Below, piece after piece: positions 1 through 64,000 of a stretch of DNA of 64,000 nucleotides. A program made the position numbers and the translations under genes. Under the pieces are notes generated by a model. It worked only from the letters and a program-made list of their open reading frames with translations. It had not been told where the DNA came from and did no database searches. Each line of letters begins with the position of its first letter. Within the stretch, counting starts at the first letter, position 1. Location: positions 684,693-748,692 of the forward strand of contig JAHLTZ010000011.1 of the NCBI GenBank assembly GCA_025786725.1. The letters run 5' to 3'. This DNA is from Syncephalis fuscata S228 (lineage: Eukaryota > Fungi > Zoopagomycota).

Positions 1-528
1 TTCCATAAGTTCAGTATATGCTTTGCTTGCTATATATCATGGTTAGTCTATTAGTATAAGCATGCCTAGTCCCGGTACTACATACCGCTCTGCTGTATGG
101 CGTCATACAGTAGTGCTAGCGGTGTCGTTTTACCTTGTGGGCAGCTGCTAGTATGCTAGGATGAATATATGCTATCAAGTATACTATGTCCTTTTTCTCT
201 TTCTCTTCCTCATCCTTTCCTCTATACCTTTCATTGTTCACCGTGCTAGCAATAGTGTGTTTAGCTATGGTAGTAGCATATAGTAGCACTCTGTACTGGC
301 CATACAGCAGTGCCATTGTATGCACTGCCTGTAAACACCTGCCAGCACGATGTTGCATTGGCAGCTCTTCTTCTCTTTCCCTTTCCCTTTTAACAAACCA
401 CTTACCGGTCCTTCTTTATGATACACTGATTATGCAATGGTAAGTAACTAACTTAAATCAGTCACTAACTCTGCATATAATACTTTAGATTTACAAGCCA
501 TCAAGTATCAAGTTCAAGACAATGGCGA

Positions 529-1578
529 TTAGTGTGTTAGCGGCCGGCTACCAAGCAATATAACAATTAATGTTATATTGATGACTTTAGATTTGTTTAC
601 TAACTTACTAACCTGTATTGATAATTACATATTTATATCATAAATAAAAATCACCAAATTGTTTTAGTGTGCTAGCGGCCGGCTACACAACATTACAACA
701 TACTAACTTTATATGTATTGTTTTAGATTTTAGATACCGGATACTAACACTAACATTTATTGATTATTATAGATTTTAGATAGCCGGGCACCGACACGTA
801 CACAACAACAAGATAAACACAGGTACGCCTTTCATGTGCATATCAATAGCACCATTGGCACGCTTTCATTAATTTTTAACATATTTATTTTAGCACTATT
901 TATAACATCAATACCAATAACATCATTAACACTAAACACTAACAACATTATTAATATCAGCATCATTAACAGCACTAACATCAACATTATCAACAACAAC
1001 AACAGCGATAACATCATCAACAACATTTAATATATTTATTTTAATAACATTAGCAACACAAATTACTACATTAACATCAACTATATTAATTACAACATTA
1101 TTAACATCAACAGCAACATTAACATTAACATCAATATTGACACCAATACCAGTAACAGCATCGACAACAACAACAATAGCATCAATACCAACATCATTAA
1201 CTTTATTATCAACATTAGTAACAATAACAGCAGTATCAATAACATTAATAACATATACAAACAGCCTACCAAGTTCAAGTATCAAACACAGCCGTCATCA
1301 CGTACTTTGATCATAACATGATCTTGAGTACCATATCCTTTTATTTCTCATTCAACTCGCACTGTCTTTATTTATATATTTGCGCTAACAATATAACAAT
1401 GCTTTTAGATTTTAGATAGCCGGCCACGGACGCAACGTAAATATTATTATTATTAATAGCCGGCCGCTAGCACACTAAAACCAAATACAAAATATCAATT
1501 CAGGACAATTGTCTACTAACGTACTAACATTGTATTTATTATTTTAGATTTGTAGGTAGCCGGCCGCTAACACACTAA
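529..1578. repeat. Two nested perfect inverted-repeat pairs (outer 529-552/1555-1578, 24 bp; inner 661-685/1457-1481, 25 bp)
   Basis: TTAGTGTGTTAGCGGCCGGCTACC is the exact reverse complement of GGTAGCCGGCCGCTAACACACTAA; GTTTTAGTGTGCTAGCGGCCGGCTA is the exact reverse complement of TAGCCGGCCGCTAGCACACTAAAAC. Partial TAGCCGG copies at ~781 and ~1417. Confidence 0.9.
836..1310 (+). pseudogene. Degenerate Thr/Ser-rich low-complexity coding-like tract
   Basis: One + frame is almost all NCA/NTA codons (TLTTLLISASLTALTSTLSTTTT...). No clean gene model. Confidence 0.35.
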
Positions 1579-2398
1579 CACGCCACTTTAAATAAGTAAG
1601 TAATGTGATACAACAGCTGTAACAGTATCCATCATATAAAGTATGTGGTGGTATACCATCACAACAATATCAACAAATAAGTACTTGATGATGCACATTA
1701 AAATTAAAGTTATATTGGATCAATTTAATAATATATTATTTATGACCAATTAATAACTTATTATGCTTTGATATTACCAAAAATATCAGAGCAAACCATT
1801 AAATAAAAGCAACTACTACTAAATAAGTAGATGCAAAGGTTTATACTTTTACACTTTTTAACCAACAACAATATGATCAATATACTTTATTGCATTTAAT
1901 AAAGTGACATTAAAGTTTAAAATAGCCATTATTGTAGATTCATTATTCAATATGCATATATCCTCTATTCACCTATATCATTAACAATATATGTCTATAC
2001 TATTATACATCATTCTATTATATGCTAGACGCATTCTATTGCTATATGCTGTAAGTACATATAACTTGCTAAATGAATGAAGTAAATGAGTTGAAATTTA
2101 TTAATAATAGCTCTAGAATTAAACAGACAACTGCAACAGCTAGCGCATATTTACTAGACAATAAAATGATATGCAATATAAAGAATATACGGTGTACAAT
2201 GATAGTTAGCTATTTTAAAGTTATTGAGTATGTATGCATGAGCAATGAATGGAATTAGTCGACATTTATGAATAATAAAGCTAGAATAAAAATAAAAACA
2301 GTTTTGGATAGAAAAAACTATATGAGCATAAAATAATATAGAATAGAATGAATATATAATGAAAAGGATACAATAAGTGAAGTGAGCTTATGTCATTG

Positions 2399-2640
2399 GC
2401 TAAGCATTATGTGTCAGCATTTGCGCTAAGCATTATGTGCAGCATTTGCGCTAAGCATTATGTGCCAGCATTTGCGCTAAGCATTATGTGCCAGCATTTG
2501 CGCTAAGCATTATGTGCCAGCATTTGCGCTAAGCATTATGTGCCAGCATTTGCGCTAAGCATTATGTGCCAGCATTTGTGCTAAGCATTATGTGCCAGCA
2601 TTTGCGCTAAGCATTATGTGTCAGCATTTGCGCTAAGCAT
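2399..2640. repeat. Minisatellite, 26-bp unit GCTAAGCATTATGTGCCAGCATTTGC x ~9.3
   Basis: Head-to-tail copies with few substitutions and no spacers. Confidence 0.95.
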
Positions 2641-4181
2641 TTTTCATGCAACTAATTACATATCCGTTTTATTAAACATGAAACTGAATGCTGAATAGTA
2701 TCATTTATTAAAATACTTATTATTATATATTCATTATCTAGTACGCATATATCATCATTACAATACTATGTTATTACTGTTTACACTGTTTTATTTCTAA
2801 TTTTCTTCTCTATTTGCATGCTCATTAATCCATCATGTTTCTATTTTGCTTGAACTTGCTATTACTGTGGATATCCATTGAACTGCTCTACTAGCATCAA
2901 AGTCATAGCCAATTTGTATTAACTGATTTGTTTATCAAATAATTACACGTTACATATATGCATGAGCAAGTAAAAAAAATAATTTAGAAATTATTAGTAA
3001 CCAAGTTATTATTAAACAAATAATAGTTTTAAATAACTTATTGATACTATACAATAGGCTGATATAAAGTAGAATAAATGCACAATAGACAAGTATAAAT
3101 AGCGCTGTTGAAACTATAACACATATAATGCGATAAGTGGACTGAATGAAGTATATTGGAACATATAATAAATAGAATGTGTTTAGTATAGCATAGAATG
3201 ATACATAGTAGTGTGGAGCATATTACGAATGATATAAGTAAATTGTGGATATATGCATACTGAATAATGAATTTACGATTATGATTATTTTGGACCCTGA
3301 TGTTACTCACCACCCATCATCATGTTCAATAGATTAGATGCTATTAGATATTAGTCATTTGATTACCAAATAAACATTAAATGACTAATAGCATAAAATC
3401 AAGTATAATTATAGAATATGTCATCAGTAAAACAATAGCTGTAATAAGAAGAATAGATAACAAACAGTAAAGGCAAGTATATTTATAGAACAATGTCATC
3501 AGTAAAATAAGAAGAATGAACATCAATACATAAACAAATGTCATTATCATAGAACATAATATTATAATTGACAACCAAACTTTTAAGCATTGGACTCAGT
3601 ATATAAACAACAGAGTTTATTGAATGTTAAATAAAATACTTATAAGCATATCTATTCTAAGCTACGCCTTTGTATAAAACACAATAACAGACATTCATTT
3701 CATATACAATTGATATAAATCGTTTGCATATCTTTGAGAAATTAGCAATTTTAAAATAAGAATGTTTGCACATTTTTTTAGATTTCACTTGCCATATTAT
3801 ATGGTGCAATAAATGTAATCTCTGGGGGATTTGAAGTTTAAGCCTTGTATCTTTTATTTTAAAAAAAGGATAGAAACGCAAGTAAAATAGCTTTATATAT
3901 ATTAATGGGCTTGGTATTAATGTTCGAATTCTTTGTTTTAATATCTGTATTCACTGATAGCTTGTCGAAAAGCATGGCGCTCCAATGGAGTCATCTAATG
4001 TTGTGTAACCCACATGGCTCCTGGATGCAGCACCCAAGGATATAAATGATTGCAGCAGTTCCGTCGATGCCTTTGTCTAGACCAACGCCATCTTATTCTA
4101 ATAGTCTCACACTGCTACTTTATTGTAAACCTTTCTATTAACACCGTAAATACTACAGTTATTACTGTCAACACCGTTACC

Positions 4182-4653
4182 ATGTATCGTTCTACACTTT
4201 TAATAGGCCTTGTTGTATTGGCTATGTCGGCAAGCCAGTTTATGCCTGTCGATGCTTTACCTGTACCTATTTCGCTAGCTAATCCTATACAGCGTCGTGG
4301 TAGGTTATTGGCATTAAAATAGCTACATTTTTATTAATATTTAATTTATATTAGCGGATCCTCCTCCTGCAAGGACTGAAACGGCCAGTTCTCCTACTCC
4401 TACTCCTAATATACCACCACCTTCCGATCCTGCTCCACCCAAGTCTACTGCTGGTGGTGGTAGCAGCAAAGGATCGACTAGCACGGCCGGCGAGTCAATA
4501 ACTGATAAAAATTCGAATAGAAGCTCAAGTAGTGGCTCAAGTTTCACCGAAAGTACGGGTAGTAGCCAGGCCAATAGTTCTTCCAGTTCAAGTACGTTTA
4601 GTTCACTGGAGAAAGGCGGTAGCGATAGCCAGGCAACCACCGGAAACCCCTAA
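4182..4653 (+). CDS. Small secreted Ser/Pro/Thr-rich protein, 138 aa (exons 4182-4299, 4355-4653)
   Basis: Signal peptide MYRSTLLIGLVVLAMSASQFMPVDA; GTAGGT...TTAG intron gives in-frame IQRR|ADPPPARTET...GNP*; TATAAA at ~4040. Confidence 0.8.
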
Positions 4654-5240
4654 AGTCTATAGTTGGCATGTTACCGATTAATATTTGTAACAATTGACAA
4701 TTCTTTCTATTTGAAAACGTGTTGCTTGTCGTCTATTTAAATCGTAATTATAATTAATAGATAGGTTGACTAGTAATAAACTACATCCATTGACCGTAAT
4801 ACTTTAATATATTTGCACACTAACCAAAGCTTATATTGGATTAATGAGATATTTGGCGATTAAGAATACAAGTTTTAATAAGCCAAGTATGATCAGAGTG
4901 AAATGAATGGCTAAAGTTATTGGACTAAAAATGTTGCAATTGAATATTAAAGGGCATATTAAATTGATAAAGAGCAATAAAAAAGATTAATTATCTATAA
5001 TAGAAGACTGATATTGTTTTTAAAGTAATAATTAGAGTTTTACATGGTTAGTCAGTGTATTTAAAAAAACATTCATATTTTTATAAGCTGCTCGTTTGCC
5101 TATACAATAAATTAAATCGTAATATTGCACATAGATTAGTGAAATAACTGTTTAAATTAAAAGATATAGCAGTAGTTAATACAACCTATTAATGTAAACC
5201 TGGTATAGTTGAATAAAATATTATGCATTAACATAATATT

Positions 5241-6471
5241 CTATGCTTTGGACTGAAGATATTGATAAAGTTTGTTAAACGCATAAATGGCTGCCTTAGT
5301 TAACCAGCGATAATTAGGTGAGTAGGCAACGCACTGTCTGTCTTGTTCCATATCCACACCAAGATAAACACGATGACGCTTGAGCTCAAGGACCGGGTCA
5401 GTTTCGGCATAAACAGAATTAGAACAATGCTCGTTTTCTTGATCTTGATGAGGATAGCACAAAACAGCCTTGTCATTCATTGCAGTAGAAATCCAGACTT
5501 CAGGGCCATAATGCTGATAATTAATTAATCTAGTGAAAAGCTGAGGTATGAGATCATTATAGTTTACAACACGAATGGAATTTGGAAGAAATCCGCCGGT
5601 CCTGTCATTGGCTGGTCGATATAGTTGTTGATTTGCCAATTTGGCAAACTCTGGATTACCAACGCGAGGTGCGCCAAATGTAACGAGTTGCTGTTCCATT
5701 TGCGGCATGGTATATCTAGCATCTAATGCAGCTAGGGTGGCAACAGCTATTAGAAAATAAAAAATTAGTATTGCTATTATTATTAATACATGTATGAATA
5801 CTTACCACCGCCTAAAGAATGGCCCAAAATGTAAGCGTATATTCAGGGTAGTCCTGCGCAGTATTTTTGACTGTTTCTGTAATATTGTCGCGAATAGAAT
5901 TGTAACAGCTAAGAAAGCCGGTGTGTACCATTGCATCTTTGTTTTCAAGCCATGATATACTTGTTTTTATAATACGAAGATCTTGGGCTCCTGCTGCAAC
6001 ATCAACTGTACCACGAAATGAAACAATAATACGGCGATGCTCATCATTGACGGCAACGTAGGCAAATGTACCGGTTCTATCATGATAAAATGTATCGATT
6101 AGCTTTGTACCAGCAGTCGCCCCTTCACATCGTAAACCACATTTCCATTCGGTAGGATCACAGCTAGATACAGATGCAAATTGGCCTAGCAATCTTACTT
6201 GCTCGATGGCAGAAGGTGGTAATCTAATTGGTTTGTTTATGGGCTCTAATTGGCTTTGGAATACAAGCTGGTTCGGCAGTACATTTGGAAGTACATTGTT
6301 TTGTGGTGCAGCCTTGACATTATTTAGTATAGATGGCACTGGACTAGTCGAGGATTTAGGAATTGAAAATGCAGAAGCTGATAAGCTAAACGTTGCTAAT
6401 AAAATATATTGGCAAAGCTATTGATATAGTCAGTTATTGCTATTGTTTTATATAGACATTATACCTACCAT
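5241..6471 (-). CDS. Secreted class-3 (Rhizomucor-type) lipase, copy 1; one 1-nt homopolymer frameshift at ~5827
   Basis: ATG-only exon 6469-6471; signal peptide LCQYILLATFSLSASA; SFRGT, VHTGF, GHSLGG (after restoring one T), TFGAPRVGN, NYNDLIP. Confidence 0.88.
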
Positions 6472-8080
6472 AATGGTAATAATTGTAGTGGTATGTTGTA
6501 AACAGTTGTTGTTAATTTGATTAAATACTTATGATATGCAATTAAATGTTGTTTCTGGCGATGAATAATAAATACTAATGCCGTTTTATTAATAATGCTA
6601 CTTAAATAGGCTGTAAGTTTCGTAGCTTCGGGATAGCTCTTAAGCTTGTAGCGAATAAACGATGCATAATAATAGACATTTATTTGCTTAAACAGCCTGT
6701 TTTACAAGGATATGACTGTACAATCTAGGCCTACGTAGACCATATGTTCGTCAATACAATGCTTCGTTGAACAGTTAATTGGTATGTAAAAATAGACAAT
6801 AAGAATAGCAGCCTATTATATCTTAAGCTGATATGACTATTCCTCACATTTACTTGTGCCTTTAACCTGTTAATCGCCTTAGCTAATTGAAAATGCATTT
6901 TATACCAAACCATCCGGTTATGAGTAACCAGTCATGGATATTGTACTAAAGCTTTTAAACGAGCAATTTGCAAATGTTCATATAAACTGTTTAGATACAA
7001 ACAAATACGTTAAAGGTAAGCCAAGTAATAGTCATCCAATTATGCATAGTTCTATTATTTAAAATAAAGCGTGAAACAGCCTGTACAACCTCGATTTTTC
7101 CACCTAAAGCTATAACCAACTGACGTAGGTTTATTGCATTAATATAATTTGCTACATAATAAGAAATCAGCCTATTATGTGCTTAAAATTAGACAGATTG
7201 GAATAGTCCAGGGAATACTATTATCCAACATAGGCTTATACGGGGATAGTAGAATTAAGGCAATTCTAAACGATGTTCAAGGCCAAGGCGATTCAGTGGT
7301 TGGCTAATTCTATTGGCCTTTATAACCTAAATCGCCTAAATGTGTGCTTTATACAAACGTTGAATTAAATAGAATTCATTCAAACACTCTACTTCTGGTA
7401 TGCTGTATTATTAATAACAAAATTGCAGCCATTGAATACGCTTTGTGAGATAATAGAAAATCTACTAAGCTTAAGACTGATGCTTTTTTGCAAGAATACT
7501 TGTACAACCTGAGAATGACATCTTTCATTTGAACCTACGATACTACTGGTCAGTTGCACTTAAATATCTTGTGTATCAACAAATTGGCCTGTCACAAATC
7601 GACTATAACCTTAGCAATTATGGTTAAGTAAATAGCAACTTTGCGTATTCACATCAATTCATAGCCATGATTATTAGCAAAATGGATATGTAGATTTTGG
7701 TGAACGAATCATTATACACTAGAACGACTGTGGCTAATAATAAACACACATGTATATTGCATAATGCGTGAATATTCAAAAAAGTTCCATTTTGTCAGTC
7801 ATGTGCCCAAACTTGTACAACCTGTATTACTGCATCCCCGTAAGACTTGTTAGACAAACCAATAATTGCTCGGTCTTTCAATTCTTAATATAACAAATAT
7901 TGTAGTTCCATTACATTATGGGGGTTGTATATTTAAATACCACGGTCGTCGGGCAAACGCACCTGTTCTTTACCCACTACCGTAAACAACTACCTTTTTC
8001 AATATTGCCAACATCTCTTCATTATACCCGTACTTCGTCTAATATTTATTCTCACACGCTAATATTTTATTTTAAACATA

Positions 8081-9338
8081 ATGGTAATATTAATGTGCGA
8101 ATAACAGTAGCAGTTGGCTAACTATTTTAACAGTTTTACCGACACATCTTATTAGTTCTTTTGGGCCTATCGACTTTTTCGCATGCAGTTCCTAGTAATA
8201 TTGCTGCACCAGTGCAAGATGCACACGACAATGTTAATACACCAACACAAAGCACAGCGCCATTAGGCAGCTCGTTAAGCGAGCCTATGGTCCAAACCTC
8301 GCCACTATATTCTAAAACAACCACTTCTCTGCCATCATACGTTATTGAAGAGGTGCGGACACTGGCTCAATTTGCTTCGGTGTCTGGCTGCGATCCAACT
8401 GGATGGGCATGTGGGCCACAATGTCAAGGCAGAACTGCTGGTACCCGTTACATTGCGTCTTTTTACGATCCGGCCACAAGTGCGTATGTATATATTGCTG
8501 TCAATGACCTGTATCGCCGTATTATTGTTTCTTTCCGCAACACAGTCAATCTTGCGTCAGTGTTGCAAGATCTTCGTATTCACCAAATAAGTGTGGGTTG
8601 GCTCAATAATCCAAAAGTCAGGGTACATACTGGTTTTCTCACTTGCTACAATGTTCTCCGCGATAATGTTAACCGAGTAGTCAGTGACATTGTGCGAACT
8701 TATCCTCAGTACACGCTTACATTCTTGGGTCATTCTTTAGGTGGTGGTAAGTATTTATTTATACTTGTTTTAATAATAGCAACAATACTAATTTAATGCT
8801 TTTATATTCAGGTATTGCCACGTTAGCTGCATTAGATGCTAGCTTTACAATGCCGCACATGGAACAACAACTTGTTACATTTGGTGCACCTCGCGTTGGT
8901 AATCCAGAGTTTGCCAAATTGGCAAACCAGCAATTATATCGACCAGCCAATGAAAGAACCGGCGGATTCCTTCCAACATCAGTTCGCGTTGTAAACACTA
9001 ATGACGTTGTGCATCAGCTGCCTCCTCTTTGGTTAGGCTATCAGCATCATGGTGCTGAGGTGTGGGTCCCCACTAATAATAATGATTTCGCCGTTCTTTG
9101 CCATCCCTCTGCTGACAAGGAGAATTTCAGCTGCGCCAACTCAATTTTAATATCCTTCTTTCAATTTGATCGTCACTCTATTTTCCTTGGAGTGACTGTT
9201 GGATACAATAGAATGTGCGTTGCGCCATCCCCCACCTTCTCTGTTCTACAGCCACAGAAGGAAGTTAAAACACTTAATGCGGCCATTAACACAATTACTG
9301 CCTTAAGAAATCCAGTCGATATGGCTCAGGTTATGTAG
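8081..9338 (+). CDS. Secreted class-3 lipase, copy 2, intact (exons 8081-8083, 8134-8746, 8812-9338)
   Basis: VHTGF, GHSLGG|G, TFGAPRVGN, VNTNDVV, YQHHGAEVW; canonical introns. Confidence 0.93.
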
Positions 9339-10639
9339 TGTATAATTTGCCATAGATCTTAATAAATATATATAATTAATGCCCAATTTGTTAATCATTT
9401 ATTTATAAATTAACAAAGCAATTGCTATAGATAATAAGTATATATTATTAAACAATGAAAAAAGTTGTGTATAGAACTACATAAATGGTGTAACGCTATT
9501 TGCAATTTTTTAATCGGGACCCAAATCAAATACAATATAATATACATTTGGAAACACAATGAAAAATTGTGGCCATGTTGTACACGAGTTTTTCGAAACA
9601 AAAAGTTGATTACACATTTTTTTCATTAGCAGTGCATGAATTACTTATAGAGTGGATATAATAAAAGGCTGCATTTAAAGTAAATTAGAACGTTTATGCT
9701 ACTATACTAGCTCAGGCGTATTGCCTGGAATTGCTAAATTTGGTAATATTTAATTATAATATTAAAGCTGCTTTAAACTGGCTTGGCCTTGAACACGTTA
9801 CAATTCCCGAACTTCATATCGCCGCTTAAACATACGCTGCTCGACAATGCTTTCAAAGTGACACAGTTCAATGATTACTGTTTCAACTCATGCTTTGTGA
9901 TATGCAGATGAGTTTGGTGCCGGTTCAGCTGTATAACTGTTCCCAGTTTTACAAAGGACCACGATCAAATACAATCAAATACAACAATGACTTACTGCCA
10001 TGTGTTTAATCACAATGCCATTATACAGAAATAATAGCGAGCATGCGTTCTGTTAATGAAGAGACAGCTATGAATGATCTGAACTATTCTCATGCACAAA
10101 AATGGATCGGCGACCATAATCTAATACTCCCCACAGTTATGAACAAGCAAATATCTTGTGCCCATCACAATTTTTGCCTAATTAAGATAAGCTATAGCTT
10201 ATAATATACATACAAGAGTATAACTGCGACAATCTAAGATATGTGTAAGCAACCATGCGCACAGCTATTTCTACACATTACTGGTTGCCGAATAAACATT
10301 GACCTCTCTGATCATGTGTCTTCATTTCTATGGATTGTACAACAATATCCTCAGAAAACCGGTTACTCCGCAAAATGCATAGTTTCAAATGTTGATGCTT
10401 GTCTACAGATACCTTATGCTAAATAATGACCAGTCCATTTATGTCATAGCCTATTTAAACAAAAGTGTTTTTTTATTCAATAGTTGCATCTATTAATCAC
10501 CGCCAAAGCTAACATCTATACAAATCTTAAAAGCATTTCGTCGCCTCAATACTTTCAACATTTTATTTAATTGCCGCCTATTCCCAATTACACTTTCTAT
10601 TTAACAACTCTACAACGTATCACTGCAAGTATTACAATC

Positions 10640-11891
10640 ATGGTAGGCCTAATTCTTATACACAGCAACAAATAACAGCAATAACTAATTATATCAATAG
10701 CTTTGTCAATTACTTTTATTGGCAATGCTTAGCGTATCCGCTTCTGCACTTTCAGTTCCCGAGTTTAAGACTATTCCGGTGCCATCTATACCAGATGCTC
10801 TTAACGTTATACCACCAAACAATGTACTACCGAATATTTTGCGAATCCGCCCTTATTAGGAAACCAAGCTGATATACTGCCCCTACCAACTATACTACCA
10901 TCTTCTGCCATTGAAGAAATAAGAATACTGGGACAATTTGCATCTGTATCTAGTTGTGATCCAACTGAATGGCAGTGTGGCTCACGCTGTGAAAGTGCAA
11001 CTGCTGGCACCAATTTGGTAAAGAATTTTACGACCCAGTTACTGGTGCATATGCCTATGTTGCTGTCAACGAACGCTATCAGCGTATTATCATCGCTTTC
11101 CGTGGTACGGTTAATTTTGAGGGACTAGTGCAAGATATTCGCATTTTCCAAACACCTGTCGGCTGGCTCGACAATAAAAATGTTAAAGTGCACATTGGTT
11201 TTCTCAGCTGCTACAACGCCCTTCGCAATGATGTCGCTCAAGAAGTTCAAAAATTTATACAAGCCTATCCTCAGTACACGCTTACATTCTTGGGCCATTC
11301 TTTAGGCGGTGGTAAGTATTCATACATGTATTAATAATAATACAATACTAATTTTTATTTTCTAATAGCTGTTGCCACCCTAGCTGCATTAGATGCTAGA
11401 TATACCATGCCGCAAATGGAACAGCAACTCGTTACATTTGGCGCACCTCGCGTTGGTAATCCAGAGTTTGCCAAATTGGCAAATCAACAACTATATCGAC
11501 CAGCCAATGACAGGACCGGTGGATTTCTTCCAACATCGATTCGTGTTGTACATTATAAAGATCTCGTACCTCATTTGCCATTTAGCTGGATGGGCTATCA
11601 GCAACACGGCCCTGAAGTGTGGATACCTATGTATGATGTCATGGATGCTTTTTATGTAATCCTTACCAAGGCCAAGAAAGTCGTCTATGTGCTAATGCTC
11701 GTCTGCCGTATCTTGACTTTTATCTTCATAGCAACTTCTTTGGTATAACCGTTGGCTATAGCGAACAATGCATCGCTCCATCACGTAAAATATTTAGATT
11801 GACGCTTGATCCAGCGCTTAAGAGACTCAACGAAACCGTCTTCTCAGCTGCCTATCTGCTGCACCAACGCGTTATTCATCATATTATTTAG
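10640..11891 (+). CDS. Secreted class-3 lipase, copy 3; three 1-nt homopolymer frameshifts (~10838, ~11027, ~11651)
   Basis: Same exon structure as copies 1 and 2; AFRGT, VHIGF, GHSLGG, TFGAPRVGN, HYKDLVPHLP. Confidence 0.85.
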
Positions 11892-12273
11892 TGTGACCTG
11901 TGACTTATATATATTATATTAATAAACATATTGTTAAATTAATATTTGCTTAAATTGTTGGTATTAATAAATCATATTGTATTAAATGGCCCAGTTAACA
12001 CTTTAAATATCATACCTTGCCAATCAAACTGATTTACTAGATTAATTCGGTTAAACATTTTATATAAGGCGATTTACATCGTTATAAATCAACTTGCTTC
12101 AAATTCATCACGTGTATTTTATTTTTCATCAAATTTGTGGCGATTTTGTTTCTTTCGGCTCCTACCAACACGATTACTGCTACTTGTCATTTCGTACTAT
12201 CTACTAAGCATATTTAGCACGGATTCTTGCACCTGGCCCCTTAGTGTTTCGCTCCTTATGTCCCAATGTCAAA

Positions 12274-15200
12274 ATGACCTCTGAGCAGACCAATAACAGT
12301 ATGGGATCGCCACTTTCGCCACAGCAGCGTGCGCGCATAGAAGAAAATCGACGTCGAGCAGAAGAACGCCTTCGTCAAAAAGCTGCTATTGCCGCCATTG
12401 CCAATACTGCTAATAGCAATGGTAATAGTCGTGGCTCAACTGGCAGCCAACGTCGTGCCCCTTCTACGCCTAATAAAGGTGGCACACCCGCCAAACAAAC
12501 GACTCTTTTTTCTTTTTTTAAAACACCACCACCAGCAAACAATACGAGAAATAACGCAGAAAATAGTGATATTACGCCAACTGCTTCAAATGTTGTAGAT
12601 ACACTTGATAGTCCGGATATACAACAGCGTAATCTATTGGCTGGTGATTCATTCTCTCCATTATCACGGTTTAATAACAATTCTACAACAAAATCGCCGT
12701 TTTCGTCACAATCACTACCACCACCACCACGACCTGCTCTATTTAAAAATCAACAACAACAACAGAAATCTAGTGACAATGATGATAGTGCTGCTATCAG
12801 CTTGGTTTTACCTGTTGAGCGCGATGTTATTCCATCATCGCTAACCAGATTTCATAGCATGGACGATGATACAATTGATGCAACACCAGCGAAACAACAA
12901 AAGTTGGAAACAGAACCTATAAGCAATGTAAGTTTTAACAACAACTATTGTGCATTTTATATTTATTTATAATACTATATTATAGCTACGTAAAAAGAAA
13001 CGAGTTCGTTACATCGCTTCTGACGATGATGACGATGATGAAGATAGTCGTAATACATCGACTCTAAAACGATCCACTAGTAAGTTTTAATATTTATAGA
13101 ATAATAGCTTATTATCGATTTAGAATCAAAATTGAATGATGATGACGATGATGATGACGATGATGAATATAAAGATGAACCAATTAATGAAAATATAGTA
13201 GATGGTAATATTAATAATAACATATATTGTAATATATATTGATTACGTAATAATAGATATGGAACTAGATGATGAAATTGAAAATCTATCTCCACCACCA
13301 AAATCATCTAGTTCAAGTAGATCGAGTAAAACGATAACTGTTAAAGCAACCAAATGTAACTATTCAATAACATTAGTAATATGACAAGTATTAGTGTTAA
13401 TATTAATATTAATAACTAGCTAAATCAAGTACACCAACATCATCTTTATCGGATCGTCTAAAGGTAAATTATTATTAAATATATATAGATTCCTTATATT
13501 AATGGTGTTTTAGATGTTTTCTTCTTCATCGGATACTAAACGAGGTGATGACTTTGGCTCCTCACCTAGTTCATCATTGGGTAATTCACAACCTATACAA
13601 GTATGTATATCTATATAATAATAGTAATAATAATAATAGTAATAATAACATCCATTTTAATTATTATCTATAGGATAAAGAACGATCACGACATCCTGAT
13701 CGATATCCATGGCTAGTTAATGTACGAGATGCTGATGGCAATAGTCAAGGTAATATATCCAATTACCATATTAATATAATACTAACATATCAAATAGATG
13801 ACCCAGACTATAATCCACGTACATTATATATTCCAGAATCAGCAAAAAAAAAGTTTACACCATTTGAGAAACAGTTCTGGGATATTAAACAGCAATTCTA
13901 TGATACAGTTGTATTCTTTAAAAAGGGAAAATTTTATGGTAATAATCGTTGTAATCCTATTAATAACTAGTTATATTAATACAGTTATAGAATTGTATGA
14001 GAATGATGCAGATATTGGTCATTCTAAATTTGATTTAAAAATGACAGATCGCGTTAATATGCGAATGGTCGGTGTGCCAGAATCATCATTTGATTTCTGG
14101 GTGGGTAAATTTATTGCTAAAGGGTAAATAGATTGTGTTATCTGTAGAATAGTAGTAACAACGCCAATACTGTCTATTCTATATATTAGATATAAAGTGG
14201 CCAAGGTAGATCAAATGGAAACCGCTTTGGGTAAAGCATTAAGAGAAAAGGCAAATAAAGTAGTCAAGGTAGAGTGTATACTATATAATAGAATGTAGTA
14301 TTCAATATGTACTATTTGTTATTAGGAGGACAAGATTATTAAACGAGAATTGACGAGTGTACTTACGGGTGGTACACTAGTTGATGCCGGCCTACTTACT
14401 AATGAAATGGCCACATTCTGTCTATCTATTAAAGTAACGATGGTATACCATTAGCAATATAGATACTTATTATGCTATAGGAACAAGTAAGAGAACAAAG
14501 CCAAAATGGACCATGTATCGGTGTAGCGTTTGTCGATACATCCTGCGCCGAATTTAGTCTATGTTATTTTGAAGATGAACTAGACCGCAATCGTCTTGAA
14601 ACTTTATTGGCACAAATCCAACCAAAAGAGATTATTTATGAAAAAGGTCATTTATCAAAAGAGACAATGCGTTTATTAAAGAATACCCTTCATGGCACTA
14701 TATGGTAAGTGTTATTAATAGCTGATTATAGTAATCTAATACATATAAATGTATACATATACATACATACATATATACATATATGTAATTGAATAGGAAT
14801 GCTTTAGTATCTGGACGAGAATATTGGGATGCTGATCAAACTGTATTTGAAATTAATGGAGGTGATTATTTCAAAGGCAGTATTGATACAGAATGGCCAC
14901 TTGCTTTGAAACAAGCACGACACCAACCATTATTAATGTCAGCTTTTGGTGGTAAGTTATTTATTTAGATTAATTATATCATTAATTATAGTAAATATAA
15001 TTAATATATATGTATATGTATATGTATGTATATACTAGGATTATTGTGGTATCTTAGAATGGCAAGTATTTATTGATTAGTATCTAGTTAGTACTTATTA
15101 ATACACACACACACATATATATATATATATTAGATTCGATTGGACAAAGAATTGGTCTCACTAAAGAACTTTCATACTTATGATCCTATTCGACAAAGTA

Positions 15201-16367
15201 CTAGTTTAATGATTGATGGTCAAACATTAAAGAATTTAGAGATATTTGAGAACACATTTGATGGTGGTCAAAATGGCACTCTATTCCAACTACTTAATAA
15301 GTGTATTACACCATTTGGTAAACGTATGTTCAAACGGTGGATGTGTCATCCATTGCAGTCAGTAAAGGCTATTGAGGCACGTCTTGATACAATTGATGAA
15401 TTAAATAGAGATGGATCTTGTCAGGTAAGTATAATTATTCTATTTATTATAGATAACTAATTGTAAGCATATACATATACATATATACATATACATATAC
15501 ATATACATACATATATATATAAAAGAAACAATTCAGTCAACGATGACGCGTCTACCAGATCTTGAACGTATGGTTAGTCGAGTACATGCTGGTACTTGTA
15601 GATTAAAGGAATTATTCTCTTTACTTGATGCATTTGGTCGATTGGAGGTAAGAGGATTGTATTGATGAATAGACTATTGCACTAATTACTATTGACTACT
15701 ATTAGCATCTTATGTTAAAGTTGAAGGGAATAGCGGCAGAATCATTGTCGCCAATGCCGCGTCTTAAAGAGCTTTGTAACCGATTTCCTTCACTGGAACC
15801 ACCACTTACTTATTTCAAAACAGCCTTTGATCGAGAAATTGCCGAAAGAGAGGGTAATTATTAACACATTCAATAGCTATTAGGAAGAAATTTAATAGTT
15901 GACTATATGATATACGATACTAGGCAGTGTTATTCCATATGAAGGCGTTGAGAAAGACTATGACGAAATAGGAAATAAGATGAAGTTGATTCAGCAAGAA
16001 CTACAAGATTACTTGATACAACAACGAACCGAGTTCAAGTAAATAGTATATAATATTTGTGGTTGTTATTTATACTTATACTTAAATAGATCTAAGGATA
16101 TTGTTTACAAAGATATTGGCAAGGAACGATATCAATTAGAAGTACCCAAGAAAATTACTGTACCTTCAAACTATATGCGACTATCACAAACTAAGGTAAT
16201 CATATTGAATAGCATTGAAATAACTAGCTAATATTTAGTAAATAGGCAGTGAATCGATATTGGAGTCCTAAATTAAAAAAGCTTGTAACTGAATATGAAG
16301 AAACCATGGAACTACGTAGCAATATCCTTTGAATGTCCTATTATACATCATAGTTGTTATGATTAAT

Positions 16368-16406
<39 letters not shown>

Positions 16407-18139
16407 TTATATATGTTAACTCGATATTACGTGTATTAAAAGATATTCAGAAACGAGTTTATAACAAATTCGATGAATATTACGAGTTATGGATGCAAGC
16501 TGTAAGAATAGCCGCAGAACTTGATAGTCTACTGGGCATGGCATTAGGAGCAACAACCCTAGGTGAACCATGTTGTCGACCAGAATTTGTTAATAGTTCA
16601 ACGGCAGTATTCAAAGTAGAAGAATTACGCCATCCTTGTGTTATACCAGGGTAGGTTATAGTAGTTATTACTGTTAATACTAGTACTTACTAGTCATCAT
16701 CTAGAATTGCTACCGATTTTATACCTAATGATACGGAACTCGGTGGTGGTAATGAACCCAATATGATATTATTAACTGGTCCGGTAAGTAATAAGAAATA
16801 CTACAAGAACTGCTAACTAACGAATAAATCATTACTAGAATATGGGTGGTAAATCTACACTATTACGTCAAGTAAGTAGTCATTAGTAGATGAAAAGTTA
16901 AATGTTACAACTATAGTATATTTATTTATGTTATTCATGCTGTTATTATGAATAGACATGCATTGCTATTATTATGGCTCAAATGGGCTGTTATGTACCA
17001 GCACGACAATGTCGTCTAACTCCTGTAGATCGTATATTTACGCGTATTGGTAATAATTCATACATACATACATATATATGTGTATTTTATGTTTATTAAT
17101 TCATATCTATTTATTAAACTAGGTGCCAATGATAATATTATGGCTGGTCAATCAACATTTATGGTTGAATTAAGTGAAACGGCCAAGATTCTAAATGAGG
17201 CTACACCACATCATTAGTTATTCTTGATGAATTGGGCAGAGGCACAAGTACATTTGATGGGTAAGTTATCTGGATATCTGTAATTAATATAATAGCTAAT
17301 AGGATTATAAATTAGTTATGCTATTGCCTATTCTGTATTACACTATCTTGCTACAATGGTTGGTTGTTTGGGTCTATTTTCAACTCATTATGGTCTACTT
17401 ACTGAAGAGATGGCCCATCATGCAAATATTGCACTTAAACATATGGCGTGTTACGTTGACGATGACCGGTAATACTTGGTCTTAACTATATGGCTAATTT
17501 ATTTATAATAATAATAGTATACTAACCAACTGTTGGTTTATAGTAAAAAAGTAACCTTTTTATACAAATTGACGAATGGAGCGTGTCCTAAGGTAATTGC
17601 CCTTGTAATAGTATAATGTATTAATATCTACTAATACAATGATCTATTATAGAGTTATGGTATGCATGTAGCCAATATGGCTGGTGTTCCTACCACAGTA
17701 AGTATAACAAATATATATATATACACATACATACATACATACATACATATACATATACAAATATTTAATCTTTTTTAATTAATAGATTGTCCATCGAGCT
17801 GAAGAAGTGGCCAAGACATTCGAACAACAATCTCGTGGTCATCAATTAGTAATGCAGAAAGGACAAGTAGTTACGGTGGCTGATCATGCCGATATAGCCT
17901 ATTTAACCCGTCTACTTAATCGGTGTTCTATAAACAAGTGTAACGACACTAATCATCCACACGATGATCCAGATCGTATGTTAACAAGTTCTCCTGGTCG
18001 TGGAGGTATGGATGATACTGACGATATTACTATGATGGATTCAGATGATCATGACACATCTAGTAAACTGAGTATGGCAGAAATAGCGGCCATTAAACGT
18101 ATTTGGCGTACATGGAAAACGAAACATACGGCTATTTAA
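12274..18139 (+). CDS. MSH6: DNA mismatch repair protein MSH6 (~28 introns)
   Basis: PIP-box QTTLFSFF; [46 protein letters not shown], Walker [37 protein letters not shown]. Confidence 0.96.
16322..16430 (+). other. U12-type (minor spliceosome) AT-AC intron in MSH6, 109 nt, phase 1
   Basis: Starts ATATCCTTTG, ends TTAAC-TCGATATTAC; removal gives in-frame [22 protein letters not shown]. Confidence 0.88.
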
Positions 18140-18388
18140 TTGATAATGATAATTGGTATTATTATTGTTATTAGCAATATAATAAAATGCTTACAAGTTA
18201 AAATTAAACTATTGTAACAATAACAACATTAGCTGAGTTAGTATTTATTAATATTGGTTTTATATAGATTTATATTTATTATAAAATAATGATAGAATAT
18301 TTTATAGTTACGTAAACATAAGAATAAAGCATAAACGCATTAAAAATAGGATTGTAAATCATATTTGCTGTAATATGATTCAACTTTG

Positions 18389-19825
18389 TCAATGTTGATA
18401 GCATGTAATGCTTAATTCATTAACATTACTACAGCATAATATCTGTAAGCTATATTTGTTACGAATAATGTAGTTATTGTTGCTATTGCTATTGCTGTTG
18501 TTGTTATTGCTATTACTACTACAGTTAAACACTACATAAATGTTCAAGTGCCCATTCGCGTAATCGCCACTGCCAATGCGACGACTAGCATGACCAGCTG
18601 TATCTACTAATGATGCTGATCCACCATGATAGGCACCATTGTTACTGTTATTGCTACCTTTAGCTAATAGAGCAAGATCTTCTAGCAAACGGAGATCTGG
18701 CGTATCATGAGTCAATTCCATAAGCCAGTGTAGACGTGTCCAACCACGATAGGCAACATAAGAAACGGGAATACCAGCTGCAGCCAATCGACCAACATCA
18801 TTGCGTACTGATTTAAATAAAACGAGTGGATCATGGGTGCCATGAAGTAGCCAAAGACGTGGTACGCGATGAGCAGGTGCAGTAAGTAGTTGCTGTAACG
18901 GCGAATAGGCAACAAGATCTTCAGGCTGTTGCACGTCAAATAGACGTAATAAAGCTCGAGCACGAAATCGATCTAAATAAATAAATATTATTAATAATAG
19001 TAGCATAGTAGCATAGTAAACCTTACCACGTCGTCTTAATGTATCATATAGTGCTGGTAAATCATAAATACCCGCCAATCCAATAACACCGGCCACCTTT
19101 GGCTGTACAGGTGAAGTACCAGCTTCTAGTGCGGCAAGTAACGCTAGTTGTGCGCCGGTTCCATGGCCAACAAGAAGAATACGTCGACGATCTGCGTGAT
19201 AGGTACGTGCATTGACGGTTAGCCAACGCAGTAAGCGTAGAATGTCTTGTTGCATATCGGTCGGTCGTACTCGTGGATGTACCTGATACGCGGGTACTAC
19301 AACAACAATACCGCGACGAGATAAACGAGCAGCCAGTCCATAATACAGCTCTTTTTTACATGCTGTCCATCCGCCATCTTGAATAAACACAAGTACAGGA
19401 TAGCTAGTTGTATCGTTGTTTGACGTTGTTCCTGTTCCTGTTGTTGTTGTTGAATTGTTATCGTTATTCAAACTATTGAGATTAGCACTACTACTATTTG
19501 GTGTAATGGTAGGTGTTGTAGGAGGAATATAGATATCTACAAGACGAGATATGTCACCTGGTGCACCATACGGAAGATTGTGTATCACATGTTTATCGTT
19601 CCATAATTGTCGTTTAGTACGCAGATAAACGGGCAGCGCAAAGAGAAGAGCGGCAATTATTGCCTATTGCCGTGTAAATACGGTGGTTATTCTTGTTAGT
19701 TTAGGAGGGATGAAAGGCGAGTACTGCCTTAAGGTACCTGCCTGTAGTAAAGCTAGAGTGAAGCGAAAAGGAAAGGTTATAAGGTGAACCAAGTAGTCAA
19801 ATGCCATAGTAATTGCGTTTTGCAT
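18389..19825 (-). CDS. Alpha/beta hydrolase of the prenylcysteine methylesterase / BD-FAE-like type, probably catalytically dead; 3' end uncertain
   Basis: LPYG...VDIYIP, PVLVFIQDGGW, LVGHGTGAQLA, LAGIYDL, LHGTHDPLV; hydrophobic N-terminus; GC-AG first intron 19664-19741. Confidence 0.78.
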
Positions 19826-20469
19826 AGTGTACTGAACTGTCGCTTATGATAGTTGATGGTTTAGAGCAAAGCAGCCTAAATACTATCTATTCTACCGAGT
19901 TGTTATGTTAAGATTAAAGTATCTCAGAAAAGTAGCAATATATGATAGTCAACAACGACAACAACAACAAATACACAACTATTCACAGCAACCACATAGG
20001 CGTCTGTATACTAATGACAGACAATAAAGCACAGTAGATGCAAGGCTAGGCTAGGCCGTTAATGATAACCTAGCAGTAAAGAAAATAAGAAGAGGAAATA
20101 AGGCGCTATTGTTGTTGTTGTCGTCGTTGTGTGTCTGTAGATCGCGGAGAAACAGGATCGTGGGTAAATTACTCGCTTTATTATAAGCGGAATACACCGG
20201 AGTCTATCCGAGTTTAGCCGTCTTATTTGCTATAACTGCTATACAGTATACACACGCAAGCATCCATAATATGAAGACTACAGTCTTTATTGAGTAGCTC
20301 CTTTACTTTCTATTCATTTACTGACCCGTTGACTTATCACGCATATACTCGACTCCCTTATACTTTACTGTCACCCTGACATTTCTATCTTGTGTTTCTT
20401 TGCATGTAGTTGACTCAATATACTTGTACTTCTTATTAGCACAACAACAACAACAGCTCGTTCATCAAT

Positions 20470-22398
<1,929 letters not shown>

Positions 22399-22582
22399 AG
22401 TTGATGATGAAACACTACATCGAATTGAACATGCCCCCAATTTATACACTAACAACAACAACAAGTTATACTAATAAAAGTACTTTGTCACTTGCCATTG
22501 ATGTCTTTCTTTTTTAATACTCTTTCTTTTCTACGCATTTCTTTTCAAATATTACTTAGTATCTAAAGCTGGTCTTATTTAT

Positions 22583-23614
22583 ATGCATTTATTATTTAAA
22601 CAAGCTATGTTCACGCAAACAACATTCACGCAAATAGTGTGGCGGCTATTATGGGCAATAAGTATAGCTACATGCCTACTTTGCAATTACGTTCAAGCAG
22701 CAAAAGTAGAAAAATCTACTACAATAAAGTCTTCTGAAAAGATTAGCGACACTGCTGCCGGTGTTACGGCATTTATCTATCTTGTAGCCGGGTCCTGTTT
22801 ATGTTTTAGAGGCAGTTGGACCATACGACCTTTATTTGCCGTGGCTGGTCTACTTAGCACAACCTATGCTAGTCTAGCATTTCTGGCCTGGTTTTCTTAT
22901 GGATTAAATATGGCCAACAATACGGCCGTACAGATACTGATTCTGCTTATTGCACTAATCAACGGCGTCATAGTAGCATTATTAACAACGCGTTACGGTG
23001 CCGTGGGTGCTCTAGTAACCGGTGGTATGTTAGGCTGTTTCATCGCTATACGACTTGCCATATTCGCCAATATAACCATCGATATCATCCATTTAGACAA
23101 GGGCCAGCTTGCATTAAATTATCCGAGTAATGGCCATAGTAGTAGTGTGGACGCGACCTATCTCGTCTTTCTTATAACAGTTGTTATGATTATTGCAGCG
23201 TGGCTCACCTATCTTCTTGAACCACTGGTAGTTATTTTAATTACTACGGTTATGGGTAGTGTTTGGTGTGCCATGGCGATTGATACACTATGCAGAACCA
23301 ATTTTATTGCTGCAGTTACGGCGGTTGTCTATGGATTACATCCGATATCTGTAGCCAACGATGCAGAGATTATTAATCTTAAGACCATAGACCAGAATGA
23401 TCCACAATTCTACCAAGATGGCTGGGAGGTGAAGCCAGTTGATTATAATGGCGGTATTGGTGGATTATGGACACTAACGGTTATATTAACCCTTACTGGT
23501 ATGTTTTTACAACATAAACAAATGTGTGCCAAGTCAGATGGTTATCAAAACATTCGATTACCTATGTTCCGTCGTTTTTTACGTCATTACGGAGTATACA
23601 AGAAGCAATATTAA
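22583..23614 (+). CDS. Multi-pass membrane protein, DUF4203/TMEM198-like (intronless)
   Basis: Signal-like N-terminus, ~7 hydrophobic segments, GSCLCFRGSWTIRPLFAVAG and Gly-rich GALVTGGMLG helices. Family call is from recall. Confidence 0.7.
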   Translation: MHLLFKQAMFTQTTFTQIVWRLLWAISIATCLLCNYVQAAKVEKSTTIKSSEKISDTAAGVTAFIYLVAGSCLCFRGSWTIRPLFAVAGLLSTTYASLAFLAWFSYGLNMANNTAVQILILLIALINGVIVALLTTRYGAVGALVTGGMLGCFIAIRLAIFANITIDIIHLDKGQLALNYPSNGHSSSVDATYLVFLITVVMIIAAWLTYLLEPLVVILITTVMGSVWCAMAIDTLCRTNFIAAVTAVVYGLHPISVANDAEIINLKTIDQNDPQFYQDGWEVKPVDYNGGIGGLWTLTVILTLTGMFLQHKQMCAKSDGYQNIRLPMFRRFLRHYGVYKKQY

Positions 23615-23630
23615 ATATTTGAGCCATTGT

Positions 23631-23841
23631 ACTTTGAGTCCTAGCTTTAAACTAGGATAAAAAAATCAATAACTTGAACAATAAACCATCGATCAGTTTT
23701 TACTACTAAAAAGTGCGATTTGTTGAAGCAATGCTACATCGACTCATATTGAATTAATCAGTGGCAATCAATCTGCATTATTTTCATATCGAAATAAATA
23801 AATAATATTTCATGCTACTTACAATAAAGTATTACATTTGA
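23631..23841 (-). ncRNA. Candidate omegaRNA scaffold / element right end for Fanzor relic 1
   Basis: Directly 3' of the stop; ends in hairpin TCCTAG-TTTAAAG-CTAGGA then CTCAAAGT. Confidence 0.4.
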
Positions 23842-24119
23842 TTATGACGTTGGTGCAACAGTGTCAGTTTGATTTCTTATAATAATAGGCAGTAAGAAAT
23901 CAGAAGGCCTTGATTCACCACTGGCCATTGTACTGAATATACTGTGCATGTTTCTGCTGGCATTAACATCACGCTGTCATACCATACGACAATTATTGTT
24001 TTGACAAACAAGTACGCTATGCATTGTGCTGTTGTGTTCTTCCAGATGTAAATTCGCCATCTTTTTTTCTTGCATTTGGAACAGACTTTTGATGTATTGT
24101 ATTCATCAAGTGACCGAAT
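23842..24119 (-). pseudogene. Fanzor/TnpB-like nuclease C-terminal relic no. 1 (RuvC-II, Zn finger, RuvC-III)
   Basis: Manual translation: IRSLDEYNTSKVCSKCKK/MANLHLEEHNSTMHSVLVCQNNNCRMV*QRDVNASRNMHSIFSTMASGESRPSDF...; one A-run frameshift and one TGG>TGA (23977-23979). Confidence 0.88.
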
Positions 24120-24617
24120 AGGTAGAGGCTATGTGCTAGTGTATATGTTAATAAATGTTGCTCCATATTATTGTTACTGTAAAGTATTCAAAGCATTATA
24201 ATTTGATATTTAATGTCACTTACCATCCAGTTCCATGTTTAGTAAAACAACAAATGTGTAGTTCAATCAAGTAAAGGATGTCAATTTGGTCTTTTGATAA
24301 TGAATCACACGAGTCTACTTATAAATTATTGAATATTAGTGAGCTATTTACTCATTTCACTTTTTTTTATTAATACTTTTAGACACAATTAAACACCCAT
24401 TTATTACTATAAAATGTATAATATTACATCCAACATTAATTAATTTATGTGTAATTATCAGTATAATATGTAATTAATAAGTTATTTTATTATTGCGTTA
24501 ATATATATATTGTCATCTATGATATTAATTGTTTAAATGCCATTTATTTAGCTAGATTGACTATAGCGAAAGTGGCTATTTAATAAACAACTTTTATAAT
24601 AATTATATTAATATGAT

Positions 24618-24824
24618 CTTACAGCACAAATATACCCAAAATGCAACAGTAGAAGATTAGAAAATAGAAAAGATCATTCAGAGGCAAGAAACCACACTGT
24701 ACGTAGTAACAATAACAACTGCGGAATGACATGGAATTGCAATCATATGACTTCTATTAATATTTGATCAATCTTCCTACACATGGCCAACAACAACAAT
24801 AATCAACCTCAAATGTTTCAATGA
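24618..24824 (+). pseudogene. Fanzor/TnpB-like nuclease C-terminal relic no. 2 (more decayed, different subfamily)
   Basis: In-frame LTAQIYPKCNSRRLENRKDHSEARNHTVRSNNNNCGMTWNCNHMTSINI*SIFLHMANNNNNQPQMFQ*, matching the LTSQIC..C...C..WNRD.MA..NIRSIFLHMA.NNN.RP..F pattern I recall for fungal Fanzor1. Confidence 0.75.
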
Positions 24825-24923
24825 AATCAAATGAAAACATTATACCTATGTTTGTTGTACATAACAGTACGACTTCAATTGGAACGAATCTTACTTGAAG
24901 ACTCCAAATGTAGGAGTCAAAGT
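24825..24923 (+). ncRNA. Candidate omegaRNA scaffold / element right end for Fanzor relic 2
   Basis: Hairpins CTTCAA/TTGAAG (24873-24900) and GACTCC/GGAGTC (24900-24918), ending TAGGAGTCAAAGT. Confidence 0.4.
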
Positions 24924-25026
24924 TTAATCAAAATATTAATTAATTATTAATTACCTTTTAAATTTTATTTTTCAATTTTTCATGCAACTAGTGTCTTGAC
25001 CTCTTTCTTGATCTAAAGTCTTTAAC

Positions 25027-25806
25027 ATGTTTACTTTACGCGCTTTGACACAGACACGCTTGGCGGGTGCACGCGTAAGAGATCGTGTATAGTCTAGTTG
25101 ATCCTGTGCTAACTTGTTTTTTACAGTCATTCTCTGCCACGGCTGCCGCAGCTAGCTGTAAGTTATAAATGGATAGATTAATTACGTACGATCGCTAATA
25201 ATAACACTGATAACAACAACAACAATAATAATATCAATAGTGTCGGTCAATCGCGCAATTCTTGTCGGTAATCTAGCGTCGGATCTCCGTGTACAAGAAT
25301 TAAACGAGAGTCGTACTATGGTGGATTTCACTTTGGCCACTAACCGTGTTCACCGTAATCGCGAAGGTATTAAGATAAATACACTTATAGTGAAATAATA
25401 ATAACAATAATAACAATTAACGCGTTTATTTAAAAGGTGAATTGGTTCGAGAGACCGACTGGCATCGTGTCCGTTCTTTTGTCACACCGGCTCGTGCCAA
25501 CTATTTTAACGAAGCTTTAAAGAAAGGGTAACAGCATTGATGTAGAATTAAATAAATTATTGGCTGACTTGCCATCAAGAAATGTTGTTATGGTAGAGGG
25601 TTCCATTCGCTACAACTCATACACGGATAAGGAAGGACAAGAAAAAATGTTACGAATATCATAGCCGGTAAGTGATGGAATAGAATAGAGCGATGATGAC
25701 GAAGCTAATTGTGAATATAGACAAGGTCCAAAACTTTGGTGAATATCGCCGCCAACCACGCGAAGAAGGCAACGAAGAAGGTTCTGATTCTCGTAGCGAC
25801 TTTTAA
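25027..25806 (+). CDS. RIM1: Mitochondrial single-stranded DNA-binding protein (6 exons; A-run frameshift at ~25645)
   Basis: Arg-rich presequence MFTLRALTQTRLAGARSFSATA; VNRAILVGNLASD, FTLATN, TDWHRV, KKG-NVVMVEGSIRYNSYTDKEG. Missing from the ORF track because the exons are short. Confidence 0.9.
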
Positions 25807-26317
25807 TATTGTTATGCACTGATATGATCATCGCTGTTCTTTTACCCCTTATATATGGAATAGAATGAGCCGCCCCTTTAAACAAAACCTTTAGCCATTT
25901 AAATGTTAAAAATGATATTTTTTGAAAAGCATGAATGATTGTGTTACACTTGTAGCGTATGTAATTAAATTAATCGAATAAGTGCGCTGAATTACATAAT
26001 AAACAGATGTGTTTAATATATAATTTGATGATATATAGTAGTATGGAATAGAATGAGGATATACGCATACTGGATAATAAATCTATAATAATACGTAGTT
26101 TGCTGTCATTCACCATCCATCATTATGTTCAGCAGATTGAATGCTAATAAAATTGGTCATTTACATCCAAATCACATTATATGTTAATAAATTGTTTATT
26201 AGCTATTTTTATTAGTATGGATTCATGTTGTATTGATTATAAAATTAAACTTTATTCGATAGCGTGGATAAAATAGCGTTTACAGAATGTTAAGAACAAA
26301 CTGACATAAAAAAGTCT

Positions 26318-26792
26318 TTAATGCGTTTTTAAAGACAAATACGAACGAGTCAACTTTGTCGCATTCGTCTTCACAAGCCCATCGAAGACATTCTTTGTTG
26401 CCGTATGACTCTTCAAGTCACCCACAGACGCAGCTCTTTTACTGGTACTAGCAATTGAATTATTGTCTAATAATTAATAAATGTTAGAAATGCTATAATT
26501 AAACACAGAATTGTTTTTATGTACTTACCAGAAATTCTATGCTTTCTGTTATGTATATCAAACAAACATTTATGGTTTTCGCCATTTTCACGGATTGATA
26601 AACCGCTTTTTCGCATCTGTGTTTTATACCTATACGTTCAATAAACATATTAAAAATAAATTGTAAATTATTAATTACTAGAAGCCAATAATGTATATAT
26701 TTTTACCATGTCCATTTAGTAATTACTTTGCCCTTTTTTTGTCCAAAATCTTCTGACAGTTTGCCTGTTGCTGCGTAAATGGTAGGTTCATT
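26318..26792 (-). CDS. Three spliceable exons of an unidentified small basic protein (5' end not resolved)
   Basis: GT-AG introns join EPTIYAATGKLSEDFGQKKGKVITKWTW-YKTQMRKSG...RIS-DNNSIASTSKR...LKTH* in frame. Confidence 0.45.
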
Positions 26793-28267
26793 CTAAATCA
26801 CCAATTGAAAACAGTAAATATTTTTATTGTTAATATTCTATTAATGTAAATAATACCGGATGACTAACAGTATGCTATTTAAATGGATTATAATGTGTAT
26901 ATCAACACTTTTGATTTCAATAAAAATGATTATAAATAAATTATTACTGAATGTGAGTGTAATAGTAAACAGTAAAAATTGATCAGCCTAATAGCAAATA
27001 AACTGCTACGACTCAACAAGTTAGCGCTATGAATGATTGAATTGCAATAGAAAATATAACATTTATTTAAATAGCAAACTAATGACGCTATTGCATACTA
27101 AAAACGATGCTTTTGAACTTGGTGTTTAGCTTTCTTCGGCGAGTGCTATGGATGCTATGCGAAAGTCAAGTGATCATGCATATCAAGGGAAGGATGGTTT
27201 GTGTCAGGCATCGCATTGTGTGCATGGCCGTGACGTATGGATGAAACAACATTTATGTGTAGAAAAAATTGCATTGTATTATAAATAACAATTAATTACC
27301 ATTCTCTAGTATGTTAATAATAACAAAAAAATTATTAAATGCTCTTATGTTAGATAGTAACAATATAAATTAAAGTAATAAACTTTGAAACAAAACATAA
27401 TAAAAAACCAGGAAAATGCAGCCTTTTATTAATATAACATTACGCACCCAACAATGACGTATCCAAACAATGCAGCTTGGAAACAACACAGCATAATGAT
27501 GACGCATAAGTTCTATCTGCATACTGTGGTATACGTCAACATTGTATTTATTTTTAGAATATACTTGAGAAAAAGTATGATATTAATTCAGTATTGTTAA
27601 AAAGTAATATGTTAAATATACATTTATTTTAGCAACTGTATTTAAAACATAAATATATATTAATATTATGTATTGAATATTAGTATTAGCTATTAATGGC
27701 AAACAATTATTACGAAATACAATAAATATATGCTATTTGTAAACACATGAGCAGCTATGTAGGCTGATATGCCGCGTTAAACCTATTGCTATAGGATAAA
27801 ACCAGGATAATGCGTTGCTTGGTCATCTAAGCTGCAATTTTTTTAATAAAAATGTATTAATATTTCGTATAAAGATTATGTGGTATAGTTAGTAAATTAT
27901 CTTATTTATTGTCAAATGTATGCATAAATATATTAAAATAGCAGCCATACTTGTGACTATGATATTGATTGATCATTTGTCATTTAACTATTTGATTACT
28001 GTAAGATTATTTACTAGTTAATTTATGCAACAATGAATTCATCTATTTCTACAAAATTACAATTTAAGTTTTGTCAAAATAACAGCTTTGGCCATACGTC
28101 CCAAAATGGTATACAGCCTGTAATATTTTAATTATGACCATGCTATTACTCATTGTCTAGCCAAAAAAGCCATTCAATAAATACGTAGAAAAAAATGGTT
28201 TTATTTTTGATAGATATGTAAAAAGACATAGAATATATACTGGTAATGGCTTTACTCTATCTATGTA

Positions 28268-28888
28268 TTATCCAATCAATAACCCATTGTTGCTATTGTT
28301 ATCGTCGTCTGATCGATCGAACGACTGAAAGAATGATTCGATAGTTTCGTTTTCTAACGGTGTAGCTGCAGTATGTTGTTCTGCATCAGCATCGTCAAAC
28401 CAAAGATTTTCACCATAAGAAATAAACAGCTCTTCACCAGCAGGTACAGGTTTTAGCGTAAAAAACCGTACCAGTCCGTTAGGTATATCGCGTAGAAAAT
28501 ACGCGTTTGGTTCGGCCGAGTGATTAAGCAGTGAGCCGATACCTAGTGCTAATGCATGAGGCCGCGGACCTGGCCAGCAGAATGTATAATGATCGAATGG
28601 AGGGCGCAGTTCGCTCATTAGCAATACGGGCGCCACATCGATCAGTGTGTGTGCTGGCAACTCGGTCGTTGTATAGATGCCTCGTCCTCGATCTGCATCC
28701 TGACGAATAACGAGAGGTGCCCGACGATCCGCCAACAACACTTGGTCTTGATCAAGATGAGGATAAGGTATTTGCTCGTCAGTCGATGCAGTTGCAGCTC
28801 TAGTCGACATAGCAGAATTGGGGCTCGTTACGGACGCAGCGTCCGCCAGTAACACGCTTGGTGCACTGTTGTTGTCACAAGTATTCAT
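28268..28888 (-). CDS. Small SET-domain lysine methyltransferase (fission-yeast Set7-like)
   Basis: RGRGIYT, ALGIGSLLNHSAEPN, GEELFISYG. Confidence 0.9.
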   Translation of the reverse strand: MNTCDNNSAPSVLLADAASVTSPNSAMSTRAATASTDEQIPYPHLDQDQVLLADRRAPLVIRQDADRGRGIYTTTELPAHTLIDVAPVLLMSELRPPFDHYTFCWPGPRPHALALGIGSLLNHSAEPNAYFLRDIPNGLVRFFTLKPVPAGEELFISYGENLWFDDADAEQHTAATPLENETIESFFQSFDRSDDDNNSNNGLLIG

Positions 28889-30240
28889 GGCAACAAAAAT
28901 ACTTTGGGTTGATAAGAAAAAACAACTATTTTTAGCAAAATAAAAAATATTAAAACATATCTTCTGGGATTACAGTTATTATACCATAAAATATGGTAGA
29001 GCAAGCACAGAAAAGTCGCTAGTTACAAAGAAATATAAAAAGGCTGTATCGTTCTGTCTTCTGCTAACCATGTTTTATTAAAAAAGGCTGCTTGTTTATT
29101 GGCTTTTTTATTTATAAACTTTGACTTCTTTCGCTCATTCGCTCATTGAGTCATGTATACTAGAGCATAGCTATTCATGTTTTCTACTATATATTTATTA
29201 TACTGCATATTATTCTATCATATATTGACCACATACATTTATGAGGCTGTTTGTTTATTATCAACTGTACTTGCTTGTTATAGATTCCAACTCATTTCGT
29301 TACTCAAACATATATACTATAACTTTACCATCAGTATTCATACTCTTCTCGTTGTCTATTCATTCCACTATATAATATACTCTAGTAACTATGCTTTTTT
29401 TAATAAATATCGTCTTTTTGTTGCTAACTATGTTATGTATATATTTGACTCAATTTGCCTATTCATATATATATATTACCATACTACTATATTCTATCAG
29501 CAATATTCGTATGCCTTTTTTAACTATTTATTTAGATTTGCATCATTTTACACTAGCTTACAACTGTTTTGCTTAAGCAACGCTTGCATTTTATGACTTT
29601 GATTATTTTTATCAACATTGGGTTACATTATAATTTTGCTAATAAAATGCGCATACTGTTTCATCGTTGACTGCAGCTACTATGTGCGATAACGTGTATA
29701 GACGCACCGAGTAATATCGATAAACAACTAAATATATTAAAAAGTAAATGAACAGGATGAGGGCTGCTATATTTATTGAATACATCATTGCTTTCTATAT
29801 AGCTTAAATTATTAAATACATGTAAATACAATGGTGCAATAGAAGTCAACTCACTCGCAATAAGTGCTCAGACCAGCTTTGATTACTATTTTTTCTATAC
29901 TCTACTGAGAGAATAGGCCTATTATAACTAGTGATAATAAAAATTTCCCGTTGTTTCTGGCTATTTCAACACGGGTACCTTCAGACTTGAATCAGCGATA
30001 AACGGAGCGTTTGAGCATGTGTACTCAAGTGTCCATTGGATATTGTTACGCCAGCATTTGTATTCCCATCGATTGGGGCAAATGAAGGGATGGTTGATTA
30101 TTGCACGATTGGGGAAGATAAGCACTGAGTATATATTTAGAACCATTTTACCACCAACACCACCAAGTGCCGTTATCGACGTTTGCTATCCTATTTCTAC
30201 CCTCCGTCTACTGCCACTATACACGCCGATAATACCTAGA

Positions 30241-32321
30241 ATGTTGCTGTCTAGTGCTGTAGAAGTCTTGGCACGCGCCACATCGTTGGCTATTACTGAC
30301 GACGAAAAGTTGGCTTTTTTTAATGGTCTGCGTAGTTTTCAGGAGCGCTTAAAGCAAAATAGCAGGCAAGTGATGGGTGGTTTGTGTGACTATAAATTGC
30401 AATTCCCGCTAACGTAATTTTATGTTTTCTGCACAACACAGTCAAAATCTTTATGCTTTAGCGCAAGATGCCGAATACAATCATAGCCCAACAACGCTAC
30501 CTGCTGAATCAGCCCGTGCGCCGCAGTGTCCAAGTGGATGTCGCCATGTAGGCAAGAACTGCGTACAGAATGCTATACGGGGATTTGTAAAATCTTTTGT
30601 TATGGCCTATGGTGCAAAATCACTGCTTGGTTTACTGCCGGCTTTGCTGAGCGGTAAATTATTTAAAAAGTACGTATAGTTTTATTTTTATTTTACCAAT
30701 AACAATGACCATTATAATGATTATTACACAGCCCCTCATTAATTAAAAAACAGCTGGGTATGGATACGACGCGTTTTGCTCTATTTCTCGCCGGTATGGT
30801 TGGATCATACAAGACATCTTTGTGTACACTGCGCCACTTGCGCCCCGATGTCGATGGCAAGAATGAACAGCAAAATGCATTTATTGCCGGCTGTATTGCC
30901 GGTCTAGCATTGTTGCTCGACAGCAATCGAGGAAGACGTATAGCTGTGGCATTGTATCTATCCACACGTGGTGCTCAGTATCTTTGCACAAGTCTTGCTG
31001 ACCAGTGGAAGGTGCGCCGCGAACAACAACGCCGCGAGATGGTAAATAGCCATTTAAGCAAACAAACTACCGTCTTTAATATACCATTTAATTTAGATTC
31101 GTTTGGCTGAGACGCCCGATGCAGCAATTGCCGATGGTTTATCGAAAAAATCATTCCTTGATAAGTTTTCGCGTGAATGGGCCGGTACTGGTATTATGAT
31201 GATTACAGGTGCAATTATCATTTTTACTATGTTCTACGAACCACGACAAGTTCCAGTAAGTTATTAAATCTATTTTAATAAACCAATCTAATTGATGGCG
31301 TAATTACTATGTTGTATTTAGCGCTCCTATCTTAACTTTTTGGTAGATCACGGCGGTGTAGGCAAAACATATGGAAAGAATGGTCATGCTGCCCTCGATA
31401 GTATCGGCTTAACTCAAAAGCGCATATTTGGCTATGCCCCCAAGCTGCCATCGCTACCACAGCGTATTCCAGTTGGCATTTCATCGGCCGATTTTATACG
31501 AGATAATGTGTCGGTGTCCCATGCCGCTTCAATGCGACCCAACATCCATCATGATTTTGTACTATGTGCCCTTGAACATCATTGGACCACAAGTTGCAGC
31601 ACTTTCAGCCTAAATCTATTTCTGGACGAATTAACACGTAGTACCAAATTGTATCTACCATTGAATGTCGTAAGTAGTCAAATACAACTAGAATAATTTA
31701 TTTGTGCACCAACTAACCATAATCTACTTTACAATATCAATAGATTACCGTACTATTTTACGCACGCAAAAAGATATTAACCAAGTAAGCATATCATTAG
31801 CACAATTACTAGACAGGATATCTAACTAAAATATACTCTAATAGCCCATTGGATTTATTACGTCGCATTACTAAAGGCACTGTGCGTAGCTCACTATTCC
31901 TTTCTTCCTATGTTACTATGGCCTATTTATTGCCATGCTGGTTGCGCCACATACTTCAACGCGACAGCATAATCTTGTAAGTGAACTAATGACATACAAT
32001 AATATAGGCACAAACGTATCACTATCCGTCTTACTAATTGTATAATATAGTAAAATAATCGGTGGCACAGCAGCAGGTTTCTGTGCAACGATTGATGCAC
32101 CGGGTCGACGACTTGAATTGGGCATGTACTGTCTAACTCGAGCCATTGAGACCATGTGGAACTGCGGTGTTAAATGGCGCTGGTGGCGCGCAATTCCCAA
32201 CGGCGAATTAATCTACTTCATCTTAGGCATGGGATCGCTTATGTCGGTCTACCAAACTTCTCCCAATAGCATTCAACGCGGCTATTATGGCATTATATCT
32301 CGCTTTGTTGGCAAGAATTAA
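30241..32321 (+). CDS. TMEM135/PMP52-like peroxisomal membrane protein
   Basis: C..NAIRGFVKSF, RFALFLAG, NAFIAGCIAGLALL, LYLSTRG, LYLPLN, RSSLFLS, RRLELGMYCLTRA; GC-AG first intron 30366-30441. Confidence 0.85.
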
Positions 32322-32546
32322 GCAGCATAGCAGCCGTGGTGTAATCATCGTTGATTTGTTTTAAACTTTTTATTATTTTTATAAAGCCTTGATGTCAAAA
32401 TATCTTTAAATCACTTATCCAATCACATAGTAGTGCAATGAACACTTGTTGGAGTGGATCACATTTTTCAACTTTAGCCTTTAAACAATATTTTAAATAA
32501 TACAGACACAATAAATGATTAAAACCAATAAAATCATTACATTCCA

Positions 32547-34675
32547 TTAAATACGCTGACTTCTTAAATTACGTGGAACCTCCGACGAGGATGTGGCCGA
32601 AACTGCCGTTGATGTATGATATGCCGGTCCACAGTGACGCCATGAAATACGAGTCCTTTCGCGTGAATAACGCCGTTCTGTTAAAAAAGTCGACGTTGTC
32701 ATACCCAAAATGCCTAATAGTAGATCATTTAACATTAAAGATCAAATAAACACCACAGTTATTGTATCGATACTTACATAGTCGCATATGAAATATAAGT
32801 AAGTGTAGCAATGGTACCAAAAATAACACTGTAAAAAACAACTGTAAACAACAACAGATAACACCACCGGCATAAGCGTATCCAAAATGTGTATCTGGCA
32901 ATCTGTAAAAGTTAAAAGTAAACATGGCTATTACAAATAAATTAGTAAACATATACCGTATCCAATTAGTATAATGACTATTTACTATTACGTCTGTTAC
33001 TTACCGTTGCGTGTAACAACTTATGATTTGTACCGGCTAAAGCCAGCAAGTAACAAGAAATTGCCACAGCCATTAATCCAGATAATATTGAACCAATGAC
33101 AGTGGCACAGAATGACCTTTCCATTAATATAATTAATATAAATATATTTTATTTACAAATGACTTACCAGTAGTTGGCATATCCAATACAACAATTTAGC
33201 CAACGACAATGATGATCATGAACGGCACACATTTATTGCATAGTTTACAATGACGAGTACTAGATGCTCTATATTACAATAATGCAATCGATTAATCAAC
33301 CAAGCAATTAGTCAATTAATTAGCCAATTGCTAGATAAAATATAAACTATAGTAATAAGAATTATACTTACACAGCTACACAGCAGACACGACACTGACC
33401 ATGGTTATCGCGTACGGCAACACCACGTTTTAATCGATAGTTTACATTGCGTTGTACACCTGATTTTCTTGCTTGTCGCACTACCGGATCCTCTGTATCG
33501 ATAAACATCGTGTAGAACATGGCAGTTAAAGTAGCCGCCACCAATCCGCCAAAACCAATCTGAAACGCTATACGTATATCCGACGACAATAAACGCACGG
33601 TAAATGCTTCAAATAAACTGATAATAATTGCGGCAAATAGCCAAACACCGGATAAAAGTGGATCATAAGGTGGTTCGAGCGCAGTGCGTCTGTACCAAGT
33701 CATAGGACGTGGCCATACAAACGACGAATGAGATGCATCACTCGAGATGGAATCTAATGCTATAGAGGGCCGAGTAGACACGGAAGGACGAGGCATTGAG
33801 AGCCCTGGTGGTATCTGTTCTACATCCCATGGTGTAATAACCGATCTATCTTCTATACTGGGTATTGTATAGCTACTAGGCGCATCAGCAATATGACTAG
33901 TATCATCGCTGGTATCGTCACTTTTGTTGGGTGTGGATGTAGATGCTGTGTCATCGCCAGAAAGATTCGTGTCTGCTACTAATTCTACCAATGGGGCTAT
34001 CTTACCAAATTGTACAGTTCTATGTGGACGGATAGGTGGAGCAATATTGAGCTCTTTTACCTTTACAGTAGTTAATATATTTATATTATTTTTGCCGTGT
34101 TTATTCTCAGATAGTGCCCGTATAGACGATCGATGCTGCAATGACCAGGGTCGAGTAGACGGTAAAGTAGGTGTGGTGGGTGAATCTAAATCGGTAGTGT
34201 AATGGTCATAGGGCACGCCTTCGTCTTCATCTTCACTTGACCATGCATCAATACCGCATAATGTATCCATTGTGCTGTTATAAACATGGGCCGAGTCAGA
34301 TCGATATAATGTGTTATAAGTAGGCTTCTCTTCTACTATTATATCTGAATCATCATAGCCATCCTCCTTAGATGCATGAATAGAATTTGAGGATGAAGAA
34401 GAGGGTAGTCCCATATTGGCTGTATCGTTATTTGAACACTCGGTCTGGTTTATTGAATAAGTACTAACGCGTTGACCTTGGCCTACTTTAGAATGTAATG
34501 TGTCGATAGTAGACAATTGACCATTATTCTGCTCTAAACGAATTAATGAACGCTTTCTAATCATAGCTGTAGATGGCTCTTCAGTCTCTGTATTGATCCT
34601 GCTTAATGTATGCATAGAATCATTGCATGACTGTTCTCTACCATTTATATTTATGTAGTGGTGGCCTCGTCGCAT
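32547..34675 (-). CDS. DHHC palmitoyltransferase with a long disordered N-terminus
   Basis: CRVCCVAV-ASSTRHCKLCNKCV(A)VHDHHCRWLNCCIGYANYW (one G missing at ~33225); downstream TM helices and ILGMTT motif. Confidence 0.88.
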
Positions 34676-35806
34676 GCAAGCACCAAGGCCGGCTTACTCG
34701 GTTGTACAGCTGTATCGAACAACGAGGATGGCGACGATAACAAGTCATGACTGGACATGAATAAAGATGAGAGACGCTTCCTACGCAACAGAACACGTTG
34801 CTACAAACAAAAAGTAAGCCACCAGTCAACGGAATACAAAAGTTCACCAAGGCTGTAATCTAGTCTATAGTGCTAAGAATGCAATAATAAAGCTATTATA
34901 AAGGTTAGCGCGGCTATTGAATAACAGAACCGCAATGAGACAAGCAAAAAGTATCTATTAAATGTATTAGTTGGTTTATATAAGGAATAAGAACAATGAC
35001 ATAGGTTTTAAGCACGGCACATCTAGAGTAAAGTATCGCGTGTATATACACTAGGCTAATCTAGCAACGACTATAATGTCTTTACAGCCAATAACCAATG
35101 TAGCAAACGAGATTAATAAAGAGTAAAGCAATAAAGACACAGATAATATTTTGTATAATAGAATGAACTAAGGAAACAAAAGGTGTATAAATAATTTTAA
35201 TAGCATAATGGCGAATTATTATTGTTGTTGTTATTATAGAGTGACTGTACAAATCATTAATAATAATGATGATGATGAAAGGCATGGCACTGCCTAGCCG
35301 TCTATAGTAATGTAACAAATAAATCTAGTCATCTATAATAGTAGAATAGGAATAGCGGACTGCATCTATTCATGGCTATAATTGTGTATGATGGTCATAT
35401 TTGCTAATTGACTTTTAGCATTCAATGTAAAATATTTACTATTTTTATCCACTCTATTCACAAAGGATCTACGCCATTGTACAACGTGTTTCTTAGTGTC
35501 GCATCATTATCATTATCATCGTTATTATTATTAGCCCCATTATGACTAACAATGGCAGCACAATTACGCCTATTGCTATTGTTACTACAATGATAATCTT
35601 GGTGTCTATTTTCAAGTTTTTTGTTTATCGTTTCATGTGATTATAGAGTGTCGCGTTTCACTTCACTTTTCTATTTCGCTCCTTGATTCTTTATATACAC
35701 TTCTGTGATTTTATCTTTTACATTCTATCTACACACATTGAACACTGTTAAATTATTGTTTTGGAGACTATCTATATATCATAAACCGTTTTATTGTTTA
35801 TCTAGT

Positions 35807-37577
35807 ATGGATGAACAACCTATAGGAGTGTCTACTGAGCAAGCATGGCTATTTATACTAGCGGCAAGTACTAGCTGCATTCTAGGCGGTAAGTATTCTA
35901 TACGGCGCCATTTACTCCTGTGTCTATTTACTATTACCAACAAACTAACTCATTGTTTATACACAACTAGCGGCCATTGTCTTTGTTGATGTCGTCGCTA
36001 TTCGACTAAAGCTCGCGTCTTCTAACTTTAACTTAATGGATTCATCTCGATTTCTATCTGCCACTCTTGGACTAACAGTTGGTACACTGGTAAGGAGAAG
36101 TGTTATACTATGTTATAGACAGCCACTAACCATAGTACTTTACAAATATCTATAGCTATTTACCAGCCTCTATCTACTATTACCAGAGGCCCGTGAACAT
36201 CTACTAGCTACTCATCAATTTGATAATCATATAGACTTATGGCTATTCAGTCTATTCTTTATGGGTATTATACTCGCTCAACTAAGTGCTCATCTACTGC
36301 ACCGTATAACACCTCACTCTATAGCACAGTGCCCCTGCACACCTGCACCTGCACTATCTTCATCACATAACCATAGTCATAGTCATAGTCAACAACAACA
36401 ACAGCAACATAGTAGCCATTCTACTTCTATTGGGCCTATTCATTCATCACATACTCATATTATTGATGAACATACACCACTATTTCATAGTACAGTTAGT
36501 CATAGTCATCCATGTGCACAAACAACCGACGATCATGACTGTTGTTCACCCTTGACATCTAACCAAGACAAGTCTAATAGTCACCACAGCTATTATTCCC
36601 CATGTACAAAAGATAAAACCACACATCAATCTGTATCGCTAATATTACCAACTCATTCAAATACTGATCTATATCAATCTACAGCAGGACATGATGTTCA
36701 TGATCAACATCAATGTGAGAATGGCAAGCCAGAAATAGTAATCAATAATCCACCGGCTTTCTGCAATAATACACAGGATCACTGTCATGATCATGATCAT
36801 TTACAGCCTCCGCTACAACATCCTATAGATTCGGTAGCTACTACAATGACTACCACTTCGTGTGATTCATCAATCCATTCATGGCATCAACATCATCAAC
36901 ATTCACCGCACTATTACACCAGTCATACGAGCCATCATCATCATCATGATGCACACCATGCCTCCGCCGATGTATGGACAGAGACTTCAATGTCTCCACA
37001 AATGGCCCTTCAAACAGCAGTGGCCGTGGCATTACATAAATTACCCGAAGGAATGATTGTATTTCTAGGGGCCCATTCCTCCGTCTCATTAGGGTGGTCG
37101 TTGCTGGTGGCCATTCTAGTACACAATATACCTGATGGGCTCGCTATATCTGTACCAGTATACGCAGCTACTGGATCTCGTATAAGGGCCTTTCTAGCCG
37201 CTGCTTTACTTGGTGGTATGGCCCAGCCTATAGGGGCACTGCTGGGTGCTATCTTGGCCGCTAGTACTACCGGTGATCGCGAGGAGCAACAGCACTATCA
37301 ATCTATGGTGGCCGGTATTGCCTTTGCCTTGGGATCTGGTGTCATGATGGCTGTGGCGGTATTAGGTGCCTATCCGGCTGCCGTTAGTAGTGCTTATGCT
37401 GCCGCACAAAAGGCGGCCATGGTAGAAGCGGCCACCATCACGATGAATGGACAGTGTCCACCAATGGATATGCCTCCACGTCTATCCTATTGGCGACAAA
37501 AGAGGTTGAACGCAGTTGGCACGTGGTTAGTTGTAGGTGTGGCTATTATGGCTATCAGCTCATGGTTAGGCGCTTAG
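35807..37577 (+). CDS. ZIP-family zinc transporter (Zrt3-like) with a very long His-rich loop
   Basis: LYLLLPEA, ALHKLPEG, VHNIPDG, GMAQPIGA; two introns in the 5' part. Confidence 0.9.
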
Positions 37578-37748
37578 ATGAGGAAGTGTTAAATTTATGG
37601 TTTTATGTTTTTATTCATTCTTGATTCTATAACTATGCTTGCTATCTACTAGACCCATTAGAATGAATGATAGAATAGTGTGATATTTAGTAATTATGGT
37701 TAGTAATACATTTAATAAAATGGCTAGATTAAATGAGCAAATTTGTAT

Positions 37749-39489
37749 TTATTCAGTCTTGCCCAATGCTGCCAATCTCTCCACTAAAGGTGGGTGTGAG
37801 AAGTGATAAGCTGAGAACCATGGATCTGGATTCATATCACCAAGATTTTTAGTATGCAATTTAATCAGCCCACTCTTTAAATCTTCTGTATAGCCTAGTT
37901 TCTTGGCAAAGGCATCTGACAATGTGGTTACAAGTGTCAGTGTATTAAGATACTATTTAGTGATGTGGTTAAGCAATCACTTACCAGCTTCAAATTCATA
38001 CTTTCGACTAAGTATGTTAACAACAAAGCTTAGAATACTCTCTACTGGTGAAAATATATAATTGAATAGAAGGAATCCAATAAGTACAGGCATTGTGTCA
38101 TCCATAAATCCAAATGCACGATACAGTCCAACATCTCGGTAACAACGAGAGAATAGATAGAATATGGTGAATAGATGAATTTGGGCTACGGTTAGGTTCT
38201 TAATCATATGGTTTAATTTCCAATGGCCCAATTCATGTCCTAATCAGTAATAGAAAGTGTTATTAATGGTGTAGATCAAATTAGTTAGTAATGGAGTATA
38301 GTTTGTAAAGCATACCTAAAACTGCACAGACTTCTTCATCGGTTGAGTGTTCTAATAATGTGTCAAACAATACAATGCGCTTGTTTTTGTAGAATCCAAA
38401 GAAGTAAGCATTACTATGGCTGGATCGGCGACTGCCATCAATGACATACAATTTGGTGAGTGGAAAGTTAATACGAGCAGCCAATGCCTCGATTTTAGTG
38501 CGCAATGTGCCTTCTGGCAATGCAGTAAACGTATTGAACAACGGTTGGATCAGCGTAGGATAGATGGTAATCATAATGAGTTGGAACACGACCCTGTAGA
38601 TATGTAGATATGTAGATATGTAGATGTTAAGATTGTTAGCAATTATAAATATGGTACACTTACATAAACATCCATACGTAATAGTAGAATGATTCACCGG
38701 CCCAATTGATAATCGATAGAAAGCCGGAAATAAGTGGTGCACCAATAACTGCCGATATTAACAAAGACTTTACAAAATCGCCAAAGAATAATGTCAGTGT
38801 CTGTTTGTTGAATCCATGTCGTTGTTCGATGACAAATGTGCTATATAAACTGAAAGGAATATTGATGATGGAGCTGATAGCGGTGATGGCCAATACAAAC
38901 ACCACTGAGCGGGTAATCTATCGTGATATAGATAGATGGGATGTAAATATTGATATCTATATGTCATATGCTAATCAATGTACCTCGTATTCGGCTGATA
39001 GACCGGCATAACGAAGTAGGCCAGCACCTACTGCATCCCACAGTAAAGGAAGTAGGTTGAATACAAGCGTGATAGTTGTCAGTACTTGACCCCAGGCATC
39101 TTGTACGAATCGGAAGCGAGATTTGTCACGGCCATAGGATTGAGCGCGTACAAACGCCTCCTCTTCTACAATGTTATCTAACATGGCTGGTCGGACGGTA
39201 GACCGTAGCTTGCGATGCTGACGCACACTAAATATAACAGTGGATCAGTGATTATGGCTACCATAAGCAAAGACTAGCACCGATCTAGATCGACGATAGT
39301 CTAGATAGTAGTGTCATAGTCGACGAGTACAGTGCGTAAAACAGCATGGGTATCGGCGTGTGCCACTTACTTAAGATATTGCTCCAACAAGTAGACAAGA
39401 TACGAGAAACCAAGTACGAGTTCTTTATAGGGAATCTCCATTCCCGGAGACTCGTAGCTATCTTTAGTAGTCATCTTTACGTCTGCCAT
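37749..39489 (-). CDS. STE24: CAAX prenyl protease 1
   Basis: [36 protein letters not shown] zinc motif, [24 protein letters not shown]. Confidence 0.96.
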
Positions 39490-39949
39490 AGAAATCTTTT
39501 ATACAAATTACTTGTATTAAACGGAAAATGACAAACAAAATAAACGATTGGAAAGTGGGAGTGGTGAAGCAAGAAAAAACGGAGTATGTGACGCACTACA
39601 GCTTTCTGTACCGTATCTGTCAATCGCCAGTTTAAAATTAATATGTTGTAAATTTGTGTTTATTCAGCTTTGTATCGATTTCACGGTTACTTGCGTTGTT
39701 GTTTGCTAATGTGAATTTATAAATAACAAACAAATGGCAATTTAAAAATACAATTAATTGTTTATTGCTAGCTATTGGAACAGCATTCTATACGGTTGAA
39801 AGTAAAGGTTTTTTATTTCAAAATTAAAGTAAAGCAATGTTTTAATTTCCACTAATAGATCAATAAGGCTGTAAAGTAATAATTAAAAAGCAGGCTAATG
39901 ATATATGACGGAAGAAAACAAATGAGCTGTGTAGCGGTTCTGGTTACAC

Positions 39950-39950
<1 letters not shown>

Positions 39951-39983
<33 letters not shown>
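39951..39983. repeat. (AAT)n microsatellite
   Basis: About 11 perfect units. Confidence 0.9.
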
Positions 39984-39984
<1 letters not shown>

Positions 39985-41678
39985 TTATTTTAGCAGTAAG
40001 CGTCACAGTGCGCCAATTAAACAAAAATAGGCGATTTGACAAGTTATGACTAATTAATCGATGAATACATAGACCGTATTCAAAATAGTAAATTAAAAGC
40101 CAGTAGAAAGTCGAATTGTATTGTAAAGCGACACAAGAAATACGGTGTTTTAAGGATAAGCATTATTAAGAATTCTTAATCTTAATATTAGCATCTCCGC
40201 AGAAGCGGTGAAAAAACTTTAAAAGATAAGTAAGGCAATGATTATATGGTTAATTATGTGAAAGAATCAGAACGCAAAATTTTATATTGCATTATTGTTT
40301 TAATGATAATAATTATATATTTAATAAATTATTTATCTATAGCGTGTTTCTCAAAGTTAATAAAATGTGGCAATATTCACGTAGAACCATAAAAATGACA
40401 CTCATTAAATTTATATACTGATAGAATATGTGTCTAAGAAATACCCAACTAACAATTAAACACAACTTTTAACACTTTCCACAATAACAAGGCAGGAAAG
40501 TAGCACAATAATAAGAGCTTTGATGCAGTACTATTCAATCGAGACTGGGTACATACTAGAAATAAAGCTGAGATAAAAGACATAAAAAAAGCAAATTAAT
40601 GCTAATAGTAAGAACTAGTGAAAATAATGAATCATTGTAATCAGTGCCAAATGGAGTCATAAAGCATGCCAATATTTAATGCATTATAGGGACTAATGAG
40701 CAACGAGCTAAATAAAATTCCTAATAGTAATTAAATACTAAAATTAGCATTTACTATTATCAAATTTGAATGTTGCATCGTAATGTAGTTGTTGTAGAAA
40801 ATTTAATGTGAACTGTGTGCTCAGTTCAATGACATATTTATGCTTTATTTATATTGAACAATCAGCTGTAAACTATAATTCCAAAAGTCGTTTTTTTCAT
40901 TTTACATTCATGTTTTTGCCAATATATAATAAAATAATATAACCATAAGTCAACGAGCTGATGCAGCTAGCGTGAAATTCAGGAAAAAGCGACATATTCA
41001 ATTAAAAAAACCATGGATTACTATATTTAGCAATCAATTAGTGAGCATGAATTGTGTTTTAAAATAAAACAGAGGTCAATAAAAGCATTGCATTTAAACA
41101 GCGCCGTTCTATTTTCAACAACACTTCAAATGCTACCTTTTCTAGAAGTAGCTGATCGGATGTTAAATTAGCTTTCTACCCGAATAGAAGCAATTCTTAT
41201 TATGGTTCGGTTAAAATGTATAAGCATAGATAAGCATAGTATGGGTAAATTCTATTCTTGGCAAACTAATTTAAAATCAATAAGGCATTATTATAAAGGG
41301 AAATAAATAAAGACCCATTTGGTAATGCTTTGAGCGCTAATTCAAATTACAAATTGCTGGATTCTATTCTACTTGTCAATAAAAAATCGGGAACTTTGCC
41401 ATGTGCAACTATCCGTTATTTATCTTACCGCGTGCTGGACTCGCCAATTTCTTCTACTTTTCATTCGACTTTCCTACGACTTTAGAGCCTTTAGATTTTC
41501 AAAGGTGCTTTCAAACTTTCAAACCACTTGATTTCATCGCTTTTTACGTTTTCGTTGCAACTTTCTTGCAAAAATTAGAAACACTAAACATCTCAATATT
41601 TTACGACAGGTACGCTATAATAATAATAGTAGCGATAGTAATTGAATATTGAATATCTATTTTATTTTTATAGTCATA

Positions 41679-43574
41679 ATGCGTTTATCAAATTGGTCTG
41701 CGTTATGCGCAACTTTCATTATAATGAAACTGGCTGATGAAAGTATAACTCTAACGGAATCTGCGCCTATAAGGGTAGGTATTTGCCAGTATTACGTACA
41801 TATTAATTAAATGTTTTATCTATTGATAGCTCCCCACCCTCAAGCTGCCAAATCTTCCTACATTCAATTCATTTAAACCATCTACAACAATTGGAGCACC
41901 AACGACAGGGTGGAAGCTTCCAAATATGCCATCGGTTTTTACTCCTAAAATTTTACCAGCTAACGGTGCGGTAAAGTCAGCAACTGTGCCAACTGTGGCG
42001 ACAATGCCAAATGTGGCGACAATATCAACTGCAAATACGGGGGTTTTAAAAACAAATCCACTAAATACTAATGCAGTTTCGAATACAGCAAATGTTGGTT
42101 CTATAAGCTCAATGATTCCAAACAATGCATTTAATTCTCAAACATCTCATAACGCCAATACAGCTGTTACTGCTAGTACTAACAATGCTAATAGAGGTGT
42201 TACCGCTAGTACCAACAATGCCAATACAGCTGTTACTGCTAATACCAACAATGCCAATACAGCTGTTACTACTGGTACCAACAATGCCAATACAGCTGTT
42301 ACTAATACAGCTGCTACTACTGGTACTAATACAGCTGCTACTACTGGTACTAATACAGCTGCTACTACTGGTACTAATACAGCTGCTACTACTGGTACTA
42401 ATACAGCTGCTACTACTGGTACTAATACAGCTGCTACTACTGGTACTAATACAGCTGCTGCTATTGGTACTACTACCGGCGCTACTAATGGTGTCAGCGT
42501 TGGTACAAATACTGGTGAAGCCGGAACGTATAACGGTGGTGGCACAGGCTCTACTAATCAGGGAAATCATCGAGATGACGGCAATGGGGGTTCATCACAT
42601 AATTCAAACTCTGATAATCAAATGACCCAAATGGTTATGCAGATGGAAGCAAATTCGCAAAAGGCAAATGCCCAAGCAGCAAAATATGCTGCGTGGGTGC
42701 TGCACTACCAGCTGTTGTTGGTGCAGGTGCTACAGCTTATGGAAACTCGGAATCAACAAAGGCTGCGACTGCAGCTGCGGCCGCACAAAATGATGCTAAT
42801 GTTAAGATTGAGCAAATGCGATCTGATGCTACTCAAAAGTCTGTAGAAAGTAGCGAAAAGCTTGCTGAACAGCAAATTGCTGTAACTAAGGAGGCGAATA
42901 AGGCATCACTTGATCAGGCGGCTGCACAAGCAGAAATGCAAAACAAGGTGAATAACCAAGCACTTGATCAAAGCAAGGCAATTTTCGATCTTCAAATGGC
43001 AGCCGCCAAAGGAGGTAATAATCAAGTACCTGCAGCAAACACTGTGACCGGTGCAGCAAATTCTGGCGCTGGAACTGCCACACCAAACTCTACTGGAACT
43101 GCCACACCAGGTTCTAGCGCTACCGGCGGCCAGACGAATTCTAATACCAACATGGCAGGTACTGCTAACGGTCAAATGAATTCTAATACCAACATGGCAG
43201 GCACTGCTAACGGTCAAATGAATTCTAATGCCAATATGGCAGGTACTGCTAACGGTCAAATGAATTCTAATACCAACATGGCAGGCACTGCTAACGGTCA
43301 AATGAATTCTAATGCCAACATGGCAGGTACTGCTAACGGTCAAATGAATTCTAATGCCAACATGGCAGGTACTGCTAACGGTCAAATGAATTCTAATGCC
43401 AACATGGCAGGTATTACCAATGGTCAGATAAATTCTAATGCCAACATGGCAGGTATTACCAATGGTCAGATAAATTCTAATACCAACATGGCAGGTACTG
43501 CTAACAGCCAGATGCTTGCTAATACTGGCTCTACCATGGCTTCCGGTGCAAATAACGCACAATTTCATGTCTGA
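41679..43574 (+). CDS. Putative secreted Asn/Thr/Ala/Gly-rich protein with three tandem-repeat arrays; 1-nt frameshift at ~42692 joins ORFs 41926 and 42693
   Basis: Exon 1 MRLSNWSALCATFIIMKLA...SAPIR, intron 41775-41829; arrays (TNNANTAVTAS)x4-5, (TNTAATTG)x7, (NSNANMAGTANGQM)x9. Confidence 0.75.
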
Positions 43575-44505
43575 TTGAGAAAATAAGATTTAGTATTGCT
43601 TATTCCAAACTCTGATATTTTAGCTATGGCACCAGCCAATAGTATTTACAATAACACAAACTACTTATATCAGTACATTTATCCAAAAACAAGTAGTCCA
43701 TTTAAAGCCATAAATACCGGACTGAAAATGAATTTCATTTATTTTAAAGCTGGACTTTTTATAAATGTTTAAATGATTTATTGCTCTGTTGTTTTTTTGA
43801 TGATAAATTTTGAATTAAAGCTTTACTTTTTGATATAACATAATTATTTCTTTGCTAATGTATTAGATAATGGTGTATGTGTAACACTGATTATAAAGAT
43901 AGCATACAGTTTATCGGTTCAGTAAACAAACTAAATCTAATTAAAGCTATAGTCAAATAATGTTTACATATAATGTAGATTGTCTGCATGCATTTAGTAA
44001 ATTTTAAATTAACAATGAAAGAAGTATACGAATATTTGTGATAAAACTATAGCTTGTTTAAGCCAAATCAAAGTCTACAAAAAATATAGTTAACAATAAA
44101 AATACGATTTGACTAGTAAATCATAATTGATAGAACATAATAGTATATAGCAAATAAAACAGGTTTACTTTATGATATAATGATATAGGTGAGTAGAGTA
44201 TATATGTGGTAAAGGAAATGTGCTGGTGCCAATTTTACTAATTTTAGCTGATGAACACATAGCTCGGCTTTGCCACTCTAAGCATGGCGCGCTTTTAATA
44301 TAAATAAGATGAATAGTGCGCGTATAATTAAATAAAAAAGAACAAGGAGCAGTTCACGTTTAAGTTATATTTAGTCGTTTATTTTAAAGCAAGTCCGAGT
44401 ACTTGTCGAGTCTATTCGTGTGATCGTATACATCTCAGAGTTGAGGTGTCGTGTTAATTACTATCTTAGTTCTCACTTTAAGCGTACACTTAAATCCTTT
44501 TCAGG

Positions 44506-45660
44506 ATGAGCCTCCCAATAAATCGTGGAGACGAACAACTACCACAACTGGAGCCCAATGCGGGGGGCTCTAGAGTGCACGCCTACCCCGTGAAGCCGCC
44601 CAAGCGTTATAATGGAGGATGTATCGAGGAATTTCTATCACAATATGATAAATACGCGAGATATATGGAGTGGACAGATGAAGAAACCATCCGGTGTCTA
44701 CTCAACTACACCAGAGGAGATGTTGCGCACATCGTAACGTCAAGTCCAGAAGGAATGAGTGGAGATTGGCAAGCGTTGAAGAAAGAACTGTTGATGGCGT
44801 ATGGTAGGAAGCCCACTAAGAAGTCACCGGAAGAGCGAGTATCCGCGCTGCTTAAAAGCGGTTTCAATTATGCGCAGCCCGTATCATTCCTAAATCAATA
44901 TAATCTATTGTGCAAATGTGTAATTGACATGCCAGAGCGTGAAAAAATCCGAAGATTGTGCAAGATTATAGATAAGACTCATTTAAGAATGTGCTTCACC
45001 AAGATGCCGCGAGACAACTATACATATCAACAACTGTGCGACGCGCTGGTGAACGTGTGTGAAGACGACAAGGCGTTGCACATCGCCCTTGGTATAACAG
45101 ATTCGGATGAAGACAGTGACCTTGACAGGGATGAGAACGAATCAGATGAAGAAGCCGTCATCATCAAGAAGGAGAAGAAAGTCAAAGAGAGGATTAACAA
45201 GAAAGCAGATGAATCTGGAAAGAAGAATCAAGATCATATCACCATAGAACGAAAGGTAGACGATCTATCAGAACAGTTCCGACAACTGGTGTTGCTAGTC
45301 GAAAAACAGCAAGACAACAGAGGACGAATGGACGGGCGAGACAGAAGGAATTTGCTGTGCTTGTATTGCGATTCGCCAGATCATGTTAAAAGTCAATGCG
45401 GACTATTGACTGATGATTTACGAAACAAATTGGTTACATTGGACGCTGGTAAAGTCACATACCCTAATGGTTCGCTTGTTCCGTTGAATGCTGGTCGAGG
45501 CGGCATGCGCAAATTACTGGTCGATACGGCTAACGTACGAATGATTACTGCCGAGCAACCGATCAAGTACGACCTTACTTGGGAAAGCGATGTTCAGTTA
45601 ACGACTATAGAGCCAGAAATCGTAGTAGAGGATGTAGAACATATAGCCGAGTCAATATGA
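44506..45660 (+). CDS. gag: Gag of element A
   Basis: Retrotransposon gag-like N-terminus and CCHC knuckle. Confidence 0.85.
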   Translation: MSLPINRGDEQLPQLEPNAGGSRVHAYPVKPPKRYNGGCIEEFLSQYDKYARYMEWTDEETIRCLLNYTRGDVAHIVTSSPEGMSGDWQALKKELLMAYGRKPTKKSPEERVSALLKSGFNYAQPVSFLNQYNLLCKCVIDMPEREKIRRLCKIIDKTHLRMCFTKMPRDNYTYQQLCDALVNVCEDDKALHIALGITDSDEDSDLDRDENESDEEAVIIKKEKKVKERINKKADESGKKNQDHITIERKVDDLSEQFRQLVLLVEKQQDNRGRMDGRDRRNLLCLYCDSPDHVKSQCGLLTDDLRNKLVTLDAGKVTYPNGSLVPLNAGRGGMRKLLVDTANVRMITAEQPIKYDLTWESDVQLTTIEPEIVVEDVEHIAESI

Positions 45661-46008
45661 AACGGAGTACGTGTAGGCACTCGTCAAGCGTCGGAAGCGG
45701 TGCCAGTAGAAACCCGTGAAGCTGGTAGTATGACGGAAAGGCAGGACGCGGCCACCAGCCACGCATCAATACCGTTCTGTCATCGAGGAAGGAGCTGATG
45801 TGGATGGCACTGTCGATAGCTGCTACGTAGCGCGCAGGTGACGATGCCGCTACAAGATTACCTGTCAACATCGTCTGTTGCCAGAAAGAAGATGGCTGAG
45901 TTGGTCAGTCGTAAGAAGGTCCATCGATACTATGGTACAACAAGCCGTGGTGTATGTAGACGGATTGTCAACGATAGACGGCACTATAGTAGCTAGGCCA
46001 ACTGCAAA

Positions 46009-48903
46009 GTGACGGGACGAGTGGCAGGAGAGCCGGTAGAAATCCAAATCGATCCTGGTGCTGAAATAAGTGTAATATCTGGCAAGTTATATGACCAGAT
46101 TGGTAATCTACCATTGGATGCGGCGCGAGCATGGTCGATGGGTAATGCTTCTGGTACAGCGTCTAAGTCTAGAGGCATGTGTATCAACGTACCAGTGACC
46201 ATTGGAGGAGTAACGATAAACGCACATCTAATAGTTGTAGATGGAGCACCGTTCGACGCGTTGGTTGGAATGCCTTGGTTAGAAGAAGCGTTATGGGAGG
46301 TCAAACGAGAAGACGGAAGAGCGTGGGTACACATAACTGATGGCCGAAGCGCGGCTAAGTTCCCTGCGGCTCCTACAATGGTATCAGCCAGTGGTAGAGG
46401 CCAGCAAGACCAACGTAAGAATGTGAATAGTGTTACGGTGCTACGAGAAAAGAGAGTGAGGACGAAATAGTGATAGGTACGATTACCATGCGTGAATCAG
46501 TAACAACAGGTAATACTGCGTCCGTGTATGCCGCTAAATACAAGCCGGTCGGAAAGAAGAAATTACCAATTGCCGTGGCAGTACCAAACGGAGAAGAAGC
46601 TGAAGACGAAGAACGAATTGAGAGCAGCGAGTCAAGATTGACTGATGAGCGTATAGCAGACATGGTTATTGGAAACGGTCAGTTAACAGAAGAAGAGACC
46701 GCGTACTTCATTGAGCAATTACGCTCTATAGACGAAGTTTTTGCATTCAACGACGGAGAGATGGGTAAGCTTAAGGCGGAAATAGAACCACCTGTAAGAA
46801 TACCAACTGTACCGCATGTGCCATGGACGCAAGCTTCGATACCGGTACCAAGAGCAACATTCAGTAGAGTAGTAGAGTTATTGCGGGAAAAGATGAATAG
46901 CGGAATTATTGAGCCAAGTACTGGTGCTTATAGTAATCGATGGTTTGTGATTGCTAAGAAAGATGGATCTAAGTTGCGATTCATACAAGATCTACAACAA
47001 GCCAATTCTGTTAGTATCAAGAATGCCAATGCACCGCCGCTGTCAGAAGAACTTACTGAAGACGTGTCAGGTAGATCTATTATATCTACGTTTGATCTAT
47101 ATTCCGGTTACGATCAAATCCCTGTCGACAATCGTGATCGTGATATATTCTCATTGATGACGCCGATTGGACTGGTGAGGATGACACGGTTACCTATGGG
47201 TTGGTGTAATAGTGTCGGAGTGTTTCAGCGGATCGTAAATAAGATACTGAGTGAGTATATGCCGCATACAGTAGGCATATTCGTGGACGACGGGATAGTT
47301 AAAGGATCGGTGGAGAAGAATGAAAGTATTGTATTGCCAGGAGTGAGAGCGTTTGTGTTTGATCATGTAGCTGACGTAGTAAAAGTGTTAAAGGCTTTGA
47401 GTAAGGCGGGAATAACAGTCAGTGGAAAGAAATGCAGATTTGGTATGGATGAGGTGGAAGTGTTAGGTTACCAGTGTACCCAACTAGGAAGAACTGTAAC
47501 TCCGGATAAGACGGTTAAGATTACGCAATGGCCAACACCAGTCGATAAGAAGCAAGTACGAGCATTTGTGGCCTGTTGTGCATTCTACCGAGTGCTTATT
47601 CCTCACTTCTCTACGATCGCCGAGCCATTGTATTATCTACAGAAGAAGAAAGTAGTATTTCACTGGAAAGGTGAACAACAACGAGCATTCGATGCGCTAA
47701 AACGAAGTATTAGTGAAAGACCAGTCATACGACCGCCGGTGTATGGTGACGACAATCGACCACTTATCTTAACAGTAGATGCTAGTCCTGTTGGTGCTGG
47801 CGCTGTGTTGGGACAATGCGATGAAGAAGGAGTGAAGTATGCTGTGCGGTATGACAGTTGTTTATTTAACGGTGCGCAGAGACGATACGCACAAGTCAAA
47901 CGAGAATTATTTGGTTTATATCAGATGGTGAAGAAAATGAGGAAATATGTGCATGGTGTGAAATTTATCATTGAGACAGACGCTAGACCTGTCATCGGCA
48001 TGCTGAGAAAGCCTGATTTACCTAATGATGCAGCAAGTCGATGGGTAGCTTACCTTTCGTTGTTTAATTATGAAATACGTCATATTCCGGGTGATAAGAA
48101 CGTAGTAGCTGATGCGCTTAGTCGTGTTGACATGGGACAAGAAATGTTGACAGATGAAGATGATGAAGATGACAAGGTGTTATGGAACTATCACATCGAG
48201 GACGTCAGCGGTGATGAATTATTTGGAGTGACTAGTGTCAAACAAGTTAATACTGATAAAATGACAGCTAGGTCGCCCTATTATTATTTATTGTATTTTC
48301 TCGAGCATGGTTGCATGCACAACGACTGTAATGATAGCAACAAGAAGAGGATTAGAACTCAGTTGAAGAAGTTTTTTATTAGCGATGGATTATTATTTCG
48401 GCGAGCGAAGACAGGAATGCCTAAGCGAGTCATAGATGAAGAAGAAGAACAATTGCGTGTGACAACGATGGTGCACGATGGACATCCATTTGCCCATAGA
48501 GGAGTAGAAGCAACATATAGGTTGTGCAGTGATCGATTTTATTGGTACGGGATGTACAACACTTGCAAAGAGTGGTGAAAAGATGTGACATATGTCAGCG
48601 TACGCAAAGGAAAGGACAAGTAGAAGAGCTAAAACCGTTTATTGGTTCTACATTGTTCAAACGCATTGGATTCGATTTAGTTAGACTTCCAGAAGCCACG
48701 ACGGGTGAGATATATTTAGCAGTGGCCAGGGACGACTTCAGTGGATGGGTAGAAGCAAGAGCGCTGTGTAAAAATAACGCGGTAGAAGCATACAAATTTT
48801 TATATGAAGATGTTATATGTCGGTTTGGTATACCTAGTGAAGTAGTAGCAGATCGTGGTGAACTTTATGGGCTGTTGATACGTCATGTAGCTGCTAAGGA
48901 CGG
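46009..48903 (+). CDS. pol: Pol of element A (PR-RT-RH-partial IN), frameshifted
   Basis: ORFs 46009-46470, 46470-48578 and 48542 onward carry consecutive domains. Confidence 0.85.
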
Positions 48904-49074
48904 TGTAACAACCGTAAAATAGGATATAATGGAATAAAGATTATCTTTTATTAAACAGAAATTGTGTGTTATTTATAAGCTTTGCGGAGCTTTAATTTAA
49001 GGTGTTGTGGGAAAATAATTGCATAATATTTAAATTATACAATTATTTCCCGTAACGAATATAATATCGTTACA
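48904..49074 (-). repeat. 3' LTR of element B
   Basis: Direct repeat of 59312-59482. Confidence 0.95.
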
Positions 49075-49088
49075 TCATCCCCCTTGGA

Positions 49089-50878
49089 TTAACGCCGACT
49101 CTGGTGTTGCTTTTCATACTCTTGTACTAGTATTGATGCGTTGTCTAAGTCACGTAACGATTGCCAGGTTGCATCATGTTCCGCATAGCCTTTCCATTTA
49201 ACGAGATATTCTATTTTGTTGCGTTTGACCCGTTTAGCTAATATGCTTTCTACTTCGTATTCTTCGTTGCCATCTATTATTTCCGGTGGTGGCGGTGGCG
49301 GGTAACGATCTATAAACTCTGGCGGGTTTTCTTCGTACTTCTTTAGCAGACTAACATGGAACACATTGTGCATTTTCATGTTAGGTGCTAATTGTAGTTT
49401 GTACGCTACAGTCGATACCCGTTGAATGACCTTAAATGGTCCCGTAAATTGATGAGCCAATTTACGTTTTGGTCGTTCACGTTCCGCTTCTGGTGTCAAA
49501 TTCTTTGTTGATAACAGCACCATATCGTCAACTTTAAATTCTACTTCTCTTCGTTTCTGATCTGCATATTGTTTTTGTCGTTCTTGTGCTTTCTTTAACG
49601 CTTCGCGTGTTTCTAAATAAATGTCATTCATCTTTTGCAGGAATGCAGCAGTACTTTGCACGTTAGTTTTGTTGCCGAAGTTGTGTTGTCGTACTAAATC
49701 GTCTGGCATGTAGGGGTGGCTACCCAAATCAGTATAGAATGGCGATTTACCAGTTGATGACTGCTTAGCATTATTGTACGCAAATTCAACTAATGCTAAA
49801 TGTTGATCCCAGTCATTTTGCTGATAGTTAACGCATGTACGTAATAATTGTTCTAGCGTGCGGTTTACGCGTTCTGTTTGGCCATCTGTTTCGGGATGAA
49901 ATGCTGTTGACATAAATATACGTACGTTAAGTATTTTATGTAGTTCTTGCCAAAATTTACTGGTAAACTTGGCGTCACGGTCGCATACAATAGAGCGGGG
50001 CATGCCATGAAGACGTACAATGTTCTGCATGAACAATTGTGCAACGTCAACAGCCGTAGCTGTCGTCTTCATCGGTACGAAGTGAGCGCGCTTAGTAAAG
50101 CGGTCGATTACAACAAAAATAGCATCATAACCACTACTAGTACGTGGCAATTGCACTATAAAATCCATTGCAATATCGCGCCAACGTCCTTCCGGAATTT
50201 GAAGTGGTTGTAATAGTCCACCAGGTAACTGCTGGGAGTGTTTAGTGCGTTGGCACACTTCACATGACCTAATATAACGCTTTGTCATGTTGGACAATCC
50301 AGGCCAATAATATTTACGCTTAATGGCTGCAATAGTCTTTTCTTCGCCGAAGTGAGCAGCTGCATCGTGATGATCATTAAGTATATCCAAATATAGATTA
50401 TCGTAATTTGGTATGCATAATCGTGGTTCAATGTCTTTTAACTCGTACATTAATCCATGATCATCAAGCCGAAAATGTCGCGAAATTTTAACTGCCGCAG
50501 CATTGCCTGCAGCCCTTCCTCCCATAAGAACATTCTTTACACCTGTAAAGTGTTCATCATGATCGTAACCAGCTAAAACACGCTGTTGGAATAAAGAGAG
50601 ATTTGTAGCATTTATAGCGTTATAACTAGGCGATGTACGTCGTGATAATGCATCGGCTACAACATTAGCACGGCCTGGCTTATATATGATATCAAAATCA
50701 TATTGATGCAACTGCTCAATCCAACGCGTTTGGCGTGATGACATTTCCTTTTGCTTAAACAGGCGCGTAAGCGGTGCATGGTCAGTATATATTACGAAAT
50801 GGCCATAACTAAGATATGGGCGCCATAACTTAGTAGCTTCTAGAATAGCTAACATTTCTTTATCGTATGTAGCATAAT
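49089..50878 (-). CDS. pol: Element B Pol, 3' part (end of RNase H, integrase, chromodomain)
   Basis: IYTDH, ADALSR, H2C2, MDF...DRD...E, EYEVESIL...YLVKWKGY. Confidence 0.93.
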
Positions 50879-51216
50879 TGTAACCGTAGATACAGCGAAC
50901 TGTTGCGGTTACTACGAGTCACAATACAATAATGTATATAAAATAAAAATGAATATTGAAAGTGAACTAATGTCTTTATTTGTGGTCATAATCATACGCG
51001 TATTTATATTGTTCTATTGGATATATGGAATATCTAAGTAGAACAATAAAAGAAAATAAAATAAAAATAAAAGAAAATAAAAGATAAAGATAAAACAATA
51101 CGCGGTGGCGGAGTGTTAACTTCATCGTGGACCATGTGTGATGATCGGTGTGTTTAAACACCGATCATAATGTCTAAAAATGGTAATAATAAATGAGAGG
51201 GAGAATTTTTGTTACA
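50879..51216 (-). repeat. 3' LTR of element C
   Basis: Direct repeat of 56105-56442. Confidence 0.95.
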
Positions 51217-51231
51217 ATACCCCCCTCCCTC

Positions 51232-54200
51232 TCAGGCGCTTGTCCCAAGTGCTAATCGTATGTGTGTGGAGTGTTCGTATTGATTTAATAGTTCTTGAGC
51301 ATTTTGCAAGTTTTCAATTGGCTCCCAAGAACTGTCATCTTTTGAGTATCCTTTCCATTTTACTAAGTATTCCTCCACGTCATTCATCCCCACTTTTCTT
51401 GTTCTTCTACCTATTATTCTTTCCACTTCCCACTCAGCTTGTCCTTCAATCATTTCTGGCATAGGCATAGTAATTGCCGTTGGTCGTCCTGGAAATACGT
51501 TCGGATCTTTATACCTGGTAAGCTGAGAGATGTGTATAACTGGGTGAATGCGCATGCCTGGTGGTAGTTCGATCTTGTACGCGGTCGGACTAATGACCTC
51601 TATGATAGTGTACGGGCCAGTTTTACGCGTACGAAGGGCGGAGTTTGACTGTTCTGCTACGTGTCGTGGCATTGTGTGTCGTGTTGACAGCATTACTCGA
51701 TCACCTATTTGGAAGGTGTCATCTCGACGTCGTTGGTTAGCATATTGTGCCTGTCTATCCTGAGCGTACGATATGTTGTCTTTTACCGCCTTTTGTATCG
51801 CTTCTAGTCGCTGTAAAAACTCCTCAGCTGCTGGTACTGTTATATTATCGCTATCAGCTGGCATAGTCGTTGTTATTGGATGACGTCCATATACAGAGAA
51901 GAAAGGTGTAATACCAGTAGTAGCGTTAGTACTATTGTTATAGGCAAATTCTAATGCAGGTAAGTATTTATCCCAATCATCTTGTTGTTGGCTAATAACA
52001 TGACGTAACATTTCTTCGATGGTTCTGTTGGTTCGCTCAGTCTGGCCGTCAGTCTGTGGATGATTTGCAGTTGATCTGGCTAATTTAGTACCGGTAAATT
52101 CAAATAAGGCTTCCCAGAATCGGCTAGTAAATCGTGGGTCACGATCAGAGATTATGGATCGTGGAAGACCATGTAGACGATATACATGGTCGAAGTATAG
52201 TCGTGCGGTGTCAACAGCTGTGACAGTGTTGGTAGTAGGCACGAAGTGGGCTTGTTTACTAAAGCGGTCAACTACTACCATTAACGCATCTGCACCTTTT
52301 TCAGTGAGTGGTAGATGTGTAATAAAATCCATACTAACTGAGTCCCATGCATGTGCAGGTATTTCAAGTGGTTGTAATAAGCCACCTGGTCGTCGATTAG
52401 TGGCCTTATTACGTTGGCAAGTATCGCAGGAAGTGACATAGCGGTGGACGGTGTTGTGTAGTGATGGCCAGTAAAAATGGCGATGAATAGCCAGGTATGT
52501 TTTATCTACACCTAGATGGCCGGCTACGATGGCATCGTGATGATCGTGTAGTATATCTTGACGTAATTGGTTATTTTTAGGTACACATAATCGATCACCG
52601 TTGAAATATAACAATCCATCAGTTAGTCGATACTTGACTAACTTGGTACGAAGAGCTGGAAGTGGCGTTGTCGTATTAAGCTGGGCGTATATTTCACCAA
52701 AGTCAACATCGTTGGCGTACAAGTTTTTAATTTGATCAATATATGTAAAACTGACAGTAGTTAAACTGGACAGTTGTAAATCAGGCCGTCTGGATAATGA
52801 ATCGGCTACAATATTGTTTTTCCCGGGCTTATATTCGATCAATACGTCATATTCTTGTAATAGTTCTGACCATCTTGCTTGTCTGGTTGATAAATTCGGT
52901 TGACTCTGGAAGTACTGCAAGGTTTTATGGTCAGTATACGCGTGAAATGACGATCCATGTAAGTAGTGGCGCCAAATCTTTAAAGCATCTATTAATGCTA
53001 ATAGTTCTTGTTCATGTACCGGATAATTGCGTTCAGCGGGCTTCATTTTGCGCGAATGATAAGCAATGGGGTGCCAATGGCCATCACGATCTTGCTGCAA
53101 CAAGGCAGCACCTACAGCAAAGCCAGAAGCATCGGTTTCTACACGGAAAGGCTGATGTACGTCGACTATTTGTAATACTGGAGCTTGGGTCATTGTCTTC
53201 TTTAGTATATCAAATGATTTTTGAGCTTCAATGGTCCATAAGAAACGACGATCTTGACATAGTAGATCGGTAAGTGGTGTGGCTATAGCAGAGTAATTTT
53301 TAATAAACTTTCTATAGTAGTTGGCCAAGCCTGTAAAAGCGCGTATATCAGTGACGTTTCGTGGTGTAGGCCAATCAGAAATGGCCTTTATCTTAGCTGG
53401 ATCAGCTTTTACACCATTAGCACATAGCAAATGGCCTAAATATTCAACTTCATCCTTAAATAATTCACATTTTGACCATTTGGCGTATAAGTGGTTGTCG
53501 CGAAGTATTTGTAATACTTGGCGTAGGTGTCGTTCGTGGTCTTCTGGTGTTTTACTGTAGATGAGAATATCGTCCAAATAGACAATAACACATTTGTCTA
53601 GTAATGGCCTAAATAGATAGTTTACCAGTGTTTGAAAACTGGATGGTGCATTACTTTGACCAAAACTAACTACTAGCCATTCAAAGTGACCATAGCGGGT
53701 GCGAAAGGCCGTCTTGGGTATATCCTCTTCTACTACACGTAGTTGATGATAAGCAGAGCGTAGATCTATCTTAGAAAAGACAGTTGCGCCTAACACTTGG
53801 TCGAATAAATCTTCAATCCTTGGCAATGGGTACTTGTTCTTGATAGTGATTTTATTCAGCGCTCGATAATCAACACACATGCGCATACCACCATCTTTCT
53901 TCTTGACGAAAAGAACAGGCGCACCGTAGGGCGATATACTAGGACGAATATATCCCGCGTCAAGTAATTCGGTAAGTTGTGTTTTAAGTTCTTTAAGTTC
54001 CAGAGGGGACAATCGTATAAGGCGTTACTGGGTGGTGTTGCGCCTGGTATCAAATCGATACGATGATCTAATCCATCACGTTTTGGCGGCAATTGTTTCG
54101 GTAGTTTGTCGGGAAATACGTCAGCAAAGTCGTTGCGTAATCCAGTCAATACTGGAGTGATGGATGGGTCATTTGAGTGATTAGCAGCTTCATTTAGCGG

Positions 54201-54884
54201 ATTATCGGCTGGTCGTACAATGGCTAGGTGTAATTCATCTGTTCGTTTAGCATAGCGTTTAAATTGTAAGGCAGATAATGGCAATATGGTTGGTTGTCTA
54301 TGTGCATTTGCTTGCCATACAATGTGTCGATTATCATGCATAAACGTAACAGTGTTAATTAACCAATCTATCTGTGGATTATAGCGGGCTAGCCACGGTT
54401 TACCGAGTATTACGTCGTGTTCTAAAGGAACAACCAAAAACGATAAACGGTCTTTGTAACCAGTGGAAGTAAGGAGCGCACCAGCCAGTTGGCGGTCACA
54501 CGTATACGAACGGCCATCTGCCACGTGTACGGTCGATGGGTATTTAACTTTATGGGTGTGTGCGCGAATATGTTTCACAAGATTTGCGGATACAAAGTTA
54601 TCAGCTGCTCCACTATCTATTAGTACCGTAACTTTTCTACCTAATAAACGAGCATTGATACGTAATAAATCGTGAGCGTGTGGATATTTTGACAATAAAC
54701 TTTGTTCCTTTAAAAGTGCATCAGTGTCATCAACAACATTAGCATGAGGAAATAATGGCGCAGAAACAAGCAATTCATCATCAGAAGTAAGCGAGAGAAG
54801 ATCGGGGGTGGCATCAACAGAAATAGTATTTAGTTGGGCACCAGTAGGTTGTGATGCTGACACTACTGGTGCTGGACTTTTCCC
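51232..54884 (-). CDS. pol: Element C Pol (PR-RT-RH-IN-chromodomain); apparent 1-nt loss at ~54015
   Basis: LIDSGA, YLDD, ETDAS, HH..GH..CDTC, SDRD, EWEVERI...YLVKWKGY. Confidence 0.93.
54811..54884 (-). promoter_or_regulatory. -1 ribosomal frameshift signal of element C
   Basis: G GGA AAA heptamer, 5-nt spacer, stem GCACCAGTAG/CTACTGGTGC, loop GCATCA complementary to downstream TGATGC. Confidence 0.8.
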
Positions 54885-56047
54885 GTATTCAAAGGACAAA
54901 AACGCATGATGTGGCCATATTGGCGACAGCGGAAACAGCCGCCGTTTTGTCGTAACGTTTCGCGTTCAGCATCAGTGAGTGGGGGTAACCGATTAATGGT
55001 GTCTAGTTCCATTGGTATAGGGCCATTTCTTGGTTGTGTGTTAATCGGAGGGCGAAACTGTTGTTGTTGCGTTGGACGAGGTGTGTTATGGCGAACGTTG
55101 TTAGTTGATGATTTGCCAATGTACTTGCGTAACGAATCAAAATGAGTAGCCACTTCTATGGCTGATTGTAATGTAGACGGTGTAGCTTTTTGTACTTCGT
55201 ATTTAACTTCGTGATTCAGTCCATTAATAAACATAATACGTAAAGCTAACTGCCACATTTCGGAATCAGGCATAGGAAAAGTGTGCCTTAAATTGTTAAA
55301 TTCTAACGTATAATCATTGACACTTTTGTTGGCTTGTCGTAACATGTGAAGACGACTAAAAGCGTCTTCTTCTACCGAAGTACCGGGACAGATGTGTTGG
55401 CGTAGTGCGTGAGCAAACGCACTCCAAGTGGTATATGGATGACTATAGTCACCGTCAGAGTGAATAGTATTACTCTGCCACCAACTAGAGGCAGTGCCAT
55501 CTAAATAAGTGGCGGCTACTTCGATGCGTTCAATTTCATCAGGGATATACCTGACATATTGCCGTGCACGGTACAACCAAGTCTCTACTGAAATATCCTT
55601 ATCATTGCCGTTGTATCGTGGCGGGGCAGATGGACGAGCAGTAGGAGGGGCAGTGACAGAAGTAGATGGAATAGCGGCAATAGCAGCGGCAGTATTGGCA
55701 GCGGCAGTAACAACAGCATCGGCAGTAGCAGCATTATTTTGGGACACAATTTGCGTTACCAAACTTGAAATAAAGTCAGCGTTGGTAACGAAACTTGTGT
55801 TAGGCAATTCTGGGTTCATAATGGGTGTTATTTCTTCTTGAGTATCAGTAGTGTATTCGTTCGTGTGGCTTGTGATCGGTGGTTCGTACTGGGTATCGGT
55901 GTATTCGTTCGTGTGGCTTGTGATCGGTGGTTCGTACTGGTTATCTGGGTATCGAAAGGTTACTGGTGGATCTTGGATGAGTTCGTCGGCGAAAGATTGA
56001 CGGGCTTGTTCGTGGTCGAAGTATTTCGCACCACGTCGTTGGTTCAT
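54863..56047 (-). CDS. gag: Element C Gag
   Basis: PMELD and CFRCRQYGHIMRFC knuckle; 45-bp tandem duplication (QYEPPITSHTNEYT x2). Confidence 0.92.
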   Translation of the reverse strand: MNQRRGAKYFDHEQARQSFADELIQDPPVTFRYPDNQYEPPITSHTNEYTDTQYEPPITSHTNEYTTDTQEEITPIMNPELPNTSFVTNADFISSLVTQIVSQNNAATADAVVTAAANTAAAIAAIPSTSVTAPPTARPSAPPRYNGNDKDISVETWLYRARQYVRYIPDEIERIEVAATYLDGTASSWWQSNTIHSDGDYSHPYTTWSAFAHALRQHICPGTSVEEDAFSRLHMLRQANKSVNDYTLEFNNLRHTFPMPDSEMWQLALRIMFINGLNHEVKYEVQKATPSTLQSAIEVATHFDSLRKYIGKSSTNNVRHNTPRPTQQQQFRPPINTQPRNGPIPMELDTINRLPPLTDAERETLRQNGGCFRCRQYGHIMRFCPLNTGKVQHQ

Positions 56048-56084
56048 ATCACTGTAAGTCAAGGCAACGAGGTGGATAGGTTTA

Positions 56085-56102
56085 AACTACCCGTTGCTAC
56101 CA
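56085..56102 (-). promoter_or_regulatory. Primer-binding site of element C (tRNA-iMet type)
   Basis: TGGTAGCAACGGGTAGTT, 2 nt inside the 5' LTR. Confidence 0.85.
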
Positions 56103-56104
56103 TA

Positions 56105-56442
56105 TGTAACCGTAGATACAGCGAACTGTTGCGGTTACTACGAGTCACAATACAATAATGTATATAAAATAAAAATGAATATTGAAAGTGAACTAATGTC
56201 TTTATTTGTGGTCATAATCATACGCGTATTTATATTGTTCTATTGGATATATGGAATATCTAAGTAGAACAATAAAAGAAAATAAAATAAAAATAAAAGA
56301 AAATAAAAGATAAAGATAAAACAATACGCGGTGGCGGAGTGTTAACTTCATCGTGGACCATGTGTGATGATCGGTGTGTTTAAACACCGATCATAATGTC
56401 TAAAAATGGTAATAATAAATGAGAGGGAGAATTTTTGTTACA
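56105..56442 (-). repeat. 5' LTR of element C
   Basis: Direct repeat of 50879-51216, followed by the PBS. Confidence 0.95.
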
Positions 56443-58176
56443 ATAATCTTTCGCTGCCTGTAATATACGTGACATAAATGCAACAGGATGTTCATTATTA
56501 TCGGTTATTTGTGATAATACTGCACCAATTGCATAATCAGATGCATCTGTAGTAACGATAAATGGTGCATTAACATTTGGTATAACCAATACCGGTGCTG
56601 TAACTATCGCATTACGTAGTGTGTCAAATGCTGTTATTTTGATTATCTCCCATGTGAATGGCTCATCATTCTTAGTCAATTGACTTAAATGCCGTGCAGT
56701 ATCAGCATATCCACGAATAAACCGTCTATAATAGCCAGTTAATCCGAGGAAAGAGCGCAGTTCTTTCAGATTGTTTGGTATAGGCCAATTTGCAATAGCC
56801 ATTACTTTATCGTGTAGTGGTCTTATACCCTCGCCACTAACAATATGTCCCAAAAATTCCACCTCATCTTTACCAAATTCACATTTGCTTAATTTGGCAT
56901 ATAATTTGTTTTCTCTTAGTAATTGTAACACTTGCCGTAAGTGCCACTCATGTTCGGTATGATTTTTACTAAATATTAAAATATCATCCAAAAATACCAC
57001 TACACACTTGTCTAGTAATTTATGAAATACATTATGCATTAATCGCATAAATACTGACGGTGCATTAGTCAATCCAAATCCCATCACCGTCCACTCATAA
57101 TGCCCATAGCGCGTTCTAAACGCTGTTTTGTGAATATCATCCTCATTTACTCTTATTTGATGATATCCACTTCTCAAATCTATTTTTGAGAATACTTTCG
57201 CCCCATGTAACTGATCGAATAATTCATCGATCAGTGGCAACGCATAACGATCACGAATTGTTTGTGCGTTTAACATTCTGTAATCCACACACATACGTAA
57301 ATCACCTCCTTTCTTCCGCACAAATAGTACAGGTGCACCAAATGGTGATGTACTAGGCCTAATAAAGCCTTTTTCTAACAAATCATCGATCTGTTTCTTC
57401 AACTCGTCTAACTCTTTCTTTGCCAGATGGTATGTAGGCCGAAATGGTGGCTGCTGATGTGGCACCAAATTGATACGTATATCAATGTCTCTTTTTGGTG
57501 GTAAACCAGGTGGTAATTCTTCTGGTCCAACATCGGCAAATTCACCCAACAATCGCGCGTAACGGCCATTTAACGATGTATCATTTTTTTCTTTGTTTTC
57601 TTTTATCATCGCTAATAAAATCATATCATTGGCTTCTGTTTGCTCGACTTCTTCTATTGACATGAATGAAGGCTGAATTTTGTCGGTAATTTCTAATGTA
57701 CTTTTGGGTGCTGAATTACAATTAGAATTAATAACACCGGTCTTCCAATCTACTTGCGCTTCATGTTTTCTTAGCCATGGCATACCCAGCACTGCATTAT
57801 AGTTGCCCAATTTCATAATAGTAAAATCAATTTGTTCTTTCAGATAATTGAAAATAATAGGCACTTTATTAGCAGTACCAGATACACCGCACTCCATACC
57901 ATTTCCCAACTTTACATTGGCTGAATTTGCTTGTTTCGTAACATGTACTTGAGCCCTCTTGGCAAATTCAATATCCATAAAGTTGGTGGATGCACCAGAA
58001 TCGATTAATACATGGGCTGGAACACCATTGATTTTGAGTGCTACTGTAATTAAACCGGAGCTAGCGCGACCTTGAATGAGTGTAGACTGCTCAAATCCGG
58101 GTGGTATCGGAGTATTAGCGGCAACCTGGCCGTCAGTAAGTGTGCCGCACTTAATTACTGACGGTTGTCGTTTCCC
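56443..58176 (-). CDS. pol: Element B Pol, 5' part (PR-RT-start of RNase H)
   Basis: -1 frame from G GGA AAC through LIDSGA, FLDD, TTDAS up to the element C insertion. Confidence 0.92.
58118..58176 (-). promoter_or_regulatory. -1 ribosomal frameshift signal of element B
   Basis: G GGA AAC heptamer, 5-nt spacer, stem CCGTCAGTAA/TTACTGACGG, loop GCGGCA complementary to downstream TGCCGC. Confidence 0.85.
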
Positions 58177-59018
58177 TGAATTACGTTGTTGTTTGCTTGG
58201 ACGTCGACATTTGTTGATTGTAAATCTAAGCTGTTAGATTGCTGTTGATTGTTGTTATCGCGGTTATTGTAATTACGGTTGTTATTGCGATTACAATTTC
58301 TGGCTAGATGGCCACGTTTGTTACATGTGTAACATCTAGGCCCGTTATTGTAATTTTTACGGTTATTGTAATTACTGCTGTTGCTATTATTAATAAAACC
58401 TAAACTATTTAAAGCTTGGACTATAGTATCTAAATCCATTGGTGTTGGGCCGTTATTAGATTTAGTTGGTGGTGGTATTAAGTGTTGTAATCCATGTTTC
58501 CTTGAGTAATAGAAAGCACGTGTGGAAGCGTAAGCTTCGTTGATATTGGTGGGTTTATTATGTATCGAATCGGTTAAGTATTCCGGCGGCAATGTAAGTC
58601 GAAATGCCGTAACCAATTCCATGTCAGCGGCATCTGGAATTCGACTACGCAGTGCTGTGAAATTTGTAATATGTTCTTCAATGTCTTTATCTTCTGTCCA
58701 GCGCAATCGTGTGAGTTCCAAACGCGCGATGTCCGCTGATCGATTGCCACCAAAACGTTCTAAAATTCCGTCCCTTAGTTGTTCCCACGTGCTATATGGC
58801 GTATTACCGCCGCGTATCGATTGATACCAAACTGCCGCTGGTCCCGATAGTTGTTGGGACGCCATTATACGTTTTTGTTCGTCTGTAAATGTACCCAATT
58901 CCCATGCGTCTTCTACCATGTTACACCAATGTTCCACAGGCAAACTGGAATCACCGGTGAACTTTTCGGTGTGTGTGAGTGGTGAGCGGGAATTCGGTGA
59001 GAATAAAATCGGTCTCAA
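58155..59018 (-). CDS. gag: Element B Gag (start codon unclear)
   Basis: PMDLD and [14 protein letters not shown] knuckle. Confidence 0.88.
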
Positions 59019-59111
59019 CGTGTACTATATACTGAATCGTAATTTTAAAACAGCGGTGCTTATTTTCAAACACTGATAAGCAAAAATAAAATAAAATTGA
59101 AAAGAGGACAA

Positions 59112-59286
59112 TGCGACAAACGCGATATACGGTGCGACAAACGCAAAATAACGGTGCGACAAACGCAAAATAAACGGTGCGACAAACGCAAAAATAAACG
59201 GTGCGACAAACGCAAAAATAACGGTGCGACAAACGCAAAATAAACGGTGCGACAAACGCAAAAATAACGGTGCGACAAACGCAAAT
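59112..59286. repeat. ~23-25-bp tandem repeat (AAATAACGGTGCGACAAACGCA) x ~7-8 in the leader of element B
   Basis: Directly visible; units differ mainly in A-run length. Confidence 0.92.
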
Positions 59287-59292
59287 ACTAGT

Positions 59293-59310
59293 AACTACCC
59301 GTTGCTACCA
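59293..59310 (-). promoter_or_regulatory. Primer-binding site of element B (tRNA-iMet type)
   Basis: Same 18-mer as in element C. Confidence 0.85.
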
Positions 59311-59311
59311 A

Positions 59312-59482
59312 TGTAACAACCGTAAAATAGGATATAATGGAATAAAGATTATCTTTTATTAAACAGAAATTGTGTGTTATTTATAAGCTTTGCGGAGCTT
59401 TAATTTAAGGTGTTGTGGGAAAATAATTGCATAATATTTAAATTATACAATTATTTCCCGTAACGAATATAATATCGTTACA
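59312..59482 (-). repeat. 5' LTR of element B
   Basis: Direct repeat of 48904-49074. Confidence 0.95.
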
Positions 59483-59660
59483 GGATGTTATTTCTTTTTG
59501 TGACAGTAGTATTCGTTGGTGAAACTTGTGATCGGTTGTTCGTAATGGGTATTGGTGTGTTGAGAAATCACTGGTAGATCTTGGATGAGTTTGTCAGCAA
59601 AAGCGGGGCTTGTTCGTGGTTAAAGTATTTAGCACCACGACGTTGATTCATATCTGTTGT
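59483..59660 (-). pseudogene. Decayed relative of the gag 5' segment of element C
   Basis: Aligns by eye with 55823-56052 (GATCTTGGATGAGTT, GGGCTTGTTCGTGGT, GCACCACG.CGTTG.TTCATATC). Confidence 0.7.
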
Positions 59661-60329
59661 AGTAAACAGTTGGTTCAATAGGAAACAATTGGATATGAGA
59701 TAAATGGATAATGATTTTGTTTATGTAGTAAATTGTTGCTGTATTTATAGCAATGTAAGTGTATGTAGAAAATACTCGTTTCATTGTAATGGAATGTTGT
59801 CGAATGTTTATTGATGTCATAGGACATCAAAAACATTGGGAAATCTAGATTTCATATTTTGCTTACTATATTTAGTAATTATGATCGGGAAGATCAGGGT
59901 GACGTAATAATCCCAAATGTCATAAATGCTGAGTTGTGAATCTAAAAATAGAATTTTAACAAAAATAAAGTAGCTGATAATGCCTATTAAAAATACTAAA
60001 TTATGTGCTCTTTTATAGTAAAATGAGCTAAGATTAAGAGGTATTTGTAAAGAAAGAACTTGTTTGTTCCTTCCTTTTAATATTGTATATGGGTATTAAG
60101 TTACTTAAAGTAAATTAGTACCCATGTTCTGTACTTAATATGTTAGTTGGGGGTACTAGCCGCGTGTTAAGTAAAAGCTACACAAATGTTGTACCTGACT
60201 AGATCACGTGACTAGATGCCAAATTAATTATAATTACCATATTTGGTAATAGATAAATAATTCAATCATGTGATCAAATTATTATTATTAGTGCCTTCGT
60301 AACAATGTGATGGTGGCGTCCACGTCATT

Positions 60330-61900
60330 TTGAACCACAGCGATAGCATATGTGGGGTATAGATTTTTTGCCGTTGTTTTTGGTGCTATACCAAAGACCA
60401 ATTCGAATGGCGAATAACCAATAGTGTCTTGTCTTCGACTGTTATATTGGTGGGTGATTTGCGGTAGTAATCGATACCAATGTGTCGTGGATGGTCGATC
60501 GGTGGCATATTTAGCTAATAGTTCTTTGAGTTTACGATTTGTGCGTTCAACTAGTCCATTAGTTTGAGGGTGATATGGGCTAGATTATGCGTGTGTAATG
60601 TCGTGTTTTTCTAGCAATTTTTTTACTGATCCAGTAAATTCTTTACCATGATCTGTAAGTATTTCAGACGGAATACTGTGACGATTCAAAATTTCTCTTC
60701 AATAAACTGAGCAACTCTAGCAGCTGTATTGGCTCCGATAGCTCTAGTTTTAATCCATTTGGTCAGATAATCGATAGCAACAACAATGTATCGTTTGTTG
60801 GTTGAACTACGAGGTAGTGTAATTAAATCAATACCGAACCGGTGAAATGGTGCAATAATGGGTATTGGTTTTAATGATTGTACGTGTCGTATTTGCGTCC
60901 TTAATTGGCAGTTACAACAGCCTCGAATATATGCTTGTATATCGCTGTCCATTTATGTCCAAAAATAACGGCGTTTAATTAATTCACACGTACTATGATT
61001 GGCAAAGTGTCCTGCTTCATCATGGTGTAGTTGTAATAGTGTAACTAATATTGTCGCACTTTTAACACTTGGTTTATCGTAACAAGAAAGTTGTTATCAT
61101 TTTACTTGTTACGCAAACGCTACATGTTACAATTATAATCATACATTAATTGTTTTTTGTATGGTTATAATTCTATTATTTCGTACTAATTATTAAATGT
61201 AAGCTTAGTCTAACAATCACTGCTAGACTGAGATAATCAGAAAAGACTCTAAATTCAGTAATAAAGAGAATAAATTTAAAGTAAAAAATACTTGTACCAT
61301 TTTGTCGCGATCTGTCCATTCATGTCTTCTAGCATCTCGTTCAAATTGTATTAGCCATAAAATTGGATATTCGTTCTGTACTGTTCCTTCAAATGGCAAA
61401 ATGTTACTGCCTACTTTTAGCGTAATTTGATAATTTGATATTAGCGCGTGATAATCGTATTCTTAATTATTAAATATTGCTGGTACTTATTGGCAAGTAT
61501 ATTCCTTTTTTTTACTGAAATGATGGCAAATTAATATGTTGATTTAGTGGTGGTTGACTATTGGCGTTTAATACACTTCTTGGGTCGGGAAGTATAAGCT
61601 GTGTGTTAGCGGTTGGTCTTAAACCGTAATCTCTATTAAAACTAGTAGTCGACTGTTTCTCTTTCCTACTTTTAATAATAAAATACAGTTGTTTATCTAC
61701 TTTAATAAATAGTGATTCTTTTATCTTTTGTTCCATTCCGTCTGCTACCATGTCCTTAATTCCATCTCTACCTAAGTCTACTGCCATTTGACCTAAAAAA
61801 TGGGCTAGTGATAATACAAATCGTTTCATATCTGTCTGGTCACCTTTTCGCGCATGGATGCGATTATAGAACTCCATGCTAATATTGATTTGTCTAGGCT
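60330..61900 (-). mobile_element. Degenerate Ty3/Gypsy relic (integrase fragment ~60330-61030; possible gag fragment 61512-61877)
   Basis: GHF..H...YFW/CCNCQ, GIDL, AIDYLTKW, TDHGKEF, YHPQTNGLVERTN, GYSPFEL, with frameshifts and stops. Confidence 0.75.
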
Positions 61901-63268
61901 GCCTGTGCAGTTCATATTTTGTATGAATAATAGTATTCTGCCGCGTAGTGATTCTAACTCTTTTGGGACGTCTTTTATGAAAGCTGAATTATATACTTCT
62001 TCGGTGTTATCGTCAGTTAGTTGACTAACAATAAGTTAAGTGTATTTTATATTTTTGCATTGTCTCGTGTTTGGATGGTCCAAGCGGTGGCCTTTTTAAC
62101 GCGTCTTTAGTTGGACCATCCATTGTACCATATCTTGTTCTTTTAGTACCAAGAGATCTTTCGGGATTGATAGAATTGTTTTACTAGTCTGAGTGGGCTT
62201 GCTAAATGTTATTATTCTATCCCTGGTAGAATAGTAACATCATGTAACTATTGGTATCGAAAAGTGTATTTTCAATAATCTAATGGTATTAATTACGTAT
62301 TTTATGTTATCATATGTGATCTAATTTTTATCTTTGTTCTTTCCATATCAACCAAACTAGATGTTTATAGAGTACATTAATATAATAATAATAATAATAA
62401 TGCATTTTTCGCCCCTGAATTTCATTTCATGTCAATAGTAATATCAGTCAAAAACAAACATGCAAAATTTAAATAACAATGATATAATAGAGCGACGGAT
62501 AATAGTTTATTGCAATATAGGCAATGTATATATTTATATTAAGCATGAGCTACACAAATATTATATATATATTATGCCAAGCAATCTCTAAAAGCTTCAT
62601 ATCTTTGGCTCTATATTTAGATTGCAACTACATTACCTGTTATTGCGTAATCTCACGTGCTTTAATTATTTACATTATTAGTACCCTGTTAGCTATTTAT
62701 TACTTAAATAGTCAGCTATGTATGATACTCGTATAGTTTTTATATTGTTCTAAACAAGGCAACTAATTAATAATAAACATTAATATAGTAGAATTCAATA
62801 ATTTATTAAAAATAACAAACTATGCGTGTATCTATATATAGTAAATGATACACAAATGTCTGTTTATGTATATGCTAAGCAATTTCCAAAGCATAAAACT
62901 CTTGATTATAAATGATAACCTATGTGTCTTTAAGGCAAGAACTAACATTATAATTAATTTTTAAACTTCAAATAATAAACAATAGAATTTTGAAGTATCA
63001 AAATAGTAATGGCTTTTTCAAATCAATAAATCGTAAATACACAGAATTGATGTGTAATTTGCATATTAATTTGTTTTTAATACATCAGCTTATCATAATG
63101 AATTGTGATTTGGCCAAGTAATTTACCGCAATTTATATAAACTCAAATTGTATTTAACACAACAAATATTTAATTGCTGAATATATACTAAATATAGCTA
63201 TTTACGATTACACAATAGTTATGTGTGACTTAGTCATGGTTTACTGCATTTTAAAGATATCAGTAATT

Positions 63269-64000
63269 TTAGATAACTTTTAATTTATAATTTATTGACA
63301 TCAAGTAAAATTCATAAAGGCAGTGATGCCATAGCTTTTTTAATTTAGAAATATATATAGTTACTAACAGGTATAAGCCGACTAGAATAGCTTGTTGAGT
63401 TTCATTTATATGGATATCAGCACTGCGGATATTGTTTGGATCATTCATTGCTGAGGTGTCGGAGTCATTATTTATAGGTTTTTTTGTAACGTAATTCACA
63501 GTATCGTTGATGTAATATACCTAGAAAATGTTAGCTTGTATAAGTCGCATGAATACTTGCCAGTCAACGGTATAAAATATTCTTGAGAATCTCCTCCAAC
63601 CTCGAAAACAATAATAAGGCAACAGATTACATTGCAGAGAACTATCAGGCACATTATCTGAATACCATCACGGGCCAGTTTCCTCCATGCTTCATAGCCA
63701 TATCTTTGATAGCGTCTATAGGCTACAGTGCTAAAAATGATTGAAAAAAGTATGTTGCTTGGAACCATTGTGCCGATCCAGTAGAATGGGATAAAGAGAT
63801 GATAGTAAGAAAGCATCCGGCAGATTTTCCAATACAATGTGTGAGTAGTTGTATACAATATAAATAAAGAAAAGCTGTGGCAGAATGCAAATGGTGCCAC
63901 AAATGGCTACCCAGCGTTGCGATAACAGCACAAGGTAGGCTTTGTAAAGTACAATATGCTGTTGCAAAAGATTGAAAAGCTTACTGCCGCTACAATATAC
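63269..64000 (-). CDS. Multi-pass (7TM-like) membrane protein, 5' end outside the window, several frameshifts
   Basis: LYKAYLVL..QRW, FSTVAYRRYQRYGYEAWRKLARDGIQIMCLIVLCNVIC, DW|YITSTIL across a GC-AG intron (63521-63560). Resembles a Zoopagales-expanded family (recall only). Confidence 0.65.

What the first reader, a model, noticed from the sequence alone, without database searches (positions are those of the whole stretch)
23631..24923. Double-headed Fanzor cassette: two divergent Fanzor 3' ends whose termini form an inverted repeat
Seen: two different Fanzor/TnpB-like C-terminal fragments point outwards (- strand 24119-23842; + strand 24618-24824), neither in the ORF track. Each stop is followed by AATCAAATG, then a non-coding tail ending in a 6-bp hairpin and TAGGA(C/G)TCAAAGT. 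The 1293-bp unit is therefore bounded by a 12/13 inverted repeat (23631-23643 / 24911-24923). Known: TnpB/Fanzor omegaRNAs are encoded at the element right end, take their guide from flanking DNA, and protein-less ghost loci exist. Inference: either a non-autonomous element that could supply two omegaRNAs (one guide per flank) to intact Fanzors in trans, or two independent insertions fused by deletion of their 5' parts.
Basis: partly seen in the sequence, partly recalled or inferred. Interest (0 to 1): 0.88.

Follow-up and report, generated by a model that had tools for sequence, protein, structure and literature searches.

The report
Decayed two-headed Fanzor transposon family
In a parasitic fungus, a small jumping DNA element carries the broken tail ends of two different RNA-guided nuclease (Fanzor) genes back to back; it was copied dozens of times long ago, but it has decayed and no working nuclease gene was found in the genome.

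Summary
The genome is Syncephalis fuscata. Both heads are real, decayed Fanzor1 C-termini of two lineages, A and B, 35% identical. The unit is not unique: B relics have hundreds of candidate copies, and 21 of 24 other A-bearing loci also carry a divergent B head. A third, left-type end lies between the heads; that end plus B also occurs alone as a ~600-bp MITE. Best reading: a B MITE and an A right-end relic joined head to head and spread as one non-autonomous composite with two right ends. Both outer ends carry end-specific ~20-bp hairpins, probably ancestral omegaRNA scaffolds. Copies are ~88% identical, tails are no better conserved than the rest, and no intact Fanzor was found, so a working two-guide donor is unlikely. 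The TSD and the mobilising transposase are unresolved. Side lead: an intron at the Fanzor C-terminus. The scan noted such relics, including this layout, elsewhere in this genome before.

The parts
23620..24934 (.). Whole composite non-autonomous TIR element; ends uncertain by 1-2 nt because both termini are decayed in this copy
   Evidence: Homology to other copies starts and stops at these points
23620..23649 (-). Outer end X: TIR downstream of head A; family terminus GG, here TG
   Evidence: 29 distinct X ends conserved to 12 nt past the AAAG core, then lost
23622..23674 (-). Terminal hairpin of end X, about 21 pairs, includes the TIR; candidate 3' stem of the ancestral omegaRNA of A
   Evidence: -17.1 kcal/mol, z -3.45 here; mean z -1.5 over 32 ends; 81% of cells paired, weak covariation
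23675..23777 (-). Rest of the A tail, with two further predicted stems
   Evidence: RNAalifold on 22 copies, covariation term only -0.4
23778..23822 (-). Intron-like segment 19 nt after the A stop (GTAAGT donor; acceptor AG mutated in this copy)
   Evidence: GT in 27 of 34 copies, acceptor 45-60 nt on; not verified by RNA
23842..24148 (-). Head A: Fanzor1 C-terminal fragment (end of RuvC-II, zinc finger, RuvC-III), pseudogene
   Evidence: (PF07282 E 0.003, under the cut-off); deletion against longer copies
24149..24339 (.). Linker that belongs to the A side; no coding match found
   Evidence: Contiguous with A in L019, L024, L050
24340..24360 (-). Remnant of internal left end X' of the B module; ~25 bp of its TIR deleted between short direct repeats
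   Evidence: Window compared with L013; intact in many other composite copies
24340..24934 (+). B module: X' end, upstream segment, head B, tail, Y end; occurs alone as a 580-800-bp MITE
   Evidence: L016, L017, L021, L026, L039, L040 and the end pairs L085-L090
24612..24845 (+). Head B: Fanzor1 C-terminal fragment of a second lineage, pseudogene; intron-less form; family stop at 24843-45 mutated
24886..24930 (+). Terminal hairpin of end Y, about 18 pairs in the family, decayed here; includes the TIR (24906-24934)
   Evidence: Majority sequence of 26 ends -18.2 kcal/mol; this copy z -0.8; no covariation
22583..23740 (+). Flanking host gene (TM7S3/TM198-like); stop at 23612-14, 5 bp from the element; its transcript contig runs about 120 nt into the element's X end
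   Evidence: PF13886; spliced RNA contig 21800-23740

Best explanation
An old, inactive, non-autonomous cut-and-paste composite. One TIR transposon family (imperfect ~27-bp TIR, 5'-GG...CC-3') once carried several Fanzor1 genes (lineages A, B and a third, C), each followed by a tail whose last ~50 nt fold back on the right TIR, as in omegaRNA scaffolds. A deletion derivative of B (left end X', C-terminal fragment, right end Y) became a MITE. One such MITE came to lie head to head with the 3' part of an A element; because all ends share the TIR, the transposase could use the two outer right ends (X and Y) and move the pair as one unit. It spread, gave many internal-deletion derivatives, and has since decayed without visible selection. 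Shown: identity of the heads, copy number, recurrence of the layout, ends, internal left end, stand-alone B module, hairpins, decay, no intact Fanzor found. Inferred: order of events, mobilisation in trans by a DDE transposase (not identified), omegaRNA ancestry of the tails.
For: 21 of 24 other A loci have a divergent B head within 1.2 kb, with gaps from about 0 to 625 bp. Homology ends at X and Y, with unique flanks. One linker/X' junction is shared by at least 10 loci and a second by at least 6. The B module stands alone with near-perfect TIR pairs. 243 terminal-motif matches against 9 controls. Hairpins at X and Y (mean z -1.5 and -1.4), none at X' (+0.5), each inner arm matching its own terminal variant. 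Median best-pair identity 88%. Tails 78-85% identical, against 82-91% for the rest of the unit. RD codons intact in 8 of 24 A copies and 2 of 36 B copies. An 804-aa relative finds only residues 655 and beyond; a RuvC-I-region profile finds one locus, which is broken.
Against: No TSD could be shown (best 8 bp, z 1.75, p 0.05 before correction for 12 lengths), so cut-and-paste movement rests on TIRs and unique flanks. No matching transposase: no Merlin or Harbinger domain, and the one MULE examined has unrelated TIRs. No stand-alone A element with its own left end was seen. Loci were picked by similarity to this unit, so the counts are not a census, and some loci are assembly duplicates.
Confidence: 0.7

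Rival explanations
1. Dual omegaRNA donor: the two-right-end unit spread, or is kept, because it supplies one guide from each flank to intact A and B Fanzors in trans, helping it home into empty sites.
For: Both outer ends carry long end-specific hairpins and the internal left end does not; three stems are possible in the A tail; A almost never occurs without B; ghost omegaRNAs of S. punctatus work with SpuFz1 (PMC10432273); X ends show a slight excess of kept pairs (5/500 and 12/500 shuffles).
Against: No intact Fanzor found. Hairpin arms are the least conserved part (78-82%). No covariation at Y; the X signal is within what relatedness alone can give. Many composites have lost a whole head or swapped tails. 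No RNA contig over 23763-23913 or 24820-24970, though such data would miss small RNAs. A role in the past cannot be excluded.
Confidence: 0.14
2. The parent was a single large element that encoded two Fanzors back to back, and all copies are internal deletions of it; the internal end is a later or subterminal feature.
For: All A copies seen belong to composites or their derivatives; a graded series of internal deletions exists.
Against: The internal X' end is a complete left TIR at which hundreds of B-type copies appear to end; two different junctions exist; the one near-full-length relic carries a single Fanzor; described Fanzor1 TIR families carry one Fanzor each (PMC3627910).
Confidence: 0.13
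3. Two unrelated dead insertions fused by a deletion at this locus only.
For: This copy has private deletions.
Against: The same layout and junction recur at many loci with different flanks.
Confidence: 0.02

Closest known systems
Fanzor1-carrying non-autonomous TIR elements of fungi (SPu-1; ROr-4, PBl-3, MCi-4; Bao and Jurka 2013, PMC3627910)
   Same: Fanzor1 C-terminal motif next to a ~30-bp TIR; no transposase in the element; sister elements share ends but carry different Fanzors, as the DFa and ESv families do; closest named proteins are from Mucoromycota.
   Different: Two Fanzor lineages in one mobile unit, pointing outwards; only C-terminal fragments; GG termini; neither the TA nor the 9-bp TSD of those families could be shown.
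Spu-1 ghost loci of Spizellomyces punctatus (Saito et al. 2023, PMC10432273)
   Same: Many TIR-bounded copies without a working Fanzor, with a structured right end of similar length (B tail about 95 nt).
   Different: Spu ghosts are strongly conserved at the TIR and omegaRNA, lack ORF remnants, have one right end and sit beside 19 full-length genes; here the tails decay like the rest, there are two right ends, and no intact gene was found.
Fanzor1 reRNAs that include the TIR (SfAV; Yoon et al. 2023, PMC10711439)
   Same: TIR pairs with an inner arm; three stems possible in tail A.
   Different: No expression or covariation shown here.
Composite or nested MITEs moved by alternative ends (general transposon biology, own knowledge)
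   Same: Two adjacent elements with shared TIRs move as one using the outer ends.
   Different: Here both outer ends are right ends with Fanzor and omegaRNA-like remnants.

Membership tests
Fanzor1 | C-terminal motif TS-xx-C4 zinc finger-RD (PF07282) | tested here: met
   Present in decayed form in both heads; sister copies pass the PF07282 cut-off; weak PDB hits to SpuFz1, GtFz1 and TnpB
Fanzor1 | Relatives are 600-800-aa eukaryotic proteins with RuvC-I DPG and the Fanzor1 glycine and glutamate | tested here: met
   528 relatives, many of 640-800 aa with invariant DPG and DE-x-TS; named ones are Mucoromycota. Head B matches the same set at up to 51%
Fanzor1 | Intact ORF with all three RuvC catalytic residues | tested here: not met
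   Fragments with stops and frameshifts; no RuvC-I for A or B anywhere in the assembly
Functional omegaRNA ghost locus | Structured right end overlapping the TIR | tested here: met
   Hairpins at X and Y, not at X'
Functional omegaRNA ghost locus | omegaRNA region conserved above the rest, with covariation | tested here: not met
   78-85% against 82-91%; covariation absent at Y, marginal at X
Functional omegaRNA ghost locus | Intact cognate Fanzor in the same genome | tested here: not met
   caveat: draft assembly of 371 contigs, searched exon by exon
Functional omegaRNA ghost locus | Small RNA running 14-15 nt past the end | not testable with these tools
   Only one run, as assembled contigs of long RNA
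Non-autonomous TIR element (MITE) | TIRs, many dispersed copies with unique flanks, no transposase | tested here: met
Non-autonomous TIR element (MITE) | Target-site duplication | tested here: inconclusive
   29 end pairs: only length 8 is above shuffled pairs (z 1.75); 5 pairs match 6-7 of 8
Tc1/mariner | TA duplication directly outside the TIR | tested here: not met
   The TA after the AAAG core is internal; conservation runs 10 nt past it
Merlin | GG termini, 8-9-bp TSD, IS1595-type transposase | tested here: inconclusive
   GG termini met, weak 8-bp signal, no PF12762 match in the genome
MuDR/MULE | 9-bp TSD and TIRs shared with a MULE transposase element | tested here: not met
   No 9-bp signal; the one MULE examined, of 15 hits, has unrelated 213-nt TIRs
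PIF/Harbinger | 3-bp TSD and DDE_Tnp_4 transposase | tested here: not met
   No 3-bp signal; no PF13359 match

The most novel reading that the evidence does not exclude
The two-right-end composite was favoured because it made two different omegaRNAs, one per flank, for two Fanzor1 lineages acting in trans, and the intron at the Fanzor C-terminus sets or regulates the 5' end of the omegaRNA: a spliceosomal counterpart of the intron/guide coupling known from IStrons.
Probability: 0.08. Interest if true: 0.75.

Novelty: new variant of a known kind. Interest (0 to 1): 0.33.

Why it matters
As it stands this is a fossil. It extends Fanzor1 to a Zoopagomycota mycoparasite (I found no paper linking the two) and shows that two Fanzor right ends can be joined and amplified as one element, a layout I found in none of the papers read. 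It offers no working nuclease. Two leads matter more than the locus itself. First, an intron at the very end of fungal Fanzor1 genes, just upstream of the omegaRNA-like tail, could bear on how eukaryotic omegaRNAs are cut out of polymerase II transcripts, and can be tested in Mucorales that have intact genes. Second, the closest named relatives come from the group this fungus parasitises, which raises host-to-parasite transfer.

Tried and rejected
TA-flanked Tc1/mariner reading (my first guess): rejected, the TA is internal. TSD search: inconclusive. Merlin and Harbinger transposases: none. MULE at C351: unrelated TIRs. Same TIR in relatives: not found; a Mucor flavus relative of lineage C sits in a TA-flanked element with 92-nt TIRs, the Hesseltinella copies showed no TIR, an Absidia cylindrospora copy has a different 27-bp TIR. 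TGTAAGT as the native end of A: rejected, two Hesseltinella copies stay alike for 268 nt past the stop. Viral contigs: no relative. Word-based protein search with head B: nothing. Rfam: nothing. Tree of 115 columns: A and B are separate, the rest poorly resolved, so no donor is claimed. The 274-aa open frame at C68 is not a Fanzor gene. Paper searches for a two-headed layout: nothing relevant. In one search I changed a few letters of one B copy inside the script so that a pattern would find its RD codons; it gave no output and nothing rests on it.

Full report
Setting. The window is G000:C13:684693-748692 of a 29.4-Mb assembly in 371 contigs. A neighbouring gene matches a Syncephalis fuscata protein on a contig of the same length, 748,692 bp, with next hits in Thamnocephalis and another Syncephalis. 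The genome is therefore S. fuscata, a Zoopagomycota fungus that parasitises Mucorales (lifestyle from own knowledge). The unit lies 5 bp after the stop of a TM7S3/TM198-like gene and just before a spliced, expressed gene.

The heads. Six-frame translation shows a Fanzor-type C-terminus on each strand, pointing outwards. Head A has a frameshift, a stop and a deletion of about 130 bp relative to longer copies. Head B has lost the RuvC-II acid, two zinc cysteines and the RD motif. Better-preserved sister copies pass the PF07282 cut-off. A stop-free A copy finds 528 proteins; the best are 46-53% identical and many are 640-800 aa with the match at the C-terminus and invariant DPG and DE-x-TS motifs. 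All named ones are Mucoromycota. A and B are 35% identical over 69 aa and fall apart in a weakly resolved tree. They are two Fanzor1 lineages.

Copy number and layout. The unit has 730 DNA candidates in the genome; head A has 271 and head B 827 protein candidates, with much overlap and only 150 scored each. Among 49 distinct fetched loci, 24 carry head A and 21 of these carry a divergent head B within 1.2 kb. About ten more keep the A tail, the linker and B but have lost the A coding part. Homology drops to zero at the outer ends. So the two-headed layout is a family trait and moved as a unit. These counts come from loci chosen by similarity and are not a census; several loci are assembly duplicates, which I removed by hand.

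Ends. The best-preserved copies show an imperfect TIR of about 27 bp that begins with GG and differs at positions 3-6 between ends. A 21-mer of this end matches 243 times against 9 controls. Three end types occur: X after head A, Y after head B (with a variant Y2), and X', which opens the B module. X' lies between the heads in most composites, with one junction shared by at least ten loci and a second by at least six. In the window about 25 bp of X' are deleted, which hides it. The X'-B-Y module occurs alone as a 580-800-bp element with unique flanks. No TSD length is clearly supported: 8 bp is the only one above shuffled pairs (z 1.75). No Merlin or Harbinger transposase was found, and the MULE examined has unrelated TIRs. 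The superfamily stays open.

omegaRNA-like tails. The last 50-55 nt at X and Y fold back as hairpins of 18-21 pairs in which the TIR is the 3' arm; the inner arm matches each end's own terminal variant, and X' has no such arm (mean z -1.5, -1.4 and +0.5). Tail A can form two more stems. This fits reports that the TIR is part of the Fanzor1 RNA scaffold (PMC10711439; PMC10432273) and suggests that both tails were once omegaRNAs; this is inference. They are not maintained now: the inner arms are 78-82% identical between copies against 82-91% elsewhere in the unit, covariation is absent at Y and marginal at X, and the window's Y hairpin has decayed (z -0.8). Rfam has no match. The one RNA run shows the host mRNA contig entering the X end to 23740 on the opposite strand and no contig over the two tails; contigs on head B carry other letters and come from other copies. 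Such data cannot show small RNAs.

No intact nuclease. An 804-aa Hesseltinella relative matches only from residue 655 on. A profile of the RuvC-I region of 33 relatives finds a single locus: a near-full-length Fanzor1 of a third lineage, with several frameshifts and stops, cut just after the DEY motif and ending in a Y2 end. Open frames at PF07282 hits do not exceed 168 aa. Copies have a median best-pair identity of 88%, and the RD codons survive in 8 of 24 A and 2 of 36 B copies. The family is old and appears inactive. A gene missing from this draft assembly cannot be excluded.

Mechanism. Most likely (0.70) a B MITE and the 3' part of an A element came to lie head to head and, sharing TIRs, were moved together by their two outer right ends; internal deletions then gave the series seen. 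A dual-guide donor, now or in the past, is less likely (0.14), as is a single two-gene parent (0.13). A one-off fusion is refuted.

Side lead. B tails come in a long and a short form that differ by a 48-49-nt GT...AG segment with a branch-like motif. Without that segment the long form has the same codon register and the same terminal stop as the short form, which is what intron presence and absence would give. A has a similar segment 19 nt after its stop, and a donor-like hexamer lies within 60 nt of the stop in 7 of 7 relatives (6 strict matches, chance 2-8% each). In one of them it falls just outside a TIR, so the pattern is not uniform, and no RNA confirms it.

Limits. 

Verdict. A real but decayed element: a new variant of known Fanzor1-carrying non-autonomous TIR elements. 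First-stage readers have flagged Fanzor relics 311 times in this genome, once with this same layout. Interest 0.33.

Noticed in passing
window 23778-23822 (-); L039, L010, L002 and other long-form B tails; L082, L099, L101-L104, L106: Intron-like GT...AG segment at or just after the Fanzor1 stop, directly upstream of the omegaRNA-like tail; present/absent between two B subfamilies with frame and stop preserved. Hesseltinella appears to have two in a row. Not confirmed by RNA.
   Followed up: partly
window 22583-23740: The host TM7S3/TM198-like transcript contig runs about 120 nt into the element, so the element may supply this gene's 3' UTR.
   Followed up: partly
L084 (G000:C317:733280-735550, -): The only near-full-length Fanzor1 in the assembly: third lineage, multiply broken, closest to a Mucor flavus protein, ending in a Y2 end of the same TIR family.
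   Followed up: yes
P0004-P0019, P0083, P0154: All named close relatives are Mucoromycota, the host group of this mycoparasite; host-to-parasite transfer is possible but untested, and the tree is unresolved.
   Followed up: partly
L109:496-2925 (G000:C351:14095-16524): MULE with 213-nt TIRs (93% alike) and a three-part transposase with long open frames, inserted flush against a Y end; similar domains at C90, C336, C339.
   Followed up: partly
G000:C313:139.7-148.6 kb and C328:389.9-399.7 kb: Pairs of well-preserved outward-facing ends 9-10 kb apart with different flanks; could be long elements or separate MITEs. Interiors not read.
   Followed up: no
window 50879-56404: Two identical 300-nt direct repeats 5.2 kb apart enclosing long ORFs: looks like a recent LTR retrotransposon; a second pair of identical 171-nt repeats at 48904 and 59312 surrounds it.
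   Followed up: no
window 2414-2693, 43043-43565, 59100-59290: Tandem arrays with 26-, 42- and 23-nt units.
   Followed up: no
window 5539-6448, 8461-9070, 10670-11627: Three related gene-sized copies, one inverted, 72-96% alike.
   Followed up: no
window 25074-25726: Spliced, well-covered gene whose exons read like a single-stranded-DNA-binding protein (from memory of the motifs; not searched).
   Followed up: no
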